From Nitrosopumilales archaeon (GTDB lineage Archaea; Thermoproteota; Nitrososphaeria; Nitrososphaerales; Nitrososphaeraceae): DNA of 64,000 nt. The notes below the pieces were generated by a model that worked only from the letters and a program-made list of their open reading frames with translations, was not told where the DNA came from and did no database searches. The DNA is taken from positions 57,258-121,257 of the forward strand of contig JBIQJB010000003.1 in assembly GCA_044507735.1 (NCBI GenBank). Direction: 5' to 3'. Shown piece by piece: positions 1 through 64,000 of the stretch. A program made the position numbers and the translations under genes. How positions within the stretch are numbered: position 1 is the stretch's first letter; each line of letters starts with the position of its first letter.

Positions 1-104
1 AGTGGCAGTCCTACAAGTGTGACTATGATAATTATCCAGAATATGAGCCAGAGCAGGCTCCCAACGAATTCTCCAAAGCGGAAGTTCTGCGGGTATGATG
101 CCAT
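1..104 (-). CDS. nuoH: NADH-quinone oxidoreductase subunit H, N-terminal fragment (runs off the window)
   Basis: Manual translation from ATG at 104: MASYPQNFRFGEFVGSLLWLIFWIIIIVTLVGLP, hydrophobic; directly follows nuoD in the nuoABCDH order. Confidence 0.75.
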   Translation of the reverse strand, partial: MASYPQNFRFGEFVGSLLWLIFWIIIIVTLVGLP

Positions 105-108
105 GTCT

Positions 109-1269
109 CTATCTATCAGCCTCCACAGGCCAGTAGTTGAGTGACCAATAAGTAGCAGGCATGTCCGCCAGTCTCTGTCCTACAAGTAGGTAGGGCAATG
201 CAAGGATGTTGCGGAACGAACCCACGGAAATCTTTACGCGGTATGGCTTTGGCGTGCCGTCACTTATGATATAGTAACCCAGAGCACCCCTGCCCGATTC
301 GACTCGCCTGTAAGCTTCGCCCGGAGGACCCTTGGGGTTTGGCTGGAGCTTGGCTCGCACTTCGCCTGACTGTGGCATCTTGTCAAGCAATTGCTCAATG
401 ATATAGCACGATTCCTTCATGTCCAAGAATGGCACGTATGACCTTGCAAAGCAATCCCCAGTCTTCATGTACTGGACCTTGAAATCAATCTCGTTGTAGA
501 TGTCATAAGGCTCGGCTTTCCGGATGTCGTACGGGATGCCGGACGCGCGCAGGACAGAGCCCGTCACACCAAGCTTGACGGCGTCTTCCCTTGAAAGCAC
601 TGCCACCCCTTCGGTCCTCTGCCTAAAGAGGGGCATGTTGTAGAATATGTCCTCGTACTCTTTGAGGCGCTTTTGGAAGTACCTGATCTGCCGCAGGCAC
701 CTGTCCTTAAAGCCCTCGGGCATGTCGTTTCTCACGCCGCCAGGTATGTTGTATGCGTGTGTAACTCGGGCACCTGTGAGCGCTTCAAGAAGGTCTATCA
801 GGAGCTCCCTGTCGCCGGCTGGCCACATGAACATTGTCGAATGACCTAGGAATATGCCATAGATTGCAAGCCAGTAAAGCGTATAGACGCTGCGGTTGAT
901 CTCTGACGCGATCGCCCTTATGAATTGGCCGCGCCTGGGCACTTCAATTCCAACGAGCTCTTCGACAGCAAGGCTGTAAGCATAGGTAATGTTGGTAGAA
1001 TCATGAATTACAGGACGCTCCAAGTGCGGGATGTTCTGGATGACGTTTCTGTATTCGCACATTTTTTCTTCTCCACGGTGGACATACCCAGGATCGGGAT
1101 CACAGTAGACGATATAGTCTCCGTCAACTTTGATTGTAAAGCGGAAGTGACCGGAGCCGGGATGCTGCGGTCCAACGCTGAGCGTCATCAGGCGGTCTTC
1201 TTCAGTTTCCTTAACTATTTGGAGTCCCAGTCTCTTTGATTCCTCAAACTTTTCATCTAGGCTTGCCAT
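109..1269 (-). CDS. nuoD: NADH-quinone oxidoreductase subunit D
   Basis: GPQHPGSGH, GYVHRGEEK and ESGRGALG motifs of the 49 kDa subunit. Confidence 0.96.
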   Translation of the reverse strand: MASLDEKFEESKRLGLQIVKETEEDRLMTLSVGPQHPGSGHFRFTIKVDGDYIVYCDPDPGYVHRGEEKMCEYRNVIQNIPHLERPVIHDSTNITYAYSLAVEELVGIEVPRRGQFIRAIASEINRSVYTLYWLAIYGIFLGHSTMFMWPAGDRELLIDLLEALTGARVTHAYNIPGGVRNDMPEGFKDRCLRQIRYFQKRLKEYEDIFYNMPLFRQRTEGVAVLSREDAVKLGVTGSVLRASGIPYDIRKAEPYDIYNEIDFKVQYMKTGDCFARSYVPFLDMKESCYIIEQLLDKMPQSGEVRAKLQPNPKGPPGEAYRRVESGRGALGYYIISDGTPKPYRVKISVGSFRNILALPYLLVGQRLADMPATYWSLNYWPVEADR

Positions 1270-1273
1270 GTCG

Positions 1274-1882
1274 CTATCTCCCCTTTATCCTAAAGTCTTT
1301 ACGAAGTGGAGGGATGTCTGCCCAGTCTTCGGGTAGGAGGAACCTCTCATTCCTCGGGTGACCCTCAAAGTATACCCCCAACATCTCGAACGTCTCCCTC
1401 TCGTGATATTCCACACTTTTATACACGTTAATTAACGTTGGGAGACGGGCGTCATCCCTGTTTGTACGCGTAGCTAGTGAGAAAACGTGATTTCCAAGGT
1501 CTTCCCGGGTATACGACCCAAGATGGTAAACAACTTCGATCTGGTTGTCCTTCGGGTAATCGACGCCTGCGACGGACTCGGCGTGATCCAAGCCGATGCT
1601 ATCCCTCAGGAAAGTCGCAACTTCGACAATGTCCTTCGGCTCTACCTGAATTTTGATCCTAAGAGGTTTTATGAAAACAGTCTTGAAGGTCGATTCGCCA
1701 AACTTCTTCTTTATCTCCTCAACCAACCCCTTTTCAAATGGTGGTGCCTCTGGCGCTTTGCTTGGAGGTGCTGATGCGGCTGCGGGCTTTGCTGCTGCTG
1801 GTGCAGGCGGCTTTGCAGCCGCAGGTTTTGGCGATGGCGGGCTAGCGGCGGGCTTGTTTGGCTCGTCCTTGTTGGCGCTCAT
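1274..1882 (-). CDS. nuoC: NADH-quinone oxidoreductase subunit C with Ala/Pro-rich N-terminus
   Basis: ERETFEMLGVYFEGHP...PLRKDF signature. Confidence 0.95.
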   Translation of the reverse strand: MSANKDEPNKPAASPPSPKPAAAKPPAPAAAKPAAASAPPSKAPEAPPFEKGLVEEIKKKFGESTFKTVFIKPLRIKIQVEPKDIVEVATFLRDSIGLDHAESVAGVDYPKDNQIEVVYHLGSYTREDLGNHVFSLATRTNRDDARLPTLINVYKSVEYHERETFEMLGVYFEGHPRNERFLLPEDWADIPPLRKDFRIKGR

Positions 1883-1883
1883 G

Positions 1884-2399
1884 CTACTTTATCTTTGACC
1901 TTTTGATCTTTTCCTGCAGCAACATGCAGCCCTGGATAAGCGTTTCAGGTCTTGGAGGACAGCCAGGCACGTACACGTCGACAGGCACAATGCCGTCAAC
2001 GCCTGGAAGCACATTGTATGAGTCGATGTAGAGACCGCCAGTAATGGCACATGCACCCATTGCAATCACGTACTTTGGCTCCGGCATCTGATCATAGACC
2101 ATCCTCAGCCTCGGGGCCATCTTTCTTGTCACTGTCCCTTGCACCACGATAAGGTCGCACTGACGCAGAGAGCCAAAGGCTTCTATGATGCCAAAGCGCT
2201 CGACATCATATCTTGGGCCAGAAGCGGCTCCAAACTCTACGCTACAGCAGGCAGTCTCAAGGTGCACAGGCCAGAGTGACCAGACCCTCCCCCAGTTTAT
2301 GGCATAGCCCAGCGGTGCGTCCAGCGCTCTAACCAGAATGTCGCTGAGCTTGCTCACCATCACGTTAAAGTTGGTGGGGCTGACGAGTTCTCTTTTCAA
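1884..2399 (-). CDS. nuoB: NADH-quinone oxidoreductase subunit B
   Basis: TACCSVE, MGACA..GG and PGCPPRPE motifs; start placed at TTG 2399 (ORF track extends to 2444). Confidence 0.95.
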   Translation of the reverse strand: MKRELVSPTNFNVMVSKLSDILVRALDAPLGYAINWGRVWSLWPVHLETACCSVEFGAASGPRYDVERFGIIEAFGSLRQCDLIVVQGTVTRKMAPRLRMVYDQMPEPKYVIAMGACAITGGLYIDSYNVLPGVDGIVPVDVYVPGCPPRPETLIQGCMLLQEKIKRSKIK

Positions 2400-2472
2400 T
2401 TGTGCCGGTCCTCCTCTCTTATTTCGTGTTGTTCTCCGCAGCATGAATATTTAATACTTGTTAGCGAAACCA

Positions 2473-2847
2473 TCACCAAATCCCTTTCCTCCCTGAAAGA
2501 TAGAGCGCATAGCCCATCGCTGCAAACATTATTCCCAGGAAGCCGATTATTGGAAGTGTTGCGGCGCGCGGGATGTTAAATAGCGCAGTTCCCCAAGCAT
2601 AGAGAAAGATAGACATCACGTCAAAGACCACGAACATCAGAATGTAAGCATAATACTGCATCATGAAATGCGATCTGCCTTCTCCTGTTGGCATCTGGCC
2701 ACACTCCATTGGCAGGAACTTGACTGGGTTGTATCGGCGTCTTGGCGAAAGTAGTCTTGACAGAATTAACGCGGGCACCGCGGCTAAAAGGCCGAAACCG
2801 AGCATGTATAGGATCGGAGCAAACTCCGCGGCGGTTTCTCCAGCCAA
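2473..2847 (-). CDS. nuoA: NADH-quinone oxidoreductase subunit A
   Basis: K..PMECG and YYAYILMFVVFD motifs; three hydrophobic helices. Confidence 0.95.
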   Translation of the reverse strand: MAGETAAEFAPILYMLGFGLLAAVPALILSRLLSPRRRYNPVKFLPMECGQMPTGEGRSHFMMQYYAYILMFVVFDVMSIFLYAWGTALFNIPRAATLPIIGFLGIMFAAMGYALYLSGRKGIW

Positions 2848-2909
2848 GGCATGACTTGCTGTTTTTCGAAGGTATAAAAACCTAACGAGCAGGTGCCAAT
2901 TTTCGCAAA

Positions 2910-4127
2910 TCAGCTCTTCAGTATCATGTTAAACAGTTGTCTTGCGACAAGCTTGGGATGGTGCAAAGCAAGTTTCATCATCTTGCCCGTCGTAAAGTCG
3001 GCCTTGATAAAGTCCAGAAATTCGTCGACGGTCATGTCTCTAAGGATCTCTATCTCACGGTCCCACTGTTCATCAGACAGGCCAAGCCAGCGGGTCTGCA
3101 CTTTGAGCGCAGACTGGATCTTGGATTCAACTTTTGCCTTCCAGACCTTCTCATATTCCATTAGAGACTCTCTTGTAGAATTGCTCGCAAGAGACCTTGC
3201 GCCCACTTCTCCGGCTAGCCTGCCAAATTCTATCGCATAGCGGATGCCTTCCAGCACGAGCGGATTTGACTGCCCTGCAGAGTCGCCCACCATGATTAGA
3301 CCATCCGTGATGCTATCCTGGCGGACCCCTTCATTTGGGATAAAGCCATAGTGCAGTTCTATGGGCTGTATTTTTCCAATGGCGTCAAGAGGCTTTGGCC
3401 TCTTTTCCAGAATCTGGTGCAGTTTTTCAAGTGGGTCAGCGCTCGATTCCGGCCTTCCTATCCCTACTCCAATCCTTACCCTGTTCTTTGACAGCGGGAA
3501 AATCCACGCATAGCCGGCTTCAGAGTACTGCTGCCCGATCATTAGAACCCAGGTTGCGCTGTCGATTTCATCGCAGTAGCACTCGTACTCTGCACCAACC
3601 CCATAACGCCTCCATTCACCCACAGCCCCTGCCCGGCGCGCCACAGAAGCAGAAAAGCCACTTGCGTCTATGACAAGTGTTGAACGTACTATCATGTCGC
3701 CCTTGGGCGTGCTTGCCTTTACGCCGGCGATCCTGCCATTGCCTTCCTTTATTACGTTTATCACATTGCTCCTCACCATGATCGTGGCGCCGGCCCTTGC
3801 TGCCATAAAGGCAAGGTGCTGGTATGTTGCCCTCACGTCAAGCACACACGATCTTGGAGTATTTCCAGAGATCACGACATCGTTTGAAGGGGACACGAAG
3901 CGGTAGTTCTGCACGGGATTGTACAACCCGCTAGGGATCCCAAGCCTTTCCATTTCAGAAATCCACGTCACGCCGCTTGTCCTGACGCTGTGTGCGATCG
4001 CTTCGTCCTTTTCAAACAAGATCACCTTTGCGCCGGCCCTTGATGCGGAATATGCTGCAGAAAGCCCTGCGGGACCTCCGCCAACGACAGCAATATCGTA
4101 GTGGTGTCCTTCTTTTTCCTCTCCCAC
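2910..4127 (-). CDS. Geranylgeranyl reductase family FAD-dependent oxidoreductase
   Basis: VVGGGPAG, IDASG, GYAWIFP and VGDSAG...GIRYA motifs. Confidence 0.85.
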   Translation of the reverse strand: MGEEKEGHHYDIAVVGGGPAGLSAAYSASRAGAKVILFEKDEAIAHSVRTSGVTWISEMERLGIPSGLYNPVQNYRFVSPSNDVVISGNTPRSCVLDVRATYQHLAFMAARAGATIMVRSNVINVIKEGNGRIAGVKASTPKGDMIVRSTLVIDASGFSASVARRAGAVGEWRRYGVGAEYECYCDEIDSATWVLMIGQQYSEAGYAWIFPLSKNRVRIGVGIGRPESSADPLEKLHQILEKRPKPLDAIGKIQPIELHYGFIPNEGVRQDSITDGLIMVGDSAGQSNPLVLEGIRYAIEFGRLAGEVGARSLASNSTRESLMEYEKVWKAKVESKIQSALKVQTRWLGLSDEQWDREIEILRDMTVDEFLDFIKADFTTGKMMKLALHHPKLVARQLFNMILKS

Positions 4128-4134
4128 CTTCTAC

Positions 4135-5466
4135 TCAGCCTGCCGTAAAGGAAATTTCGTCAAAGCGCATAAACGGCAGTATGGAATCATAAATTACCTT
4201 TCGCTCCTTGGATACGCCGTTCAACTTGCGCAGTGCGTCAAAAACGTTGCCGGCCACCATTACCTCCCGGACTGCGTGCTCGACTGTTCCGTTCCTCACC
4301 AGCCTTCCTCCCTTAACCACGCCGGAAAAATCACCGTTCACAGGATTGACGTTGCCTGAAAACCGGCTGACAATGATGCCCCTTCTCATTTCCGAAATCA
4401 TAGTATCAATGCTCTGCTTGCCGGGTCTGACCACAAAGTTGGTTGTCGACACAGACGGTGGCGAGCCGGTCGAGCCGCTTGCATTTCCTGTGCTCCGGAC
4501 TCCATCTTTTCTTGCAGTGTACGTGTTGTAAAGGAACTTCTTGAGCACCCCTTTCTCTATCACGACATTCTTGCGATGAGGAATGCCTTCCCTGTCAAAG
4601 CTGGACGCGCCAAGCCCTTCTACATTGGTTGCATCGTCCTCAACTGTCAGCAGGTCTGAGGATACCTGCCTTCCAACCTTGCCAGCAAAGTAGCTTGATT
4701 TCTTCTGGACGGCGTCAGAATTGATCGAATGCGATATTACGTCCGCCATCATTTCATCAAAGGCCGACGGCGTCAGCAGCATCTCACCCTTGAAGCTTTC
4801 TATCTTGCGCGGGTGCAGCGAGTTTACTACTGTCTCTGCGAATTCGGTAGCTGCTTTTCTCACGTCGATCCCCTTGACGGAGTGCGAGGCCCCAATCTGA
4901 AAGTCAAAGCTAGAGATGTCGTTTCCATCTATGGCCATACCCATTATTGACCACGAAAAGACACTCATCTTTTCCGACATCCTTATTCCATTAGAATTGG
5001 CAAGCCATTGAGTTGCCACGCTGGCGTTGAAACTGCCGCTATCAACGCTCACTCTGCGGTCATATGACTTGGCCGCCTCAAGCATCTCCGCAGCCTTGAC
5101 TGCAGCGTCAGCTGCCGCAAACGACTCGGCCTTTTTGTCATAGATTCCCCTGAGCGCATTTACTTTTGACTTGCCGGGAAGCCTATTGAACTTGTCGCGC
5201 GGGCTGGAACGTGCAATTCTTACCGCGATCGCCACTGCATCCATTATCCGCTCCTTTGTCAGGATGTTGGTGGAATAGAACCCAAGCGAGCCCCCGTTCA
5301 GCAGCACCCTTATCCCCATCGAGCTTGACCTTTGTGATTTGGCCTGCTTGACATCATTGTTCTCGATAAACACTTCCGATTCGTTACCAGTAGCTGCGTA
5401 CACTTCAACATCGCTTGCACCGAGCGCTTTGGCCTCCCTTATTGCGCTTTGCATGAGGTCTTCCAA
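4135..5466 (-). CDS. tldE: TldE/PmbA family protein
   Basis: SFDREG, GDFSG and STGNA motifs; lacks HExxxH; paired with tldD. Confidence 0.88.
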   Translation of the reverse strand: MEDLMQSAIREAKALGASDVEVYAATGNESEVFIENNDVKQAKSQRSSSMGIRVLLNGGSLGFYSTNILTKERIMDAVAIAVRIARSSPRDKFNRLPGKSKVNALRGIYDKKAESFAAADAAVKAAEMLEAAKSYDRRVSVDSGSFNASVATQWLANSNGIRMSEKMSVFSWSIMGMAIDGNDISSFDFQIGASHSVKGIDVRKAATEFAETVVNSLHPRKIESFKGEMLLTPSAFDEMMADVISHSINSDAVQKKSSYFAGKVGRQVSSDLLTVEDDATNVEGLGASSFDREGIPHRKNVVIEKGVLKKFLYNTYTARKDGVRSTGNASGSTGSPPSVSTTNFVVRPGKQSIDTMISEMRRGIIVSRFSGNVNPVNGDFSGVVKGGRLVRNGTVEHAVREVMVAGNVFDALRKLNGVSKERKVIYDSILPFMRFDEISFTAG

Positions 5467-6876
5467 CTACTGCAGCCCCCCTATGACAGCCGTACAGCGG
5501 ATGTAGGGCCCCCCACCATCCACCTTTGCTGGCTGGTACTTGCCACAGTAGCCAGTGCCAATATCGTACTGGAACTCGTCTCCTACCATATCGACTGACT
5601 GCAGGACTTCAAATGCATTACCGGATATGCTTGCGCCCCTCATAAGCTCCTTCACTTCGCCATTTTCAACAAGGTAGACTTCTTCGGCACCAAACATGAA
5701 TTCGCCATTCGCGTCGGCCTGTCCGTTCCTTGCACCCTTGACAAGATAGCCGTGTTTGGTCTCCTTTATCATGTCGGCAAGCTTGTCTCTCCCCGGCTCG
5801 ATGAAGGTATTCCTCATACGGATCAGAGGTTCGTAGCTGTACTGGAATGCCCGAGCATTGCCGGTTGATGCAGTGTCAAAGATCGTTGCCGACTCGCGGT
5901 TGTGCAGGAAGGATTTCAATATGCCTTTTTCAATTATTGCAGTTCTCTCGGCGGAAACACCCTCATCATCCACCATTATGGTGCCGCCGGCATTGTCTGA
6001 GATCTCTGACCTGCCACTATCCACTAGTGTGACCAGCTCGCTTGCCACCTGCTGTCCAATCCTATCCTTAACCACAGAGCCAGAAAGCACGAAATCGGCC
6101 TCCACTGTGTGGCCAATGGCTTCGTGAGACAGGAGACCGACCATTGCAGGATCTAGTATTATTGTCGCCTTCTTGCCTGTGACGTGCCCGGCTTCCAGTA
6201 ACTTTGAAGCCCTTTCTGACGCAGTAATGGCATAGTCAAGATGGCTTTTCTTGAAGAGGTCGTTCCAGCCTCCCGTCACGCCGATTCCTTCATGCGCAGT
6301 CGCACTCTGACTACCCCTCTTGGCAATTGCAGAGACATTGAACTCAGGCTTTGAATCATAAATCTCGACATCTGCACCGTCGCTGTTGACTATTGCCTTG
6401 TAGTCTAGTGTTTCGCGGTAGGTACACGACGCTGCCTTGACGGCCTTGTTGCTGCGAGCAGCTTTTTCTCCCTCCCTTACGACCTTCACCTTTTGCTCGA
6501 TGTCAATGTCAGATAGGCTCCCATTAGAAGGCGCCCTGAAGGTCCCTGTAACCATCTTTGAATCGGCCAGACCCTTGACCCTGTTCTTCTTTGTCTGTGC
6601 GAGGACGCTTGCTGCCGAAATTGCTTGAGCAAGCGATTCTTTCAACAGCGAAAGGTCGTTGGTGCTGTTAAAGCCCCAGCAGCCGTCCACCAAAACCCTG
6701 ATGCCACAGCCAGCAGTCTCCACCATCCTTACCCTTTCAAGAGTGCCGTTGACAAAACTGACTTCGGTGGTAAGCTTTGAATGGTAGCGCGCCTCCACAT
6801 AGCTCGCGCCTCTTGAAGTAGAAATCAGCGATCTGAGTCGATCGATTGCGCTGGCATCATCGTGCATCACGTTCAT
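5467..6876 (-). CDS. tldD: TldD family metalloprotease
   Basis: HEAIGH, DDEG, RMRNT and C-terminal CGK.Q....GGP motifs. Confidence 0.92.
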   Translation of the reverse strand: MNVMHDDASAIDRLRSLISTSRGASYVEARYHSKLTTEVSFVNGTLERVRMVETAGCGIRVLVDGCWGFNSTNDLSLLKESLAQAISAASVLAQTKKNRVKGLADSKMVTGTFRAPSNGSLSDIDIEQKVKVVREGEKAARSNKAVKAASCTYRETLDYKAIVNSDGADVEIYDSKPEFNVSAIAKRGSQSATAHEGIGVTGGWNDLFKKSHLDYAITASERASKLLEAGHVTGKKATIILDPAMVGLLSHEAIGHTVEADFVLSGSVVKDRIGQQVASELVTLVDSGRSEISDNAGGTIMVDDEGVSAERTAIIEKGILKSFLHNRESATIFDTASTGNARAFQYSYEPLIRMRNTFIEPGRDKLADMIKETKHGYLVKGARNGQADANGEFMFGAEEVYLVENGEVKELMRGASISGNAFEVLQSVDMVGDEFQYDIGTGYCGKYQPAKVDGGGPYIRCTAVIGGLQ

Positions 6877-6924
6877 GTTCCAGTCGCTACATTATCTGTA
6901 TATCTGTATCTTTTTATTATATTA

Positions 6925-7329
6925 TTATTCCAGCCAGTAAGTTTTACCTGGCTTCTTGATCTGGTAGTGTGCAAACGTGCTCCCCTTCACTGCGCCGTGC
7001 CAGTGCCACTTCCAAGCTGGGATGCAGACAAAGTCTCCTTCTTCCAAGTAGTGCACTTCATCCATCTTGACGGTAGCGGTGGTGTCATTCTCCATTCTGA
7101 CGGCAGTCTGCAGCGCAACGACTCCTGTCCCTTTGGTTGCGATCAATACCTGATCTGTCTCATGGTAATGAAGCTTGGTCCTCGCACCGTCGATGAATGT
7201 TACAAGGAAGGTCTCGACTTCCCGTGTCAGCGCATCAGTTATCATTTTCTTTATTTCGACCCTACCTTCAAAATAGTTCTGCATCGATTGATCCAAAGCC
7301 ACTTGCGCAATGTTCGATTTTTGCATCAC
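6925..7329 (-). CDS. Cupin domain protein
   Basis: HYHETDQ and IPAWKWHWHGA cupin motifs. Confidence 0.85.
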   Translation of the reverse strand: MMQKSNIAQVALDQSMQNYFEGRVEIKKMITDALTREVETFLVTFIDGARTKLHYHETDQVLIATKGTGVVALQTAVRMENDTTATVKMDEVHYLEEGDFVCIPAWKWHWHGAVKGSTFAHYQIKKPGKTYWLE

Positions 7330-7505
7330 CGCGTGTAACTGCAGGGATTCTTTTATTCATTTGGCGAGCGGCAGAACCCGCGCACTTCGCAGCGGATCGA
7401 TTTTGCAGTAAATCAAGATATCTCCGCTCTTGTTTCTGAATTAGCCAGAGCACGTGAATGTGAGCGCGTCCATCTGCATCTTCTTGGGCCTTTGTCCAGA
7501 CACCT

Positions 7506-8195
7506 CTAGATATCGACAGACTGACCGTTCCTGTACCTGCTGCTAAAGATCATCTCAATGATTTTTGCTGCGACTTCTTCGGGTTTCAGCATCCGGTCCC
7601 TGTTTTCACGATAATATTCCGGATCGGATTCTTGCATTCTTGTCGCTACTTCACCAGGACATATCGCCATCACCCTGATCTGATGACCTGCGACCTCCCA
7701 TGCGAGGCTCTCTGTCAGCCCCATCATGCCAAACTTGCTTGCGCAATAGGCGGAGAGGCTATCAAAGCCGACCTTGCCAGCTCCAGAGCTGACGTTGATA
7801 ATTGTGCCGGAATTATTGCTAAACATGTATGGCAGGACGGCCTTTGAGCACAGGAATGTACCCTTTAGGTTCACGTCGAGTATTTGGTCCCACTCTTCAT
7901 CAGATGTGTCTACCAGCTTCTTTACAGCAAAGATTCCTGCGTTGTTTACAAGAATGTCAACTCCGCCAAATTCTTGAACAGCTCTCTTTACCAAGTTGTC
8001 CACATGCAGTGAGTTGGCGACGTCACATCTTATTCCAATCACGCCAGCATGAATACCGTTGATGACTTTGACGGTGTCGTCAATTTCGTTCTGCGTCCGT
8101 GAGCAGACGACCACATCTACACCCCGCTCGGCAAGCATGATGGCAGTCGCCCTGCCTATTCCTCTACCGCTTCCGGTAACTATGGCAGCAGCCAT
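7506..8195 (-). CDS. Short-chain dehydrogenase/reductase
   Basis: TGSGRGIG, NNAG and YCASK motifs. Confidence 0.93.
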   Translation of the reverse strand: MAAAIVTGSGRGIGRATAIMLAERGVDVVVCSRTQNEIDDTVKVINGIHAGVIGIRCDVANSLHVDNLVKRAVQEFGGVDILVNNAGIFAVKKLVDTSDEEWDQILDVNLKGTFLCSKAVLPYMFSNNSGTIINVSSGAGKVGFDSLSAYCASKFGMMGLTESLAWEVAGHQIRVMAICPGEVATRMQESDPEYYRENRDRMLKPEEVAAKIIEMIFSSRYRNGQSVDI

Positions 8196-8261
8196 TGTCA
8201 GACAAAACTCCAGACGTGGTAGAGGATAAAAAATCTAACAGTTATATCATGTCTTGAATGC

Positions 8262-9272
8262 ATGAGTATCCGGATGGACGTCATACCAGCGACTCCTGCT
8301 CCGGAATTTAGGGAGATTTCTGGATGGGCAAACTCGCAGCCTCTTTCAATAAAGGGTCTCAAGGGCAACGTGGTACTACTTGATTGCTGGACATACACTT
8401 GCATATTTTGCCTGCGCACCATTCCAATACTGAGGCGCCTGCAACAAAAATATGGAAAATACGGCCTGCAGGTCGTACAGGCACATTCTGCAGAATACCA
8501 GTTTGCGACCGATCACGGCAATATCAATAGGGCCCTCCAGCGCTATAACGTTGACATCCCCAACGCGTTTGACACAAAGAACAAGACGTGGGACGCATAC
8601 GGCAACATGTACTGGCCAAAACACGTCCTCATTGATCATAATGGGTTTATCCGCTACGAACACGCGGGCTATGGAGGCATGGCCGATTTTGAAGATACTG
8701 TCGTCGAGCTTTTGGAGGAAGCTGGCAAGAAACCAACAGAGGAGAGAGACGATGTCGACCCAAGCGACGAGATCTATGACACCTATGGCATGCACTTTTA
8801 CGGTATGGCTCCAGAAACCTGCGTCGGGTATTCACGCCTCAGGCACTTTGGGAACAACCAGAGGCTCAAGCCAGATGCTGCGAATGTTGTAGTTGATCCC
8901 GGCTCTCACGATGTCAACGTGGTTTACCTGCGAGGAAAGTGGATTTGGCAAAGAGAGGGCGTTCAGTACGCGCCGGGTGGCAAAGAGCAGAACCCGGCTG
9001 TGATTATGAATTACAATGCTGCCAGTAGAGTGCATGGCATAATGGGCACGTCAGACGGCAAGCCAGGCAGGATTGAAATTAAACTTGACGGCAATTACTT
9101 GACCAAGGATCAGCTAGGAAAGGATGCGAGGCTTGAAGGAAACATCAGCATTGCTGATATCAACTGGCCCTTCATGCACAATCTGGTCAAGACTGAAAAG
9201 CCGGAGATGCACGAAATAGAGATAATCCCGCGGTCTGACAATTTTGTGTTCTACACGTTTGTTTTCGGGTAA
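8262..9272 (+). CDS. Redoxin/thioredoxin-like protein resembling the DipZ C-terminal region
   Basis: WTYTCIFC (CxxC), YWP and PET..GY.R motifs followed by a beta-rich domain. Confidence 0.8.
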   Translation: MSIRMDVIPATPAPEFREISGWANSQPLSIKGLKGNVVLLDCWTYTCIFCLRTIPILRRLQQKYGKYGLQVVQAHSAEYQFATDHGNINRALQRYNVDIPNAFDTKNKTWDAYGNMYWPKHVLIDHNGFIRYEHAGYGGMADFEDTVVELLEEAGKKPTEERDDVDPSDEIYDTYGMHFYGMAPETCVGYSRLRHFGNNQRLKPDAANVVVDPGSHDVNVVYLRGKWIWQREGVQYAPGGKEQNPAVIMNYNAASRVHGIMGTSDGKPGRIEIKLDGNYLTKDQLGKDARLEGNISIADINWPFMHNLVKTEKPEMHEIEIIPRSDNFVFYTFVFG

Positions 9273-9305
9273 GTTTTTTATCCTTGATCCGAGGGTTCTT
9301 GAGTC

Positions 9306-9791
9306 ATGGAAGAAAAGCAGGCCGAGCTCGCAGAAGGCAGCATTGCTCCCGACTTTACAATGAAAGACAAGAACGGCAAGACATTCAAACTATCAGACTT
9401 GCGCGGCAAAAAGAGTGCCGTAGTCTACTTTTATCCAAGAGACTTCACGCCCGGCTGCACAACAGAAGCCACCGAGTTTTCCCGTGACTACAAGAAGTTC
9501 AAGGATGCAGGCATTGAGATCATTGGCATATCGCCCGATGACGAGGAGTCGCATGACAAGTTCCGCGCCAAGATGGGTATGCCATATCCGCTCGTTGCAG
9601 ACACAGAAAACAAAGTGTCCAGAATGTACGGAGTATATGGTCTCAAGAGCTTTATGGGCAAAGAGTACATGGGCGTCAACCGCTCCACTTTCCTTGTAGA
9701 CAAGTCCGGCAAAATAATCAAGATTTTCAGAAGGGTCAAGCCTGCCGGGCACAGCCAGGAAGTGTTTGAGGCGATGAGAAGCCAGAGCTAG
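9306..9791 (+). CDS. bcp: Peroxiredoxin (BCP/PrxQ)
   Basis: YFYPRDFTPGCTTEA and RSTFLVD motifs. Confidence 0.92.
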   Translation: MEEKQAELAEGSIAPDFTMKDKNGKTFKLSDLRGKKSAVVYFYPRDFTPGCTTEATEFSRDYKKFKDAGIEIIGISPDDEESHDKFRAKMGMPYPLVADTENKVSRMYGVYGLKSFMGKEYMGVNRSTFLVDKSGKIIKIFRRVKPAGHSQEVFEAMRSQS

Positions 9792-10135
9792 CGCCTGCGT
9801 TGGTCAAATGCGTAAAAATCTGACATTGGATCAATCCTGCGATTGTTCATCACAATCCCGATAAGCGCGCGCATCTCGTCGCAGCATTCTATGAACCTCA
9901 TGCCCTTTTCTGTGGTGCGATAGATATTGTTGTCGTCAATGTCAAGAGTCTTTTCAATCAGGTTGTGGGCAAGAAGCGCCGAGAAATAGCTTTCTGCCTG
10001 CGTGCTGCTGATGTTGGCCTTGTAGAGGATGTGGGTCTTTTTCGCACCGCCGCCCATGGCGGAGAGCAGGATGTCATAGACAATATCCACCTTGCTCCGG
10101 TGTCTCTCGATCCTAGGCTCATAAGGTGAATCCAT
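9788..10135 (-). CDS. Winged-helix transcriptional regulator
   Basis: RSKVDIVYDIL...KTHILYKANIS...YRTTEKG, typical archaeal wHTH; start placed at ATG 10135. Confidence 0.85.
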   Translation of the reverse strand: MDSPYEPRIERHRSKVDIVYDILLSAMGGGAKKTHILYKANISSTQAESYFSALLAHNLIEKTLDIDDNNIYRTTEKGMRFIECCDEMRALIGIVMNNRRIDPMSDFYAFDQRRR

Positions 10136-10203
10136 CGTATGCCAAAATGTCACAGATTTTTTATACTTAATAGATCTACGCAACAAGAATCTGTACGCAT
10201 ATT

Positions 10204-10620
10204 CTATTTTGCTGCATCAACCAGCTCTGAAAGGTGCTGCAGGATCCGGATATGGTGCTCCTCATCAACGCTGATGCTCTTTAGCAACTCGGCAGTTTCC
10301 GGGTCGTCCGCCAGCTCGGCACATCGCAAGAGAGTGTCTCTTGAGTTCTGTTCGTCCTTGATCGATTCGGCGATCCCCTTCTTGGTGAGGCTAGCGCTGC
10401 CAGTGGCCCCTTCGATGCCAGCCATTATCTTAGAGATATACTCGATATGGCGCAGTCCGTCTGAGAGCAGAGAGTGCAGGTAGCTTCTGACAAGGTTATT
10501 CTCAACGGTCGTAAGCACTGACATGTAATGCATGAGTTCCTTGACTTCAGCGTCGTGCTGTTCCTTTAGCATCGAGTAGAGCTTTTGTTTCCGTTCCATC
10601 TGTCTGAGCCGCGAATCCAT
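10204..10620 (-). CDS. Ferritin-like/rubrerythrin-like four-helix protein
   Basis: Paired E...DxxxH (DGLRH) and E...DEEHH motifs. Confidence 0.7.
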   Translation of the reverse strand: MDSRLRQMERKQKLYSMLKEQHDAEVKELMHYMSVLTTVENNLVRSYLHSLLSDGLRHIEYISKIMAGIEGATGSASLTKKGIAESIKDEQNSRDTLLRCAELADDPETAELLKSISVDEEHHIRILQHLSELVDAAK

Positions 10621-10713
10621 CCTTGGCTCTAAGATGGAATAGCCTGCAATAAAAAAATGGTGGTCGTGTCTGTTGTACGTTTAAATAACTTCTCCAGCAT
10701 GTTCCTGCTGCAC

Positions 10714-10842
10714 TTGGCGTCGATACAGAGTATCTGTGACTGCCCCTGCCACAAAAAGTATGGCGACAAGTCAATCTGCGGGAAATGCGTCGACCGACAC
10801 AAGACCTCTCCTTACTACCACATCCTCAAGAAATTCGACTAG
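10714..10842 (+). CDS. Small Cys/His-rich putative zinc-binding protein (~42 aa)
   Basis: CDCPCH...CGKC...H; TTTAAATA at ~10680 lies ~27 nt upstream of TTG 10714. Confidence 0.55.
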   Translation: MASIQSICDCPCHKKYGDKSICGKCVDRHKTSPYYHILKKFD

Positions 10843-10886
10843 CTAGCCTCGGCATCATTAAAATATTATCATCTCATATTTGATAT

Positions 10887-12104
10887 GTGAAAGCCTCAAC
10901 CCTCCTGATTATTGCATTGATAGCAGGTGGCGCGGTGGCGGTATTTGCCCTTGTTGCGAGCCAGCCGCAGCCCGACCGTAACATAATAGGTGGCGGAATT
11001 GTTGATGGTGGCGAATCGATTCAAGTTGTCTTTGAAAATGCCACGAATTTGACTGACAATCAACAGGACTCTGTCTATGGCCAGGTCGCGGCTTGGAACA
11101 ACAGCGTGTATGTCATATGGCAGGATTCCGTCAGTGGGAGGAATTACGACATCTTTATCAAGAAAAGCATCGACAATGGCACGACCTTCGGATCGCATAT
11201 CAATCTTAGCAATAACTCTGGCTTCTCTGAACATCCCCAATTGTCAGTGTATGGAAGCAACGTGTATGCAGTGTGGACGGACAACACCCCAGGTAATAGA
11301 GAGATTCTTTTCTCGAGAAGCACAGACAATGGAACCAGCTTTGAACCCATACAGAACCTCAGTAGAGACAGTTCTGACTCGTACAACCAAGAGATAGCTG
11401 CCCATGGAGATAAAGTGTATGTAGTGTGGCTCGACCGGAACATGGAAGATGGCTCGCGCATCCTCTTGAAGTCGAGCATTGATAGAGGGGCGACCTTTGG
11501 AGAAACAGTAGAAATAAGCGACATAGCAGACATTGGTTCTTTTCCCAAGGTCGCAGCATATGGAAACAATAGTGTCTATGTGACTTGGAATGTATTGAAT
11601 AGTGGAAGCGATGATGGACTTTACTTTGTAAAAAGCTCCGATGGCGGGAGGACATTTAGCAACCCCCTCAAGCTTACTGACAGCGCAGGTGAGTCACAGG
11701 TTGCCGCTTACAATGGGACAGTCTTTGTGATATCGGGAGGTCTTGATCCTATAGATATTAGCGGCTTCTACTTCTTCAAGAGCATTGACGGCGGAGAGAC
11801 ATTCGCTGACCCGCTCCTGATTGATGCAAATGGAGTATTTCTAAACCCCACTAACGTCGAAATTGCCCCGGTGAGCAGTGATCTGGCATATGTTGCTGGG
11901 CAGGTCTTTGCAGACGGCAACGAAGAAATCCTTCTTTTGACCGTCGATGGTGACAACGCTACTGGCACGGTAAACCTGAGCAAAAACGCAAAGATATCCG
12001 AGTGTCCGTCGATTGCAATAGCTGGCAATAACATCTATGTCGTATGGGAAGACATGACTCCCGGCAACCATGACATACTATATGCGAGAGGGAGCAAGAC
12101 CTGA
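10887..12104 (+). CDS. Secreted or membrane-anchored BNR/Asp-box beta-propeller (sialidase-like) protein
   Basis: N-terminal hydrophobic segment; five S-x-D-x-G-x-T/S-F Asp boxes. Confidence 0.85.
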   Translation: MKASTLLIIALIAGGAVAVFALVASQPQPDRNIIGGGIVDGGESIQVVFENATNLTDNQQDSVYGQVAAWNNSVYVIWQDSVSGRNYDIFIKKSIDNGTTFGSHINLSNNSGFSEHPQLSVYGSNVYAVWTDNTPGNREILFSRSTDNGTSFEPIQNLSRDSSDSYNQEIAAHGDKVYVVWLDRNMEDGSRILLKSSIDRGATFGETVEISDIADIGSFPKVAAYGNNSVYVTWNVLNSGSDDGLYFVKSSDGGRTFSNPLKLTDSAGESQVAAYNGTVFVISGGLDPIDISGFYFFKSIDGGETFADPLLIDANGVFLNPTNVEIAPVSSDLAYVAGQVFADGNEEILLLTVDGDNATGTVNLSKNAKISECPSIAIAGNNIYVVWEDMTPGNHDILYARGSKT

Positions 12105-12361
12105 AGATTTGAAAAAAGGTGCGGGATTATAGTTTAGCACTCTTATTCACACCTGTACTGCAGCTGCATCATTATAAAAATTTCCTTGAGCATATGCTAT
12201 ACAATAACTGAGAATTATGTTTCGATTTTGACTGGCTTAACAGAATGTAGTTAGCCTATAGGATAATAATACATGTGTAATAGCATTAAGTTAAAATAGA
12301 TTTTGTTGTGGCGAAAAGATAAAAAAGAAAAGTGAATTTTCTTGTACGGGTATTATGGCTG

Positions 12362-12997
12362 CTATCTTATAGTTTGCGCGGCTTGTATTAGCTCTGACAG
12401 CGGAACGTATCCTTGGAACAGGTATGCCGTACTATTATTTACTACCATAGACAGCTCGGCTGGTACTGCTTCTGTTGATCTAGATATTTCTTTGTGATCG
12501 CTGTCCTCTATTACAACTATTCCTGCGTCAGGACCACCCTCTTTGCCCCAAGCAGGATTGTTGTTTATTGTCAGTGTCCTCGGCTGAAGATCAGGCCTTT
12601 TTGCCAAGACAGCAGCGTTTAGCTCTTCGTAATTCTTCACTGGATCGAGTCCTGATGTTTTTGGTTCTATCGTAATATGTATAGTATCTCCATTCCTTGT
12701 GGCGTTGTCTAGATTCTCTTTTACGAATACAGGTTGTTTTGAGTATATCAGGTGTACAGAGCTTGGTTCCGCGAATATGCACGCCAAGTGTCTGTCGCCG
12801 ATGGTTGAGGGCGGCATTGTGTAATTGAATGCTGCTACAGTTCTAGCAAAGTCCGAAGCTAAACATCCTGTCATATCGGGCGTACTGCTTAGCGAGTTTG
12901 AAATTACTATGCCTGCCATTATGGAGATGGCTGCTACCGCGATGCCTACTGGGATTAACACTTTGGAACTTTTGTTCAATTGCATTTCTCTTTTCAT
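12362..12997 (-). CDS. Membrane-anchored hypothetical protein with DUF4367-like C-terminus
   Basis: N-terminal TM helix; ends AYLFQGYVPLSELIQAAQTI. Confidence 0.6.
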   Translation of the reverse strand: MKREMQLNKSSKVLIPVGIAVAAISIMAGIVISNSLSSTPDMTGCLASDFARTVAAFNYTMPPSTIGDRHLACIFAEPSSVHLIYSKQPVFVKENLDNATRNGDTIHITIEPKTSGLDPVKNYEELNAAVLAKRPDLQPRTLTINNNPAWGKEGGPDAGIVVIEDSDHKEISRSTEAVPAELSMVVNNSTAYLFQGYVPLSELIQAAQTIR

Positions 12998-13001
12998 CCT
13001 C

Positions 13002-13841
13002 CTAATCTACCGCATCTGTCGATCCCAATCCAGAACATGAATTGGATTCGCCAGTCGGTGTGGGCGGTCCCATATGTGCAGTGACATCTGTATGCATGTG
13101 TACATAGTATGGCGAGTTTGTCGTGCATAGATTTGTCTGAGTCTGGTATCCCCAGCTATTCCAATTGCTTGTTGTTGTTTCCTTTCCGTATACGTTTTGA
13201 TAGTACTGTGCATTGGTTGAATCACCTAAATAATTGCTACTAGATGTTGTCCATGCCGATATGCGTGGGTGTCCTAAATGAAATTTTGTAAATGTCACAA
13301 AGTCATTGTACAGCGTCGTACCCCCAGTTGTCTTTACAAATCTGGCCCAATCATTCCCTGTTTCATCGTTGGCTGTTCTATATACCAAGAATGACCTTGT
13401 TATTGGTTTTGACGTGCTTGTCTCATCATACGCAAGTGTGTAGACTTTGTAGCTAATGGGTATGTCGTTCATGTAAAACGCATCCCATGTTCTCCAATTT
13501 CCACCTGCATCTTTCATTTTCAACCAGCCTGATCCTACTGCACCTACGTTACTTTCATCTGCGGCATGGTAGTACGATATGTAGCTTTCATATAAGCAAT
13601 GTGCATCGAGATTACTGCAGGTTATGCTGCCCGGATTTAGTACATTTAACCAGCCTTTGACTCCTCCCATTATCTGTCTTCCATCATGTTTCTCCCAATC
13701 AGATCGGTAAGCCAAGGCGGACGGAATGGCACTCGCTCCTACTAAGGAAATAACAAGGGCCATAGCCAAAATAACATCCACTTTTGCGAACCTGGCCGTT
13801 GGTGATGACATGCCAGTACTCTTACTGGATTCACCTGTCAT
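13002..13841 (-). CDS. Secreted hypothetical protein (possibly neprosin-like beta-sandwich)
   Basis: Signal peptide ending ALA; aromatic/Ser/Thr-rich, four Cys; 4 nt from the downstream gene. Confidence 0.6.
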   Translation of the reverse strand: MTGESSKSTGMSSPTARFAKVDVILAMALVISLVGASAIPSALAYRSDWEKHDGRQIMGGVKGWLNVLNPGSITCSNLDAHCLYESYISYYHAADESNVGAVGSGWLKMKDAGGNWRTWDAFYMNDIPISYKVYTLAYDETSTSKPITRSFLVYRTANDETGNDWARFVKTTGGTTLYNDFVTFTKFHLGHPRISAWTTSSSNYLGDSTNAQYYQNVYGKETTTSNWNSWGYQTQTNLCTTNSPYYVHMHTDVTAHMGPPTPTGESNSCSGLGSTDAVD

Positions 13842-14197
13842 TATTATTTAATATAACATGGAACTAGTTAAGGATGTTGGCTATTTATGGATGTCAGTGA
13901 TTGCATATTTCCAGATAGGGAAACTAATCAGAACTAAAAATGAAACGAATTCCGTCCAGCGGTGGGCTTTGTGGAAAAAGCAATAACCCATAAAAATAAA
14001 GTCATGCGTACAAACAGCTATCTGAGCACAATCTATCGACTTTTTAAACAAAGCCTCCAGCGGTGATATTATTATCTTATTTCCATTAAACATTTATCCA
14101 AATGAAAGCCGCTATTTGGGTAAAATCTTAAATATAGTGCATCAAACGTTTCGATACCTGTTCATTAGCAGCACCGCTTTGAGTAACCAGCAAATTT

Positions 14198-14485
14198 ATG
14201 AATATTGAGATTATTAACTCATGCAGGGTTTCTAATATCATCATGGTACGCTTTGCCGAAGACAAGAACTTGGATAGTGCAATGAGACAGTTGTAAGAAT
14301 TCAAGATTTTAGAATATGTAGAAGCTGGCGACAGTTACCAGTCCACGCACGCATTCCGCGAATTTGTAAAGAAGCTCTATGATATATGGTCTGCGGATCC
14401 CGATTCGTTTCCATTCAGAGAAGAAGGAAATAACAGCGTGGACGATTTCTTTCTTTGTTTATCTGATAGAGCAATACGTAGGGCG
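14198..14485 (+). pseudogene. Decayed hypothetical gene interrupted by the IS
   Basis: Frame MVRFAEDKNLDSAMRQL*EFKILEYVEAG... has TAA at 14294 and then stays open up to the IS left end. Confidence 0.4.
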
Positions 14486-14559
14486 TGGTCCGGACCCATC
14501 TAGAATGAGAACACCCGTCAATGGAGACATTTTTACTCCACAAGTAGGAGGTCTGACAT

Positions 14560-14853
14560 ATGCCGGGTGGTAAATGGACAGCCGACGACAAAATACGGAT
14601 AGTGTTGGAATCGCTGACCACAAACATCACCGTAGCCGAGCTCTGCCGCAAGTACAACGTAAACCCAAACCAGTACTACGTCTGGAAGCAGCGCTTCATC
14701 GAAGGAGGCGAGCTGGCACTGACCAGTACAAAACAGGAAAACGTCAACAAGGACCTGGCTGCAGAAAACGAGCGCCTGAAGAAGCTGATTGGCGAGCTGA
14801 CCATAGCCAACGACGCGTTTAAAAAAACGTTAGAGGCAGGGAGGAGAGGCTAG
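14560..14853 (+). CDS. IS3-family transposase OrfA (HTH)
   Basis: KWTADDKIRIVLES...VAELCRKYNV...YYVWK and coiled-coil ENERLKKLIGEL. Confidence 0.9.
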   Translation: MPGGKWTADDKIRIVLESLTTNITVAELCRKYNVNPNQYYVWKQRFIEGGELALTSTKQENVNKDLAAENERLKKLIGELTIANDAFKKTLEAGRRG

Positions 14854-15555
14854 CTGTGGTACAGGAAATGAAGGACAGTGGCCTGAGCCTGAGAAAGGCC
14901 CTTGACTATGCAGGATGCAGCAACAACCTGTACTACTGCCACAAACCAGAACCGCGAGACATTCCATTGGATCAGAAGATACTGGAAAAGACCAAGGAGA
15001 TAGCTGCACAAAGGCCAACCTATGGTACAAGGAGGATGGCTGCCATGCTCAGCCGGGAGCTTGGCATACCTGTTAACAGAAAGCGGGTGCAGAGAATATT
15101 CCGCAGGCTGGGCTATGTTACACCATCCAAGACAAAGCGGGAAATCATACGTGCGAAGGAAAAGCCTGTGAAAGCTACGCGGCCAAACGAGGTCTGGGAG
15201 GTGGACATGACGTACATCTGGTGCGGCATCGATGGCTGGGGCTACCTGTTCAACGCGTTCGACGTGTACACGCGGGAATGGCTGGGCTACTGCTTCGACC
15301 TGTCTGCAGTCAAGGAGAACGCCATAATATATCGGTAGAGAACGCCCTGGTGAGCCATGGCGACGTGGTACCGGAAAGGCTGACCATACGCGCAGACAAC
15401 GGCTCGCAGTACACATCAAATGCATGCAGGCTGAAGCTGCCATAAAAGAAGCGTTCCTTGACTACAACCAGTACAGGATCCACTCTTCACTGGGATACCT
15501 GACACCGTACGAATACGTCGCAAAGTGCAAAACACAGGTGATAAATAGTGCCTGA
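14823..15555 (+). pseudogene. IS3-family transposase OrfB (DDE), frameshifted and deleted
   Basis: YGTRR, WEVDMTY, DNGSQY and YN..RIHSSLGYLTP present; extra TA at ~15330; segment with the catalytic Glu missing at ~15426. Confidence 0.85.
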
Positions 15556-16122
15556 AAGTACCCCTAAAATGATGGAAAAACCGTTCTCAAAGTACGGGGT
15601 CCACTCCAGTTGGGAAGCTTGTGGGAGCTGTTGACAACAACAAAGAAAAAGAGATCAAGGACGTACTTTTGAAATAAGAACCAGCAAATACAAGACAAAA
15701 TAATGTCGTGTGTTTGTGAACGCAAAGGTAGACAATCAACAGAAATGGTAACGCAATGATGAGCAAAAAACGACAGCAGAAAGCAAAGCGAATCTTATCA
15801 TACAACGTAGTTGAGCAAAATGAAAATGTATGATAAGGTAAAAGAAAATTGGACATGAAAATGGATAATGCGGGGAGGATCTCTGGCACCAACAACAATC
15901 GACCTTCTGACATCAAGAGTCCGTGTAATATCTTTGCCATTCTGCCGCATAACTACAGCAAGCGCTGAAAGTGCAAGACCTGTGCTTTTTGGCAGCAATG
16001 TCCTTTTGATTCGATTCAGTGTCCATAACCAAGCTTTGACAGACAGGTCTCAAGGTCGTTGGATCAGTTCTACTTCTGACCCTACGATCATTGAGGGCTA
16101 CGGTCCCTGCGCAGGATGCAAC

Positions 16123-16423
16123 TGGCACCACTAATCCCCAGATATGCCTGGTGCCACTTCTGGTGCCAAATAGTACATCCATATCATCCTGCAAGTTGGC
16201 ACCATGGTGCCATTTTTTGATACCAGAGCTTGGTTCTGGTGCCAAACATGACGCTGGTATCATCCATTTTGGCACCACTGGTGCCACATATTCACGCTCT
16301 GGTGCCAAAAATGATACCACTGGTACCACGCAGACTGCACAGATGTAACTGAAAATGAATCGATTTGTCTAAAGATGGGTTTGGTGCTACTGCACCCCGC
16401 CTGTTCTGGTACCGGTGGTACCA
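16123..16423. repeat. Array of ~16 octamers (TGGTGCCA/TGGCACCA/TGGTACCA/TGATACCA), direct and inverted
   Basis: Copies start at 16123, 16149, 16161, 16197, 16205, 16218, 16237, 16255, 16270, 16279, 16300, 16312, 16321, 16382, 16407 and 16416. Confidence 0.9.
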
Positions 16424-16666
16424 ACGGAGGAAGCAGGCATTGCCTGCAATCAGGTTTCGTTCGGTTGTTTTGTTGATTAATATTTTCAACATTACTAATA
16501 ACAATTAGAATTAATAAACATGTTTGTAAGTAAAAACACAAGAGTCTTGCTAATAAATAGCAAATTTCACACATGAATCATGCCAATAGACAACTCTGGA
16601 ACAGCTGTGATAATCCGCAAACCCGGCGCAACTTTTCTGCCTTAAATTCCTACAGTGCTGTAGTAT

Positions 16667-16909
16667 TTGGAGGTGAATGATGCAACCACAGAGGAAACCG
16701 TAAACGATGGTTCTGGTAGGCAGACAAGAGTCAGAATCAACACAGAAATAGAAGGCGAGCCGGCAAAGATACTGCTTGAGCTGAAGCAGCGAGGCCTTGT
16801 TTCAGACAACACCGATGCCGTCAACCAGGGCCTGCTTGTGCTGTACGATAGAACGTTAAGGCGGGACCTGGCTAGACTTCAGCTGCAGCGGTTGAAAGAT
16901 CTCCAGTAG
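16667..16909 (+). CDS. Small ribbon-helix-helix-like DNA-binding protein
   Basis: Strand RVRINTEI followed by two helices (AKILLELKQRG, NTDAVNQGLLVLY); start uncertain. Confidence 0.55.
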   Translation: MEVNDATTEETVNDGSGRQTRVRINTEIEGEPAKILLELKQRGLVSDNTDAVNQGLLVLYDRTLRRDLARLQLQRLKDLQ

Positions 16910-18644
16910 ATGCAATCTCCCCTTTTTCCTTCCCCTCCCCTTCTTTGTTGTCCCTTGCTGATTCCAGCTCTTCTTCAAACTTGAACACGCTGCTATTGGT
17001 TTTGATTGCCCGGTCCAAGACATCTTTTGCATCTTCTGGTTTCTCCCATACCGCGTCAAGCATCCTTCTGACATCGCGCTCGTCCCTTGTCGCCTTGCAT
17101 ATCTTTTGTACCGTCGCATCTTTTGGCACACCTTTGTCGCGTAGTTTTTCATTGAAATTGGATGCCCTTAGCAGCTGAACATTCAACCTTTCAGCGTACT
17201 GGGCCAGTGTGATTGTACTGTCGCTGTTATCTTTGCTATTGACCGTTGACACCTTTACGTGGATGTCCTCAAACGCTCCGCCGGCAAACACTCCTACAAC
17301 GCCGTTCTTTACCTGCCTTCCCTCCGGAGTGTCGACGCCAAAGTCGGTGCTCCATTTCAGCACGTTGAAAAAGTCATCCAAGTCCCTTCTGCTGACAATT
17401 CCCCACTTGCATTCCAAGACATATGTGACAGGCTTGGCAAACACTGAAGGCGTAACAGTCCATACCCTGTCAACTTCGGCATTCTGCCTCCTGTCGCCCA
17501 CACTTTTAATCAAATGTAGCGTAATTCTCCTTGGATCCATTTTTCTGCTACCATTGCTTTTACTACCGTTCTGCCTATGATTCTGCGTCCGAAATTCAGC
17601 CCCTATGGTGAACTTATCAATGAACCATTCAACACAGGCTTCCCAGTTGTGGCCAATGCGGTTTGCCCTCCCCTTGCTTATCCTGATGTAGTTTTTTGCC
17701 ATCTCCAAAGAAGCGTGTAGGATCTCCACATTCATTGATTCGTGGTAGTAGTATCTGTAGGCGTCAAAGAGCTTGACCTCTTTGATAGATGGGTAGAGCT
17801 GCATGGCTCGAATAATAGCCGATTCGGCTTCTGTGTCTGTAGTTGATTTGAGCATGTCTTTGATCTGGTTTACGCTTGTGATTCTGCCAAGCTCTGTTTC
17901 ACTTACTATCAGGTTCCTTATCGCCAATACACGCTGTACCAAAGGGTTAGTAGATGCATTATCCTTCAGTGCTTCGTTCGTACGCATGACAGCTTGCTTT
18001 AATGCATCAAGGTCATTGCTGCCATCCTGCTGCTCAATCCATGTAATCAAATAGCCTTCCTGAAATGGTGACTGTGAGTCATGCGTCTGGTATCCTCTCA
18101 CATAAAGCAACCCTTTCTTCTCGTACCTCCTTGCAGTTGTCATGATGTCCGGCATCGTAACTCCTTTTTCTTTCAATGCGTTGAAAATTTCAGTGGAATA
18201 GAATGCCCTGTCTGAATTCTCTTTCAGAAAATTCAAGACAAGCTGGGCTTTGCTTTTGCTGCCCCTATTTCCCCTTTTGTCAGAGTATTCAGGGCTGAAT
18301 TGAACGAATGTGTGGCCGTCAAGGAAAATGGGGTTATTGTTTGTAGTTTCTCCACCTGTGTTTTCTTCCCCTTGCCCCATTTGGTCATTGATCATATATA
18401 GGTGAAACATACGCGTATTGCTCTTGAAACCAGCTCTACCCTTGAACTGCTTGCTGTACTCAAACAGTGGCTTGTCTGTCCTTAAAATAGGGTATTTTCT
18501 CCACAGGTTTGATAGCAGATGTGACATGGTCTTTTCGTCAATGCCGGTAGCGTTGATGATGTCCCTAGCAGATTTTGGCTTGCCATCTGCTAGTGCTGTC
18601 AGTACAGCTTTTACACAATATTCTCTGTCATGTACAGCCATCAT
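16872..18644 (-). CDS. Multi-winged-helix protein with C-terminal PD-(D/E)xK (Mrr-like) endonuclease domain
   Basis: Two or three wHTH-like units, then GHNWE...EVD...VLECKW...VSRRDLDDF. Confidence 0.7.
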   Translation of the reverse strand: MMAVHDREYCVKAVLTALADGKPKSARDIINATGIDEKTMSHLLSNLWRKYPILRTDKPLFEYSKQFKGRAGFKSNTRMFHLYMINDQMGQGEENTGGETTNNNPIFLDGHTFVQFSPEYSDKRGNRGSKSKAQLVLNFLKENSDRAFYSTEIFNALKEKGVTMPDIMTTARRYEKKGLLYVRGYQTHDSQSPFQEGYLITWIEQQDGSNDLDALKQAVMRTNEALKDNASTNPLVQRVLAIRNLIVSETELGRITSVNQIKDMLKSTTDTEAESAIIRAMQLYPSIKEVKLFDAYRYYYHESMNVEILHASLEMAKNYIRISKGRANRIGHNWEACVEWFIDKFTIGAEFRTQNHRQNGSKSNGSRKMDPRRITLHLIKSVGDRRQNAEVDRVWTVTPSVFAKPVTYVLECKWGIVSRRDLDDFFNVLKWSTDFGVDTPEGRQVKNGVVGVFAGGAFEDIHVKVSTVNSKDNSDSTITLAQYAERLNVQLLRASNFNEKLRDKGVPKDATVQKICKATRDERDVRRMLDAVWEKPEDAKDVLDRAIKTNSSVFKFEEELESARDNKEGEGKEKGEIASTGDLSTAAAEV

Positions 18645-18790
18645 ATACTACACTCTCCTGCAAATTTAAGACGGAGATATGAGTTCGAACGCCTGTCTGT
18701 ATTGTACAGTGCCGCAAAAAATCGATCTCGGTTATTCTTGCTTGTTTGCCCTAAAAGAGCAAGAATATTGCTCCTTTGGACAAAGTAAGA

Positions 18791-18878
18791 TGGTGCGGGA
18801 GGAGGGATTTGAACCCTCGAACCCCTAAGGGATAAGAGCCTCAGTCTTACGCCTTTGGCCAAGCTGGGCGACTCCCGC
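18791..18878 (-). tRNA. tRNA-Leu (anticodon GAG), CCA encoded
   Basis: GCGGGAG acceptor stem, TAAGA-CTGAGGC-TCTTA anticodon arm, long variable arm, GGTTCAAATCC T-arm, 3' ACCA. Confidence 0.97.
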
Positions 18879-18976
18879 TCCTGTTCGCTAGTTAACACGC
18901 TTTCCTCCCGCTAATTTGAATATTGCGTGGAAATGGTTTTTATAATGCCTGAGGACACTGACATCAGCAGAAGAAG

Positions 18977-19213
18977 ATGCTAATCCCGGTTCGTTGTTTC
19001 ACCTGTGGCAAGCCTATTGCGGACAAGTATGGCGAGTATTCAAGCCGCGTAAAGGCAGGAGAGGATCCAGCAAAGGTCATGGACTCACTAAACATCAAGC
19101 GCTACTGCTGCAGGAGAATGTACATCTCTAGCGTTGAGACCATCTACCAGATTATCCCATATTACGAGGCACTCAGAAGGCGCATGTCCGAGATCCAGTC
19201 TGAAATAGAATAA
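18977..19213 (+). CDS. rpoN: DNA-directed RNA polymerase subunit N (Rpo10)
   Basis: [11 protein letters not shown]...RYCCRRM. Confidence 0.97.
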
Positions 19214-19259
19214 TTTTAAACAAATAATAAATAACGTCAGAATCTGGTCACACTTGTAT

Positions 19260-20507
19260 ATGCCTTCTATAACTGCAGTTAGAGGTAGAATAGTTTTCAA
19301 CAGCAGAGGAAGCAAGACTATTGAAATTGACGTTGCAACTGATAACAAGTTCATAGGACGAGCGTGTGCGCCATCAGGGGCGTCTGTTGGCAAGTTCGAA
19401 GCTCAGAGCTTTCCAGATAACAAGCCAGAGAAAGCACTGGCGGCGTTCAATGCAAATTCCAAAAAGTTTGTCGGTTTGGAGGCGGAAAACATGAAAGCGA
19501 TATTCGACGCCCTTCGATCGGTTGACAATACTGATAACTATTCCGTTATCGGAGGATCGGTTGCGTACGCGCTTTCGATCGCAGCAGTTGATTCGGCCGC
19601 CAAGGCACTCGATGTCCCGCTCTTTAAGCTGCTAAAACCATCCAAGCCCTACAGGTTCCCCTTCCCGCTTGGAAACATTCTTGGCGGAGGAGCTCATGCA
19701 GGTCCTGGAACTCCGGACATCCAAGAGATTCTGGCCTGCCCAATTGGCGCAAAGAACATGATCGAGGCGCTGGAGATGAACTTTAAGCTGCATGCAGAGA
19801 CCCGCAAGGTGATAGAATCCATTGACAAGCGGTTCACATATGGCAGGGGCGATGAGGGTGCGTGGGCGCCAAACGTGAACAACGACCAAGCCCTCGAAAT
19901 CGTGGAAAAGGCAGCAAAGAACTGCGGATACACTCTCGGCAGTGACATGGCCATTGGAATTGACTTTGCAAGCTCGTCATTCTGGGACGAAGAAGAGCAG
20001 GTTTACAACTATGCAAGGCAAGGACTAAAGCGCGACACTGGCGAGCAGATCGAGTTTGCAAGTAGGTTGATGCGCGACTACAAGCTCGTATATGCAGAAG
20101 ACCCTGTGCACGAAGGCGATTTTGAAAGCATGGCGGTGCTCACCAAGAAGAACCAAAAAACGCTGGTGACAGGCGACGACATGCTAGTCACCAATGCCAC
20201 CAAGGTGAGAGAGGCTGTAAAGTACGGCGCATGCAGTGGAGCGATACTGAAGGTCAACCAGGCAGGGAGCCTGTATGACGCGATGAAATTTGCCGAAGAA
20301 TGCACCAAGAATAACATCAAGATAATCACTTCCCACAGGTCAGGCGAATCAGTCGACTCGCACATTTCACACATCGCAATTGCTACGGGCTCCAAGATGA
20401 TCAAGACAGGAGTCCTGGGTGGCGAGAGGGTTGCCAAGCTAAACGAGCTTGTGCGCTTGACAGAGTATGATTTAATAGAAGGTATGGCGGAACTGACCTC
20501 TGCATAA
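19260..20507 (+). CDS. eno: Enolase
   Basis: NSRG, PSGAS, GDEG, EDP, GDD, LKVNQ and SHRSGE motifs. Confidence 0.95.
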   Translation: MPSITAVRGRIVFNSRGSKTIEIDVATDNKFIGRACAPSGASVGKFEAQSFPDNKPEKALAAFNANSKKFVGLEAENMKAIFDALRSVDNTDNYSVIGGSVAYALSIAAVDSAAKALDVPLFKLLKPSKPYRFPFPLGNILGGGAHAGPGTPDIQEILACPIGAKNMIEALEMNFKLHAETRKVIESIDKRFTYGRGDEGAWAPNVNNDQALEIVEKAAKNCGYTLGSDMAIGIDFASSSFWDEEEQVYNYARQGLKRDTGEQIEFASRLMRDYKLVYAEDPVHEGDFESMAVLTKKNQKTLVTGDDMLVTNATKVREAVKYGACSGAILKVNQAGSLYDAMKFAEECTKNNIKIITSHRSGESVDSHISHIAIATGSKMIKTGVLGGERVAKLNELVRLTEYDLIEGMAELTSA

Positions 20508-21226
20508 TGAGCAATCCTGAAGATGCCACTGACGTTGAGACTACAGGCGCTGAAGCCGTAAAAGAAGAAGAGTCTTCTGCGCCTATTGAAACTCAGGAAG
20601 GTCAGGAGGCAATTGATACTGATAATCTAGAAAAGATGATACTTTCCACAGGCATACGCGTAGGCACGCCGGTCAAGACCAAGTTCATGGCCCCGTTCAT
20701 AGTCAAGGCCAACCCCGAGGGACTCTATATCCTTGACATCAGCAAGACTCTTGCTAGAATTGACGTGGCTGCCAAATTCATAGGCAGGGCAAACATCTCA
20801 AAGGTGGCCGTCACTTCTGCCCGCGAATATGGCAAGACTCCGGTGCAAAAGTTCTGCGAGCTAACTGGCGCGACCCAGATTCTCGGCCGATTCATGCCAG
20901 GGACATTTACTAACCCATCCCTTCCAAACTACATGGAGCCGGAGATAGTAGTCGTAACCGATCCACAGGCAGACCAGCAGGCGGTCCTCGAAGCCACAAG
21001 GGCAGGCGTGCCGGTGATCTCGATTGCCAACAGCGACAATGTCACTTCAAAGGTCGATTTGGTGATACCCGCAAACAACAGGGGACGCAAGGCTCTAGCC
21101 ACCGTATATTGGCTCCTAGCAAGAGAAGTCCTCAAGAAACAAGGAGCCATCAAGTCCGACAGCGAAATGCTGGAGAAGGCTTCGATCGACGACTTTGAGA
21201 CAAAGCTAGTCGAACAAATCACATAG
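20507..21226 (+). CDS. rps2: 30S ribosomal protein S2
   Basis: GRFMPGTFTNP and IPANNRGRKAL motifs. Confidence 0.96.
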   Translation: MSNPEDATDVETTGAEAVKEEESSAPIETQEGQEAIDTDNLEKMILSTGIRVGTPVKTKFMAPFIVKANPEGLYILDISKTLARIDVAAKFIGRANISKVAVTSAREYGKTPVQKFCELTGATQILGRFMPGTFTNPSLPNYMEPEIVVVTDPQADQQAVLEATRAGVPVISIANSDNVTSKVDLVIPANNRGRKALATVYWLLAREVLKKQGAIKSDSEMLEKASIDDFETKLVEQIT

Positions 21227-21647
21227 GCCAGAGAATTTTTTGCCATATCGAAGCTGGCCTGTTCCCGGCCCCACAGGGTCTGGGTTCGAGGGTCGCGATT
21301 GTCCACATGGCGTTGAATCTCACTACATGGATCTGTGTCGACATTGCGCCCATCTCTTTCTATATGCAATCGACCTATGCTAGCTCTGTTACAAAGGGTG
21401 ATGCAACACAATACTAGTTACCCAAAACCGAGAGAATCATTTGCATCGACATGATAAGAGGTTAGAAGGATATTGTTCCCCACCGGAGTTGCTGTTCCGA
21501 TGCGCAGCGCATGCCAGACCATAACATACCCGACAACCTCTGCACGCTGGAGGAATCTGGATGTTTTAGTAAGATAATATTTGCTACTAGATAGCACCAG
21601 ATCCCCTAAATACACATCTTCCGGAATGACAGGAGAATTGATGGGGC

Positions 21648-21824
21648 TTGGATACCGGAAAGCAGGTTATCTGTCAATTATGTCATGAACTCGTAGATGC
21701 AAAGCAGATCAGAGATCATCTAAGAGAGGTCCACAGAATAGCTGAAAAGGTCATGCTCGACAAGAAGCCTCTGACCCACTGGGCGAAACCCGACGACAGC
21801 AGAGATGGCTCCAACAGCATCTGA
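21648..21824 (+). CDS. Small C2H2-type zinc-finger protein (58 aa; not in ORF track)
   Basis: Manual translation MDTGKQVICQLCHELVDAKQIRDHLREVHRI...; C-x2-C-x11-H-x4-H. Confidence 0.55.
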   Translation: MDTGKQVICQLCHELVDAKQIRDHLREVHRIAEKVMLDKKPLTHWAKPDDSRDGSNSI

Positions 21825-21984
21825 GTGCCAAGGGCCCAGAAATCGTTGCAGAATGCTCCCACACATCAGCATCGGACAACGAAAAGATCAGATGAGTGGC
21901 ATTTCCTTTTTCATCCGACTTGATATAGAATCAGAAATCACAATTATATTACTTGTTTCTACATAGATTCGAGGAAGCATCATC

Positions 21985-22833
21985 TTGGTAAAAAGGGCGC
22001 CAGCTGTCGCGGGAATGTTTTACCCGGAGAACCCCAGAGAGCTTAGGCTGCTTATCGACGAGTCTTTTCGCGACTCGCGCTTTGGCCCTGGAAAGGCACC
22101 TCCTTCGATCACCAAGCGCAAGATCTACGGCATTGTCTCTCCGCATGCGGGATATGTCTACTCCGGCGCTGTCGCCGCAAACGGCTTTTATGAAGCTTCA
22201 TCGGTGGATTTTAAAGATGTGGTGATGGTAGGGCCGAACCACTATGGAATAGGCTCTTGGGTCGCTGCAATGAAAGACGGAGAATGGGAAACTCCACTGG
22301 GCAAAGTTCCTATCAATTCAGAGCTTGCAAATGAAATTGCGTCAAGGTCGTCAATCCTTGACTTTGATGACTTTGCGCACAGCCGCGACCATTCACTTGA
22401 GGTGCAGCTGCCTTTTTTGCAATCTATCAAGCAGGACTTTAGTATTGTGCCAATAGTACTTGTGTCCCAGAGGAGTGATACTGCCTATGAACTCGGAAAT
22501 GCCATATCAGAGACAATAGTGGAGAAGGGCAGAATTGACAACACCTTGCTCATTGCATCGTCTGATTTTACACATTATGAACCAAACAGCGAGGCGCACA
22601 GGAAGGATGGCGAGCTAATAAAGGCGATTCTCGCGCTTGATGTTAACAAGTTTTATGCAGTCCTTGAGAGGCTTGACGTCTCTGCTTGCGGCTATGGAGC
22701 CATAGCGACCATCATGGTGGCAGCCAGGAACCTCGGTGCGACTAGAGGTGAGCTGCTGAAATATGCAACAAGTGGAGACGTGACTGGGGACACAGATGCC
22801 GTAGTAGGATACTCTTCGATAGTGTTTGTATGA
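21985..22833 (+). CDS. MEMO1 family protein (AmmeMemoRadiSam protein B)
   Basis: PAVAGMFYP, PHAGY.YSG, HSLEVQLPF, SSDFTHY and CGYG motifs. Confidence 0.93.
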   Translation: MVKRAPAVAGMFYPENPRELRLLIDESFRDSRFGPGKAPPSITKRKIYGIVSPHAGYVYSGAVAANGFYEASSVDFKDVVMVGPNHYGIGSWVAAMKDGEWETPLGKVPINSELANEIASRSSILDFDDFAHSRDHSLEVQLPFLQSIKQDFSIVPIVLVSQRSDTAYELGNAISETIVEKGRIDNTLLIASSDFTHYEPNSEAHRKDGELIKAILALDVNKFYAVLERLDVSACGYGAIATIMVAARNLGATRGELLKYATSGDVTGDTDAVVGYSSIVFV

Positions 22834-23801
22834 TAGAAAAGGGCAAGGCGTCTGCACCAGCCAAGGTAATATTGTTTGGGGAGCACTTTGTCGTGTACGG
22901 CAACCCGGCGATACTTGCATCGATAAACAGACGGATCACGGTCAGTGCAAAAAAGACATCATCCGTGGGAAAAATAACAATAAGATCAGATATTGGAATC
23001 GCTGGAGAATACAGTGACACCGGTTTTAAGATGACAAATGGTGGCATCAAAGCAAAGGAAGCGCTGGATCCTTTGCACAACGCGATCAGGAACGCACTCT
23101 CATCGAGGAAAACAGGCATCGATGTTGATATTTCATCGACTGTTCCCCATGGCATCGGTTTGGGCTCTTCTGCGGCAGCATGCGTGGCGACAGTTGCGGC
23201 AGTGAATTCGCTGTTCCACAAAGGCTCAAGCAGGCAAGAGATTTGCAATATCGCCATAGAGTCTGAGCGAATGATACACGTAAACTCCTCCGGGGCTGAC
23301 TGCTACGTCAGCACCTTTGGGGGGTTGATACAATATAGCAAAGCAAATGGCTTTGCAAAGATTCGGTCAAGAGGAACGCTGCCACTTGTAGTCTCTAGTA
23401 CAATGGTCAGGCATTCTACAGGAGATCTCGTGGCAAGGGTCAAGAGATTCAAGGAGAGGAACGAGTCGCTCTTTGCAGCCCTTGCAGAGCAGGCCGCAGA
23501 CATTTGCAATCAAGCCAGGGCGGCCATAACTTCAGGGGACAGAGCCAAGATAGGCGAGCTCATGAACGAGAACCAGGTGATTCTAAAGCAGATAGGGGTT
23601 TCCCATCACAAGGCTGATGACTTGATAGATATCTGCATGAGGGCAGGCGCGCTCGGTGCCAAGATCACGGGCGCCGGAGGAGGCGGGGCGGTGATAGCGC
23701 TTGCGGCAGACAGGCAAGACGGTGAAAAGATGTCAGCCCGCGCAAGGGCTGCAGGCTATGAATCATTTGAAGTAGAGATAGACAGAAAGGGCCTCTGCTG
23801 A
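22830..23801 (+). CDS. mvk: Mevalonate kinase
   Basis: PAKVILFGEH, GLGSSAA, SGAD and KITGAGGGG motifs. Confidence 0.93.
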   Translation: MIEKGKASAPAKVILFGEHFVVYGNPAILASINRRITVSAKKTSSVGKITIRSDIGIAGEYSDTGFKMTNGGIKAKEALDPLHNAIRNALSSRKTGIDVDISSTVPHGIGLGSSAAACVATVAAVNSLFHKGSSRQEICNIAIESERMIHVNSSGADCYVSTFGGLIQYSKANGFAKIRSRGTLPLVVSSTMVRHSTGDLVARVKRFKERNESLFAALAEQAADICNQARAAITSGDRAKIGELMNENQVILKQIGVSHHKADDLIDICMRAGALGAKITGAGGGGAVIALAADRQDGEKMSARARAAGYESFEVEIDRKGLC

Positions 23802-23805
23802 CTGC

Positions 23806-24972
23806 CTAGAGGCCGGCCTCCTGCAGGGCCTGTTTCGCCTTTGACTCACCTTCCATGATCAGGTTCTTTATTCCCTCCCGGGAAAAGTCAGTGTTCTCGT
23901 AGAGGTAGGGGAACCGCTCTTCTCTTGTAATGTAGGCGATTTTCTTGATCGCAGAACCACGATCCTTCAGCATCTTTTTGTACTTGCTCTGGATCTTGTC
24001 CCACTTTTGCTTATCCAACTTTGCAGGATCAACATTCCTTTCCACGATCTCGTACAGCTCTTCTATGAACATCAGGTAGCGCGTTATCGTCTTTGACATC
24101 TTGACGTTGTGAGCCGTCTTGTCGCTGAACATTATGTCTCGCGCCCTGTGACCCACTTCTAACAGGTTCTGGGGCAGCCTTTGGATCCTCTTCGGATAGT
24201 TCTCGACGATAAAGACGCGCTTGTCTGTGACAGGCGATGCGTCAATAACTTCTCTCAGCGGGGTGTTACTCAGGAGGCTCCCATCCCACACGTAGAGTCC
24301 CTTCTCCACCTCAACCCACGGAAACCCATACAGCGGATAGCCGGCCGTGCCTAACAGGTGCTTTACCGTTATCGGCTGGCGCATGCTGTCAAAAGTTAGA
24401 GGTTCGGCTGTAAGCACATTGACTGCGGTTATTATCAGGCGTGCGTTTGGGTTTTTTCCTCCCGGCCTCAGCTTGTCATAATCAATGTATTTTTCAAGCG
24501 TTGACGCAAGAGGGGAATGATCATAAATGTAGGTCCACAGGTCAGGCCGGAAATACTGCGAATCTTTTGCCAGATACTCGGGCATCCAGCGCGGGAGAAA
24601 CATCTTGTTATTTCCAAATGCCGCAGAGCTGTAAAACGTCAGGGCATGCTTGAGCGACATGTTTGCCTTTTCGAAATAGGGGCCATGATAGCCTCGTTGG
24701 CCATTGTTGCCAAGCGAAGAGCTCCAAAGGGACTCCAGGTCCACAGAATTTTCCGCAAGATCCATCCAGAATTCCTCCAGCGCGGCTTCTGGGCGCCCGT
24801 CCTTGTTGCCAGCGATTATGGCTGCGTTAACTCCGCCAATCGAGGTTCCGCCTACTATGTCTATATTGACGTTTCTTTCCGCAAACGCCTTGAATACCCC
24901 GCAGCCAAAGGCCCCAAGTGAGCCTCCTCCTTGCAGCACAAGCACGTTCTCTAACCCGTGATCGTGAACCAT
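23806..24972 (-). CDS. Patatin-like phospholipase
   Basis: LQGGGSLG, GTSIG and DGS motifs. Confidence 0.9.
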   Translation of the reverse strand: MVHDHGLENVLVLQGGGSLGAFGCGVFKAFAERNVNIDIVGGTSIGGVNAAIIAGNKDGRPEAALEEFWMDLAENSVDLESLWSSSLGNNGQRGYHGPYFEKANMSLKHALTFYSSAAFGNNKMFLPRWMPEYLAKDSQYFRPDLWTYIYDHSPLASTLEKYIDYDKLRPGGKNPNARLIITAVNVLTAEPLTFDSMRQPITVKHLLGTAGYPLYGFPWVEVEKGLYVWDGSLLSNTPLREVIDASPVTDKRVFIVENYPKRIQRLPQNLLEVGHRARDIMFSDKTAHNVKMSKTITRYLMFIEELYEIVERNVDPAKLDKQKWDKIQSKYKKMLKDRGSAIKKIAYITREERFPYLYENTDFSREGIKNLIMEGESKAKQALQEAGL

Positions 24973-24999
24973 GGCAGTGATGATGGTCGCTTTTTGTAA

Positions 25000-26013
25000 T
25001 TATGCGTTTTTGAGAGGAGCAGTGAGGTGTACTGGCTTGACCAGATCCGCGACATCCACCCAGCAGCGCGCTATCTTGTCTATTGAGTAAGTCAGGTTAA
25101 GCACCGCGATCGCGGATTCTGGATTGTTCGCAGACTCGGTGCTGCTCTTTACTGAATTTATGATCTCGTTGAATTTTTCATAGGTCTTGACGACCACATT
25201 AGAGTCTGCGCGATTCTTGTTGACAAATGCTGCGACGGACTTTTCCTGCATCTTCTCAACAAGCGCGCCTGCCTCCAGTATTTTTTCGTCCGCGAACCCT
25301 ATTCGCGATATATCGCGCGTGCTGCTGTCTGCAAGGTCGACAATATAGTCGCCGGCGCTTTCTAGAAGGTTTGCAGCAATTCTGTAGTCCAGGATGTCGA
25401 TATTGCTTAGGTTGAGCTTGCCTGCCAGCCGCTGGTCCATCATGGCGCTGCGAATGAGCCTGACCAGCAAGAAATATTGTCTGTCAACCTCGTCATCTCT
25501 TCCACTTATCACTTTGCGCATGCTGTTCTCCTTGGTCCTTATTGCTTCAAGCAAGTCGCGGTACATGCCGGCAACTATTGCGCTCATGCGGCGTAGTATC
25601 TTTTCGGCGTCGAGGGTGTTTGCATCAAGCAGAAACTGCGCAGAAATGTGAAAGCCGTCTTCGTCCACTATCTCCAGACCGACGAGCTTGCGTATCGCCC
25701 TCTTTATCCTGTCGGCGTCTTCAAAGGATATGGGAGATAATGCCTTGATCCTGATGACATCGTACCCAAGCAGGTATGCGCCATACACCTGGTTTACGAG
25801 TGTGTCCATCGATGTGGACGAATATGGGATAGTGACTTCCTTCGATTCCTCAGCCATGTCTTCTGATGGGAATATCGAGATCGAGTTGTCACGGTTGATG
25901 TCGACGGGGACGATGCTGCCCTTCTTGAGGTTGTTGTTCTTTACCCATTGGCTTGGAAGCGAGATCAGGATGCTGCTGCCTATCTTTTGCAGACGTCGGG
26001 CGTACCTTGTCAC
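25000..26013 (-). CDS. AbrB-PhoU phosphate uptake regulator family protein
   Basis: RRLQKIGSS..ISLPSQW AbrB domain; DDEVDR PhoU motif. Confidence 0.88.
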   Translation of the reverse strand: MTRYARRLQKIGSSILISLPSQWVKNNNLKKGSIVPVDINRDNSISIFPSEDMAEESKEVTIPYSSTSMDTLVNQVYGAYLLGYDVIRIKALSPISFEDADRIKRAIRKLVGLEIVDEDGFHISAQFLLDANTLDAEKILRRMSAIVAGMYRDLLEAIRTKENSMRKVISGRDDEVDRQYFLLVRLIRSAMMDQRLAGKLNLSNIDILDYRIAANLLESAGDYIVDLADSSTRDISRIGFADEKILEAGALVEKMQEKSVAAFVNKNRADSNVVVKTYEKFNEIINSVKSSTESANNPESAIAVLNLTYSIDKIARCWVDVADLVKPVHLTAPLKNA

Positions 26014-26078
26014 ACAGTATAAACCAATTTAAACTAATTAAACATTATTTTTATATTTTTTGTATCTTATAAACAAGC

Positions 26079-27002
26079 ATGGCATCTGCGCTGGTCGCAG
26101 CACCTGTAGCTGTAGCGAAGGCATTCAGCCCGGGCCACATTACAGGCTTTTTCGAGATACCACATGAGAAATACTCCCATCATCTCCATAGAGGGTCAAA
26201 GGGCGCGGGTTTTTCTCTGGACAGAGGCATTGCCACGACAGTGCAGGTCTACGAGAGCAGAAATCCCGGCTACCAGATCGCGATAAACGGATCGAAAACC
26301 CGCGGCGCTGAGGTGTCAAAATGGGTGGTTGAAGAATACCTCAAACATGCCGATAGACCATATTATGTTGATATTGAGCACGACATCGGGATTCCGGTCG
26401 GCTTTGGTCTTGGATCAAGCGGAGCAGCAGCGCTCAGCCTGTCGTATGCGCTGAACGAGGCGCTTGACACTGGCCTCAGCAGGAGGCAGGCCGCGCAAAT
26501 AGCACACCGCGCCGAGATAGAGTGCAAGACTGGCCTTGGCACCGTGCTTGCCGAATTTGCTGGGGGATTTGAGATGCGCACTACCGCCGGAGCGCCAGGT
26601 ATTGGCTCTGTCACAAAAATCGACTTGGACAACAGATACAAAGCGGTGGTGCTCTGCCTTGCACCCATTTCAACAAAGTCATTTCTCACAAACAGGATGA
26701 ATGAGATTAATGGCCTTGGTGGCATGATGCTGAGAAGGTTATCAGAATCAAGAAGTGTGGACGACTTCCTTATGATGTCCTGCGAGTTCGCGGTGAAGCT
26801 TGGTCTGACGGAAGGAAAATGCAGTGAGCCGCTGGCGGCACTCAGGGCAATAGGGATCAGGGCAAGCGTTGCGCTCTTTGGTCAGACCGTTTTCACGCTG
26901 GTGCCAGAGGAAAGAGCGGAGGAAGTGGTGAACGCCCTTGAGAGGTTCGGAGGCACGCTTCTTGTCTGCAGCATCGACAACAGCGGGGCTAGAGTGCTCT
27001 AG
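26079..27002 (+). CDS. Pantoate kinase (GHMP family)
   Basis: FSPGHITGFF, GSKGAG, GLGSSGA and TGLG motifs; in CoA operon. Confidence 0.9.
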   Translation: MASALVAAPVAVAKAFSPGHITGFFEIPHEKYSHHLHRGSKGAGFSLDRGIATTVQVYESRNPGYQIAINGSKTRGAEVSKWVVEEYLKHADRPYYVDIEHDIGIPVGFGLGSSGAAALSLSYALNEALDTGLSRRQAAQIAHRAEIECKTGLGTVLAEFAGGFEMRTTAGAPGIGSVTKIDLDNRYKAVVLCLAPISTKSFLTNRMNEINGLGGMMLRRLSESRSVDDFLMMSCEFAVKLGLTEGKCSEPLAALRAIGIRASVALFGQTVFTLVPEERAEEVVNALERFGGTLLVCSIDNSGARVL

Positions 27003-27005
27003 GAA

Positions 27006-27761
27006 TTGCATACGCGCATCCAAATACCCACTAATCACCCACGTGCAAAATCCCTGCATACGCGCGAGGCGCTGGTCGATGGATACCGGCGCGGACTTGT
27101 GGCGGCAGAGGGACTCATAGCACACGGCAGAGGAGAAGCCTATGACTACCTTCTTGGCGAACGTACAACTAGGACTGCCCAACGGGCCATCAAGGCAGCA
27201 GCCGCAATGCTATTACTCTCAAAAAAACCGGTGATTTCAGTCAATGGCAACACAGCTGCGCTCTGCCCAAGAGAAATTGTGGAGCTGGCCAACCATACAG
27301 GCGCGGCTATCGAAGTCAATCTCTTTTACAGGACAGAAGAGAGAGAACAGGCAATCAAGGCCGAACTTGAAAGGCACGGCGGTCGAAATATACTTGGCGT
27401 TGGTCCGAGGGCATCTGCAAGAATTCCGGAACTTCAGAGCGAGCGCAGGCGCGTCGACCCGGAGGGGATTTATGTTGCTGATACGGTGTTTGTGCCGCTT
27501 GAAGATGGCGACAGGACAGAAGCGCTTGCAAGGATGGGCAAGAAGGTAATAACGGTTGACCTAAACCCGCTTTCCAGAACTGCCAGGACGGCACACATAA
27601 CCATAGTCGACAACATCACAAGGGCGATGCCAGCCCTGATAGAAACAGCCAGAGAGATAAAGGCGAGCAGGTCGCTGAAAAAGATCGTCGAAAGCTTTGA
27701 CAACAAGAAGAACCTTCTCGAGTCCACCAGGATAATCAGAAGAGCGGGAGGTGCGGGATGA
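27006..27761 (+). CDS. 4-phosphopantoate--beta-alanine ligase (phosphopantothenate synthetase)
   Basis: [23 protein letters not shown] and DLNPLSRT motifs. Confidence 0.93.
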
Positions 27762-28621
27762 CAATGGCGCAGACGAAAAAGAAGGTAAGCGTGAACGACA
27801 TCATGGCGATGAAGGGATCAGAAAGAATTTCAGTCCTTACTGCATACGACTATTCCACTTCTCTTATCTGCGATAAGGCAGGAGTTGATGTCCTGCTCGT
27901 TGGCGACAGCGCAGGCAATGTGATGCTTGGGTATGCCAGCACCGTACCAGTCAACATGCAGGAAATGGCGACATTTTGCGGCGCAGTGGCAAGGGGCGTC
28001 AAGCGAGCGATGATAGTAGGCGACATGCCCTTTGGATCCTACCAACCAAGCCCAACTGTGGCAGTCAAAAACGCGGTGCAGCTAGTAAAGGCTGGATGCG
28101 ACGCAGTCAAGCTGGAGGGCGGCTCTGAGATCATTGGCACGATAAAGGCGATAGCGGATGCAGGAATCCCGGTGATGGGCCACATCGGACTGAAGCCACA
28201 GACATCGTCGCTCTGGGAGGGCTACAAGTTGCAAGGAAGGACGAAAGAGGCCGCGACAAGACTGATCGAAGACGCAAAGGCGCTCGAAAGGGCTGGTGTT
28301 TTCAGCATCGTGCTTGAAATGGTCGCAAGCGAAGTAGCAGAGGAGATAACAAAAAGTGTGTCTGTCCCAACGATAGGCATAGGTTCCGGTGCAGGATGCG
28401 ATGGACAGGTCCTGGTTCTCCATGACATGCTTGGCATCTACGAAGACATCAAACCGAGGTTTGTAAAGAGGTACGCCGAGATTGGCAAGTCCATATTTGA
28501 TGCCGTATCGGATTATACAAGAGAAGTCAAGCAGGGGACGTTCCCGGAGGAATCAAACACATTTCACATGGGACCGGAAGAATTGGAGAAATTCAGAAAG
28601 GCAGTGAAAGGGAAATCATGA
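27758..28621 (+). CDS. panB: 3-methyl-2-oxobutanoate hydroxymethyltransferase
   Basis: LTAYD, LVGDS, KLEGG and [12 protein letters not shown] motifs. Confidence 0.96.
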
Positions 28622-29880
28622 ACATAAAGCGAGATGTACACCCATCGAAGGACATTGTCGGTACTCACGGGACTGAGCTTGCTGACAAGAAAATAGTACT
28701 CTGCATTACCGGCAGCGTGGCGGCATATCGTGCCATCGATCTAGCTCGTTTGCTGATGCGCCACGGAGCAGAAGTTCATGCAGTCATGACAGAATCTACT
28801 GCAGAGACCCTCCTACACCCTGAAATGATGAGGTGGGCTACTGGCAACGACGTTGTCACAAAATTGACCGGCAGCCTGGAGCACATCATGCTTGCAGACT
28901 ATGGCATGTCGGATCTGATAATCGTCTACCCGTGCACAGCCAACACACTTGGCAAGATGGCGGCCGGGATCGACGACACTCCGGTGACATCGGTCGTGAG
29001 CGTAGCGCTGGGGAGCAAGATCCCGATAATAGTCGCGCCTGCCATGCATGAGGCGATGTATGAAAACAAGTTCATACAGCAGAATGTCGAGAGGTTGAGG
29101 ACGCATGTCACCTTTGTAGAACCGAGTGTTGAAGAGGGCAAGGCAAAAGTTGCCGAGCCCAGTCAGGTGGTCGCTGCGGCCATCAGGATATTGTCAGGCG
29201 GCCCGCTCGCAGGAAAGCGCGTGATCGTCACGGCTGGTAGCACGGTCGAACATATCGACCCGATAAGGGTGATTACAAATACCAGCTCGGGCAAGATGGG
29301 AATCGCACTGGCTCAAGAAGCCGAGCGCATGGGCGCCGATGTAACCTTGATCTATGGACATGGAACCGAAGACGCTAATGGAAAGGTAGTGCGCGTGGGC
29401 ACGAGCGAAGAGATGTATAATGCAGTTGTATCAGAACTGAGCTCAAGGAAATATGACATTGCGATAATGGCGGCTGCGGTAGCCGACTATACTCCGTCAA
29501 GAAAGACAGATGCAAAGATCGACACGCGTTCAGGCAGTGCGCTGGAACTCTCGCTTGTACCTACGAAAAAAATAGTCGATGAAGTGAAAAAGAAGAGCAG
29601 CAACACTTTTCTCGTGGCCTTCAAGGCAGACTATGGAGTATCGGATTCTGTGCTAGTGGAAAAGGCATTCAAAAAGCTGCAAGAATCCGGTGCCGACATT
29701 GTGGTGGCAAACGACCTTGGCAGAGAAGGCTCTGAAGCTGGATCAGACAAGAATCAGGTGTTTATTGTAAACGGGAGGAAACAGGTCGTCCACTTGCCCC
29801 TTGAGAGCAAGAGGGCCATAGCGAGAAAAATTCTGGAGCTCGTTGCGCAATCTGTTGACGGCAATAGCAGTCAGAGATGA
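28618..29880 (+). CDS. coaBC: Phosphopantothenoylcysteine decarboxylase / phosphopantothenate--cysteine ligase
   Basis: TGSVAAY, PAMH, DPIRVITN.SSGKMG and AAAVAD motifs. Confidence 0.96.
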   Translation: MNIKRDVHPSKDIVGTHGTELADKKIVLCITGSVAAYRAIDLARLLMRHGAEVHAVMTESTAETLLHPEMMRWATGNDVVTKLTGSLEHIMLADYGMSDLIIVYPCTANTLGKMAAGIDDTPVTSVVSVALGSKIPIIVAPAMHEAMYENKFIQQNVERLRTHVTFVEPSVEEGKAKVAEPSQVVAAAIRILSGGPLAGKRVIVTAGSTVEHIDPIRVITNTSSGKMGIALAQEAERMGADVTLIYGHGTEDANGKVVRVGTSEEMYNAVVSELSSRKYDIAIMAAAVADYTPSRKTDAKIDTRSGSALELSLVPTKKIVDEVKKKSSNTFLVAFKADYGVSDSVLVEKAFKKLQESGADIVVANDLGREGSEAGSDKNQVFIVNGRKQVVHLPLESKRAIARKILELVAQSVDGNSSQR

Positions 29881-29965
29881 AATCAAAGATGACAATCAAG
29901 GCACCAGTTGCAGCAAGGTCAGTCAGAATCCCGTGCAATGCATGCTGATTCTCACTCTTGCACAG

Positions 29966-31039
29966 TCAATCAGAGCCTATGACAACCAGATCTTTTGTGA
30001 ACTTGTTGAGCACATGCGGCCTGCCATCAGTGACAATGATGCTGTCCTCTATCCGGATTCCAAACTTGTTTTCCAGGTATATGCCTGGCTCGACAGTCAC
30101 TGCCATGTTGGCTTTCAGTTCTTCGGAGTTTCTCATTCTAAGCCAAGGAGGCTCGTGTACGTCTAGCCCGATGCCGTGTCCGGTAGAATGTATAAAGTAT
30201 TTTTCATAACCGCGTTCTGCTATCAGATCTCTGCACGCCGCATCAACGCTGCCGCACATGACTCCTGATCTGGCTGCATCAAGGCCAGCTTTCTGCGACT
30301 CTTGCACGATCGAGTACACCTTTTTCATCTCTGCTGTAGCCGAACCTAGAGCAAAAGTCCTTGTCGCATCAGCGATATATCCGGCATGCCTCAAGGTCAA
30401 GTCGACAACTATCATGTCACCTTTCTTGAATTTTCTATCGGTGACTTCTGCATGCGGAAGGGCGCCATTCGGCCCGCCTGCAATAATAAGAGGATTGAGA
30501 GTGGACTTGTAGGAAGGCGGGTTTGCCCCCATCCTCATACCCTCATAGATCAGCTTTGCCTGAAGGTCTCGCTCTGACAGGCCAACCCTGATCTCGTCTT
30601 CGCACATTTCGTACAGCTTGTCCAAAATTCTGGATGCTCTAGCAATTATCTTGATCTCCACGTCATCCTTAATCTTGCGCGCTTGGAAGAAGGGTTCGGT
30701 GTCGACCTCAACGTCACCACCTTGTTTGCGGATGGACTCGACAGAAGAGTAGTCGCTGCAGTCTGTGCAAGCTTTTTTGTTATTTATCTGTGACACAAAG
30801 GTGGAAATGAGCTCGCTTCCTCGTTCCGTGGGGATAACTTCGCAATCGATCGAGGTTTTTTCGGCTCGACCATATTCGAGCTTTGGTGCGACCAGCTTCG
30901 TACCATCCTCGGCGCAGATCGCTATGGCTTCGCCCCAAAATCCCGTGAGATAGAACACGTTTTCAGGCTCAAACGCTACAACTACGCGATAGCCTGCATG
31001 CCTTGCATGCTCTAGTATTCTGGAGCGTCGAGCCTTCAT
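29966..31039 (-). CDS. Xaa-Pro aminopeptidase (M24)
   Basis: HSTGHGIGLDVHE, EPGIY and GIRIED motifs; start placed at MKARR. Confidence 0.93.
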   Translation of the reverse strand: MKARRSRILEHARHAGYRVVVAFEPENVFYLTGFWGEAIAICAEDGTKLVAPKLEYGRAEKTSIDCEVIPTERGSELISTFVSQINNKKACTDCSDYSSVESIRKQGGDVEVDTEPFFQARKIKDDVEIKIIARASRILDKLYEMCEDEIRVGLSERDLQAKLIYEGMRMGANPPSYKSTLNPLIIAGGPNGALPHAEVTDRKFKKGDMIVVDLTLRHAGYIADATRTFALGSATAEMKKVYSIVQESQKAGLDAARSGVMCGSVDAACRDLIAERGYEKYFIHSTGHGIGLDVHEPPWLRMRNSEELKANMAVTVEPGIYLENKFGIRIEDSIIVTDGRPHVLNKFTKDLVVIGSD

Positions 31040-31201
31040 CATTGGCGACGACAAAAAAGACAACAATGACTCTCGGTTATTCCAGTTTTATAAAATGTTT
31101 CATGAGCATCGACATGCCGCTCTCGGATGCGGGTTGAGAATCTCGCAGATATTCCAAATTAATTTAAATATGGCTCAGTTGCCCGCACTCTTGAGACTAT
31201 C

Positions 31202-32347
31202 ATGGAATACCTCGTAATGCTCCCCGGTCCGACTAACGTGCCAAACAGGGTCATGAATGCAATGCTTGCGCCTGTGATAAACCACAGGAGCGAGGATTTT
31301 CGTGTATTGTACAAGTCAGTGGTTGAAAAGACCCAGAAGGTCTTCCAGACTGAAAACGACATTGTACTCCTCACAACTTCTGGCACTGGCGCTGTCGAAG
31401 CGTCGGTTGTCAACCTGATAAAGAAGGGTGACAAGGCAGTCATCCCCGTCAACGGCGAATTCAGCACCAGGCTTGCCGATTTGATCGACAGCTGGGGCGG
31501 ACAGGCGATCAGGATAAACGCGCCACCAGGCGAGAACCCGCCCTATGAAAAGTTTGAAGAGGCATTTGACAATAACAAAGACATCAAGGCACTCTATGCT
31601 GTCTACAATGAGACTTCTACGGGCACAACGATAAGATACATGGACAAGCTTGGCGAGCTTGCAGCAAGAAGGGGTGCATATTTCATCGCCGACGCAGTTT
31701 CGATCCTTGGTGGAGATGAGCTACCGGTGGACAAGTGGAATGTCGACATTTGCGTCACTGCTTCTCAAAAAGCTCTCGCGGCTCCACCGGGCGTTTCGCC
31801 TATCTCCGTGAGCAAACGCGCGAAAAAATACATGCAGGAAAACCCGCCTCCGACACAATACCTCAATCTGAAGCGCTACTTCAAGTACTACGAAGAACAT
31901 TATGAAACGCCGTTTACGCCGGCCCTGCCGCTTTACTATGCGTTTAGAGAAGCACTGGACATTGTGCTTGAGGAAGGCATGGAGAACAGAATAAGGCGAC
32001 ACAGGATTTGCGCCGATGCATTCTATGCCGGCCTGAGCGCGCTTGGCTTGACGCCATTTGCAAAGCAGGACGCAAGGAGCAATATGATCATTGCAGTCAA
32101 TTACCTTCCAGGAATGGACGACAAGAAATTCCGCGGTCTGCTGTCGAGCGAATTCAAGGTGCTGGTTGCAGGAGGCTTTGGCGACCTGAAGGGGAAGGTA
32201 TTCAGGGTTGGATCTATGGGCGAAGTCGGTCGCTATCACGTCATGAGGACAATATCGTCGATCGCCTCTGCGATGAACATGCTTGGAATGAAGACAAATC
32301 CGGAAGCGACATCAGTGGCGATGGACAAGCTAAAGGCGCTTGGCTGA
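31202..32347 (+). CDS. Class V PLP-dependent aminotransferase (alanine/serine-glyoxylate type)
   Basis: MLPGPT, NETSTG, DAVS and SQKAL..PPG motifs. Confidence 0.92.
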   Translation: MEYLVMLPGPTNVPNRVMNAMLAPVINHRSEDFRVLYKSVVEKTQKVFQTENDIVLLTTSGTGAVEASVVNLIKKGDKAVIPVNGEFSTRLADLIDSWGGQAIRINAPPGENPPYEKFEEAFDNNKDIKALYAVYNETSTGTTIRYMDKLGELAARRGAYFIADAVSILGGDELPVDKWNVDICVTASQKALAAPPGVSPISVSKRAKKYMQENPPPTQYLNLKRYFKYYEEHYETPFTPALPLYYAFREALDIVLEEGMENRIRRHRICADAFYAGLSALGLTPFAKQDARSNMIIAVNYLPGMDDKKFRGLLSSEFKVLVAGGFGDLKGKVFRVGSMGEVGRYHVMRTISSIASAMNMLGMKTNPEATSVAMDKLKALG

Positions 32348-32402
32348 CGCGCCCTTCTCACTTTTTGAAGATTAATATAAGGTAAAACAGAAGTCGGTTT
32401 CT

Positions 32403-33173
32403 ATGCCTTTGGAAAAAGGTTCTCTCATATTGGTGGATTACACTGCTAGAGTTAAAGACACTAACGAAGTTTTCGAAACAACCCTTGAAGAAGAGGCCAA
32501 GAAGGTGGCCCAGCTATACGATCCGACGCGCAAATATGAGCCGCGTCTTGTTTCAGTAGGCGAAAGCTGGGTACTCAAGGGATTGGATGAGGCGCTTGCA
32601 AACGCCAATGTGGGCGATAAGCTCAACGTGGAAATCACACCAGACAAGGGTTTTGGCGAACGCGATCCAAACAAGTTAAGGATGATCCCCCAGCGCAAAC
32701 TGGGCGACAAGGCCGACGAAGTCGGAGTTGGAGACGTCATTGAAGTTGACGACAGGACTGGAATTGTCCGCTATGTCGGTTCTGGTAGGATCCAAGTCGA
32801 TTTTAATCACAGATTTGCTGGCAAGACTCTACTATACGATGTCAACGTCACCAAGAAGCTGGAAACCGACAATGAAAAGATAACAGCGCTCTTGAAAAGG
32901 AGGACGGGACTGGAAGAAAGCAAGGTCAAGATCAATCTTGCAGCGCCCAATCTAGAGATCGAGCTTCCTGAAGAGGCATACCTTGCTGAAGGTCTGCAGA
33001 TAATCAAGCGCGCAGTGGCAAATGACATCTTCAAGTTCGTACCATCTGTCAAGAACATCAGATTCGTGGAAAGCTACTCAGCACCTGCCGCCGAGCAAAA
33101 GAAGGAAGAACAGCCAAAGGCAGAGGCCACGACCACGACGACGACCACTACCACCCCCGAAGCCAAGCAGTAA
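32403..33173 (+). CDS. FKBP-type peptidyl-prolyl isomerase (long SlyD-like)
   Basis: VDYT, GLDEAL and DFNHRFAGK motifs; poly-Thr tail. Confidence 0.92.
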   Translation: MPLEKGSLILVDYTARVKDTNEVFETTLEEEAKKVAQLYDPTRKYEPRLVSVGESWVLKGLDEALANANVGDKLNVEITPDKGFGERDPNKLRMIPQRKLGDKADEVGVGDVIEVDDRTGIVRYVGSGRIQVDFNHRFAGKTLLYDVNVTKKLETDNEKITALLKRRTGLEESKVKINLAAPNLEIELPEEAYLAEGLQIIKRAVANDIFKFVPSVKNIRFVESYSAPAAEQKKEEQPKAEATTTTTTTTTPEAKQ

Positions 33174-33199
33174 AAGGGGAAAAAGTTTATTATATTTAA

Positions 33200-33565
33200 T
33201 TGGCCAAGAAGAGCCTGATGGAAAGCGTTCAGCAGCAAACAGTAACAATAACCCCCAAGGCAGCTGAGAAGGTTGCCGAATTCATGAAGCAAGAGGGCAA
33301 CTCTAGCCTTTACCTGAGGGTATACGTTTCCGGCGGAGGATGCGCAGGACTGTCCTATGGCATGGGGTTTGAAGAAAAGCCAGACGAAGACGACCAGGTC
33401 ATTGAACAAAACGGCGTCAAGCTGTTGCTTGACAGCTACAGCCAGAGATACCTGAAGGGTGCCAACATTGACTATATCGAGAGCCTGATGGGTTCAGGTT
33501 TCAAGATAAACAACCCCAACGTAACCAAGAGCTGCTCGTGCGGACACTCGTTCAGCACAGAGTAA
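33200..33565 (+). CDS. A-type Fe-S carrier (IscA/ErpA/HesB family)
   Basis: GGCAGLSY and NPN...CSCGHSF motifs. Confidence 0.95.
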   Translation: MAKKSLMESVQQQTVTITPKAAEKVAEFMKQEGNSSLYLRVYVSGGGCAGLSYGMGFEEKPDEDDQVIEQNGVKLLLDSYSQRYLKGANIDYIESLMGSGFKINNPNVTKSCSCGHSFSTE

Positions 33566-33688
33566 GCAAAAAGAAACCTCCCCTTTCTCTTCTTAATTTT
33601 CCAACATCAGATAGTAGTCTGTTTTTTGAAAAACCCGGAAAAAGAGATTAAGAGAGAAGGAAGAAATCAGAGAGATAAAGAGAGACTC

Positions 33689-34942
33689 TTACGGCCAGAG
33701 TCCTCTAATTTGAATTGCCTCGACAACTCTATTCACTGCAAGGACAGTGCTGGCCTTGCGCATGTTGACGCCGTACTTTTCCGACGTCGAATAAGTGTCG
33801 AGGAAAGATTTAGTTATGTTCTTGTCCAGCCTTTCGTTGACTTCTTCTTCTGTCCAGTATTCCCTGCGCAGGTTTTGCAGCCACTCAAAATACGAAACGG
33901 TGACGCCACCGCCGTTAGCAAGGATGTCAGGAATGATCAGGATCTTGTTCTTGTACAGAATGTCGTCAGCCTCCGGTGTTGTTGGCCCGTTGGCCGCCTC
34001 TGCGACAACCTTGGCCTTCACATTGCCAGCGTTCTTGGCAGTGATCTGGTTTTCAAGGGCTGCAGGTATCAGTATCGTGCACTCGGTTTCAAGCAATTCC
34101 TCGTTGCTGATCGACTTGGCTCCAGGGAATCCAACTACAGAGCCGGTCTTTTCCTTGTGCTTGCGCAGCGCATCCACCTTCATGCCTTCCTTGTTAAAGA
34201 CGCCTCCTTTCGAGTCAGAAACCGCAATGACGGTCGCGCCTTGCTCTTCAACTAATTGCGACGCAAACTGGCCGGCGTTTCCAAAGCCCTGAACCGCCAC
34301 CGTGGCGGATTTCATGTCTATTTTCAGTTTCTTTGCTGCCTCCCTGACGGTGAACGCAAGGCCACGTCCGGTAGCCTCGTTCCTTCCAAGCGATCCTCCA
34401 ATTGCTATCGGCTTGCCGGTAATGACTTCTGGTTGGACATAGTTGCCCTTTAGCGCAGAGTATGTGTCCATTATCCATGCCATCTCCTTGCCGCCAGTGT
34501 AGACGTCAGGTGCAGGGATGTCTGTGTGTGGGCCGATAATGTCTGCAATAGCGTATGCGTAGCGCCGGGTCAGGCGTTCGAGCTCGCCGTTTGACATCTC
34601 CTTGGGATTGCAGATGATTCCACCCTTGCCACCTCCGTATGGGATGTCTGCGACAGCACACTTCCAGGTCATCCACATCGACAGGGCCTTGACCTCGTCG
34701 ATGGTCACCTGCGGGTGGTAGCGTATGCCTCCTTTGTAAGGGCCCCGGGCGTCGTTATGCTGCGACCTAAACCCAGTGAAGACCCGGATTTCGCCGTTGT
34801 CCATTTTGACAGGCAACGAAACTGTAAGAACACGCTTTGGGTGTGCCAAAACCTGGTGTAAACCCTTGTCTAATTTTATGATCTTTGCCGCTTCGTCAAG
34901 CTGTTTAAGAGCGACCTCAAACGGGTTGATTGTTGCTGACAT
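33689..34942 (-). CDS. gdhA: Glutamate dehydrogenase
   Basis: KGGIRYHP, GGGKGG, PAPDV, QGFGNAG and EAANGP motifs. Confidence 0.96.
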   Translation of the reverse strand: MSATINPFEVALKQLDEAAKIIKLDKGLHQVLAHPKRVLTVSLPVKMDNGEIRVFTGFRSQHNDARGPYKGGIRYHPQVTIDEVKALSMWMTWKCAVADIPYGGGKGGIICNPKEMSNGELERLTRRYAYAIADIIGPHTDIPAPDVYTGGKEMAWIMDTYSALKGNYVQPEVITGKPIAIGGSLGRNEATGRGLAFTVREAAKKLKIDMKSATVAVQGFGNAGQFASQLVEEQGATVIAVSDSKGGVFNKEGMKVDALRKHKEKTGSVVGFPGAKSISNEELLETECTILIPAALENQITAKNAGNVKAKVVAEAANGPTTPEADDILYKNKILIIPDILANGGGVTVSYFEWLQNLRREYWTEEEVNERLDKNITKSFLDTYSTSEKYGVNMRKASTVLAVNRVVEAIQIRGLWP

Positions 34943-35004
34943 GCCAATGGTGTGCCAAAGTTGTGTATTTAAGTGTTGAAGAACTACTCTGCCGATGCTT
35001 GCTG

Positions 35005-35343
35005 TTACTGGCTGGCCATTCTCTTCGATATCAGGCTGCGGAGCTGTTCGTCTGTCAGACCGTCATAGTCGTCTATGCCGAGAGAATTGGCGATTGCTTC
35101 GAGCTTTTCCCTCTCTGTGGCAACAGGACCGGTAATCTTGGGCATTCGGGTCATGTTCTTTACAGGGTCCATTGCCTCCTCCATTTCGCGCCGGAACGTC
35201 GCCCTAGCCTTTTCGTATTCACCGACCGCCTTGCCTATCGTGCGGGAGACCTGCGGCAGCCTCTTGGTGCCAAAGAGCAGGACGAGCCCAAGTAGTATAA
35301 TGATCACCCACTCTGACCCGGCTATGTTCAATAACAGAGGCAT
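35005..35343 (-). CDS. tatA: Twin-arginine translocase TatA/TatE subunit
   Basis: G.EW.II....VLLFG.KRLP...RTIGKA. Confidence 0.88.
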   Translation of the reverse strand: MPLLLNIAGSEWVIIILLGLVLLFGTKRLPQVSRTIGKAVGEYEKARATFRREMEEAMDPVKNMTRMPKITGPVATEREKLEAIANSLGIDDYDGLTDEQLRSLISKRMASQ

Positions 35344-35375
35344 TATCCTGTGGGAGTACTACCCCCTGACCAAAA

Positions 35376-36116
35376 TTAAAGATTTCCACCAGTGGGCTTG
35401 GAGGAGGGTTTGTCCTCCTTGCCCTTTATCTTGGACATCAGGAAGGGCTGGTCAAGCTTCATGGCATTTGCAAGCACCACGGACACCATGGCTCCAAAGA
35501 GAAATCCCCCGATAAGGTCAGTAGGATAGTGTTGGAACACATAGAGCCGAGTGATGCCGACCGCTACAGGAAGTGCCCAAATTGCATAGGCGGCCTTCCT
35601 TGACTTCTGGTAGAGGAGGAAGCCCACTATGAAGGCAAAGGCCGTAGTGCGCGACACGTGGCCCGAAGGATATCCAAAATTCGCGGCAAACGGAGCGAGA
35701 CTGTCATTTTCGAGGCTGAAATTCTCGGGCAGCTCAAGCGCAGGTTCAAACGTGTACGGAGGGATCTCCCTGCCGATCAGGGGTTTGATGTACATCACAA
35801 GAACAACTATTGCAATCAATGCGATCAAAAAGATCATGCCGGCCTTCCTAGTGCGCCTGATTATTGTCAACACTATGCCAGCGAAAAATAATGTCGAGAC
35901 GTCGCCCATTGTAGTTATGACTATTACTACCAGATCAACTGCGGCATTTCCTTGGACTGACTTGAAGTAGCGGCTTGCCGCGTCGTCGGCTCCTAACGTG
36001 ACGCCAGATACCACTATTGCGCTGAATACAACAAACGCTGCCACGAGCGCAACAAAATGCATTGAGCGCGTCCTTATCATCCAGGGGGGCTTGCTTTTTA
36101 CAGGCGCAAACGACAA
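35376..36116 (-). CDS. PAP2 family membrane phosphatase
   Basis: K...GR..P, YPSGH and TRLY...HYPTD motifs. Confidence 0.9.
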   Translation of the reverse strand: MSFAPVKSKPPWMIRTRSMHFVALVAAFVVFSAIVVSGVTLGADDAASRYFKSVQGNAAVDLVVIVITTMGDVSTLFFAGIVLTIIRRTRKAGMIFLIALIAIVVLVMYIKPLIGREIPPYTFEPALELPENFSLENDSLAPFAANFGYPSGHVSRTTAFAFIVGFLLYQKSRKAAYAIWALPVAVGITRLYVFQHYPTDLIGGFLFGAMVSVVLANAMKLDQPFLMSKIKGKEDKPSSKPTGGNL

Positions 36117-36169
36117 CCAGTGAAAAGAGCGTGGCTGTTGTCGTTTAACTGTTTTCCCTCAGATTCGAA

Positions 36170-36499
36170 TTACATCTGCGCGCTGCACTTTGGGCAGACT
36201 TTGCCTTCTTCGCTTGGCGCGAAATAGGTGGCAAATCCGCAAGCATTGCAGGTAGCCGGTTCGAGTGTGTTCCATAACCGGTAATAGCGGGTGTTAAAGT
36301 TCTGGGCTATTGGGCGGAGAAGGCCAGACTTTTCCATGTCTAGGAGAACATCTTCAAAGTCGAGCACGTCGTCGAGTGACTTGTACTGCTCCATCTGGTT
36401 CAGGTAACCAAGCATTTCGTCATTTGAGAATCGCGTGTCGGTGTCGTTGAAATTGTCGAATATGATCTTGCGAATATCGTGGCTGTTGACCTTGGGCAT
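36170..36499 (-). CDS. Hypothetical protein, wHTH-like with C-terminal zinc ribbon
   Basis: CNAC...CPKC; last gene of the suf run. Confidence 0.7.
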   Translation of the reverse strand: MPKVNSHDIRKIIFDNFNDTDTRFSNDEMLGYLNQMEQYKSLDDVLDFEDVLLDMEKSGLLRPIAQNFNTRYYRLWNTLEPATCNACGFATYFAPSEEGKVCPKCSAQM

Positions 36500-36505
36500 T
36501 TATAT

Positions 36506-36934
36506 CTACAGACCCTTCGAATCTTCCTGCAGTTTCTTGGCAGAAGCCGGATCTCTGTCGGAATAGTACTTTACCATACCCAGCTTTAACACCTTGAGCG
36601 ATAACAGCGCGCATTTGATTCTGGCGGGTCCGAGGTTCATCAGACCAATGTTCTCGAGAATATCATCCTTTGTGAGCTCCTTGACTGAAGTGAGCGGTTT
36701 ACCGACAACCATCTCAGTCAGCATAGAGGCGCTTGCCTGGCTTATTGCGCAGCCTCTGCCCTCGAACCTTATGTCCTTTATCTTGTCACCGTCAACTTTG
36801 AGATGTATGTCAATCTCGTCACCGCACAGAGGGTTACTGTCGTGTATGCTCACGTCGGCGTCGGGCAACTTGCCCTTGTTCCTCGGATTGCGGTAGTGGT
36901 CAAGGATTATTTCACGGTAAATATCATCACTCAA
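36506..36934 (-). CDS. sufU: Fe-S scaffold SufU/IscU
   Basis: ILDHY.NP.N, NPLCGD, GCAISQAS and RIKCA motifs. Confidence 0.93.
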   Translation of the reverse strand: MSDDIYREIILDHYRNPRNKGKLPDADVSIHDSNPLCGDEIDIHLKVDGDKIKDIRFEGRGCAISQASASMLTEMVVGKPLTSVKELTKDDILENIGLMNLGPARIKCALLSLKVLKLGMVKYYSDRDPASAKKLQEDSKGL

Positions 36935-38178
36935 ATCTTGAATAGCCTCCTTGCTTCATCCAGTGCTCCAATGAAAGTATCTATTTCCTCTTTTGTGTTA
37001 TAGATATAAAAACTTGCTCGCGATGTTGCAGCAACATCAAGCCTCTCCATGAGCACCTGTGCGCAGTGGTGCCCAGACCTTATTGCAACCCCATGGTCGT
37101 TCATTATAGTAGCCAAATCGTGTGGGTGAATGTCGCCAATGTTGAAGGACACCACGCCTCCTCGGTCGTTTGCATTGCGCGGGCCGTAGAGTGTAACCCC
37201 TTTTACCCCCGAAACAGCGTCAAGCGCATATTTTGTCAGCTCAATTTCATGTTCCCTGACCCTGTCCATGCCGAGCTTGTTCAGGTAGTCAATCGCTGCA
37301 CCAAAGCCAATTACATCAGCAATGTTTGGAGTCCCGCCTTCGAACTTGTACGGCAGATCGTTGTACCTTGTCTCATACTTGTGAACCTCCTTTATCATGT
37401 CTCCACCTCCCATGAATGGTGGCATCTTCTCCAAGAGGTCCCTCTTTACATACAGCACCCCTACCCCCGTTGGGCCTAGCATCTTGTGAGCAGAAAATGC
37501 CATAAAGTCACAGTCCATCTCCTGGACATCCACCTTCATGTGTGGAACAGACTGCGCGCCATCGATCAACACAGGGATTCCCCTTTCATGCGACATCTTG
37601 ATAATGTCGCGGACAGGGACGATCGTTCCAAGGACGTTTGACATGTGCGTTACTGACACCAACTTGACCTTGTTGCTGTCAAGATGCTGTTTGTACTCCT
37701 GCATCTTCAGGTAGCCGTTGTCGTCCACACCGATGTATTCCAGTTTGGCACCTTTTTCAGAAGTCAGTATCTGCCACGGCACGATATTGCTGTGGTGTTC
37801 TATCTCGGTAATCACTATCTTGTCGTCTTTCTTGACGTTGGCTCGTCCCCACGAATATGCAACGAGGTTGAGTGCCTCTGTCGCGTTGCGGGTGAAAATG
37901 ATCTCTTCCGTCGACTTGGCGTTGATGAATTTTGCCACCTTTTCCCTCGTGTTTTCAAAAGCGATCGTTGCCTCCTCAGCGAGCTGGTGAACTGCTCGAT
38001 GGATATTTGAGTTGTAATTCAGATAATAATCATGGATAGCATCAATGACTGCAAGGGGCTTTTGTGTAGTCGCCGCATTGTCTAGATAGACCAAGGGCTT
38101 GCCTCCGCTTACCTTTCGGTTGAGGATAGGAAAATCTGCCCTTATCTTTTCAACGTCGAGAGCGCCCTTTTGCATCAT
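36931..38178 (-). CDS. sufS: Cysteine desulfurase SufS
   Basis: YLDNAAT, SAHKM and RSGHHCA motifs. Confidence 0.96.
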   Translation of the reverse strand: MMQKGALDVEKIRADFPILNRKVSGGKPLVYLDNAATTQKPLAVIDAIHDYYLNYNSNIHRAVHQLAEEATIAFENTREKVAKFINAKSTEEIIFTRNATEALNLVAYSWGRANVKKDDKIVITEIEHHSNIVPWQILTSEKGAKLEYIGVDDNGYLKMQEYKQHLDSNKVKLVSVTHMSNVLGTIVPVRDIIKMSHERGIPVLIDGAQSVPHMKVDVQEMDCDFMAFSAHKMLGPTGVGVLYVKRDLLEKMPPFMGGGDMIKEVHKYETRYNDLPYKFEGGTPNIADVIGFGAAIDYLNKLGMDRVREHEIELTKYALDAVSGVKGVTLYGPRNANDRGGVVSFNIGDIHPHDLATIMNDHGVAIRSGHHCAQVLMERLDVAATSRASFYIYNTKEEIDTFIGALDEARRLFKI

Positions 38179-38179
38179 T

Positions 38180-38503
38180 CTATTGTCCCAGCTGAATGTA
38201 AATTGCGTTGTCCTGTATTTTAACCTTGTAAGTTCCGAGGGGCTCTTCTGCCGGCAGGTTCTGCGGCACTCCGGAATCCAGCTTGAACGCAGATAGGTGA
38301 AGCGGACAGGTGACCGTTTTCTCTTCCTCGTTCAGAATCCCAGTTGACAGATCGGCGTATGCATGTGTACAGATTCTGTCTGTAGCAAACACTTTGCCTC
38401 CAGCCCTTACAAGTAGAATCTTTTTGTCGCCATAATCGAAATCCAGCAGGTCGCCATCCTTGAGCGCCTTGTCGTCACATACCTTTACCCATTCTTCTAC
38501 CAT
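38180..38503 (-). CDS. Rieske-type ferredoxin
   Basis: CTH...CPLH. Confidence 0.92.
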   Translation of the reverse strand: MVEEWVKVCDDKALKDGDLLDFDYGDKKILLVRAGGKVFATDRICTHAYADLSTGILNEEEKTVTCPLHLSAFKLDSGVPQNLPAEEPLGTYKVKIQDNAIYIQLGQ

Positions 38504-38531
38504 ATCTGAGATCCCTCTTCCAACACTGCCA

Positions 38532-39947
38532 CTAGCGGTACTTGTAGTGCTTTTCGAAAATGTCCTGCGTTTCGCGGTAGCGAGACTTTTCTACTTCCAG
38601 GATCTGCTCCATTGCTTCGTCCGTCCGCAGCATCAACTGTTTGCCCTGCCACTTGTTATCGATGAGGTAGTTGACCCATGCCCTGATAGTTGGACCCATC
38701 TTTCTGGACAGTGGTTCCAAGAAGCCGGACACGATCTCGCGTTTGGCGCCTTCTCTGCTCAGTCCGCGTGTGCAGAGGTAATAGATCTGGTTCTCATCAA
38801 TCTGGGCGACTGATGCCGAGTGTGTCGCCTTTACTTCGTTGGTTTCAATTTCAAGTCCAGGTATAGAGTCAGACTTTGCTCCCCGGTCAAGCAGTATCGC
38901 ATGACCAGCCAGATACGACTCGGTGCCCTTGCCGTCCTTACCGATCTTGATCATGCCCTTGAACAGAGACTTTGATGTGTCCTTGAGGACTGATTTGACG
39001 AGCACCCTGCCTCTTGAATGCTTCCCGTTGTGGATGAGGTTTGAAGTCACGTCAAAGGACTGGTTACTGTCACCGAAGATGATCTCCACGTCTTCTGCGG
39101 ATGCGCCCGCATCTTTCATGGTGCTATCAGTCTTGTAGCGGGACAAAAGCGAGCCAAACATGCCGAGATACCACGACATCTTGGCGTCCCTTTCAACAAA
39201 CGCCTTCCTGTTTGAAACGTTGACGGTGTCTGGGCTCATCGCCTGCAGCGTGACCAACTCCAGGTGGGCGTTTGGCTTGACGCTTGTTTCGATCAGCTCA
39301 AAGTATCCTTGTTGGACCTCCTGCCTGCCGGACGAGCCGGGAGCGTAGACCTCTTGTACCACAGTTGCTTTGGAGCCCGTGTCGGCGACAACAATGTTTC
39401 GAGATATCAGTGAAGTACCGTCGTCAGCGAGAGAGGTGATTATCCTAATCTGCTCTTCCAGCACGGTGTTCCTCGGGATGTAGATGAAAATGCCTGACTG
39501 GAAGGCCGATGCCTCAAGCGCCAAGTACTTGTCTTCGCCATAGCTGAGCGGGTTTGCGTCCATGTGCGATTTTACCAAGTCGCCGTGCTTGACAAGCGCC
39601 TCTTTCAATCCTGAAACAATGACGCCCTGTTTGGCGACGCTGTCCTCGACAAAAATTCGGTTTATTTCTTGGCCGACCTGCAGCACCCCTGTTTCGTTTT
39701 CAAGTTCTTTGAGCCTGTCAGCAAGGTCTTTGCTGAGCGCGGCCTGCCTTGATTGCGAAAAGTGCACGTTCTGCGACTTGATCTTGTTGACGTCCGAATA
39801 CTTTGAATACAGTGGAGAAACTTCTGCTGGCAGTGTCTGGTAGTGCGAAAACGCTTGTTTGCGCATCTCGACAAGCCAGCTGGGCCCTCCGTTGGCTAGT
39901 GAATCGATGTACGTCCTGTCAATTGAGGATAGTGAAGTAGTAGCCAT
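38532..39947 (-). CDS. sufD: Fe-S assembly protein SufD
   Basis: PGLEIE..EVKATHSA and YLCTRG motifs. Confidence 0.92.
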   Translation of the reverse strand: MATTSLSSIDRTYIDSLANGGPSWLVEMRKQAFSHYQTLPAEVSPLYSKYSDVNKIKSQNVHFSQSRQAALSKDLADRLKELENETGVLQVGQEINRIFVEDSVAKQGVIVSGLKEALVKHGDLVKSHMDANPLSYGEDKYLALEASAFQSGIFIYIPRNTVLEEQIRIITSLADDGTSLISRNIVVADTGSKATVVQEVYAPGSSGRQEVQQGYFELIETSVKPNAHLELVTLQAMSPDTVNVSNRKAFVERDAKMSWYLGMFGSLLSRYKTDSTMKDAGASAEDVEIIFGDSNQSFDVTSNLIHNGKHSRGRVLVKSVLKDTSKSLFKGMIKIGKDGKGTESYLAGHAILLDRGAKSDSIPGLEIETNEVKATHSASVAQIDENQIYYLCTRGLSREGAKREIVSGFLEPLSRKMGPTIRAWVNYLIDNKWQGKQLMLRTDEAMEQILEVEKSRYRETQDIFEKHYKYR

Positions 39948-39972
39948 TTTACTGGATCACCGCGGCCGGGTT

Positions 39973-41376
39973 TTATCCGACAGAGCCTTCCATTTCGAGC
40001 TTGATCAGTCGGGTAAGCTCTACGGCATACTCCATTGGCAGCTCTTTTGTGAATGGGTCCATGAACCCGCCCACGATGAGCGACAATGCGTCAGACTCGG
40101 AATATCCTCTGCTCATAAGATAGAATATCTGGTCCTCGCCAATCTTGCCGACGGTCGCTTCGTGTGTGATCGTGGCATCGTCCTCGTTGACTTCGATGTA
40201 TGGGTACGTGTCCGTTCTGGAGCGCTCGTCGAGGAGCAATGCATCACATCTGACATTTGACTTGACGCCGGTCGCACCCTTGGCTACGTGCAAGAGGCCC
40301 CTGTAGGTGGTCCTTCCAGAGTCCTTGCTGACAGACTTGCTGGTGATCCTTGAAGTGGTGTTTGGAGCGAGATGGACTGCCTTTGCTCCAGCGTCCTGGT
40401 GCATGCCGGCGCCTGCAAAAGCCACCGACACAACTTCGGCATGTGCTCCCTTGCCGAGCATATAGACGCCCGGATATTTCATGGTCAGCTTGCTACCAAT
40501 GTTGCCATCGATCCACTCGACTTTGGCGTTTTCGTAAGCATACGCCCTCTTGGTCACAAGATTGTAGACGTCCTTGCTCCAGTTCTGGATGGTCGTGTAC
40601 CTGATCTTGGCACCCTTCTTTGCAATCAGCTCGACTACAGCAGAGTGCAATGATTCAGTGGTATATACTGGCGCGGTGCAGCCTTCGATATAGTGCACCT
40701 CCGCTCCTTCGTCTGCAATGATAAGCGTCCTTTCAAACTGGCCAATGTTTTCTGCGTTTATCCTGAAGTAGGCCTGCAGCGGCAGCTCGACCTTGACGTT
40801 TGGCGGCACGTAAATGAACGATCCGCCTGACCATACTGCGCTGTTGAGTGCTGCAAACTTGTTGTCCTCTGGCGGGATGACCTTGCCAAAGTGCTTCTTG
40901 ACGATCTCTGGATATTCCTTGACCGCAGTATCGGTGTCGACAAAAATTACGCCCTGCTTTTGCAGGTCTTCTCTCAAATTGTGGTAAACGACTTCAGATT
41001 CGTACTGTGCACCCACGCCTGCAAGGAACTTGCGCTCTGCTTCAGGGATGCCGAGCTTTTCAAAGGTGTTCCTTACTGACTCAGGAACATCATCCCAGCT
41101 TTTGCTGCTTTTTTCCGCAGCCTTGGCATAATAGTAGATATTTTGAAAATCAATCTTGCTTAGGTCGCCTCCCCAATTCGGCATTGGCTTGCTCATAAAG
41201 ACCTCATACGACCTGAGCCTGAAATCCCTCATCCAGTCTGGCTCGCCTTTCAGTCGACTGATCTCCTCAATTGTGCCTCTAGAGAGCCCCTTCTTGCTGA
41301 GGTATACGTATAGCTCTGTAGAATCCTTAAAGTCATATTTGCTATAATCCATGTTCAGGTCTTCATTTGCGGTCAT
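39973..41376 (-). CDS. sufB: Fe-S assembly protein SufB
   Basis: [16 protein letters not shown] and HEATVG motifs. Confidence 0.96.
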
Positions 41377-41467
41377 GTGCAGCTCATATAACGCTGTTAT
41401 GTTTTATATATATTTTGCAGTATAGAGGTACAACTCAATGAATTTGTACAAGCTAATGCCGGAAATC

Positions 41468-41836
41468 TCAGCCGGGTTTGCGCGCGTTCTTCATTTCCAG
41501 CGCGCCCTTCCTCACCATCGCCTGCGCGTCTGAGGACAGATCGTCCATCTTTATCTCGCCCGTGCGAAGCTTTTCAATTGCATCCTTCACGGAAAGGTTG
41601 CTTCTGCCCACGATCTGAAGGTCAAGCACGCTCTGGCCAGCTTTTTCTCCGAGAACCCACAACAACTCTTCTACCCTACCCCTATTGGCCGCGAGGCGCT
41701 CTGCATACTCTTTGAACGCCTTTTCGTTGTTCTCGCGGATGGCCTTTGCAAGTATCTTGGCAATGGAACTTGACTGCCCCTCCAGCAGGTCTATCCTGAG
41801 CCGAATATCCTTCTCGGTGCGCAAACTGCTTCTCAT
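41468..41836 (-). CDS. Hypothetical helical protein
   Basis: 122-aa ORF packed co-directionally between NUDIX and sufB. Confidence 0.65.
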   Translation of the reverse strand: MRSSLRTEKDIRLRIDLLEGQSSSIAKILAKAIRENNEKAFKEYAERLAANRGRVEELLWVLGEKAGQSVLDLQIVGRSNLSVKDAIEKLRTGEIKMDDLSSDAQAMVRKGALEMKNARKPG

Positions 41837-41851
41837 TGGATGGCAGGGATT

Positions 41852-42298
41852 TTAATCATTTCTTCTCTTGGTCGACCAAAAGGTTCCTCCTGATGCCTTC
41901 CACTTTTTGTAGTCGCGGAGTATTGTCAGATGGTCAAAAGCGATCTGCTGTTTTTCAATGTCCGCTAGATCTACCCATTCGACACTTTCAGCATCATCTC
42001 CCGCCTTGTCCGAACCACCGAGGATTATCCCGACAAATACTACAGTAAGGATGTGCTTGCGAGGGTCGCGCTTTGGATCGGAATATACGCCCAGGATTTC
42101 TATCGGCTCAACTTCAAGTGAAGTCTCCTCCATGGCCTCACGCTTCACAGCCGCTTCTGCAGTTTCACCCTCATTGACAAATCCACCGGGAAGCGCAAGC
42201 TGGCCCATGAAAGGGTCCTTCTTTCGCCTTATCATCAAGACTTTGGATTGACGCTGCAAAATGATGTCGACTGTGGGCGTGGGATTGCGATATTGCAT
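41852..42298 (-). CDS. NUDIX hydrolase (ADP-ribose pyrophosphatase-like)
   Basis: PGGFVNEGE...AVKREAMEET, RDPR and AFDH motifs. Confidence 0.92.
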   Translation of the reverse strand: MQYRNPTPTVDIILQRQSKVLMIRRKKDPFMGQLALPGGFVNEGETAEAAVKREAMEETSLEVEPIEILGVYSDPKRDPRKHILTVVFVGIILGGSDKAGDDAESVEWVDLADIEKQQIAFDHLTILRDYKKWKASGGTFWSTKRRND

Positions 42299-42468
42299 GT
42301 CCTGAAGGTTATCCAGCATGCTAATAATGGTTGCACGGTTTGCAAAAATTACAATATTGGTACTGTCTATACCTGAATCTCTTCTATTTACTCTTGGATA
42401 GAACAATAATCATCGCACACGCTGGCATTTCACTAAATTCTTATTAACACCGGCGGCCAATAGACAGT

Positions 42469-42597
42469 ATGTCAACTCTTTCTGCAGAAGAGGCTCCTGC
42501 TCCGCTGTCGATCTGCCCAAGATGCGGAAGACAGGTAAGGATTGATGGCCACTGCGAATGCGAAATGATATTTTTCGCTGACCGAAGGCTGAAGTAG
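42469..42597 (+). CDS. Small CPxCG zinc-finger protein (42 aa; not in ORF track)
   Basis: MSTLSAEEAPAPLSICPRCGRQVRIDGHCECEMIFFADRRLK; TTATTAA at 42441-42447, leaderless spacing. Confidence 0.55.
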   Translation: MSTLSAEEAPAPLSICPRCGRQVRIDGHCECEMIFFADRRLK

Positions 42598-42628
42598 ATC
42601 CAGATGCACAACCTGTATGGACACGTTG

Positions 42629-43579
42629 CTAGCTTACATCAATGAAATTGTACAGACTTGTCTGACCTGTCTGCGACCTGTCTATGCGTCGAGATCCCAT
42701 ATGGTCAGGGAATTCGGTAGACATTCCGTAGATTCTCACCAAGCTTTCAAGCCTGCTGCTTATCTGATCCGCATACCACTGTTTGGCTGAAACATAGAAG
42801 GCATCAAGAGGTTCTTGAAAGCCATAGAACTGCTTGTACTTTTTAACTCCATCTGAAATTTCAAGCAACCGCAGGGCGATCTTTATGCGTTCCCAGATAT
42901 CGGCTCGAAGCCGGAGCATCGCTCCAAAGACGTGGTGCAGTCCCGCCTCGCTGCATGCCTTGACGATCGCTTCCAGCTCTTCATTGGTGTCAGTGACAAG
43001 CGGTATTATCGGGTCAATATTGACGCCGCAGGTCACGCCAGCATCTGCAAATTTCTTTATGGTCTCAAACATCTTGCTTGCAGGTGGCGTGCCAGGTTCA
43101 ATCACCCTTCTCTTCTTTTCATCGACTGTTGTTATAGACCAGATGATAAAGCAGTTGTCGCGATACTTTCGGTGCAGCTCAAGGTCTCGCTCGATTATTG
43201 TGGCAGATTTTGTGAACACGCAATATGGCACGTTGTATTTCTGCAAGACTTGCACACACTTGCGGGTAAGGCCATACCGTAGCTCGGCCGGCTGGTATGC
43301 GTCCGTCGCCGAAGCCACCATTACTGTGTCAATTGTATCAGAATTCCACGATGCCAGCTGCCTGTCAAGCACCTCATCTGCATTGCTCTTGGCGTAAATT
43401 CTGTCGAAAAATTCAGGGGACCATTCGTATGTGGCATAGCAATAGGCGCAGCGGTGGCTGCAGCCCTGATACGGGTTTATCGCAAGGCCGCTGTAGCCTT
43501 TGACAGAGAATGGATGAAGTATTGACTTGCTCTTCTTTTCTTCATGAACAGCCGCTCCGCTGTACCAGAGACCAGACAT
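42629..43579 (-). CDS. Radical SAM protein (SPL-like/Rv2578c family)
   Basis: NPYQGCSHRCAYCYA, TDAYQP and TKS motifs; start placed at ATG 43579. Confidence 0.9.
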   Translation of the reverse strand: MSGLWYSGAAVHEEKKSKSILHPFSVKGYSGLAINPYQGCSHRCAYCYATYEWSPEFFDRIYAKSNADEVLDRQLASWNSDTIDTVMVASATDAYQPAELRYGLTRKCVQVLQKYNVPYCVFTKSATIIERDLELHRKYRDNCFIIWSITTVDEKKRRVIEPGTPPASKMFETIKKFADAGVTCGVNIDPIIPLVTDTNEELEAIVKACSEAGLHHVFGAMLRLRADIWERIKIALRLLEISDGVKKYKQFYGFQEPLDAFYVSAKQWYADQISSRLESLVRIYGMSTEFPDHMGSRRIDRSQTGQTSLYNFIDVS

Positions 43580-43695
43580 GTTGGTGCACACCATTTCCTG
43601 TATACAATGTAATAAATCAAGGAGCACCTCCAAGGGAGGGAGGGTCTTTGAGCAGCATAGTTTTTTATGCTCGCTGTTGCTGAGGGCATCCATAT

Positions 43696-44607
43696 ATGAG
43701 AGTTGGTGTCGCAGGACTTGGGCTCATGGGTTCGGGCATTGCTACAAGATTGATCAGCACTGGCCACAAAGTATCTGTGTACAACCGGACAGCCTCAAAG
43801 GCGAGCAGGTTTTCAGGGAGCGCCACAGTGGCATCTAGCCCAAAAGAGCTTAGTGACAGCTGTGATCTTGTTATTACAGTTGTTACTGACTTTGCAGCAG
43901 TCAAGGAAATATTGTTGGGCAAGGGTAACAGCGGCATCATTGAAACCTCCAATCGCAGCGTAATTGTCGCTGACGCAAGCACGATATCCCCCGCCCAATC
44001 AGCCTATTGTGCGGCCGAATTGCGCAAAGCAGGGATTGAGATGCTTGGCATGCCAGTGATGGGAGGACCGGCTGCTGCCGAGACTGGCGACTTGGTGCCG
44101 ATGGTGGCAGGCAACAGGCAGGCGTTTGAAAAGTCAAGGCAGGTCATCGAAAAGCTCGGCAAGACCTTCTACATCGGAGACAGAGACGGGTCTGCAAACG
44201 CGATCAAACTTGCCATGAACCTGAACATTGCACTTGTCGCAAGCGCAGTGTCCGAAGGCATAATGCTCGCCAAAGGAGCAGGGATTGATCCATCGATATT
44301 TGTAGAGATTTTGAATTCAACTTACTTCAAGACAGGCCTGTCTGAAAAGAAAGGCCCCAAAATGGTCAAGAGCGATTTTGCGCCGTCGTTCTACCTAAGG
44401 AACATGCTAAAGGACTTGGAGCTTGCAACTGACACTGCGAGGTCATCTGGCATCACGCTGCCGCAGACTTCGCTAGCAGAACAGATATTTCGCGCTGCTA
44501 AGAATAGCGGCTTTTCTGAACAGGACTATACATCTATCTGTGGATTCTTGGCAAAGATAAACGGGATGGAAGGAATAGGAAATGATCAGGATAAACAAGC
44601 TGAATGA
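43696..44607 (+). CDS. NAD(P)-dependent beta-hydroxyacid dehydrogenase (3-hydroxyisobutyrate/tartronate semialdehyde family)
   Basis: GLGLMG, YNRT, PVMGG, KLAMN and KDL motifs. Confidence 0.9.
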   Translation: MRVGVAGLGLMGSGIATRLISTGHKVSVYNRTASKASRFSGSATVASSPKELSDSCDLVITVVTDFAAVKEILLGKGNSGIIETSNRSVIVADASTISPAQSAYCAAELRKAGIEMLGMPVMGGPAAAETGDLVPMVAGNRQAFEKSRQVIEKLGKTFYIGDRDGSANAIKLAMNLNIALVASAVSEGIMLAKGAGIDPSIFVEILNSTYFKTGLSEKKGPKMVKSDFAPSFYLRNMLKDLELATDTARSSGITLPQTSLAEQIFRAAKNSGFSEQDYTSICGFLAKINGMEGIGNDQDKQAE

Positions 44608-45307
44608 TGTCAAGGCTTCTGAATTTACTTTGCTTGCGTCGCTTCCCGACATGGGCAGAGTCGGCGGGCTAGTTTCCTCGTTCCTGTCGCATCATCTAAA
44701 AGCAGAACCCGTGGCAGAAATAGTTTCAAGTGATAAGCCGTGGGTCAGTTACGCCGACGGTGTCGTAAGGAGTGCAACTGACACTTACAAAATAGGCTAC
44801 GATAAGAGACACAAGTTGATGATATTCACTGGTGAGACGCAGCCCCAGGACCCTGGCTCGCTTCACAAGTTGTGCAATGTGCTGCTTGATTATGTTCAGT
44901 CGGTAGGAAAAGTTACAAGGCTTTATGGTGCTGGAGGGTACCTGCGCGAGCAGGTGACAGGCGCGCCAAGGGCATGTGGTGTTGTCAACAGGCCGGGGCT
45001 CAAGAAAGTGCTTGCAAAAGCTGGGATCGAGCTTGTGGGAAACGAGATAACGACCATAACATGGTTCAACGGCCTCATCCTTGGGCTAGCAGCAGAACGG
45101 AGAATTGATGCCATAGGGTTGTTTGGAGAGATAGCCGAGACAAACATGCCGCAGCCCCTGGCCGCAAAAACGATCATTTCTGCGTTTTCAAGACTGGAAA
45201 ATATACCGATAGACACCAAGCCTCTCGACAGGCAGTATGAGTCAATTCTTGAAGAGATCCAGAGCAGGAAAAATGGTCCATCAAAGTTCGGTCCCGGAAT
45301 AGGCTAG
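44582..45307 (+). CDS. PAC2 family proteasome assembly chaperone
   Basis: LPDMGRVG, GETQP, GGY and NGLILG motifs. Confidence 0.85.
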   Translation: MIRINKLNDVKASEFTLLASLPDMGRVGGLVSSFLSHHLKAEPVAEIVSSDKPWVSYADGVVRSATDTYKIGYDKRHKLMIFTGETQPQDPGSLHKLCNVLLDYVQSVGKVTRLYGAGGYLREQVTGAPRACGVVNRPGLKKVLAKAGIELVGNEITTITWFNGLILGLAAERRIDAIGLFGEIAETNMPQPLAAKTIISAFSRLENIPIDTKPLDRQYESILEEIQSRKNGPSKFGPGIG

Positions 45308-45311
45308 CAGG

Positions 45312-45490
45312 TCCCTGCAGACATCCTCCAAGCCCCGGGAGAGCTTCTGGGGTTTCCTGCCTATCACTACCAGGATCACGCAAGACCGCTGGACTGTGCC
45401 TGCTGTACGCTCTAGTTGCAGACACAGAGAAGAAAACCCCTGCTTGTCCCACAGCAACTGAAGGAGACAAGCGAGGCTCAGTCTGGGGGA
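45312..45490 (-). ncRNA. Candidate structured non-coding RNA, family unknown
   Basis: Closing stem plus four helices; each of the four has one non-Watson-Crick pair that is G-U on the minus strand. Confidence 0.55.
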
Positions 45491-45667
45491 GAAAAAAGAT
45501 CAGATCTTGAGATGGAAAGAGTTTGTAACTCCAACGAACGCATACGGGGGGGCAAAATTTTCCGCGCCTACACGCAATCGCAATGCGCTGTTGCCCGCAC
45601 GACAAAAAGGTTGTCATGCAAAGTCAGCATGGTTGGCGCAGCCGGGGATAGCCCATTTGAAGCGCTT

Positions 45668-46015
45668 TCAATGTATCGGCGCACCAACCGGTGCGTCCTC
45701 TGTCGTTGTCAGAAATAGAGGCTTACCCTCCGGCCCGTCAGCAGCTAATAGCATGCCTCTTGAAATAATGTTGCCGATCTTTTTTGGCTCGAGGTTGGTA
45801 CAAACGACCACGATCCGTCCAACAAACTCTTCCGGCTTGTAGTGCAGCGCTCCTCCCACCGCAACCTCCCTCTGCTCATTGCCAAGGTCCACAGTAGCCT
45901 TGAACACCTTCTTCATACCCGGTATTGCCTCAGCGTGGGTCACCTTGCCTACCCGGAGGTGAACTTTTGAAAACTCTTCAAACGTGATCAGATGCTCTGG
46001 AGCCGGCTCGCTCAT
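45668..46015 (-). CDS. tRNA-binding OB-fold protein (Trbp111/CsaA family)
   Basis: ITFEEF..V.LRVG, NLEPKK and SRGMLLA motifs. Confidence 0.92.
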   Translation of the reverse strand: MSEPAPEHLITFEEFSKVHLRVGKVTHAEAIPGMKKVFKATVDLGNEQREVAVGGALHYKPEEFVGRIVVVCTNLEPKKIGNIISRGMLLAADGPEGKPLFLTTTEDAPVGAPIH

Positions 46016-46432
46016 ATAGATACAACTCAGGTGGCAGAGGAGCCATTAAAATTGGTTACGTCGAGAGGCCAAGAGGTTTTCTCTGTACTACAATGGCATG
46101 ATCAAGTTTCAATATGTTGAGTAGTAGCAGATCTTCAATCAAAAGCGTTGGGCGAAAAAGATTCCCATGTACGAACTCAACAACGGTCTTCTTTCAGGTG
46201 CAGAAGCTGAGACGCATCGTTGGAACCGGTATCATAGAAAGAACACAGGACACTGAATCATCTACAATGACATCTAATTCCACGGAAAGCGTGTTGTTGC
46301 GGATGTTTAAACTACATCCAGGCAACGGTTCCGTGTTTCAGTAATGCACATCGGGTGAGCGTTGGATGGCACACTACCGCTCCATACCCCCACTGGAAAA
46401 TAAGTCCAAGAAACGCGTATACGCTCTTTCGA

Positions 46433-47296
46433 CTACTTGATCCTGTCGTACGGCTTCATCGCGTCCGGCAAGCTGTCGATCAGGTCGGTAGCGATCATGT
46501 GGAGGCCAGTGCGTTTGAACGCAATGCTGCCTGCTATGCCGTTGAGATATACAGCTGAGACTGCAGCATCGAAGGGTCTTTTCGTCCTTGCCAGCAGTCC
46601 TGCTGCAAGCCCCGAAAGAACATCACCCGTTCCGCCCACAGTCATTGCAGGAGTTGATCTCTTTATTGCAGCGGTTTGCTCGCCATCTGAAATCACATTC
46701 ATCCAGCCTTTGAGCGCTATTGTTATGCCATGTTCTTTTGCAGTCTTGTGCACGGTTGACACCATCTCTTCCTTTGTGGTTCCAGGATCGCTGCCAAATA
46801 GCCGCCGGTATTCCCCGGCGTGCGGCGTCACGATGCTTCCGGTCCCAGAGATATCCGTCAGCACCTGCGGTATGAGGGCCGATGCATCAAGCAATATCTT
46901 TGTGTCTGCTTCCTTTAGCTTGCCGACGAGCGCGGATATTGCTTCCGGCTTTAGCGTCATCCCCATGCCTATTGCTGCTGCATCAGCGCGTTTTGGCATC
47001 ATCGCAATCAGCCTGTTTGCCGATCCGACTGTCAGTTTGTCGTCGGGTAGCGGAAGAGCTATGAGCGCTGGAGAGAACGATCTGACTGCGGTTACTATTG
47101 ATCTGGGGACTGCGGTATAGACCAGATCGGATCCGGAGCGAAGAGCGGCCATCGACGCGAGCACCGGTGCGCCATGGTAGAAACGGCTTCCGCCTGCTAC
47201 CAGCACCACTCCGCTGTCTCCTTTTCTCGCCTGAAGCGAGCGCGGAGGCATGAACTCCCTTATCATCCTGTCTGTAACTGCGATTGCCGACGGCAA
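46433..47296 (-). CDS. nnrD: ADP/ATP-dependent NAD(P)H-hydrate dehydratase
   Basis: KGDSG..LVAGGS, TPHAGE and GGTGDVLSG motifs. Confidence 0.93.
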   Translation of the reverse strand: MPSAIAVTDRMIREFMPPRSLQARKGDSGVVLVAGGSRFYHGAPVLASMAALRSGSDLVYTAVPRSIVTAVRSFSPALIALPLPDDKLTVGSANRLIAMMPKRADAAAIGMGMTLKPEAISALVGKLKEADTKILLDASALIPQVLTDISGTGSIVTPHAGEYRRLFGSDPGTTKEEMVSTVHKTAKEHGITIALKGWMNVISDGEQTAAIKRSTPAMTVGGTGDVLSGLAAGLLARTKRPFDAAVSAVYLNGIAGSIAFKRTGLHMIATDLIDSLPDAMKPYDRIK

Positions 47297-47503
47297 TTAT
47301 GAAACGTGGTAGGTATGATGTCCATGGGCGGATAAACTTTCCCAATGATTCACGAGAAAGATCGAGCCCAGTCCGGATCGCTTATGTCGTGGCATGACTG
47401 TCAAATTGATTTTATCTCAAGGTGTAATGCAATTCTTTCCTACGACGAGGTCTGAAAACCATTCTAATAGGGCTAAACCAGATGTAAAGTGCGGTATGCG
47501 TGG

Positions 47504-48217
47504 ATGCCATTAGACAAGGTACAGGTCACGACAGCAGCAGCGATTGTTGCAGCTGTGCTTTTGACAACGGTGATGACATCATCAGACAATGCATCCGCGG
47601 ACACAGGCAACGGGATGGTAGTGCCCATGTATGTATAGGACGCAGGGCGGAGCACGTTGGTTGATGCAAAAGAGGCAAATGCGGATACAGAGACTATTGC
47701 AATCACCAACCCATCAAGCAGACAGGTAGTAGCCGGAAATACCCATTGGGCAGATGTAATTAACGATTTGCAGGACGCAGACATAAAGGTCGTCGGCTAT
47801 GTTGCAACAGGCTATGCAGGCAAGAGTGCAGAGCCGGTGAAAGACGAAGCTGATGCGTACAATAACGGGCATGGCGTTGACGGAATCTTTTTCGACGAAG
47901 TCAACCCGTCAGCTGAGGGTTATTATGATCATGTTACTGACGGGTCAGGTCTTTCGATCCTGAACGCCGGTTCACCCGTAGCGAAATCCTACAAGAACCT
48001 TGGCGACATCATTATCGTTAACGAGAATGCAGGTCTACCTCAGAAAGTTGATTCTAGTGGAATAAGCGAAGGCAACTTAGGGGTTCTGTCACACAGTGGG
48101 ATATCAAGCGAAGACGAATTCAGGGCTATAATCGATCAAGTGGACTACGTTTACGACTCGCCTGATTGGATGAGCGTTGCATCCAACGTAGCAGACCAGG
48201 CAGACTGGGCCAATTAG
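47504..48217 (+). pseudogene. Spherulation-specific family 4 (GH135-like) secreted protein with in-frame TAG
   Basis: Signal peptide, VVPMYV*, NPSS, KVVGYV.TGY and VDGIFFDE motifs; TAG at 47636-47638. Confidence 0.7.
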
Positions 48218-48353
48218 CAGAAATAGCAGCAACAGCTATTGCTGTCAGACTGCATTTCTCTTTTCCTGCAGTGTGCAATAAGGAAAATTCAGAAAGGAAT
48301 GTTGTGTTGATGCGATCTTGTTAAATAGATGCCCAGAGCATTTTACTGTAGTA

Positions 48354-48776
48354 ATGACAAGCGGCGGTGGTGGACGGAAGAGACACCAGAACTCGCCGCC
48401 GAGAATCCTGATCGTCGACGACGAAGGAGATATTCTTACAATTCTAAAATCAGGCTTGGAGTCAAAGGGTGGGTTTGTAGTAGACACATTCAACAGTGCA
48501 GAGGCCGCGCTGCGGGCATTTTCAAGCAGCCCTTCGGATCGTTATAGCCTAATCTTGACAGACATCAAGATGCCCAAGATGAGCGGCTTTGAATTTTACC
48601 GCAAGATAAGAGAAAGGAATGGGTCGATACCCATTGCCTTCATTACAGCCTTTGAAATAAATGAAGACGAATTTTCCAAAGTGATACCATCAATTAAAGT
48701 CAAGGATTTCATAAAGAAACCCATAAGGATTCCAAACTTGGTGGAAAAGCTCAACCTGATGCTTGAAGCCCACTAG
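48354..48776 (+). CDS. Stand-alone response regulator receiver protein
   Basis: ILIVDDE, DIKMPKMSG, ITA and KP motifs. Confidence 0.92.
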   Translation: MTSGGGGRKRHQNSPPRILIVDDEGDILTILKSGLESKGGFVVDTFNSAEAALRAFSSSPSDRYSLILTDIKMPKMSGFEFYRKIRERNGSIPIAFITAFEINEDEFSKVIPSIKVKDFIKKPIRIPNLVEKLNLMLEAH

Positions 48777-50224
48777 GTAGTGGGCTCTGCGTGTATAGTC
48801 ACGATCGAGCCAGGAAATCTTGCCCGTATCTGTTTCTCGATATCAGAAACGCGCTCATGTATCTGTTCTATAGTCATCTCGCTGTTGAAGGCGCAATCCG
48901 CATCTATTTTTAGGATATCATCTGCTCTGTACGTGGCAATCTTGCCAACTCTCTTTACGTCGCTGGCTTTGGCTACGATTTCCCTTATTGCATCCCGCGT
49001 GTCAACGTCTGCAACCGGCTCGACTCCACCGATTTCAGGCATCAAGGGTTCAAGGTGGACTGTAATGTTGTCTACATTCTTGAGCCGCGTTTTTATCGCG
49101 TCCTCAACAGAATTTGCGATCGAGTGTGCCTCACTCAGCGTCGCTGATCTTTTGACCTGGATGTGAAGTGATATGCCTATCAACTCGGTAGCTCCGATTC
49201 TTGACACGATCACATTATGTATGCCTCTAACGCCACTCACTCTGGCAGCCACCCTTTCGATCAGGGATTCCAGAGGAAGGTTACTGTCTCTTGGCTCAAA
49301 GTGCACAGTGATGTTCCGGGGCTTGACGTTCAGGCCAGCCCTGGACAGGCTTTCTCCTATGTTGCTCTCTACTTGAGCACTGATGTCATGCGCACTTTCA
49401 AAACTCTTGTCAGAGCTCATCGTGATTGTTGCTTCGACAAAAGTATCCCTTCCTACTCTACGCATCTTAACATCACTGCATTCAAGAACCCCTTCGGTGC
49501 AATTTGCTGCCTGCCTTACTGTTGCAACTAGCTTGGGCGATATCACGTCTGTAAGTTCCAATGCATTCTGGTAGGCAAACCTGCTGCTCAGATATGCAAG
49601 AAAACCTCCCAGTATCATGGCTGCCACAGAATCCCCGTAGCCAAATCCAGCTGTCGCAAGCCAGATGCCTACGAAAGCGACAGTTGTGGAGGCGAGGTCT
49701 GCAAATGCATGGTAAAAGTCGGCTTTCAAAGTGGACAGTCCACCAGTCATTTCAGTCCTGCTCATCGCTCGTCGAAGAACGGTTATCCTGAACCCATCAA
49801 CAGCAAGCGTGTAAAAAATTGCTGCAAATCCCACGGTACCTGCATTCACAAGTGCAGGCGGTCCGGAAAACGCGACTCTCATGGAGGCCTCGTAAATGAA
49901 AAAAATTGCAACTACAAAGAGCGCGATACCTCCGATCAGGCCGCCGATTGTCTCGATCTTTCCGTGACCATAGGTGTGGTCAATATCGCGTGGTTTGAGG
50001 GCGAGCGTTACAGCAATTATCAGTATCGCTGTGACTACAGCGTCCAGCAAGGCGTGGGCGCCATCTGTTATGAGGGCAAGGCTGTTTGTGAGAATGCCTG
50101 CTACAAATTCAAAGACAAAGACAGACGAGATGGCGACGAGCGACAGTTGTAAGGCATTTCTCTTGATAGTTTCAACATCAGATGTTGTTCCCTTTGCCAA
50201 CCGCTCGGCCACTGTTATTGGCAC
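48773..50224 (-). CDS. Cation diffusion facilitator transporter with three C-terminal domains
   Basis: SLALITDGAHALLD, HTYGHGK and HAFAD motifs; three TVH/TIHxEP repeats. Confidence 0.92.
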   Translation of the reverse strand: MPITVAERLAKGTTSDVETIKRNALQLSLVAISSVFVFEFVAGILTNSLALITDGAHALLDAVVTAILIIAVTLALKPRDIDHTYGHGKIETIGGLIGGIALFVVAIFFIYEASMRVAFSGPPALVNAGTVGFAAIFYTLAVDGFRITVLRRAMSRTEMTGGLSTLKADFYHAFADLASTTVAFVGIWLATAGFGYGDSVAAMILGGFLAYLSSRFAYQNALELTDVISPKLVATVRQAANCTEGVLECSDVKMRRVGRDTFVEATITMSSDKSFESAHDISAQVESNIGESLSRAGLNVKPRNITVHFEPRDSNLPLESLIERVAARVSGVRGIHNVIVSRIGATELIGISLHIQVKRSATLSEAHSIANSVEDAIKTRLKNVDNITVHLEPLMPEIGGVEPVADVDTRDAIREIVAKASDVKRVGKIATYRADDILKIDADCAFNSEMTIEQIHERVSDIEKQIRARFPGSIVTIHAEPTT

Positions 50225-50452
50225 AATATTGCGAAATTTGTTATTTAGGCATTTGTGTTTCCACTAGCTACCAAAATTATAATGAGCTAATAAGGCGACC
50301 AAGATCAATATCTAAAGGGGCGGAGAGAATCCAATTCGAGCTGAATTTTTTTCGATTCTTGCATCTGATCTCGACGTCCGTCATTCACCGCAAATTACAT
50401 TGCACCATTACTAAAAGTTCTTAATGACAGGTTTGGAATATAGAGTGGTCAC

Positions 50453-50953
50453 ATGATAACTACCCATTCATACACCAACGATCCGCTATTGGCGGATGCG
50501 CCGCACAAGGATTTCTGGTGTACCAGAGCTGCTTCTGCGTCCAATACACCAACCACTACAAGAGCTGCCAAGTCCATAGGAGGAATCTCTCGGTGTCTTG
50601 AAGGCAAGATAAATGGGATGGCGCTGAGAATTCCAAGAAGCGATGGGTCCAAGGCGGTCATGGGCATGAAATCGACAAAGAATGTCATCAATGATCATGT
50701 CGACAGGAAATCGAAAGATAACCAGGATAAAGAAAAAGAAGACAGTAATGGCGTTATGACATTTACCGCACAACCGTTGGGCTATGCGGATACTGTAGTA
50801 TGGCCGCATTCCTATGTGGACGACGGCCAGAGTCCAAGAATTTTTGGTGACAAGATCGAGGCTATCAAAGTGCCTTCTTATTATGATAACGAGCGGAGCT
50901 TTGCACGCAGGTTTGTCGACCCTATGAAATTTGTTAGAAGCAAGGTGAAATAG
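50453..50953 (+). CDS. Hypothetical protein upstream of mpgP (true start probably ~50660)
   Basis: ORF ends 2 nt before the mpgP start. Confidence 0.45.
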   Translation: MITTHSYTNDPLLADAPHKDFWCTRAASASNTPTTTRAAKSIGGISRCLEGKINGMALRIPRSDGSKAVMGMKSTKNVINDHVDRKSKDNQDKEKEDSNGVMTFTAQPLGYADTVVWPHSYVDDGQSPRIFGDKIEAIKVPSYYDNERSFARRFVDPMKFVRSKVK

Positions 50954-50955
50954 TA

Positions 50956-51822
50956 GTGACTGGCACCAACCATTCCAAGAAGCACGTAGTGGTTTTTACC
51001 GATATTGATGGAACACTGATCGACGCATTTACGCGAGAATACGGAAGATCCACTGAGCTGGTCAAAAGGCTAAGTGAATCGTCAATACCAGTTGTGCTTT
51101 GCTCTTCAAAAACATGGTCAGAGCAGAATGCAATAAGGAACGATTTGGATCTTGAAAGAGAGCCATTCATAATAGAAAATGGCGGAGCCATAGTAATTCC
51201 CGACGGTTATTTTGATGCAGGAGACCTTGACAGGTATGGTGCGCGGTCTGTCAATGGTCATTGGGTGATTGAGCTGGGCAAGCCTTCGAGCCAGATAAGA
51301 AATGCGCTGCAAGAGATTCGCAAGACGACAGGCATATACTTCAAAGGCGTCAGCGACGTATCGATAGACGAACTTGCCAAAATAGTTGGGATGACCCATG
51401 CTGAAGCAGAAAGGATGTCAAGGAGACAGTATGGAGAGACCATCCTGCAAATAGACAAGGAGGAGAAAGCGCGGTTTGAACAGGCGTTGCGCGAAGGACC
51501 TGGCCTGCAAGTAATTCACGGAGGCAGATATTTCGATGTTACAGCAGGCAACGACAAGGGCAAGGCCGTGCAGATATTGAAAGACCTCTACAGGAAAAAA
51601 CTGGCCGGCAGACTGATATTCATAGGAATCGGCGATAGCTCAAATGACATACCAATGCTCAAATCTACAGATGTTGCCATGCTAGTGCAGAAATATGACG
51701 GCACTTGGGCAGATGTAGATATTCCAAATGTTGTAAGACTTGAAGGAATAGGTCCTGCAGGTTGGGAACGTGCATTTGCAAAGATAATGAAGGAGGCAGA
51801 GCGCTTAGATGGTGGCACCTGA
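50956..51822 (+). CDS. mpgP: Mannosyl-3-phosphoglycerate phosphatase (HAD IIB)
   Basis: DIDGTL, CSSKT..E, ENGG, GGRY, DKGKA and GDSSND motifs. Confidence 0.87.
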   Translation: MTGTNHSKKHVVVFTDIDGTLIDAFTREYGRSTELVKRLSESSIPVVLCSSKTWSEQNAIRNDLDLEREPFIIENGGAIVIPDGYFDAGDLDRYGARSVNGHWVIELGKPSSQIRNALQEIRKTTGIYFKGVSDVSIDELAKIVGMTHAEAERMSRRQYGETILQIDKEEKARFEQALREGPGLQVIHGGRYFDVTAGNDKGKAVQILKDLYRKKLAGRLIFIGIGDSSNDIPMLKSTDVAMLVQKYDGTWADVDIPNVVRLEGIGPAGWERAFAKIMKEAERLDGGT

Positions 51823-54412
51823 TAGAATTTTTCTTGTTCCACACACGCACTACGATGCAGTGTGGGCCTTTAACAAAGAAGACTACTACTACATCAATAC
51901 AGAGCTCATCCTCAAGAATGTCATTGACATTATCAAGAAAACTGCAGACTACAAGTTTACCATAGAACAGACCTTTCTCTTGGAGTACATAGAGAATAAC
52001 CACCCCCATCTATTTTCAGAGATAAAGAGCCTTATCGAGAAAGATAGGCTAGCCATAGCTGGTGGACAATACTTGCTTTCAGATACAATGATCCCGCATG
52101 GTGAAGTGCTGATAAGAGAAATCATCGAAGGAAAAAAGTACATCAAGGAAAAATTTGGCAAGAACATAGTCGTTGGCTGGGGAGCCGACGAATTTGGCTT
52201 TAGCGCGCAGTTGCCACAGATACTGAAAGGGTGTGGCTATAGATTCTTTGCCTTCCGGCGAGGTGCCGACTCGGGAAAACCATCAGAGTTTATCTGGGAA
52301 GGGCTTGACCAGTCTCAAATTCTCTGTCACTGGATGCCGCTTGGATACAGGGCAGGGCTTGACCTTACAAAACTTTACAACTCTTATACTGTGCTAAAGA
52401 AGCATGCGGCCACTAGTAACATCTTGATGCCCTCGGGTAGCGGCGTAACGTTGCCGCAGCAGGAGACATCAAGCATAGTGAAGAAATGGAATGAGGAGAA
52501 CGGCAATGTTGCCAGGATGGAAATATCCACTCCACAGGAATTTTTTGTTGCACTTGAAGAATCCGGAGAAGAATTCAAGGTAAGAAAGGGCGAGATGTAT
52601 TCAGGCAGGCTTTCAGAGGTATTCCCTGATTGTACATCATCAAGAGCATGGATAAAACAAGGAGCCAAGATGTATGAAAATGCCATCCTTACACTTGAGC
52701 GCTGGAACACGATTGCCAAGCTGATTCCCGGGTGCTCTGATTTTTCCGAACAACTAGCAAACTATTGGAGAAACATACTGTTTATAGCAATGCACGACGT
52801 TGTGCCTGGAACCGGCATAGACGAGGTGTATAACGAAGTCAGAGAGATATTCCGAAGTTCTGGCGACACCATAATGAAGTCAATTCATGACTGTTTGGTG
52901 TCTATCGCAAGCAGATTGGCCGCCGGAGAAAGCAACAAGATCGTAGTTGTATTCAATTCTCTGTCATGGCAGGTAAAGAACTGGGTCGAGTGCACCCTGG
53001 AATTTGAGGAAGGTCAGATGAAGGGGATCAGTCATTTGCGGTCAGAGGGCGAGACATTCGAGGTTGACATTCTACAGTATTCAATGCATGAAAATGGCAA
53101 TGGGATCAAGAGTGCTACCATTGGCTTCATGGCAAAGATACCGGCTTTGGGCTTTAGAATGTTTGAAGTAATACCCGGCGATGAACGCACGGAGTTGACT
53201 GCCACCCTAGCCTCTGACACATCATTTTCAACGGATAATTTTGACGTGAAAATTGACCCGGAAACAGGAATTATTAGGATACAGCAAGAGGGCGAGGACT
53301 TTGGTGAGGGAAACGAGCTTAGACTCGAAGAGGAGCTTGGAGACCTGTACTACCATAAAGACACAATAGGTCTGATGAAGTCAGAAACAGGCGAAGGCAT
53401 AAAGTATGGTGCTTTCAAGTCAGAAAGTTACGAAGTAGAGAAAGGAAAGACCCGCCACATAATCAGGTTCAAGAGCAAGTACTATGCGCTCAGATGGCCA
53501 TATCGGCTTACCGAGAAGTTCAAGTCAATGATCTACAGACACAATTTTGTCGATATTGAGAAGGAAATTGTCCTCTACCGCGACTTGGACAGGATAGACT
53601 TTGTAACTCGAGTTGACGATCGACACCCTCACTCCAGACTAAGAGTACGCTTTGATGTTCCCGTTGGTCGAGGGAAATCCTACTGGTGCGGAACGCAATT
53701 TGGCGCTATCTCTAGAAAAGCTGACCTCTACTATTGGAAGGAGGAAAAGGGATGGAAGGAAAAGCCCTCAGGTGTTTTCCCATCATTTGAATGGATTGAC
53801 TGCTCCAGTGGTGGTGGCAAGAATGGCAAAGGCATCTCTCTCTTGCATCAGGGAACGCCTTCTCACGAGGTAAGAGACGGCAAGTTGTACCTTACGCTCT
53901 TGCGTAGCATAGTCTTACTCTCAGCTGATGGCACCAAGGGTCCATGCATTCCCACCCCGGACGCCAATGAATTGGGACTGCACACATTCAGGTATTCCAT
54001 CCTGCCGCACAGAAAGAGTTGGAGGGAGGCGGAAACTTACAGGCGCGCAGCTGAAGTGAACTTGCCACTTATAGCGATGCAGTTAAGCGCGGTGCCTGAT
54101 CATGATCGCCGCGAAAGCCAACCACGGATGCATTATTCTTTTCTCGAAATTGAGCCCCGGAACATACTCTTGAGCACTATAAAGTCAGCGGCGCCGGATG
54201 GCAGGAGCAAAACGCCTTCATTGATAGTACGGCTCTATGAAACAGAGGGGCGAAAAACCATCGCACGTCTTCGATTTGATAGGCCAGTGAAAAGGGTTCA
54301 ATTATTGGATCTTCTGGAAAACGAGCTAGACGAAGGGACTGACATTGGACGGGAAACAGTAGAACTTGAAGTGCACCCCTTCAAGATAATCACCTTAAAG
54401 GCTCAGTTCTAG
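51809..54412 (+). CDS. Glycoside hydrolase family 38 alpha-mannosidase
   Basis: HTHYDAVW, ADEFGFSAQLPQI, F.WEG.D, HDVVPGT and LTLLRS motifs. Confidence 0.92.
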   Translation: MVAPDRIFLVPHTHYDAVWAFNKEDYYYINTELILKNVIDIIKKTADYKFTIEQTFLLEYIENNHPHLFSEIKSLIEKDRLAIAGGQYLLSDTMIPHGEVLIREIIEGKKYIKEKFGKNIVVGWGADEFGFSAQLPQILKGCGYRFFAFRRGADSGKPSEFIWEGLDQSQILCHWMPLGYRAGLDLTKLYNSYTVLKKHAATSNILMPSGSGVTLPQQETSSIVKKWNEENGNVARMEISTPQEFFVALEESGEEFKVRKGEMYSGRLSEVFPDCTSSRAWIKQGAKMYENAILTLERWNTIAKLIPGCSDFSEQLANYWRNILFIAMHDVVPGTGIDEVYNEVREIFRSSGDTIMKSIHDCLVSIASRLAAGESNKIVVVFNSLSWQVKNWVECTLEFEEGQMKGISHLRSEGETFEVDILQYSMHENGNGIKSATIGFMAKIPALGFRMFEVIPGDERTELTATLASDTSFSTDNFDVKIDPETGIIRIQQEGEDFGEGNELRLEEELGDLYYHKDTIGLMKSETGEGIKYGAFKSESYEVEKGKTRHIIRFKSKYYALRWPYRLTEKFKSMIYRHNFVDIEKEIVLYRDLDRIDFVTRVDDRHPHSRLRVRFDVPVGRGKSYWCGTQFGAISRKADLYYWKEEKGWKEKPSGVFPSFEWIDCSSGGGKNGKGISLLHQGTPSHEVRDGKLYLTLLRSIVLLSADGTKGPCIPTPDANELGLHTFRYSILPHRKSWREAETYRRAAEVNLPLIAMQLSAVPDHDRRESQPRMHYSFLEIEPRNILLSTIKSAAPDGRSKTPSLIVRLYETEGRKTIARLRFDRPVKRVQLLDLLENELDEGTDIGRETVELEVHPFKIITLKAQF

Positions 54413-55114
54413 CAAGGCATCCTTCATGCGCGGTGCCTCTGCAAGGACCTCGCCATCAGGGTTCACTATCATGCTGGATCCAGCGCTTACAAGGCCGCCT
54501 TGATGCCCGACTGCATCCGCTTTTGCAACATAAACTCTGTTTTCTATGGCCCGGACAATTGGGAAGGCCTTGTTTTTCCTTTCCTTGTATTTTGATTCCT
54601 TGCGGGAATAGTAATGGGAAGACAGGTAGAACAAAACATCAATTTTGTTGAACTTTCTTGGGAGTGACGGATCGTTCTGATCCCTGCATATCAACACTCC
54701 ACAATTGACGCCATTGATCCTGAATCCCTGGACGTTTGTTCCAGGTGAGAAGTATTTCTTGTCATAATCAGTCAGCGTGTGCTTGAAGTATTTCTTGATT
54801 CTGCTGCCCGGCATCATTATCAAGGCTGAATTGAAAGTTCTGCCCCTCCATGGAAGAGAAGTTCCTATGACTATCGCAACTCCAGAGGAATCCGATGCAT
54901 CGCGTAGTTTGACTATTTCACCCGTCACATTACTTTCAACTATCTGCCGGTGGTTGCGAATGTATCCTGTAAGCGCGCACTCGGGAAAGCATAGCAGGTC
55001 GATATTTCTCGAACTTGCACGGCGAATATACTTCAGGATGTTTGCGGAGTTTTTCTTGATGTCAGATGAGATTCGCATCTGTACGACCCCTATTCTGAGC
55101 CGCGGCATTAGCAA
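54395..55114 (-). CDS. Carbon-nitrogen hydrolase (nitrilase superfamily)
   Basis: FPEC.LTGY, K and LICRD catalytic E-K-C triad. Confidence 0.88.
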   Translation of the reverse strand: MLMPRLRIGVVQMRISSDIKKNSANILKYIRRASSRNIDLLCFPECALTGYIRNHRQIVESNVTGEIVKLRDASDSSGVAIVIGTSLPWRGRTFNSALIMMPGSRIKKYFKHTLTDYDKKYFSPGTNVQGFRINGVNCGVLICRDQNDPSLPRKFNKIDVLFYLSSHYYSRKESKYKERKNKAFPIVRAIENRVYVAKADAVGHQGGLVSAGSSMIVNPDGEVLAEAPRMKDALLELSL

Positions 55115-55555
55115 TCATCCTCTGACGACCGTCTAAAATCTTTAGCTATTTGCGATCGGGGCACCAAATCCAGATTCTCGTTTTCAACGATGGTAATCTA
55201 TGCTGGAGAAAGATATCGAGAGAGTCACTGGTAGAGATCGTTGAATCTGCGGTCAGGATATGGACTTACAGCTGTCGTACTGGTATCCGTGCTTCTGTAC
55301 TATGGCTGTGACCGGCCTGTCACAACAACTAAGGCGGGCGGGAGGGATCTCCACTATGCCCACAGGAGAAAATTCTCTACTCGCTACTCGCAATGCGGTG
55401 AAACTGTCTGGATAGTTGACCTAAAAAACTATGAGTGAAACAACCTTAGAGTTAGAAACATCGTTTAAGGGCTGGAATATCAAAAAGGTGGGTCAAGGCG
55501 ACCACCCATCCTACATTCCCAAAACACGAGATTTTCGCGTTGGAAAAAGCGTGCT

Positions 55556-56464
55556 CTAGTCGTATCTGATTGGGATTGTCGCCTTTAGATTCTTGTATCT
55601 GTTTCTGACGGTCACTTCGGTGACACCGGCTGCCTCTGCAATGTCTGTCTGAGTCCTGCTTTCGCCAGTGTTAAGGCAAGCGAGGTACAGAACTGATGCC
55701 GCAAGCCCCATCGGGTCCTTGCCAGCAGATATGCCGCTCTGGGTCACGTTTTTCATGATGTTAATGGCCACGCGCTTGGTGCGTTCGCTCAAGTTGGCCC
55801 TGTTTGCTACCCGGACTATGCATTTCATCGGGTCGATCATTGGAATCTTGAGGTCAAGCTCCATCACGACAAGACGATATATCCTTGCCAGGTCTTTTCG
55901 CTTGATATTACCTATTTCTGCAATGTCCTTGAGCGTCCTTGACGCGCCGGTTTCCCTGCACGCAATGTAGAGCGCTGCTCCGACCATTGCAGATATGGTC
56001 CTTCCTCTGACCAGTCCGCGTTCCTGTGCTTTCCTGTAAATGTACGCAGTCTTTTCGATTACTGCTTCTGAAACTCCAAGTTTGTCCTTGAGCCTGTCAA
56101 GCTCAGAGAAGGCCTGACGCAGATTCCTGTCTGTCGGAGAATGAGCCTGCGAACGAAAGTCCCATGCTCTAAGCCTTCCCATAGTTGAACGCATTGCTAC
56201 ATCAAGTACCCGACCGCTGGCATCCTTGTCTGCTTTACCGATTACCGTAGACAGACCCATATCGTGGCGAGCCAGTGAGCTTGGGATCCCAGTCCTGCTC
56301 CTATCGTTTGCTTCTTCGGATGTGAAAGCTCGCCATTCAGGGCGGCTTTCTAGCGTCTTGTCGAAGAGCACAAGACCGCAATTCCCGCAGATAACTTCGC
56401 CAGATTCCGGATCTGTGACCGTCTGACCGGATTCGCATACGTTACACACTATTGCTGTTTGCAT
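55556..56464 (-). CDS. tfb: Transcription initiation factor IIB
   Basis: Zinc ribbon CNVC...CGNC, PEWRAF, two cyclin repeats and VTEVTVRNRY. Confidence 0.97.
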   Translation of the reverse strand: MQTAIVCNVCESGQTVTDPESGEVICGNCGLVLFDKTLESRPEWRAFTSEEANDRSRTGIPSSLARHDMGLSTVIGKADKDASGRVLDVAMRSTMGRLRAWDFRSQAHSPTDRNLRQAFSELDRLKDKLGVSEAVIEKTAYIYRKAQERGLVRGRTISAMVGAALYIACRETGASRTLKDIAEIGNIKRKDLARIYRLVVMELDLKIPMIDPMKCIVRVANRANLSERTKRVAINIMKNVTQSGISAGKDPMGLAASVLYLACLNTGESRTQTDIAEAAGVTEVTVRNRYKNLKATIPIRYD

Positions 56465-56689
56465 GTTCTATAATGAGGTACCATTATTATGGTGATTCAC
56501 CCTATTAAACACTGCGAATTCTAAGTTTTTACGCGATTTTCTACGCTATACCCTCATAATATCCTTATTATTGTATTATGCGCTGATTTATCAACATTTC
56601 CCCGGATTTTGCTAAATATTTGTATTGCAGAAAATTTGCAGGCAACCACCCATGACAACCGTTTTATCATAACAGCGCATGTATGATGT

Positions 56690-58177
56690 GTGACCAAGAG
56701 GCAGGCCATAGCCAGTAGCGTAACCCGAGCAGGACTCCGATCAAGATTTGGAGAACTGACGTATGGCAACGATGTTGTCTTTACTGTCGACGGCCAGGAA
56801 ACCTTCAAACTAATGTATGAGAAAATACACTTGGCCAAAACCAGCGTTCACATAGCAAACTATGACCTTGATCCTGCTTTAAAATTTGTACGAAATTCTG
56901 ACGTGCTGGACCATCATGACAGCAATCACCGGCACGAAGCGTATCCGCTACAAGATCTCCTGGTTGAGAAGGCAAAGGAAGGCGTCGAAGTCAAGATAAT
57001 AGTTTGGGAGCCGAGACTTGTCTTGCGGATTCTTCCAGGGGCAGATGAGAGGGGTATTGATGGGAGGGCCGATGAGGTAAATGTCATTAATGAAATTGCA
57101 GAGCGGTATGGAATATCGAAAAAGTTGATGCTAAGAATAGACAGCAGCGCACCTACACTCACATCCGCCCATCACGAGAAAATAGTAATAATAGACAACA
57201 AAATCGCCTTTTGTGGCGGACTTGACCTGTCAAATGGTAAGTGGGATACCAGCAGCCACGAGTACGATAACCCACTACGCGATGCAAATTCAGAGCCGTG
57301 GCACGACGTTCACGCGATGGTAACGGGACCTGTCGTTTGGGATCTTGTCTATCACTTCCACCAGCGCTGGTACTATTCTGAATCCAAGAATGTTAAGAAG
57401 GTTAGAAGGTTGAGAATAAGATCAAATTATCCACTGAGGGGAAACCATGGAGGCGTGCGGGCCACAGCGCTGCGCACGTGGAATGAGCTTGACAGGAATG
57501 GAGGCATTCAGGCATGGTATGCCGCAATGTTTCGGAAAGCAAGCAAGAGCATATACATAGAAAACCAATTTCCGTTTCAAGATTCCTTCGCAACCACTCT
57601 GCTTGAAAAAAGGCTGAAGGAAGAACGTCAGCTGAAGGTGATAATAGTCTGCCCCATGGAGCCAAACCTGCCCGGTTTCATCGGCAGCATGATCGCCAAG
57701 ATGAGTGTGAATGATGTCAACGACAACCTTGCAACTCTCCGCAGAGCGGGCGATGGAGAAAGAGTAAGAACATACTCGCTTGTGTCACAGCATCCCACGA
57801 TTGCCACGAAACGCAGGCAGATCTATGTTCATTCCAAGATCATGATAGTTGACGACAAGTGGATTACAGTAGGTTCTGCAAACATTGACAAGAATGGCTT
57901 CAGGGATTCGAGCGAGTTTAACCTGGGGATAACATCTCCCAGACAGGCTTTAGAGTTGAGGACGAGGTTGTGGCAGGAGCACTTGCAGGACGCCACACTA
58001 GATCCAGACTTTGAGCAAGGATTCCATGCTTCGGAAAAAGCCGCAAATGAAAATGGGCGCTGTGTCTCGGACGACAAGATGATTACAGGCCATGTCTACT
58101 ACTATAACTTCGAGGAAATGGGTATGCCTCCACCGTATCCTGAGGCCAAAGGCAGCACAAAGTTTGAGCTGTTATAG
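56690..58177 (+). CDS. Phospholipase D / cardiolipin synthase-like protein
   Basis: Two HKD motifs (HEKIVIID, HSKIMIVD), GSAN, PWHDVH and YIENQF. Confidence 0.92.
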   Translation: MTKRQAIASSVTRAGLRSRFGELTYGNDVVFTVDGQETFKLMYEKIHLAKTSVHIANYDLDPALKFVRNSDVLDHHDSNHRHEAYPLQDLLVEKAKEGVEVKIIVWEPRLVLRILPGADERGIDGRADEVNVINEIAERYGISKKLMLRIDSSAPTLTSAHHEKIVIIDNKIAFCGGLDLSNGKWDTSSHEYDNPLRDANSEPWHDVHAMVTGPVVWDLVYHFHQRWYYSESKNVKKVRRLRIRSNYPLRGNHGGVRATALRTWNELDRNGGIQAWYAAMFRKASKSIYIENQFPFQDSFATTLLEKRLKEERQLKVIIVCPMEPNLPGFIGSMIAKMSVNDVNDNLATLRRAGDGERVRTYSLVSQHPTIATKRRQIYVHSKIMIVDDKWITVGSANIDKNGFRDSSEFNLGITSPRQALELRTRLWQEHLQDATLDPDFEQGFHASEKAANENGRCVSDDKMITGHVYYYNFEEMGMPPPYPEAKGSTKFELL

Positions 58178-58561
58178 ATCTGCAATGATCCGGGCAAGGC
58201 GTGACAGCTGCACTGGCTTTATGAGAGCATAGATTCTCTTGTCGTCAAAGAACTTGTTTTCTGAAAGCTCCTTTCTCACATCTTCATGCGCTGTGACTAT
58301 CAGTATCCTAGCCAATGGATTTTTCCTCAAGATTCTTTCTGCCGCCTCGAGGCCATTCATCGATCCAGGCAGCCGATAGTCAATCAGCACCAGGTCAGGC
58401 TGATATGCATCATAATCGCGTAGAACCTCATTAGCTGTAGGGGCACTAACCTCGATTGTATATCCTCTCTTTGCCAGAAAGTCCCTGTAAACCAGCAAGA
58501 TATCCTCTTCATCTTCAATTATCATTATTGTCTGCACTTTGCCCTGCTGCTTGAGCCCCAC
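58172..58561 (-). CDS. Stand-alone response regulator receiver protein
   Basis: IMIIEDE, DYRLPG..NG, TA and KP motifs. Confidence 0.9.
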   Translation of the reverse strand: MGLKQQGKVQTIMIIEDEEDILLVYRDFLAKRGYTIEVSAPTANEVLRDYDAYQPDLVLIDYRLPGSMNGLEAAERILRKNPLARILIVTAHEDVRKELSENKFFDDKRIYALIKPVQLSRLARIIADL

Positions 58562-58665
58562 GGTACATGAATAATGATTATGGTATTTAACAAGTCTTGA
58601 TTGTTATTGCAGGCGCTATGCATGCTGGCAATGTTCACATAGCTTATCGCCGTACTAGCATACAG

Positions 58666-58950
58666 ATGCCAGTTAGTAGACTGGGTAAAATGGTAAGTGG
58701 CCAAAGGAAGAACAAAGTCTTTCGCACAAGAAGCTGGTCAGAAGCCGCCGAGACCGTTGAAAATGTCCTTGCAAGCCGGTACCTGCTCGGTGCACAAATT
58801 GGTGACTCGGTCACTGTCAGGTATGTACACGAAGAATGGGATGGGCAATGGCAGCATCACTACAAGATCACGGTCAAGCACCTTGACACAAAGTGTGCTG
58901 CTTGTGGATTTTCTCCGGCCGAATGCATCTGCGACGATCCTGTTATCTAG
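58666..58950 (+). CDS. Hypothetical protein with Cys-rich C-terminus
   Basis: CAAC...C.C; TATTTAA at ~58584 upstream. Confidence 0.5.
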   Translation: MPVSRLGKMVSGQRKNKVFRTRSWSEAAETVENVLASRYLLGAQIGDSVTVRYVHEEWDGQWQHHYKITVKHLDTKCAACGFSPAECICDDPVI

Positions 58951-60236
58951 ATGACTGACAGAATAGAGGAAGAAGGAGTTAGCCTGAAAGAGAAGAACCA
59001 TCCGAAGTTCATGACACGTGCCTGCATTTCTCCATTAGCTTTCTCTAATCTTGAGGTCGCAGAAAAAACTTCATTTGTCCGGCTTGTCGCTGGGAAGTCC
59101 AAGTTGAGAAGACCGTATCCGAACGAGTCGTCCTTGCCTTCTTCACCAAGATCCTTTGCAGCGTTTCTGAGCACTTTTCTGAGCTCATCGTTTGTCCATA
59201 CCCCATCGCCGTTCACCATTCCAGTGTTGCTCCAGGCTGCTTCATTGCTTTCAAGCAAGAGTGCGATAGAGCCTGTCACCAGTGGAGTGGCCATCGATGT
59301 ACCACTTGAAAACCTATAGCCACCACCTACAGCGGTAGATTTGATTCCGGAGCCGGGAGCTACGAGTTCCACCTCGTCTCCAGTGCGCGAGAAGCTTGAC
59401 AGCTTGTTTTCCTTTGTCACAGATCCGACGCCGATCACGTGTTCATATGCGGCCGGGTACAATACATCACCCTTGCCATTTCCCACTGCTGCAACCATTA
59501 CCAGGCCATATTCAACATACGCCGTCCGTATCACCTTTGCAAGTGCCTTGCTGCCACCATTTCCGGTTATACTCATGTTAACAATATCAATGTCGTTGTC
59601 TATGGCCCAGGCGATCCCTTTTGCAAGGTCGCTGAAAGATCCGCTGCCTTTTTTATCAGAAACTTTAATCGCATAGATTTCGGCGTCTGGAGCGATTCCT
59701 ACAATCCCCTTGCCATCTTGCGCTGCAGCAAGTATGCCAGCTACATGCGTTCCGTGTCCGTTATCATCCATCGGGTCGTCGTCGTCGTTGATAAAATCAT
59801 ATCCTCCCCTGTAGCTCTGGGAGAGCTCGGGGTGGTTGTAGTCTATGCCGGTGTCAAGCAATGCAATCTTGATGCCCCTACCGGTATAGCCCAGAGAGTG
59901 GACAGGCTCCGCGCCAATATCCACCAGCGCCCAAGACTTGGAATATTCAGAGGAGCTTATCTCAGCAATCTCGAACTGACCGTCGATTTCTATGAACTCT
60001 ATCGCGGGATTTTGTGCGAGGCGATCAAGAGCGCTGATTGGAAGCAAGGCATGAACCATCTCCATCTTGTCAAATTCTGCGAGGACGTGTCCGCCGGCAG
60101 CTTCAATCAGTCCGGGATCGTAGTTGCCTTTGATAAAGGAGATGATTACCGCTTTGGAGGTGGGAGGTGATGACATGCTTGCAAACAAGAGGATGACGAG
60201 AATGGTCATCAAAAATGGAGCAACTATACATGACAT
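58947..60236 (-). CDS. Secreted subtilisin-like serine protease (S8)
   Basis: LDTG, HGTHVAG and GTSMATP triad; signal peptide and propeptide. Confidence 0.95.
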   Translation of the reverse strand: MSCIVAPFLMTILVILLFASMSSPPTSKAVIISFIKGNYDPGLIEAAGGHVLAEFDKMEMVHALLPISALDRLAQNPAIEFIEIDGQFEIAEISSSEYSKSWALVDIGAEPVHSLGYTGRGIKIALLDTGIDYNHPELSQSYRGGYDFINDDDDPMDDNGHGTHVAGILAAAQDGKGIVGIAPDAEIYAIKVSDKKGSGSFSDLAKGIAWAIDNDIDIVNMSITGNGGSKALAKVIRTAYVEYGLVMVAAVGNGKGDVLYPAAYEHVIGVGSVTKENKLSSFSRTGDEVELVAPGSGIKSTAVGGGYRFSSGTSMATPLVTGSIALLLESNEAAWSNTGMVNGDGVWTNDELRKVLRNAAKDLGEEGKDDSFGYGLLNLDFPATSRTNEVFSATSRLEKANGEMQARVMNFGWFFSFRLTPSSSILSVI

Positions 60237-60507
60237 TGTTCCAGAAAATCTTTAAAAGAGTCTATGATAATAATCATCTACAACAAAATTCCTAACAATG
60301 CGAGAATGGAATTTGTTAATTCTTCAATCTCTTGCTCTCGGAATTGATATTATGTTCACGATATCAACAGTATTCAATAATTCACAGATAGATGCCTTTG
60401 GAGCCACATTTTGACATTTGGCCATCAGCATATTATGATCGCCCACCCTTCGCAACAGGTCGATGTTTCAATGACGGCTAATTTCCAAGTGAAGAGCGGT
60501 CTTTCGG

Positions 60508-60930
60508 CTATTGCAAGCTCAGAACCACAGGAATTTTCTTGTCCATATGCAACCTTTCAACAGATGATAAGAATTCTTGCACATTTCCGGGTTTATCCAA
60601 TATCCTCCCAACTATGTTAACTGGCGAGTATGGCATTATCTTGTCTGACCTGCTTATCGGGGTAGGACCATAGAAGAAGCACAGGGCACTCCCTTCAGGC
60701 CAGTACGCCACATCCAACAAATCAACTACAGACCTTGCATTTTCCTCCTTGACCTTCACAGGCGTCTCTTCCGTGTAAAGCTCATCTCCCCACCGGTTGA
60801 TGTTGACTCTAATTGGAAGATTATCTATGATCGCCTGAACGGTCCTAGGAGATCTAGAATCGTCAAGCTCTATTGCCACCTTTTCTCCTAGCTCGGAGAA
60901 TTCAACCAACAGGATCTTTCCATTCTTCAT
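60508..60930 (-). CDS. Cyclophilin-like fold protein (DUF369-type)
   Basis: WGDELY, VAYWP.GSALC.FYG.TP and VNIVG motifs. Confidence 0.85.
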   Translation of the reverse strand: MKNGKILLVEFSELGEKVAIELDDSRSPRTVQAIIDNLPIRVNINRWGDELYTEETPVKVKEENARSVVDLLDVAYWPEGSALCFFYGPTPISRSDKIMPYSPVNIVGRILDKPGNVQEFLSSVERLHMDKKIPVVLSLQ

Positions 60931-61460
60931 TTTTCCTCACGGAGTGCTACAACTCGTGGCGCGGCAATTTCCTTCTTTTGAAAGGGCATGGTATAATCAG
61001 GGAGGTCCAGGGCCACGGTCTTGTTCTTGTGTATGGCATATGTCTTGCCGTCATAGGTGCACTTGATCATTGGAATAGTGTCCATATCTGCCACCACGTC
61101 TGCAACCTTGTAGTATTCAAGTAGCTTGCGACTCTCGTAGACCGTCCCATTCTTGCGCCTGAACCTCTTTTTACTCATAAACTTGAATGCAAGTATGATA
61201 TGCCGCTGGCTATAGATGCCAAACATGTTGCGTATCAAGAGGCACCGCTCTATCTGGTCCTGTGGCACATATAGTATATCGCTTGTTCCAGACTTGGCTT
61301 CGATGGTCAGCAGGATCCCATCAGTGTTATTGACAGCGACGATGTCAGGAAGGCCGGTGCTACTCCCGCCCAAACGCCTGGCGTGCCAAACCCCATCATT
61401 CAGTTTTTGCACAAGCATATGCTCATAGGCATAGCCCCTGCTGCGGCGTATGTTTCCCAA
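60927..61460 (-). CDS. Archaeal Holliday junction resolvase-like nuclease
   Basis: RG..YE, PDIVAV and IEAKS PD-(D/E)xK motifs. Confidence 0.8.
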   Translation of the reverse strand: MGNIRRSRGYAYEHMLVQKLNDGVWHARRLGGSSTGLPDIVAVNNTDGILLTIEAKSGTSDILYVPQDQIERCLLIRNMFGIYSQRHIILAFKFMSKKRFRRKNGTVYESRKLLEYYKVADVVADMDTIPMIKCTYDGKTYAIHKNKTVALDLPDYTMPFQKKEIAAPRVVALREEK

Positions 61461-61683
61461 CCAGCTAGCGTTGAACGGCCCATGTCTTTAAAGTTTCTCA
61501 ATATTACCGCTTGTTGCCAGAGTCAGAAGATTCATCACTTCTGAACGCTCCCGGTGCCAGCATTACGAATTACGGCGTTCTCGCTATTTGTTTTCAAACA
61601 TCGTCTCCAAATTTCAAATTCATGAAACTGGGCACAATCTGGAGCAAGTCTTTTATTGTAATCGACTCCAGCTGTAATGACAT

Positions 61684-62292
61684 ATGCAGGACTCGCTTGA
61701 GGCCATCAATGCCGAACTGAAGGACATACAGGAGCGCCGCGAAAAGTTGATCAAGGGCACGCGCGACGTGGTAATGCTGTGCAGCAAGTCCATCGTGGCA
61801 TTGCACCATAGTCAGATCGAGGACGCAAAAGCCAAGATGGAAGAAGCAAAGATGATGCTTGAGGAATTCCGAAAACATGCAAAAGAGGATCTCTACAGGT
61901 ACATTGCAGTGGCAGAACAGGAGCTGGTCGAGGTGTATGCCCTGAGGGCCGTAATGGAAAGCAGGAGAATACCGTCGAGGAAGGAATTGGAGGTCACCGG
62001 CCCATCGTACCTTACAGGGCTGCTTGACTGCATTGGCGAGATAAAGCGTCTGGTATATGACAGGATGCGTTCTGGCAACGAAGAGGATGCTGAAAAATTG
62101 TTTGCAACGATGGAGGAGATCTATAATGCGGTATACCCCTTTGCAGTTTACGACAACATCGTTGCTGGCCTCCGCAAAAAGCTAGATGTAGCAAGGATGC
62201 TCATAGAAGACATCAGGGCGGTAGTGACTGAGGAAAGCAGAAGAAAAGCACTCATTACCGCTATAGATAGTTTAGAGAAAAAGAAGGGATGA
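61684..62292 (+). CDS. Translin family protein
   Basis: RREKLIK..RD, QELVE, YLTGLLDCIGEIKR and LRKKLD motifs. Confidence 0.88.
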   Translation: MQDSLEAINAELKDIQERREKLIKGTRDVVMLCSKSIVALHHSQIEDAKAKMEEAKMMLEEFRKHAKEDLYRYIAVAEQELVEVYALRAVMESRRIPSRKELEVTGPSYLTGLLDCIGEIKRLVYDRMRSGNEEDAEKLFATMEEIYNAVYPFAVYDNIVAGLRKKLDVARMLIEDIRAVVTEESRRKALITAIDSLEKKKG

Positions 62293-62574
62293 ATTCGATT
62301 TGTTTCTAGACGCCTGATGATGATGACGCGTCGGCCGCATTCTCAAAGGCTGTGGTCGGCTGTGTCATAGGCTGACGCGATTGGCTGCAAGCTGCAATAG
62401 CAGCGGAGGATAGCTCGGGCTTTCTTAAGGCGGTAGCGGAGCGCTTGATACGGCATTCGCTGATTCAAAAAGTGTCATGCCAATCTTGAGGTCAGCCAAT
62501 ACGGTCTTGCTCAAGATTCCATAAAGAGCGAGATGAAATCGTCGACAGACATATTCTTTGAGGCGAGAGAGACG

Positions 62575-62916
62575 TTACATGCCCTTTTCAAAGTGTTCGT
62601 AAACTTCGGGACTTGCCAGCAGCCAGCCATAGTGGCTTTCGTCGTGGATGTAGCGCACTTCGCGTATTCTTGGAACCACGTTTCGCCTGCGTACCCCAAG
62701 CACAAACTCCCCCTGAAATGCAAGCCCAATCTTCTTTGCCGTTGCGGTTGATTTTGGGTCCCTCGGCAGAAGGATTCGGTAGCTGAACTTGTCAGAGGGT
62801 TTTGAGACATAAGCCTCAACCATCTTGTCTACCGCATGGCGTATGTCTGATGTCTCACGTATGTCTATCGTTTCAATCACTGGAAATCTAGTATACGGAG
62901 AGCCAGACACCGCCAA
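62575..62916 (-). CDS. Hypothetical protein
   Basis: 113-aa ORF with a plausible alpha/beta pattern. Confidence 0.55.
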   Translation of the reverse strand: MAVSGSPYTRFPVIETIDIRETSDIRHAVDKMVEAYVSKPSDKFSYRILLPRDPKSTATAKKIGLAFQGEFVLGVRRRNVVPRIREVRYIHDESHYGWLLASPEVYEHFEKGM

Positions 62917-62947
62917 AGGGTTGGATTACAGTCAGATAAATTCCATC

Positions 62948-64000
62948 CTATGGCGGGTTGACTACTGTCACAGTCACCTTGGCGGTATCATAATCGGAGA
63001 AATCTGCTTCGTAAATGGTATAGACAAAGGTGTCGACTCCCACAAATCCGGCTGTAGGAGCATAAGTGATTGACCCATCGTCATTTATTGTCACAATCCC
63101 ATGCAATGGATCTCCGGCAATAGCCATGCGGCTGCCATTAGGGATGTCAGGGTGTTCAACAAAGCCTATGTCGTTATCGAGTACTCTTATTTGTACCACT
63201 TGGTCCTTCCAAGTAGTAGCAGAGTCATCCACAGCGTCTATTTTTCCGAGATTCATAGTCACTGTTACCTGGGCAGTAGCCGTACTTCCCTTGTCATCAC
63301 TTATGGTATATGTGAACCAATCTTGACCCAAGAATCCAGGATTTGGAATGTAGGTTATCGTGCGATCGGGGTTGATTGTAGCAGTACCATGAGCAGGAGT
63401 AGAGACGGAAATGACATCTATCGGGTCTACATCAACATCAAAGTCATTAGATAGAACGTCTACCGTTACCGGAACGCCGCCGGAGGTGGTCGGAGCGGAG
63501 TCGTCAAGGGCTACCGGTGGATCGTTCACAGGATTTACGATTACGTGTATTGTACCGGTATTGCTACTGCCGCTACTGTCTTTGGAAGAATAGGTGAAAG
63601 TATCATTACCGAAAAAGTCAAGGAATGGAGAGTACACGATGTTACCGCCTGACTTAAGTGTCACTGTGCCAGACTGCGGTCCGCTCACTATGTTAAAGGT
63701 AATGTAATCGCCGGCATCCAGATCATAGGCTGAAAGTGCATATTCCACGAGTTGATCTTCGTCAGTTATTACGAGACCATCATTTGCGACTGGCGCGTCA
63801 TTAAGCCCAATTATGGTCACGGTAACAGTTGCCACATCGTCTTTATCCCCATCAGAAATAGTGTACTGGAAAGTATCAGTAAGTTGCTGACCTGCCCTAA
63901 GAGCTTGAGCACCAGAGCCGGGTGTGTAGACTATATTGCCTGAAACTATTGCAGCATTGCCATGTGAAGGCGTTGTTATACCATCGATCGAAATCACATC
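62948..64000 (-). CDS. Large surface protein with tandem cadherin-like/Ig-like repeats, C-terminal part (runs off the window)
   Basis: Repeated NDAP/NDPP.A.DD, Y.P...F.G.D.F.Y.I.D and TATV.V motifs. Confidence 0.9.
   Translation of the reverse strand, partial: DVISIDGITTPSHGNAAIVSGNIVYTPGSGAQALRAGQQLTDTFQYTISDGDKDDVATVTVTIIGLNDAPVANDGLVITDEDQLVEYALSAYDLDAGDYITFNIVSGPQSGTVTLKSGGNIVYSPFLDFFGNDTFTYSSKDSSGSSNTGTIHVIVNPVNDPPVALDDSAPTTSGGVPVTVDVLSNDFDVDVDPIDVISVSTPAHGTATINPDRTITYIPNPGFLGQDWFTYTISDDKGSTATAQVTVTMNLGKIDAVDDSATTWKDQVVQIRVLDNDIGFVEHPDIPNGSRMAIAGDPLHGIVTINDDGSITYAPTAGFVGVDTFVYTIYEADFSDYDTAKVTVTVVNPP

Follow-up and report, generated by a model that had tools for sequence, protein, structure and literature searches.

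tRNA genes are a classic target of integrative elements, and to our knowledge the enzyme at work in every well-understood case is a recombinase of the tyrosine or serine type, a DDE transposase or Cas1. Nucleases of the PD-(D/E)xK fold are found in other settings: the endonucleases of R2-type elements and the homing endonuclease I-Ssp6803I are site-specific insertion nucleases of this fold, FokI (type IIS) places several winged-helix-like recognition subdomains before a C-terminal PD-(D/E)xK cleavage domain, and Mrr joins an N-terminal winged helix to a PD-(D/E)xK domain. We know of no case in which a PD-(D/E)xK nuclease integrates DNA alone; TnsA depends on TnsB, and hydrolytic nucleases lack strand transfer. 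Among archaeal elements, those of the pNOB8 and SSV types and the thaumarchaeal elements catalogued in PMC6563490 (Krupovic et al., 2019) resemble the locus described here, as far as the accessible part of that survey covers them, in targeting the 3' part of tRNA genes, in direct repeats that include the tRNA end, and in combining an att-proximal signature gene with variable cargo. Archaeal Tn7-family transposons that target tRNA genes have also been described (bioRxiv 10.1101/2025.07.27.667033); in the available part of that preprint, the likeness extends to a PD-(D/E)xK nuclease (TnsA) in the transposition machinery, site- and orientation-specific insertion next to tRNA genes, asymmetric ends, a short target duplication and cargo that often consists of defence genes.

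The window analysed here, a stretch of 64,000 nucleotides from a Nitrosopumilales archaeon, holds a previously undescribed archaeal mobile element whose signature gene encodes a nuclease with winged-helix-turn-helix (wHTH) domains. It belongs to a widespread archaeal family that lies at tRNA 3' ends with base-pair precision and in which no enzyme of the kinds that move other tRNA-gene elements is recognised. The sequence-only reading had proposed an uncharacterised family, and we likewise found no description of it in the literature searched, which included the accessible parts of PMC6563490, PMC4158269 and the Tn7 preprint, with subscription journals and bioRxiv supplements lying outside the search. 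The locus tags NTE_02457 and Ngar_c24170 do not occur in the papers searched, NTE_02457 is absent from the available supplementary tables of PMC6563490, and none of the N. evergladensis elements listed in the accessible part of that survey lies at tRNA-Leu or tRNA-Ala. The features of the element are the following:

18791..18878, minus strand: tRNA-Leu(GAG), the insertion target (ARAGORN; Rfam RF00005, 49 bits)
18792..18800, minus strand: left copy of the direct repeat, TCCCGCACC (exact-match search; junction comparison with empty sites)
18645..18790, minus strand: conserved left end or spacer, containing TCTTACTTTGTCCAAAGGAGC (alignment across copies)
16872..18644, minus strand: 590-aa gene, wHTH and nuclease (ORF call, ATG start)
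16667..16909, plus strand: small partner ORF of 80 aa (20 of 43 loci have a homologue, Bathyarchaeia among them)
15884..16430, no single strand: array of 12 TGGYRCCA octamers in both orientations (motif count)
15868..15877, minus strand: internal motif CTCCCCGCAT, a mimic of the acceptor 3' strand of tRNA-Leu (9 of 9 Nitrososphaera copies examined)
14560..15530, plus strand: decayed IS3-type element, a secondary insertion (Pfam HTH_Tnp_1, HTH_21 and rve)
12362..13841, minus strand: cargo, two ORFs of 211 and 279 aa (no family match; N-terminal hydrophobic stretches)
12127..12153, minus strand: conserved right end, GGTGTGAATAAGAGTGCTAAACTATAA (motif search; sequence read)
12118..12126, minus strand: right copy of the direct repeat, TCCCGCACC (exact-match search; sequence read)

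The element starts at the 3' end of tRNA-Leu(GAG) and spans about 12127-18791, or 6.7 kb. Its left repeat consists of the last bases of the tRNA followed by CC, and the distal copy is directly preceded by the conserved right end and followed by T-rich sequence like that found after tRNAs at empty sites. Three occurrences of the repeat sequence are found in the window where 0.39 would be expected; that at 27750 has no element context and was rejected as an element repeat, being attributable to chance. From the tRNA inwards, the left end has a hairpin and its T-run, followed by a TATA-like box (18662-18670) that the alignment finds kept in the copies, and then the 590-aa gene, and left-end motifs of a related type are found across phyla. 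By motif search, the right end is common to contigs C6, C27 and C49 of genome G000 and to loci L009, L012 and L014, and that of L043 is related to it.

Six complete elements have homologous ends and a repeat of 7-9 bp matching the end of the local tRNA: the element of the window (9 nt), C35+C49 (8 nt), L009 (7 nt), L014 (8 nt), L012, whose target is a tRNA-Ala (7 nt, GTCCACC), and L043 (8 nt, GGGCCCGC). Elements range from 4.4 to 8.4 kb in size, their ends are conserved but asymmetric, and their orientation to the tRNA is fixed. Insertion is confirmed by empty sites in relatives, which are known at three tRNAs: in L048 (G050), window position 10841 is joined to 18784; the empty tRNA-Ala(GGC) in G000 C2 ends in GGTCCA followed by CTCTCT, where the occupied L012 continues from GGTCCA into CCATCTTAC; and tRNA-Leu(UAG) is unoccupied in G014 and G039. 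It was solely by comparison with empty sites that the true repeats were recovered. Repeats of the long att type, defined as tRNA 3'-end repeats of at least 13 nt, were found neither in the window nor downstream of any locus, and the att sequences of thaumarchaeal integrated elements, in the accessible part of the survey, are mostly 11-46 nt, as against 7-9 bp here (PMC6563490; Krupovic et al., 2019). The right-end motif was not found in the loci of Bathyarchaeia, Hadesarchaea and Heimdallarchaeota within the ~6 kb available; as this search gave no right end in Bathyarchaeia, the full anatomy is established for the thaumarchaeal branch only. We hold with high confidence that this is the anatomy of a delimited mobile element, placed at the exact 3' end of a tRNA gene, with conserved ends and a flanking repeat of the tRNA end. 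The sequence-only reading had rightly placed the array and the small ORF with the gene in one mobile element and had set the gene about 150 nt past tRNA-Leu, in the same direction (146 nt by our coordinates), in the slot where an integrase is expected; of the roles it offered, mobilisation of the element comes closest to this anatomy. It missed the borders, the direct repeats and the multicopy nature of the element.

We surveyed tRNA adjacency in 39 homologous loci from Nitrososphaera, Bathyarchaeia, Hadesarchaea and Heimdallarchaeota, and in 29 of the 36 informative ones a co-directional tRNA end lies about 130-190 nt upstream of the gene. The link to tRNAs and mobile elements is very strong. 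In 22 of the 39 loci ARAGORN places a tRNA that ends 35-191 nt before the called gene start, mostly at 131-191 nt, distances below 131 nt being due to gene starts called too far upstream; in seven, the tRNA 3' end is present as a fragment or cut by the contig end, and the remainder comprises three uninformative loci and seven without a tRNA. The target changes among close relatives, with Ala, Leu, Phe and Ser tRNAs used within one clade. The nuclease is the sole universal gene of the elements, and its family spans at least four major archaeal lineages: a search of one database gave 727 matches, and a second database gave 403 cluster representatives. Protein identity is still ~50% in other phyla, and occurrence within the Nitrososphaeraceae is patchy (5 of 61 genomes, 2 of 18 genera). 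The genome of the window has at least four copies, probably five. In viral contigs, 46 pattern matches yielded no relatives, and no free form was found, though the search could not exclude one. Contigs from four runs in four studies contained no empty-site joint or circle junction over window positions 10500-19600. Where such contigs have loose ends at 12112-12154, these come from paralogous copies, whose right ends they represent; since contigs drop rare variants, this survey says nothing about excision.

The 590-aa ORF is intact, has the extent given in the sequence-only reading, starts at ATG and encodes three winged-helix domains, a long helix, a PD-(D/E)xK core and a C-terminal helical bundle. 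In the AF2 model (pLDDT 79), the winged-helix units lie at about residues 7-85, 132-202 and 258-301 in the order helix-helix-helix-strand-strand, and they cover the three peptides previously singled out as wHTH-like; MarR_2, TrmB and HTH_24 match 12, 12 and 11 of 21 family members, respectively. The nuclease motifs read from the sequence hold equally well. The core residues, E335, E390, D392, E411 and K413, are carried in the model by helix 306-345 and strands 388-397 and 406-417; across 21 sequences, H332, E335, Q354, H356, R357, E390 and D392 never vary and K413 is near-invariant, and in three of them E411 of the 'ECK' motif is replaced by S. The model of the nuclease domain (pLDDT 86, pTM 0.82) matches MspJI with a Foldseek probability of 1.0, and its VIA-align list is made up nearly entirely of PD-(D/E)xK nucleases, with Z-scores of 9.2 for AF1548 (141 aligned), 8.0 for Can2, 7.9 for NucS, 6.9 for AspBHI, 6.3 for XisH, 6.2 for FokI and 5.0 for R2. 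As modelled, and as the sequence-only reading had supposed, the C-terminal domain is a member of the PD-(D/E)xK (restriction-endonuclease-like) superfamily, showing both the core fold and the motif residues, and its best structural matches are type IV restriction enzymes of the Mrr/MspJI/AspBHI kind and AF1548-like archaeal nucleases. For the whole model, the best Foldseek matches are tandem-winged-helix proteins and FokI (1fok_A: 517 columns, E 1.8e-4, but a TM-score of 0.15). The model leads us to predict a sequence-reading nuclease, in which the winged helices would bind DNA and the PD-(D/E)xK domain would cut it. The whole protein has no significant match in Pfam, NCBIfam, PADLOC or PDB sequences, and profile searches against PDB sequences gave weak winged-helix matches only for A1 and none for the C-terminal domain.

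Such a nuclease could be part of the cargo and serve in defence, as a modification-dependent type IV enzyme resembling Mrr and MspJI or as one resembling FokI, and its tRNA adjacency would then reflect only the hot spots that tRNA genes offer to defence islands. A modification-dependent or stand-alone defence nuclease had been one of the roles first put forward, and we now consider it improbable. Restriction and CRISPR-ancillary nucleases are the best fold matches, weak atlas leads (0.86) connect the protein to archaeal Mrr-domain proteins, and the lack of a methyltransferase, already remarked from the sequence and borne out by Pfam on the ORFs of the window's element and of four other complete elements, is as expected of a type IV enzyme. 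Downstream of the gene, loci of Bathyarchaeia and Hadesarchaea hold many defence systems (OLD, type I R-M, GmrSD, Pycsar-type TIR, HEPN/AbiV, Schlafen and methylases). This reading is weakened by the one fixed place and orientation that the gene keeps after the tRNA across phyla, unlike shuffled defence cargo, and by the fact that no other gene is universal in these delimited elements; the defence reading also gives no role to the conserved non-coding ends and the array. The gene is found in elements whose cargo is not defensive (peptidase, β-propeller protein, P-type ATPase), the best PADLOC match is not significant (E 0.011, 12.4 bits), and Mrr_cat (PF04471) has no match at E ≤ 1 in 29 C-terminal domains and none in the whole protein. 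The archaeal protein further differs from Mrr in having three winged helices, not one, from Mrr/MspJI-type enzymes in its fixed tRNA-adjacent spot inside a delimited element, and from FokI-type R-M in lacking a methyltransferase partner and in lying at the end of a mobile element, not in an R-M operon.

The reading we favour, at somewhat under an even chance, is that the 590-aa protein is the element's own site-specific insertion nuclease. Acting as the insertion enzyme, it would read with its winged helices the T-arm/acceptor end common to tRNA genes, and/or the element ends and the octamer array; the nuclease domain would make a staggered cut at the 3' boundary of the tRNA gene, and the element would be joined there, either through repair by the host or with another copy as the template, which would account for the short duplication of the target. 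Insertion may be regulated or assembled by the small partner protein and by the array, a mimic of the junction GCACCA. The T-arm/acceptor end of tRNA genes is the B box that TFIIIC reads in eukaryotes. FokI reads its site and cuts at a fixed distance from it, and the same mode would explain the constant position of the junction at the tRNA, although the two proteins have no sequence similarity. R2-type restriction-like endonucleases and I-Ssp6803I provide a parallel in that a restriction-fold nuclease directs a selfish element to one conserved target, an RNA gene, with the difference that the elements here have no reverse transcriptase, intron or intein context. In favour of this reading count the borders and empty sites, the tRNA adjacency, the copy number and patchy distribution, the lack of a recognised recombinase in the complete elements, the fold, the selection on the gene and its left end, the junction-like octamer and the low number of tyrosine recombinase matches in the genomes richest in copies. 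It is weakened by the lack of any PD-(D/E)xK nuclease known to integrate alone, by the 7-9-bp repeat, fixed orientation and asymmetric ends, which fit a tyrosine recombinase with a short overlap as well, by the integrases found near some copies and by the age of the copies.

Its main rival holds that a tyrosine or other conventional recombinase integrates the element in trans, or has since been lost, and that the wHTH nuclease is an accessory gene, be it a directionality or regulatory factor, an addiction nuclease curbed by the small partner, or an end-processing nuclease; we regard this as rather unlikely. Tyrosine recombinases typically have an overlap of the order of 7-9 bp, the length of the repeats here. 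Three of the 39 loci (L023, L030 and L033) have a tyrosine integrase ~40 nt upstream of the gene, preceded in L023 and L033 by the small ORF, a classical integrase-bearing island occupies the same tRNA-Leu(UAG) site in G014, and the fold matches include XisH, a factor that controls excision. Fixed orientation and a tRNA 3'-end target are also as in the thaumarchaeal elements catalogued in the available part of PMC6563490. Against a trans-acting recombinase, none of the six complete elements has a Pfam-recognisable integrase or transposase, the secondary IS3 remnant excepted (a scan covering 26 cargo ORFs of five complete elements, the other ORFs of the window and the three ORFs of L043), which sets them apart from tyrosine-integrase elements. 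The copies linked to an integrase group in a single derived clade that lies within the tRNA-adjacent ones, and tyrosine recombinase matches are fewest in the genomes richest in copies: those to PF00589 are weak, at or below cut-off, in G000 (4-5 copies; two matches of 29 and 21.5 bits) and G028 (two copies; one match, below cut-off). A trans enzyme would moreover be required across four phyla, and the att-proximal position at constant distance belongs to the nuclease gene, not to an integrase. With respect to the Tn7 family, Pfam finds no TnsB (DDE/rve), TnsC (AAA+) or TniQ/TnsD in the elements, the only rve domain being that of the IS3 remnant; in addition, the duplication is 7-9 bp, not 5 bp, insertion occurs directly at the last base of the tRNA where the Tn7 type inserts at a distance, and the ends do not begin with TGT or TGA.

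The octamer array picked out in the sequence-only reading is real, with 12 TGGYRCCA sites in 15500-17000 against four in the rest of the 64 kb. The octamer TGGCACCA includes GCACCA, the last six bases at the junction of tRNA and left end (P ~0.005 for a random octamer). Of the 12 Nitrososphaeraceae copies with downstream sequence, nine carry the array, with 5-12 sites, no more than 1.5 kb from the end of the gene, and in one further copy, C49, it is displaced by ~3.6 kb. Winged-helix initiators bind iterons, and 12 short repeats adjoin the gene pair, as they would if the element were an integrated plasmid and the protein served it in replication initiation or partition, with the winged helices binding the array as iterons or centromere and the nuclease nicking the origin; an iteron-binding winged-helix initiator has also been raised for a small thaumarchaeal element in the accessible part of PMC6563490. 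We consider such a role very improbable: the array is limited to the Nitrososphaera branch, exact 8-mer counting finding clusters in none of 27 non-Nitrososphaeraceae loci; no extrachromosomal or viral relatives were found; the elements have no conserved helicase, primase or partition ATPase; and the exact tRNA-end junction would be left without explanation. The internal motif CTCCCCGCAT is part of the element and is also found in the tRNA-Ala element L012. An internal CCCCCGCA past the array was considered as an inner junction and rejected, since the sequence around it is conserved and the tRNA-Ala element has it too.

A wider form of the insertion-nuclease reading, which we put forward more tentatively, is that of a new class of insertion enzyme that would read the generic T-arm/acceptor end, cut at a fixed distance as FokI does and place a recombinase-free element precisely at the final base of nearly any tRNA gene, with the array and the internal tRNA-end mimic as arm-type sites; on this view the elements would be of ancient origin and would have carried defence genes and other cargo by horizontal transfer across Thermoproteota and Asgard archaea. 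If the protein does drive insertion, it represents a new way to move DNA, and a compact protein that natively targets a conserved, multi-copy site present in every genome would be of interest for genome engineering. If insertion is not the work of the nuclease, the elements would still be an unnoticed class of archaeal islands, unlisted in the accessible part of the dedicated survey of thaumarchaeal elements, the gene would still be a marker for finding defence islands in Bathyarchaeia, and the question would become which enzyme integrates them.

The small ORF and the nuclease gene were also compared with a toxin-antitoxin pair, for which a co-directional operon and direct binding are expected; the small ORF is convergent with the nuclease gene and overlaps its 3' end by 38 nt. 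Its earlier label as an RHH protein has no backing from Pfam (no match at E ≤ 1 in 12 members) or from the PDB (no relevant match to its profile). By eye, its sequence has a beta-alpha-alpha pattern that suggests RHH. The predicted complex of nuclease and small partner scored 0.00 against a mark of 0.32, which counts neither way. The IS3-type remnant comprises OrfA followed by a truncated and frameshifted OrfB with the rve domain; its end at 15530 is a by-eye reading of the sequence. Within 12000-19000, Rfam matches the tRNA only and no known guide-type RNA.

An encoded CCA was examined as a signature of the elements. In G000, by eye over 35 ARAGORN predictions, CCA follows the discriminator in the three element-adjacent tRNA genes and possibly in tRNA-Pro(GGG) on C43. 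As a general criterion it was dropped because tRNA-Leu(GAG) has CCA in four of four genomes, occupied or not, and because CCA is encoded by 15 of 29 ordinary tRNA genes in two Bathyarchaeia genomes.

The gene had been described as intact while its neighbours decay, which is matched by a dN/dS of 0.05-0.13 between copies and by the decaying IS3-type remnant inside the element. In the same comparisons, the non-coding left end is 74-88% identical and 40-73% of the synonymous sites of the gene differ, the left end being the more conserved of the two. With a dS of 0.6-1.0 the copies are old, and those of different species are orthologous, so that they do not demonstrate recent movement; paralogues within a genome differ by a dS of ~0.59, against 0.75 for copies at the same tRNA in different genomes. 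When the tree of the Nitrososphaera copies is compared with tRNA identity, support is confined to the Ala(GGC) pair (98%), and to this pair together with C50 (90%).

The nuclease gene is an intact ORF of 590 aa at 16872-18644 on the minus strand, co-directional with a tRNA-Leu(GAG) gene whose end lies 146 nt ahead of its start codon:

18791-18878, minus strand: tRNA-Leu(GAG), the sole tRNA in the window (ARAGORN)

A word-indexed database search with the protein returned 727 proteins at E <= 1e-3, and an exhaustive search of representatives gave 403 matches, 65 of them at E <= 1e-30; database names for the homologues are just 'hypothetical' or 'MarR/Lrp-type regulator'. Identity is 66-89% in Nitrososphaera and about 50% in Bathyarchaeia and one Freyarchaeota MAG, falling to 42% and 38% in single MAGs of Hadesarchaea and Heimdallarchaeota, respectively. 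In the family tree the Nitrososphaera copies are nested inside the Bathyarchaeia diversity, and within the window's taxonomic family the distribution is patchy (5 of 61 genomes, 2 of 18 genera). The window's own genome (G000) holds several further copies, 83-89% identical in protein and in most cases located at contig ends, which have in common the DNA of 16617-18836, in which lie a small convergent ORF, the gene with its spacer and the tRNA's 3' part. The copy on its contig C49 (L055, C49:52824-54570) is split into two ORFs of 455 and 140 aa, with the break near residue 450, through either a frameshift or an assembly error, and has about 3.5 kb inserted, with the small ORF on one side and an array of octamers on the other.

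The other copies in this genome adjoin different tRNA genes, namely Ala(TGC) and intron-bearing Leu isoacceptors. We surveyed 39 loci from other genomes with ARAGORN, introns allowed. A co-directional tRNA ends 35-191 nt (mostly 131-191 nt) before the called start in 22 of them, the few shorter distances being due to over-long start calls; at 7 further loci a tRNA 3' end, cut by the contig end or fragmentary, lies at the same place, 3 were uninformative and 7 are without a tRNA. The isotype switches among close relatives, one small clade having Ala, Leu, Phe and Ser. Many element-adjacent tRNAs carry introns (contigs C31, C35 and C40 of G000; loci L010, L011, L013, L020, L024, L029, L032, L040, L044 and L045), and such genes were missed by ARAGORN in its default mode or given the wrong isotype, with Leu-like genes called, for example, Cys, Glu or Pro. 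In the Bathyarchaeia locus L016 (about 5790-5830), just a 3' tRNA fragment (T-arm and acceptor end) lies upstream of the copy, preceded by an OLD-family nuclease gene, as would be expected if islands accrete in tandem at a single tRNA. In L010, 39 nt of the tRNA-Leu 3' part recur as a perfect inverted copy at 2227-2265, about 3.5 kb upstream of the tRNA that is occupied; this is either another intron-bearing tRNA-Leu gene missed by ARAGORN or a stray att fragment.

The nuclease gene belongs to a delimited, multicopy, horizontally spread element that sits at the final bases of tRNA genes and is bordered on each side by a short repeat matching the target. At tRNA-Leu(GAG), the empty site of a related genome (G050) joins the sequence of window 10841 to that of 18784, directly next to the tRNA. 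At tRNA-Ala(GGC), GGTCCA runs into CCATCTTACTTTG in the occupied locus L012 and into CTCTCT at the empty site on contig C2 of G000, and in L012 the flank homology restarts 5.5 kb downstream, directly past TAAACTATAACA-GTCCACC. At tRNA-Leu(UAG), CCCGCA is followed by CTTTT or CTATT at the empty sites of two related genomes (G014 and G039), and by CCATCTTAC in occupied G000 (contig C35 with C49), whose distal end, GAGTGCTAAACTATAAT-CCCGCACC and then TTTTTT, falls exactly at the restart of G014 homology. The right-end motif is found in the window as well:

12127-12143, minus strand: right-end motif (motif search in the window)

After it, TCCCGCACC at 12118-12126 repeats the nine bases of the tRNA end plus CC at 18792-18800. 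The same search located the motif in contigs C6, C27 and C49 of G000 and in L009, L012 and L014, and L043, from a distant thaumarchaeal MAG, has a related right end, at which 8 nt of its own tRNA are repeated (GGGCCCGC). The empty-site comparisons and right-end motif matches therefore yield six complete elements of 4.4-8.4 kb, the window's spanning about 12127-18791. Their ends are homologous and asymmetric, no terminal inverted repeat was seen in the six, and each has a 7-9-bp direct repeat equal to the end of the particular tRNA adjoined.

Outside the element, from its right end to the conserved neighbouring gene, the window encodes a 405-aa secreted BNR/Asp-box-like protein (10887-12104), which we regard as a separate indel because it is absent at the same place in G050. 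The 'empty' site of G050 (L048, contig C17, about 10470-10480, aligned to window 18781-18793) retains, right after the tRNA, the 10 nt with which the element's left end begins (CCATCTTACT), and the stop codon of the neighbouring convergent gene falls within them; they are either a scar left by loss of the element or ancestral flank that gave rise to the element end. CCA is encoded by tRNA-Leu(GAG) in all four genomes examined, and other tRNA genes of G000 are without it. The flank found downstream of the island at tRNA-Leu(UAG) in G000 (C35/C49) and G014 (L061) lies upstream and inverted in G039 (L060, contig C14), which, on comparison of the three sequences, is an inversion with its breakpoint at this tRNA.

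Cargo varies by element, and in the thaumarchaeal ones includes unknown proteins as well as a peptidase A4-like one, a PD40 propeller and a P-type ATPase. Among 26 cargo ORFs from five complete elements, the remaining ORFs of the window's element and the three of L043, Pfam recognised no integrase or transposase and no further DNA enzyme, a decayed IS3-type insertion in the window's copy excepted. This remnant (14560-15530, inside the element, with the array on one side and cargo ORFs on the other) comprises an OrfA with HTH_Tnp_1 and then an OrfB that combines HTH_21 with a truncated rve, and is broken up over several frames. The only universal gene of the elements is the att-proximal nuclease, by its modelled fold a DNA-binding protein with a nuclease domain. 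Downstream of it, Bathyarchaeia and Hadesarchaea loci carry many defence genes (OLD, type I R-M, GmrSD, Pycsar-type TIR, HEPN/AbiV, Schlafen, methylases); that the protein is itself a defence nuclease carried as cargo is, in our judgement, unlikely. The small partner ORF (16667-16909) accompanies the gene in 20 of 43 loci, Bathyarchaeia included, and the RHH fold proposed for it from sequence alone is unconfirmed, with no Pfam or PDB support. In the Nitrososphaera branch, the gene is followed by 5-12 TGGYRCCA octamers; in 9 of the 12 copies whose downstream sequence is available they lie at most 1.5 kb from its end, for the most part at around +280 to +530, and in one they are displaced. By exact 8-mer counts, loci outside this branch lack the array. 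Within the octamer TGGCACCA lies GCACCA, the hexamer with which the tRNA/left-end junction ends, a match with a probability of about 0.005 for a random octamer; beside the array, a conserved motif imitates the tRNA-Leu acceptor strand. A role of the protein in replication or partition appears very improbable. Downstream of the copy on contig C50 of G000 (L053, 5720-7082), a 1.3-kb sequence with 16 matches in G014 at 74-85% identity is probably an insertion sequence.

The whole protein has no significant match in Pfam, NCBIfam, PADLOC or PDB sequences. The sequence-only reading of three wHTH units and a C-terminal nuclease nevertheless proved right, as judged from an AlphaFold2 model, Pfam matches in relatives, and Foldseek and VIA-align comparisons. 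The model (21-homologue alignment, pLDDT 79) has three helix-helix-helix-strand-strand units (about residues 7-85, 132-202 and 258-301), followed by a long helix, then a core rich in beta strands and finally a helical tail, and Pfam winged-helix families match 11-12 of the 21 family members. Its top Foldseek matches are tandem-winged-helix proteins (TFIIIC tauB, RPC62, RPC34) and FokI, at low TM-scores, which is to be expected of a flexible chain with several domains. Modelled separately (29-sequence alignment, pLDDT 86, pTM 0.82), the C-terminal 270 residues resemble PD-(D/E)xK nucleases almost exclusively, both in Foldseek (MspJI, probability 1.0) and in VIA-align (Z of 9.2 for AF1548, 8.0 for Can2, 7.9 for NucS, 7.0 for LlaBIII, 6.9 for AspBHI, 6.3 for MspJI and 6.2 for FokI). 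Across 21 sequences E335, E390 and D392 do not vary and K413 hardly does, and S replaces E411 in three. By predicted fold and by motif, the domain is a member of the PD-(D/E)xK superfamily; a Pfam profile test does not place it in Mrr_cat.

We tentatively favour the reading that this protein is the element's self-encoded insertion nuclease. It would perform both target recognition and cleavage for insertion, possibly by a FokI logic in which the conserved T-arm/acceptor box is what the winged helices read, with cleavage by the nuclease domain a fixed distance away. Counting against this, PD-(D/E)xK nucleases are not known to integrate DNA alone. Repeat length and fixed orientation are also compatible with a tyrosine recombinase, which could act in trans with the nuclease protein as an accessory; in three of the seven tRNA-less loci (L023, L030, L033) a tyrosine integrase adjoins the nuclease gene instead, about 40 nt upstream, and G014 has a classical integrase island at the same tRNA-Leu(UAG) site. 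We consider this possible, if rather less probable, as tyrosine-recombinase matches are weak in the copy-richest genomes and the integrase-linked copies are one derived clade of the family tree. The G014 island itself (7.8 kb, without the nuclease gene) has its integrase about 540 nt downstream of the tRNA (L061, about 3021-3527) and, at its far border (about 10270-10300), TTTCACACC followed by TTCTTTTTAC, where the tRNA end recurs in degenerate form; the site seems to be used by two kinds of element.

We rate the element as a kind of tRNA-targeting integrative element. It works similarly to these and to Tn7-type site-specific transposons, archaeal members of which target tRNA genes according to a 2025 preprint (bioRxiv 10.1101/2025.07.27.667033), but it is without the defining features of either: it differs from the former in containing no integrase, and from the latter in having no TnsB, TnsC or TniQ and in its duplication of 7-9 bp rather than 5 bp. 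The accessible text of a survey of thaumarchaeal integrated elements (PMC6563490) includes neither NTE_02457 nor an N. evergladensis element at tRNA-Leu or tRNA-Ala, and a search of the openly accessible literature found no description of the family. There is a substantial chance that the element's enzyme inserts by a categorically new mechanism.

The copies are old and under selection, since dN/dS among them is 0.05-0.13 at dS of 0.6-1.0 (2.8 to the copy in another genus), and several of the occupied tRNA loci correspond as orthologues in different species. The non-coding left end (146 nt) is likewise constrained, being 74-88% identical where 40-73% of synonymous sites differ. Within-genome paralogues are closer (dS about 0.59) than same-tRNA copies of different genomes (0.75), which suggests exchange between copies.

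Follow-up and report, generated by a model that had tools for sequence, protein, structure and literature searches.

Probable debris of two TnpB-element right ends beneath a predicted multi-helix RNA between convergent archaeal genes

Gene context and the spacer

The window, as we term the whole 64,000-nt stretch of archaeal DNA that was analysed, includes two convergent genes for a PAC2-family protein and a tRNA-binding-domain protein, which are separated by a 360-nt spacer (Table 1). A first-pass annotation had delineated in this spacer an unassigned minus-strand RNA of about 180 nt, interpreted as a novel ncRNA, an orphan omega-RNA-like locus, or a MITE. The G+C content of this candidate region (56%) is high for a spacer. 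A 147-codon ORF spans the spacer; it is not kept in the relatives, and a Pfam search with it gave 0 matches.

Among the congeners the spacer between the two genes is a variable spot. The tRNA-binding protein was found in 51 of the 61 genomes searched, and the 13 fetched loci that contain both genes have spacers of 0, 0, 43, 44, 45, 328, 345, 359, 360 (the window itself), 484, 553, 847, and 917 nt. A small ORF with two hydrophobic segments (~90 codons, by eye), preceded by a TATA-like box, occupies the same spacer in loci L009 (651-1000), L010 (1014-1330), L013 (1700-2009), and L021 (1849-2176). The spacer of L006 (genome G058) contains a frameshifted remnant of a two-transmembrane ORF together with another ORF, and the spacer of L007 (genome G017) contains an ORF for a basic protein.

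A block of ~60 nt directly 3' of the tRNA-binding-domain gene is present in the window (45570-45632, minus strand), in the metagenomic locus L070 described below (2513-2574), and in L084 (G058:C71:2544-2606). Positions 36-97 of the L070 spacer query are 83% identical to G058:C71:2544-2606 (E 2.6e-10), which exceeds the identity of ~69% at four-fold degenerate sites between G058 and G000, the genome of the window. This block contains a hairpin around a T5 run (window letters GCATGACAAC CTTTTT GTCGTGC) and possibly represents the terminator or 3' UTR of the tRNA-binding-domain gene.

Four of the 24 listed sequencing runs were examined, namely the RNA runs X18 and X19 and the DNA runs X13 and X16. 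Over the ~4 kb compared, contigs from both RNA runs were found at 46877-47123 only, with one more from X19 at 46460-46495, so that 45200-45700 is uncovered. The former is an identical 247-nt contig, present in two soil metatranscriptomes of separate studies with zero differences from the window, and is located inside an NAD(P)H-hydrate dehydratase gene. Contigs of run X13 span 45052-45552 without differences, and run X16 has no contig over 45168-45505.

Table 1. Predicted features of the locus and copies of the related repeat family (positions are those of the window unless a contig or locus is given; G, genome; C, contig; L, locus)
Feature	Position	Strand	Basis and remarks
PAC2-family gene	44582..45307	+	Pfam PF09754, E 6.4e-28; flank
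X-family 3' fragment, last ~40%	~45318..45430	-	nhmmer X profile; terminus ...GGAGGATGTC at 45327-45318
Terminal hairpin of X / B-type right end	45330..45346	-	family consensus CCCTTCAGGG; aligns to the hairpin before GAGAGGATGTC in X copies and B-type tnpB tails
A-type tnpB element 3'-end remnant	45431..45526	+	nhmmer tail profile; last codons overlapping the omega-RNA scaffold, and degraded right-end terminus
A-type hairpin	45442..45472	+	intact copies have CTTGTCCG and CGGATAAG on either side of a variable loop; 9-tail consensus columns 69-74/101-106 and nhmmer alignment
Closing stem	45312-45322 / 45481-45490	-	RNAfold
CCUC/GAGG helix	45325-28 / 45473-76	-	RNAfold
Hairpin	45330-45346	-	RNAfold
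Stem	45349-62 / 45428-40	-	RNAfold
Extra hairpin, absent from the first-pass list	45370-45392	-	RNAfold
Hairpin	45394-403 / 45418-27	-	RNAfold
Hairpin	45442-50 / 45464-72	-	RNAfold
Remaining spacer	45527..45667	-	3' of the tRNA-binding-domain gene; partly common to L070 and G058
tRNA-binding-domain gene	45668..46015	-	Pfam PF01588, E 2.8e-21; flank, convergent with the PAC2 gene
X copies in the genome of the window	G000 C52:50119-50457, C40:15398-15750, C8:1767-2116, C7:16732-17042		loci L098, L101
X copies in other genomes	L097, L104 (G057); L096, L102, L106 (G058)		

Predicted fold and its significance

The minimum free energy structure computed by RNAfold for the minus strand of 45305-45500 has an energy of -79.7 kcal/mol and contains all helices that had been described for the candidate RNA. 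Its z-score is -2.31, with 2 of 200 shuffled sequences as stable (-2.05 in a repeat with 100 shuffles). The plus strand folds at -70.1 kcal/mol (z -1.94); the minus strand is therefore more stable by 9.6 kcal/mol, through G-U pairs, and a composition control mostly removed this strand preference, leaving little asymmetry. As controls we folded 150 windows of 196 nt, taken from both strands at 75 positions of its initial ~30 kb of sequence (window coordinates), and obtained z-scores at or below -2.31 for 4 and at or below -2.0 for 8 of them. The fold of the candidate region is unexceptional and no better than chance: since 4 of 150 arbitrary windows are equally well folded, the 64-kb window should hold at least a dozen such stretches.

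Searches for known RNAs and direct copies

A search of the whole window with Rfam 15 at the gathering score identified a single RNA, a tRNA at 18794-18878 (tRNA-Leu according to ARAGORN), and none in the candidate region; a scan of 45100-45900 at E <= 10 likewise gave 0 matches, in agreement with the earlier description of the RNA as unassigned. RNase P or SRP RNA in disguise was rejected, as both RNAs are located elsewhere in the genome. The search for genomic copies that had been suggested as a check came out against a repeated element as such: a 201-nt query matched itself only in the 2.3-Mb genome, and the region is thus single-copy. A 381-nt query had 0 matches in 40 other genomes (24 of the same genus, 16 of other families), and a 211-nt query found nothing convincing in all 72 genomes of the genus. 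The genus tallies include six genomes flagged as unpublished (G009, G022, G041, G064, G068, and G071), from which no positive evidence derives.

Several short similarities were discarded. The best match of the 211-nt query, 25 nt in G080 (E 0.0026), sits in an unrelated coding 3' end and was judged to be due to chance, as was a 17-nt exact match of 45439-45455 (minus strand) in ~10 congeners, which falls inside a conserved OB-fold gene. The OB-fold loci in question are L045, L047-L053, L060, and L062 (16 nt in the last two), and their protein reads ...KVKLWDKQVG...; one frame of the candidate region encodes LWDKQ at the matching words. The spacer of L008 (G047), which ends in GGAAGGATGTC, resembles the region by eye; it was rejected as a homolog, with a Smith-Waterman score of 17 that was reached by 97 of 200 shuffles, 0 nhmmer matches at E <= 1, and a covariance model match of E 7.3 at a different position.

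An orthologous spacer in a metagenome

A metagenome scan with the PAC2 protein yielded 14 loci, among them L070 and L071, whose flanking proteins are 93% (PAC2) and 96% (tRNA-binding protein) identical to those of the window. Their 386-nt spacer can be aligned with the spacer of the window; the match between the candidate region and L070 has a blastn E-value of 5e-12 and a Smith-Waterman score of 59, compared with a maximum of 27 in 100 shuffles. Judged from these alignments, L070/L071 is the orthologue of the candidate region, and the only clear one.

The region diverges at the neutral rate. The window and L070 are identical at 131 of 192 aligned bases of the RNA region (68%, with 27 gap columns) and at 116 of 163 four-fold degenerate sites of the two flanking genes (71%). 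The fold is lost in L070, for which z is +0.12 and 109 of 200 shuffles are as good. L070 preserves 25 of the 65 base pairs of the window fold without any change, a further 15 with a substitution on one side, and 4 through compensatory changes; it disrupts 18, and the remaining 3 coincide with alignment gaps. The 44 pairs that still form are somewhat more than we would have guessed for free drift. The hairpin at 45330-45346 persists through one-sided changes. The consensus structure of the two sequences reaches -30.45 kcal/mol, as opposed to -79.7 kcal/mol for the window alone, and coincides with the originally described structure only in its 3' hairpin and its 4 outermost pairs; a three-sequence consensus with G047 added incurs a covariation penalty.

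The plus-strand part: a tail of A-type tnpB elements

When the genus was searched with the L070 spacer, matches appeared in 6 of 72 genomes, in several of them in multiple copies. These matches are 3' ends of tnpB genes, in the tnpB sense, with the arrangement ...GGATAAGCAAGTTTCAGTCGAGGAAGCAAGAAGC-hairpin-GTAGTTCAC; we refer to them as A-type, a label of our own for elements whose intact copies end in ...GTGGGTAGTTCAC. An nhmmer profile of 8 intact tnpB tails matched 45417-45512 of the window (plus strand; E 2e-4), or with 15.7 bits and E 0.0059 when the whole genome was searched, and matched L070 at 2347-2462 (plus strand; E 2e-12), where GAGTAGTTC is still readable. In place of the intact terminus TAGTTCAC, L070 has GAGTAGTTCGC and the window has GAGTTTGTAAC at 45518-45529, the latter being placed by synteny alone. 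The A-type assignment of the window piece leans on the orthology with L070.

The covariance model R1, built from 9 A-type tails with 39 pairs, of which 5 show compensatory changes, found L070 with 21.4 bits (E 0.0011; E-values of this model are rough). Its match to the window at 45382-45526 scored 8.5 bits (E 1.9), fourth among the 8 matches listed and amid chance matches. According to this model, the A-type scaffold is degraded in the window copy and its consensus structure is not kept. The A-type hairpin has a plus-strand G-U pair in 6 of 9 intact copies and AU in the other 3. This bears on the earlier argument that A-C mismatches on the plus strand which become G-U pairs on the minus strand reflect selection on RNA structure: several such pairs do exist, but given the plus-strand G-U of the intact copies, the minus-strand G-U in the hairpin 45442-45472 of the window is a sign of decay rather than of selection. 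The conserved A-type hairpin has a constant stem and a loop that ranges from 4 nt to ~25 nt owing to short repeats resembling ACAACGAC (L085, L087, and L090 versus L088 and L091).

As had been noted for the window, no tnpB gene accompanies the region, the neighbours being the PAC2-family and tRNA-binding-domain genes. The genome contains five matches to PF07282, on contigs C23, C1, C19, C12, and C17, and none on C10, the contig of the window. All three tnpB genes with a long open frame end in TAGTTCAC, not in GGATGTC; for instance, the A-type gene on C1 has an open frame of 415 codons with OrfB_IS605, TNB, and HTH domains. Two tnpA genes are also present, so IS200/IS605 elements may still be able to move in this genome.

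The minus-strand part: the X repeat family and B-type right ends

Part of L070 matched further loci of G058, which revealed a family of dispersed repeats that we label X. Its members are ~340-400 nt long, lack ORFs, have unrelated neighbours, and end in ...CCCTTCAGGGTTGAGAGGATGTCAG; they have a 5' hairpin, located around GGATGAATCGCC, as well as conserved blocks and variable inserts. The family is present in at least 5 of 72 congeners, and the genome of the window itself has four copies that are full length or nearly so, along with partial matches. A 5S rRNA gene (73.7 bits) is located at L102:1017-1136 (G058:C80), ~370 nt from an X copy. Neither intact X copies nor tnpB tails have a relevant match in Rfam.

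A profile of 6 X copies, all from other genomes, aligned with 45454-45320 of the window (minus strand) at profile positions 221-361 of 363, with E 2e-5 genome-wide and 7e-7 in a second search, and with L070 at 2372-2243 (minus strand) with E 1.3e-19. The window copy lacks ~24 internal nt of the profile that L070 keeps. It is a truncated fragment and not a full-length element; its inner limit near 45430 is our reading of a drop in alignment confidence. A comparison of orthologous X copies on G000 C40 and G058 C155 gave 150 of 195 identical positions over the locally alignable part, and 61 of 89 four-fold sites are identical in the neighbouring gene; X copies thus likewise seem to be near neutral. 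Thirteen X tails aligned poorly, and their consensus fold (-3.3 kcal/mol) was too weak for use.

Of the 72 genomes, 9 contain the X terminus motif, with 20 occurrences in total and 0 for the reversed control; the motif closes the tnpB 3' tail in loci L122 and L126 of G057 and L113 of G084, which constitute the B-type. The ORFs of L122 and L126 carry OrfB_IS605 and Cas12f1-like TNB domains, and the two loci share 86% identity across the 1416 nt that end with GGATGTCAG. X and the B-type elements have just the last 35 nt in common, at 80-94% identity. No match to the X left end was found by blastn in B-type or A-type loci, a search that short hairpin-only left ends would escape. A derivation of X from the tnpA elements on C21 and C34 was rejected, as they share no motifs with X. 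The genome of the window showed no long-frame tnpB of the B-type. Contig C12 (L068) carries a 137-codon tnpB fragment and C17:254655 (L119) a solo right end, whose common scaffold resembles the B-type tail by eye.

A composite of two fragments

The profile matches identify both pieces as homologs of TnpB-element ends. This homology is detectable solely by profiles and the L070 bridge: of the comparisons with tnpB 3' ends that had been recommended, blastn-short against the tnpB tails of the genome was uninformative (best match a 10-nt word, E 0.46), and the tail and X profiles gave the E-values of 2e-4 and 2e-5 reported above. Because positions 45417-45454 are covered by both profile alignments, the joint of the fragments can be placed to within about ±10 nt only. 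With respect to this joint, the helix 45394-403 / 45418-27 falls inside the X part, and three others (the closing stem, the CCUC/GAGG helix, and 45349-62 / 45428-40) each have one strand in the X part and the other in the A part. Similarity between the X and A tails is not significant, since for the window pieces 27 of 500 shuffles reached the same score, and the pairings that close the junction would therefore be fortuitous. The idea that the fold is a palindrome of two related right ends was rejected on the same grounds and because only one 10-nt inverted repeat was found.

We consider it very likely that the candidate region is mobile-element debris, composed of two 5'-truncated IS200/IS605-type (TnpB) right-end fragments lying back to back between convergent genes, and with similarly high confidence we regard it as inert. 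The minus-strand piece would be the last ~40% of an X element, the terminal 35 nt of which form the right end of a TnpB family of the congeners, and the plus-strand piece would be the tail of a second TnpB family with intact copies in this genome. A deletion presumably took out the inner parts of both elements and left a remnant that would now be functionless, in which the junction-closing helices are probably chance pairings across the joint and two hairpins (45330-45346 and 45442-45472) are probably inherited relics of the parental right-end or omega-RNA hairpins. The suggestion of an orphan omega-RNA-like locus or IS200/IS605 right end was therefore well aimed insofar as the hairpin followed by GGAGGATGTC is a terminus common to TnpB elements of the congeners; it missed the second TnpB tail on the plus strand, the 5' truncation of both pieces, and the tnpB genes elsewhere in the genome. 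The MITE suggestion captured the membership of the minus-strand piece in a dispersed ORF-less family, but this copy is truncated and the composite exists once.

Alternative explanations

The stable predicted fold (z -2.31), the 9.6 kcal/mol by which G-U pairs favour the minus strand, and the high G+C content would fit a new structured ncRNA that is specific to this lineage and encoded on that strand. We find it extremely unlikely: the control windows fold as well in 4 of 150 cases, the DNA search of 71 congeners found it absent, L070 drifts neutrally and loses the fold (z +0.12; consensus -30.45 versus -79.7 kcal/mol), and the helices of the junction join parts of a chimera whose two source elements are unrelated and lie on opposite strands. 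A small chance, which we put very low, is left for an orphan guide RNA that still works. In that case the X-type fragment would be expressed from the minus strand, a TnpB from another locus would take up its RNA in trans, and the guide position would fall on the flank that runs antisense to the PAC2 stop region. Protein-less IS200/IS605 derivatives are said in many cases to encode omega-RNAs on which TnpB has to act in trans, as in passages of PMC10055086, tnpB genes are available in the genome, and the right-end terminus and its hairpin are retained; against this, just profile positions 221-361 of 363 are left, with an internal deletion of ~24 nt, the drift is at the neutral rate, all three long-frame tnpB genes of the genome end in TAGTTCAC and not in GGATGTC, and no TATA-like box was noticed upstream when the sequence was read by eye. 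It is also highly improbable, in our estimate, that X elements at large are protein-less guide-RNA genes, kept where the right ends of the genome's own long-ORF tnpB genes differ and used in trans or domesticated, in which case the fragment described here would represent one such gene close to extinction, or else exert weak antisense control over PAC2.

The location between convergent genes could instead point to a cis-acting piece of the neighbouring transcripts that either forms a structure in a 3' UTR or guards against read-through. On the minus strand, the region is preceded by a T6 run (45487-45492) and followed by a T5 run inside the PAC2 gene, and the plus-strand spacer has no T5 run, so PAC2 transcripts may read through. 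We regard this as very unlikely given that spacers of just 0 to 45 nt suffice in congeners (5 of the 13 loci with both genes) and that neither sequence nor fold is conserved above the neutral rate. Finally, the region might be a decayed remnant of the gene for a protein with two transmembrane segments that other congeners have in this spacer, an origin that fits the ORF at the same place in L009, L010, L013, and L021, the frameshifted remnant in L006, and the coding-like G+C content. Alignments of the window, L070, and G047 with 5 such genes were no better than those of shuffled sequences (29 to 198 of 200 as high), although the positive controls of the local alignment were clear (127 versus 28 and 44 versus 24), and better-supported sources exist for both halves; we consider this origin almost certainly wrong.

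Significance and comparison with known systems

The interpretation as two right-end fragments eliminates a spurious candidate for a new class of RNA and illustrates that a neat multi-helix fold between convergent genes can come from two back-to-back relics of transposon ends. The region itself matched nothing in 71 congeners, and a less-decayed metagenomic orthologue alone exposed its origin. For the annotation of this archaeal genus, the gain consists of two types of TnpB right end and one ORF-less repeat family; a wider biological question would be touched only if the X family were a working guide-RNA family.

TnpB uses a single long omega-RNA, as described in PMC10097598. The candidate region is comparable to the omega-RNA region of IS200/IS605 tnpB elements in that both fragments are homologous to the last ~100-135 nt of elements in which a hairpin precedes a defined right end. 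The tnpB ORF of intact A-type copies extends into this region, whose consensus fold includes some compensatory changes, whereas the candidate region has no adjacent tnpB, both of its pieces are 5'-truncated, and the covariance model misses the window copy. What is shared with MITEs is a short, non-coding, dispersed sequence that is able to fold back; however, inverted repeats are not a feature of IS200/IS605 ends, the composite exists as a single copy, and its closing stem, which looks like a terminal inverted repeat, pairs two unrelated fragments. Palindrome-associated transposable elements (PATEs) are protein-less derivatives of IS200/IS605, and one PATE-like element of 271 nt combines 28 nt of left end with the final 58 nt of tnpB and a right end, according to passages of PMC7290912 and PMC10055086. 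Although the search for a left end of X that matches a tnpB element was negative and the window carries an X fragment fused to a fragment of another element, X resembles PATEs in being ORF-less, ~340-400 nt long, and multi-copy, with its last 35 nt corresponding to a TnpB right end.
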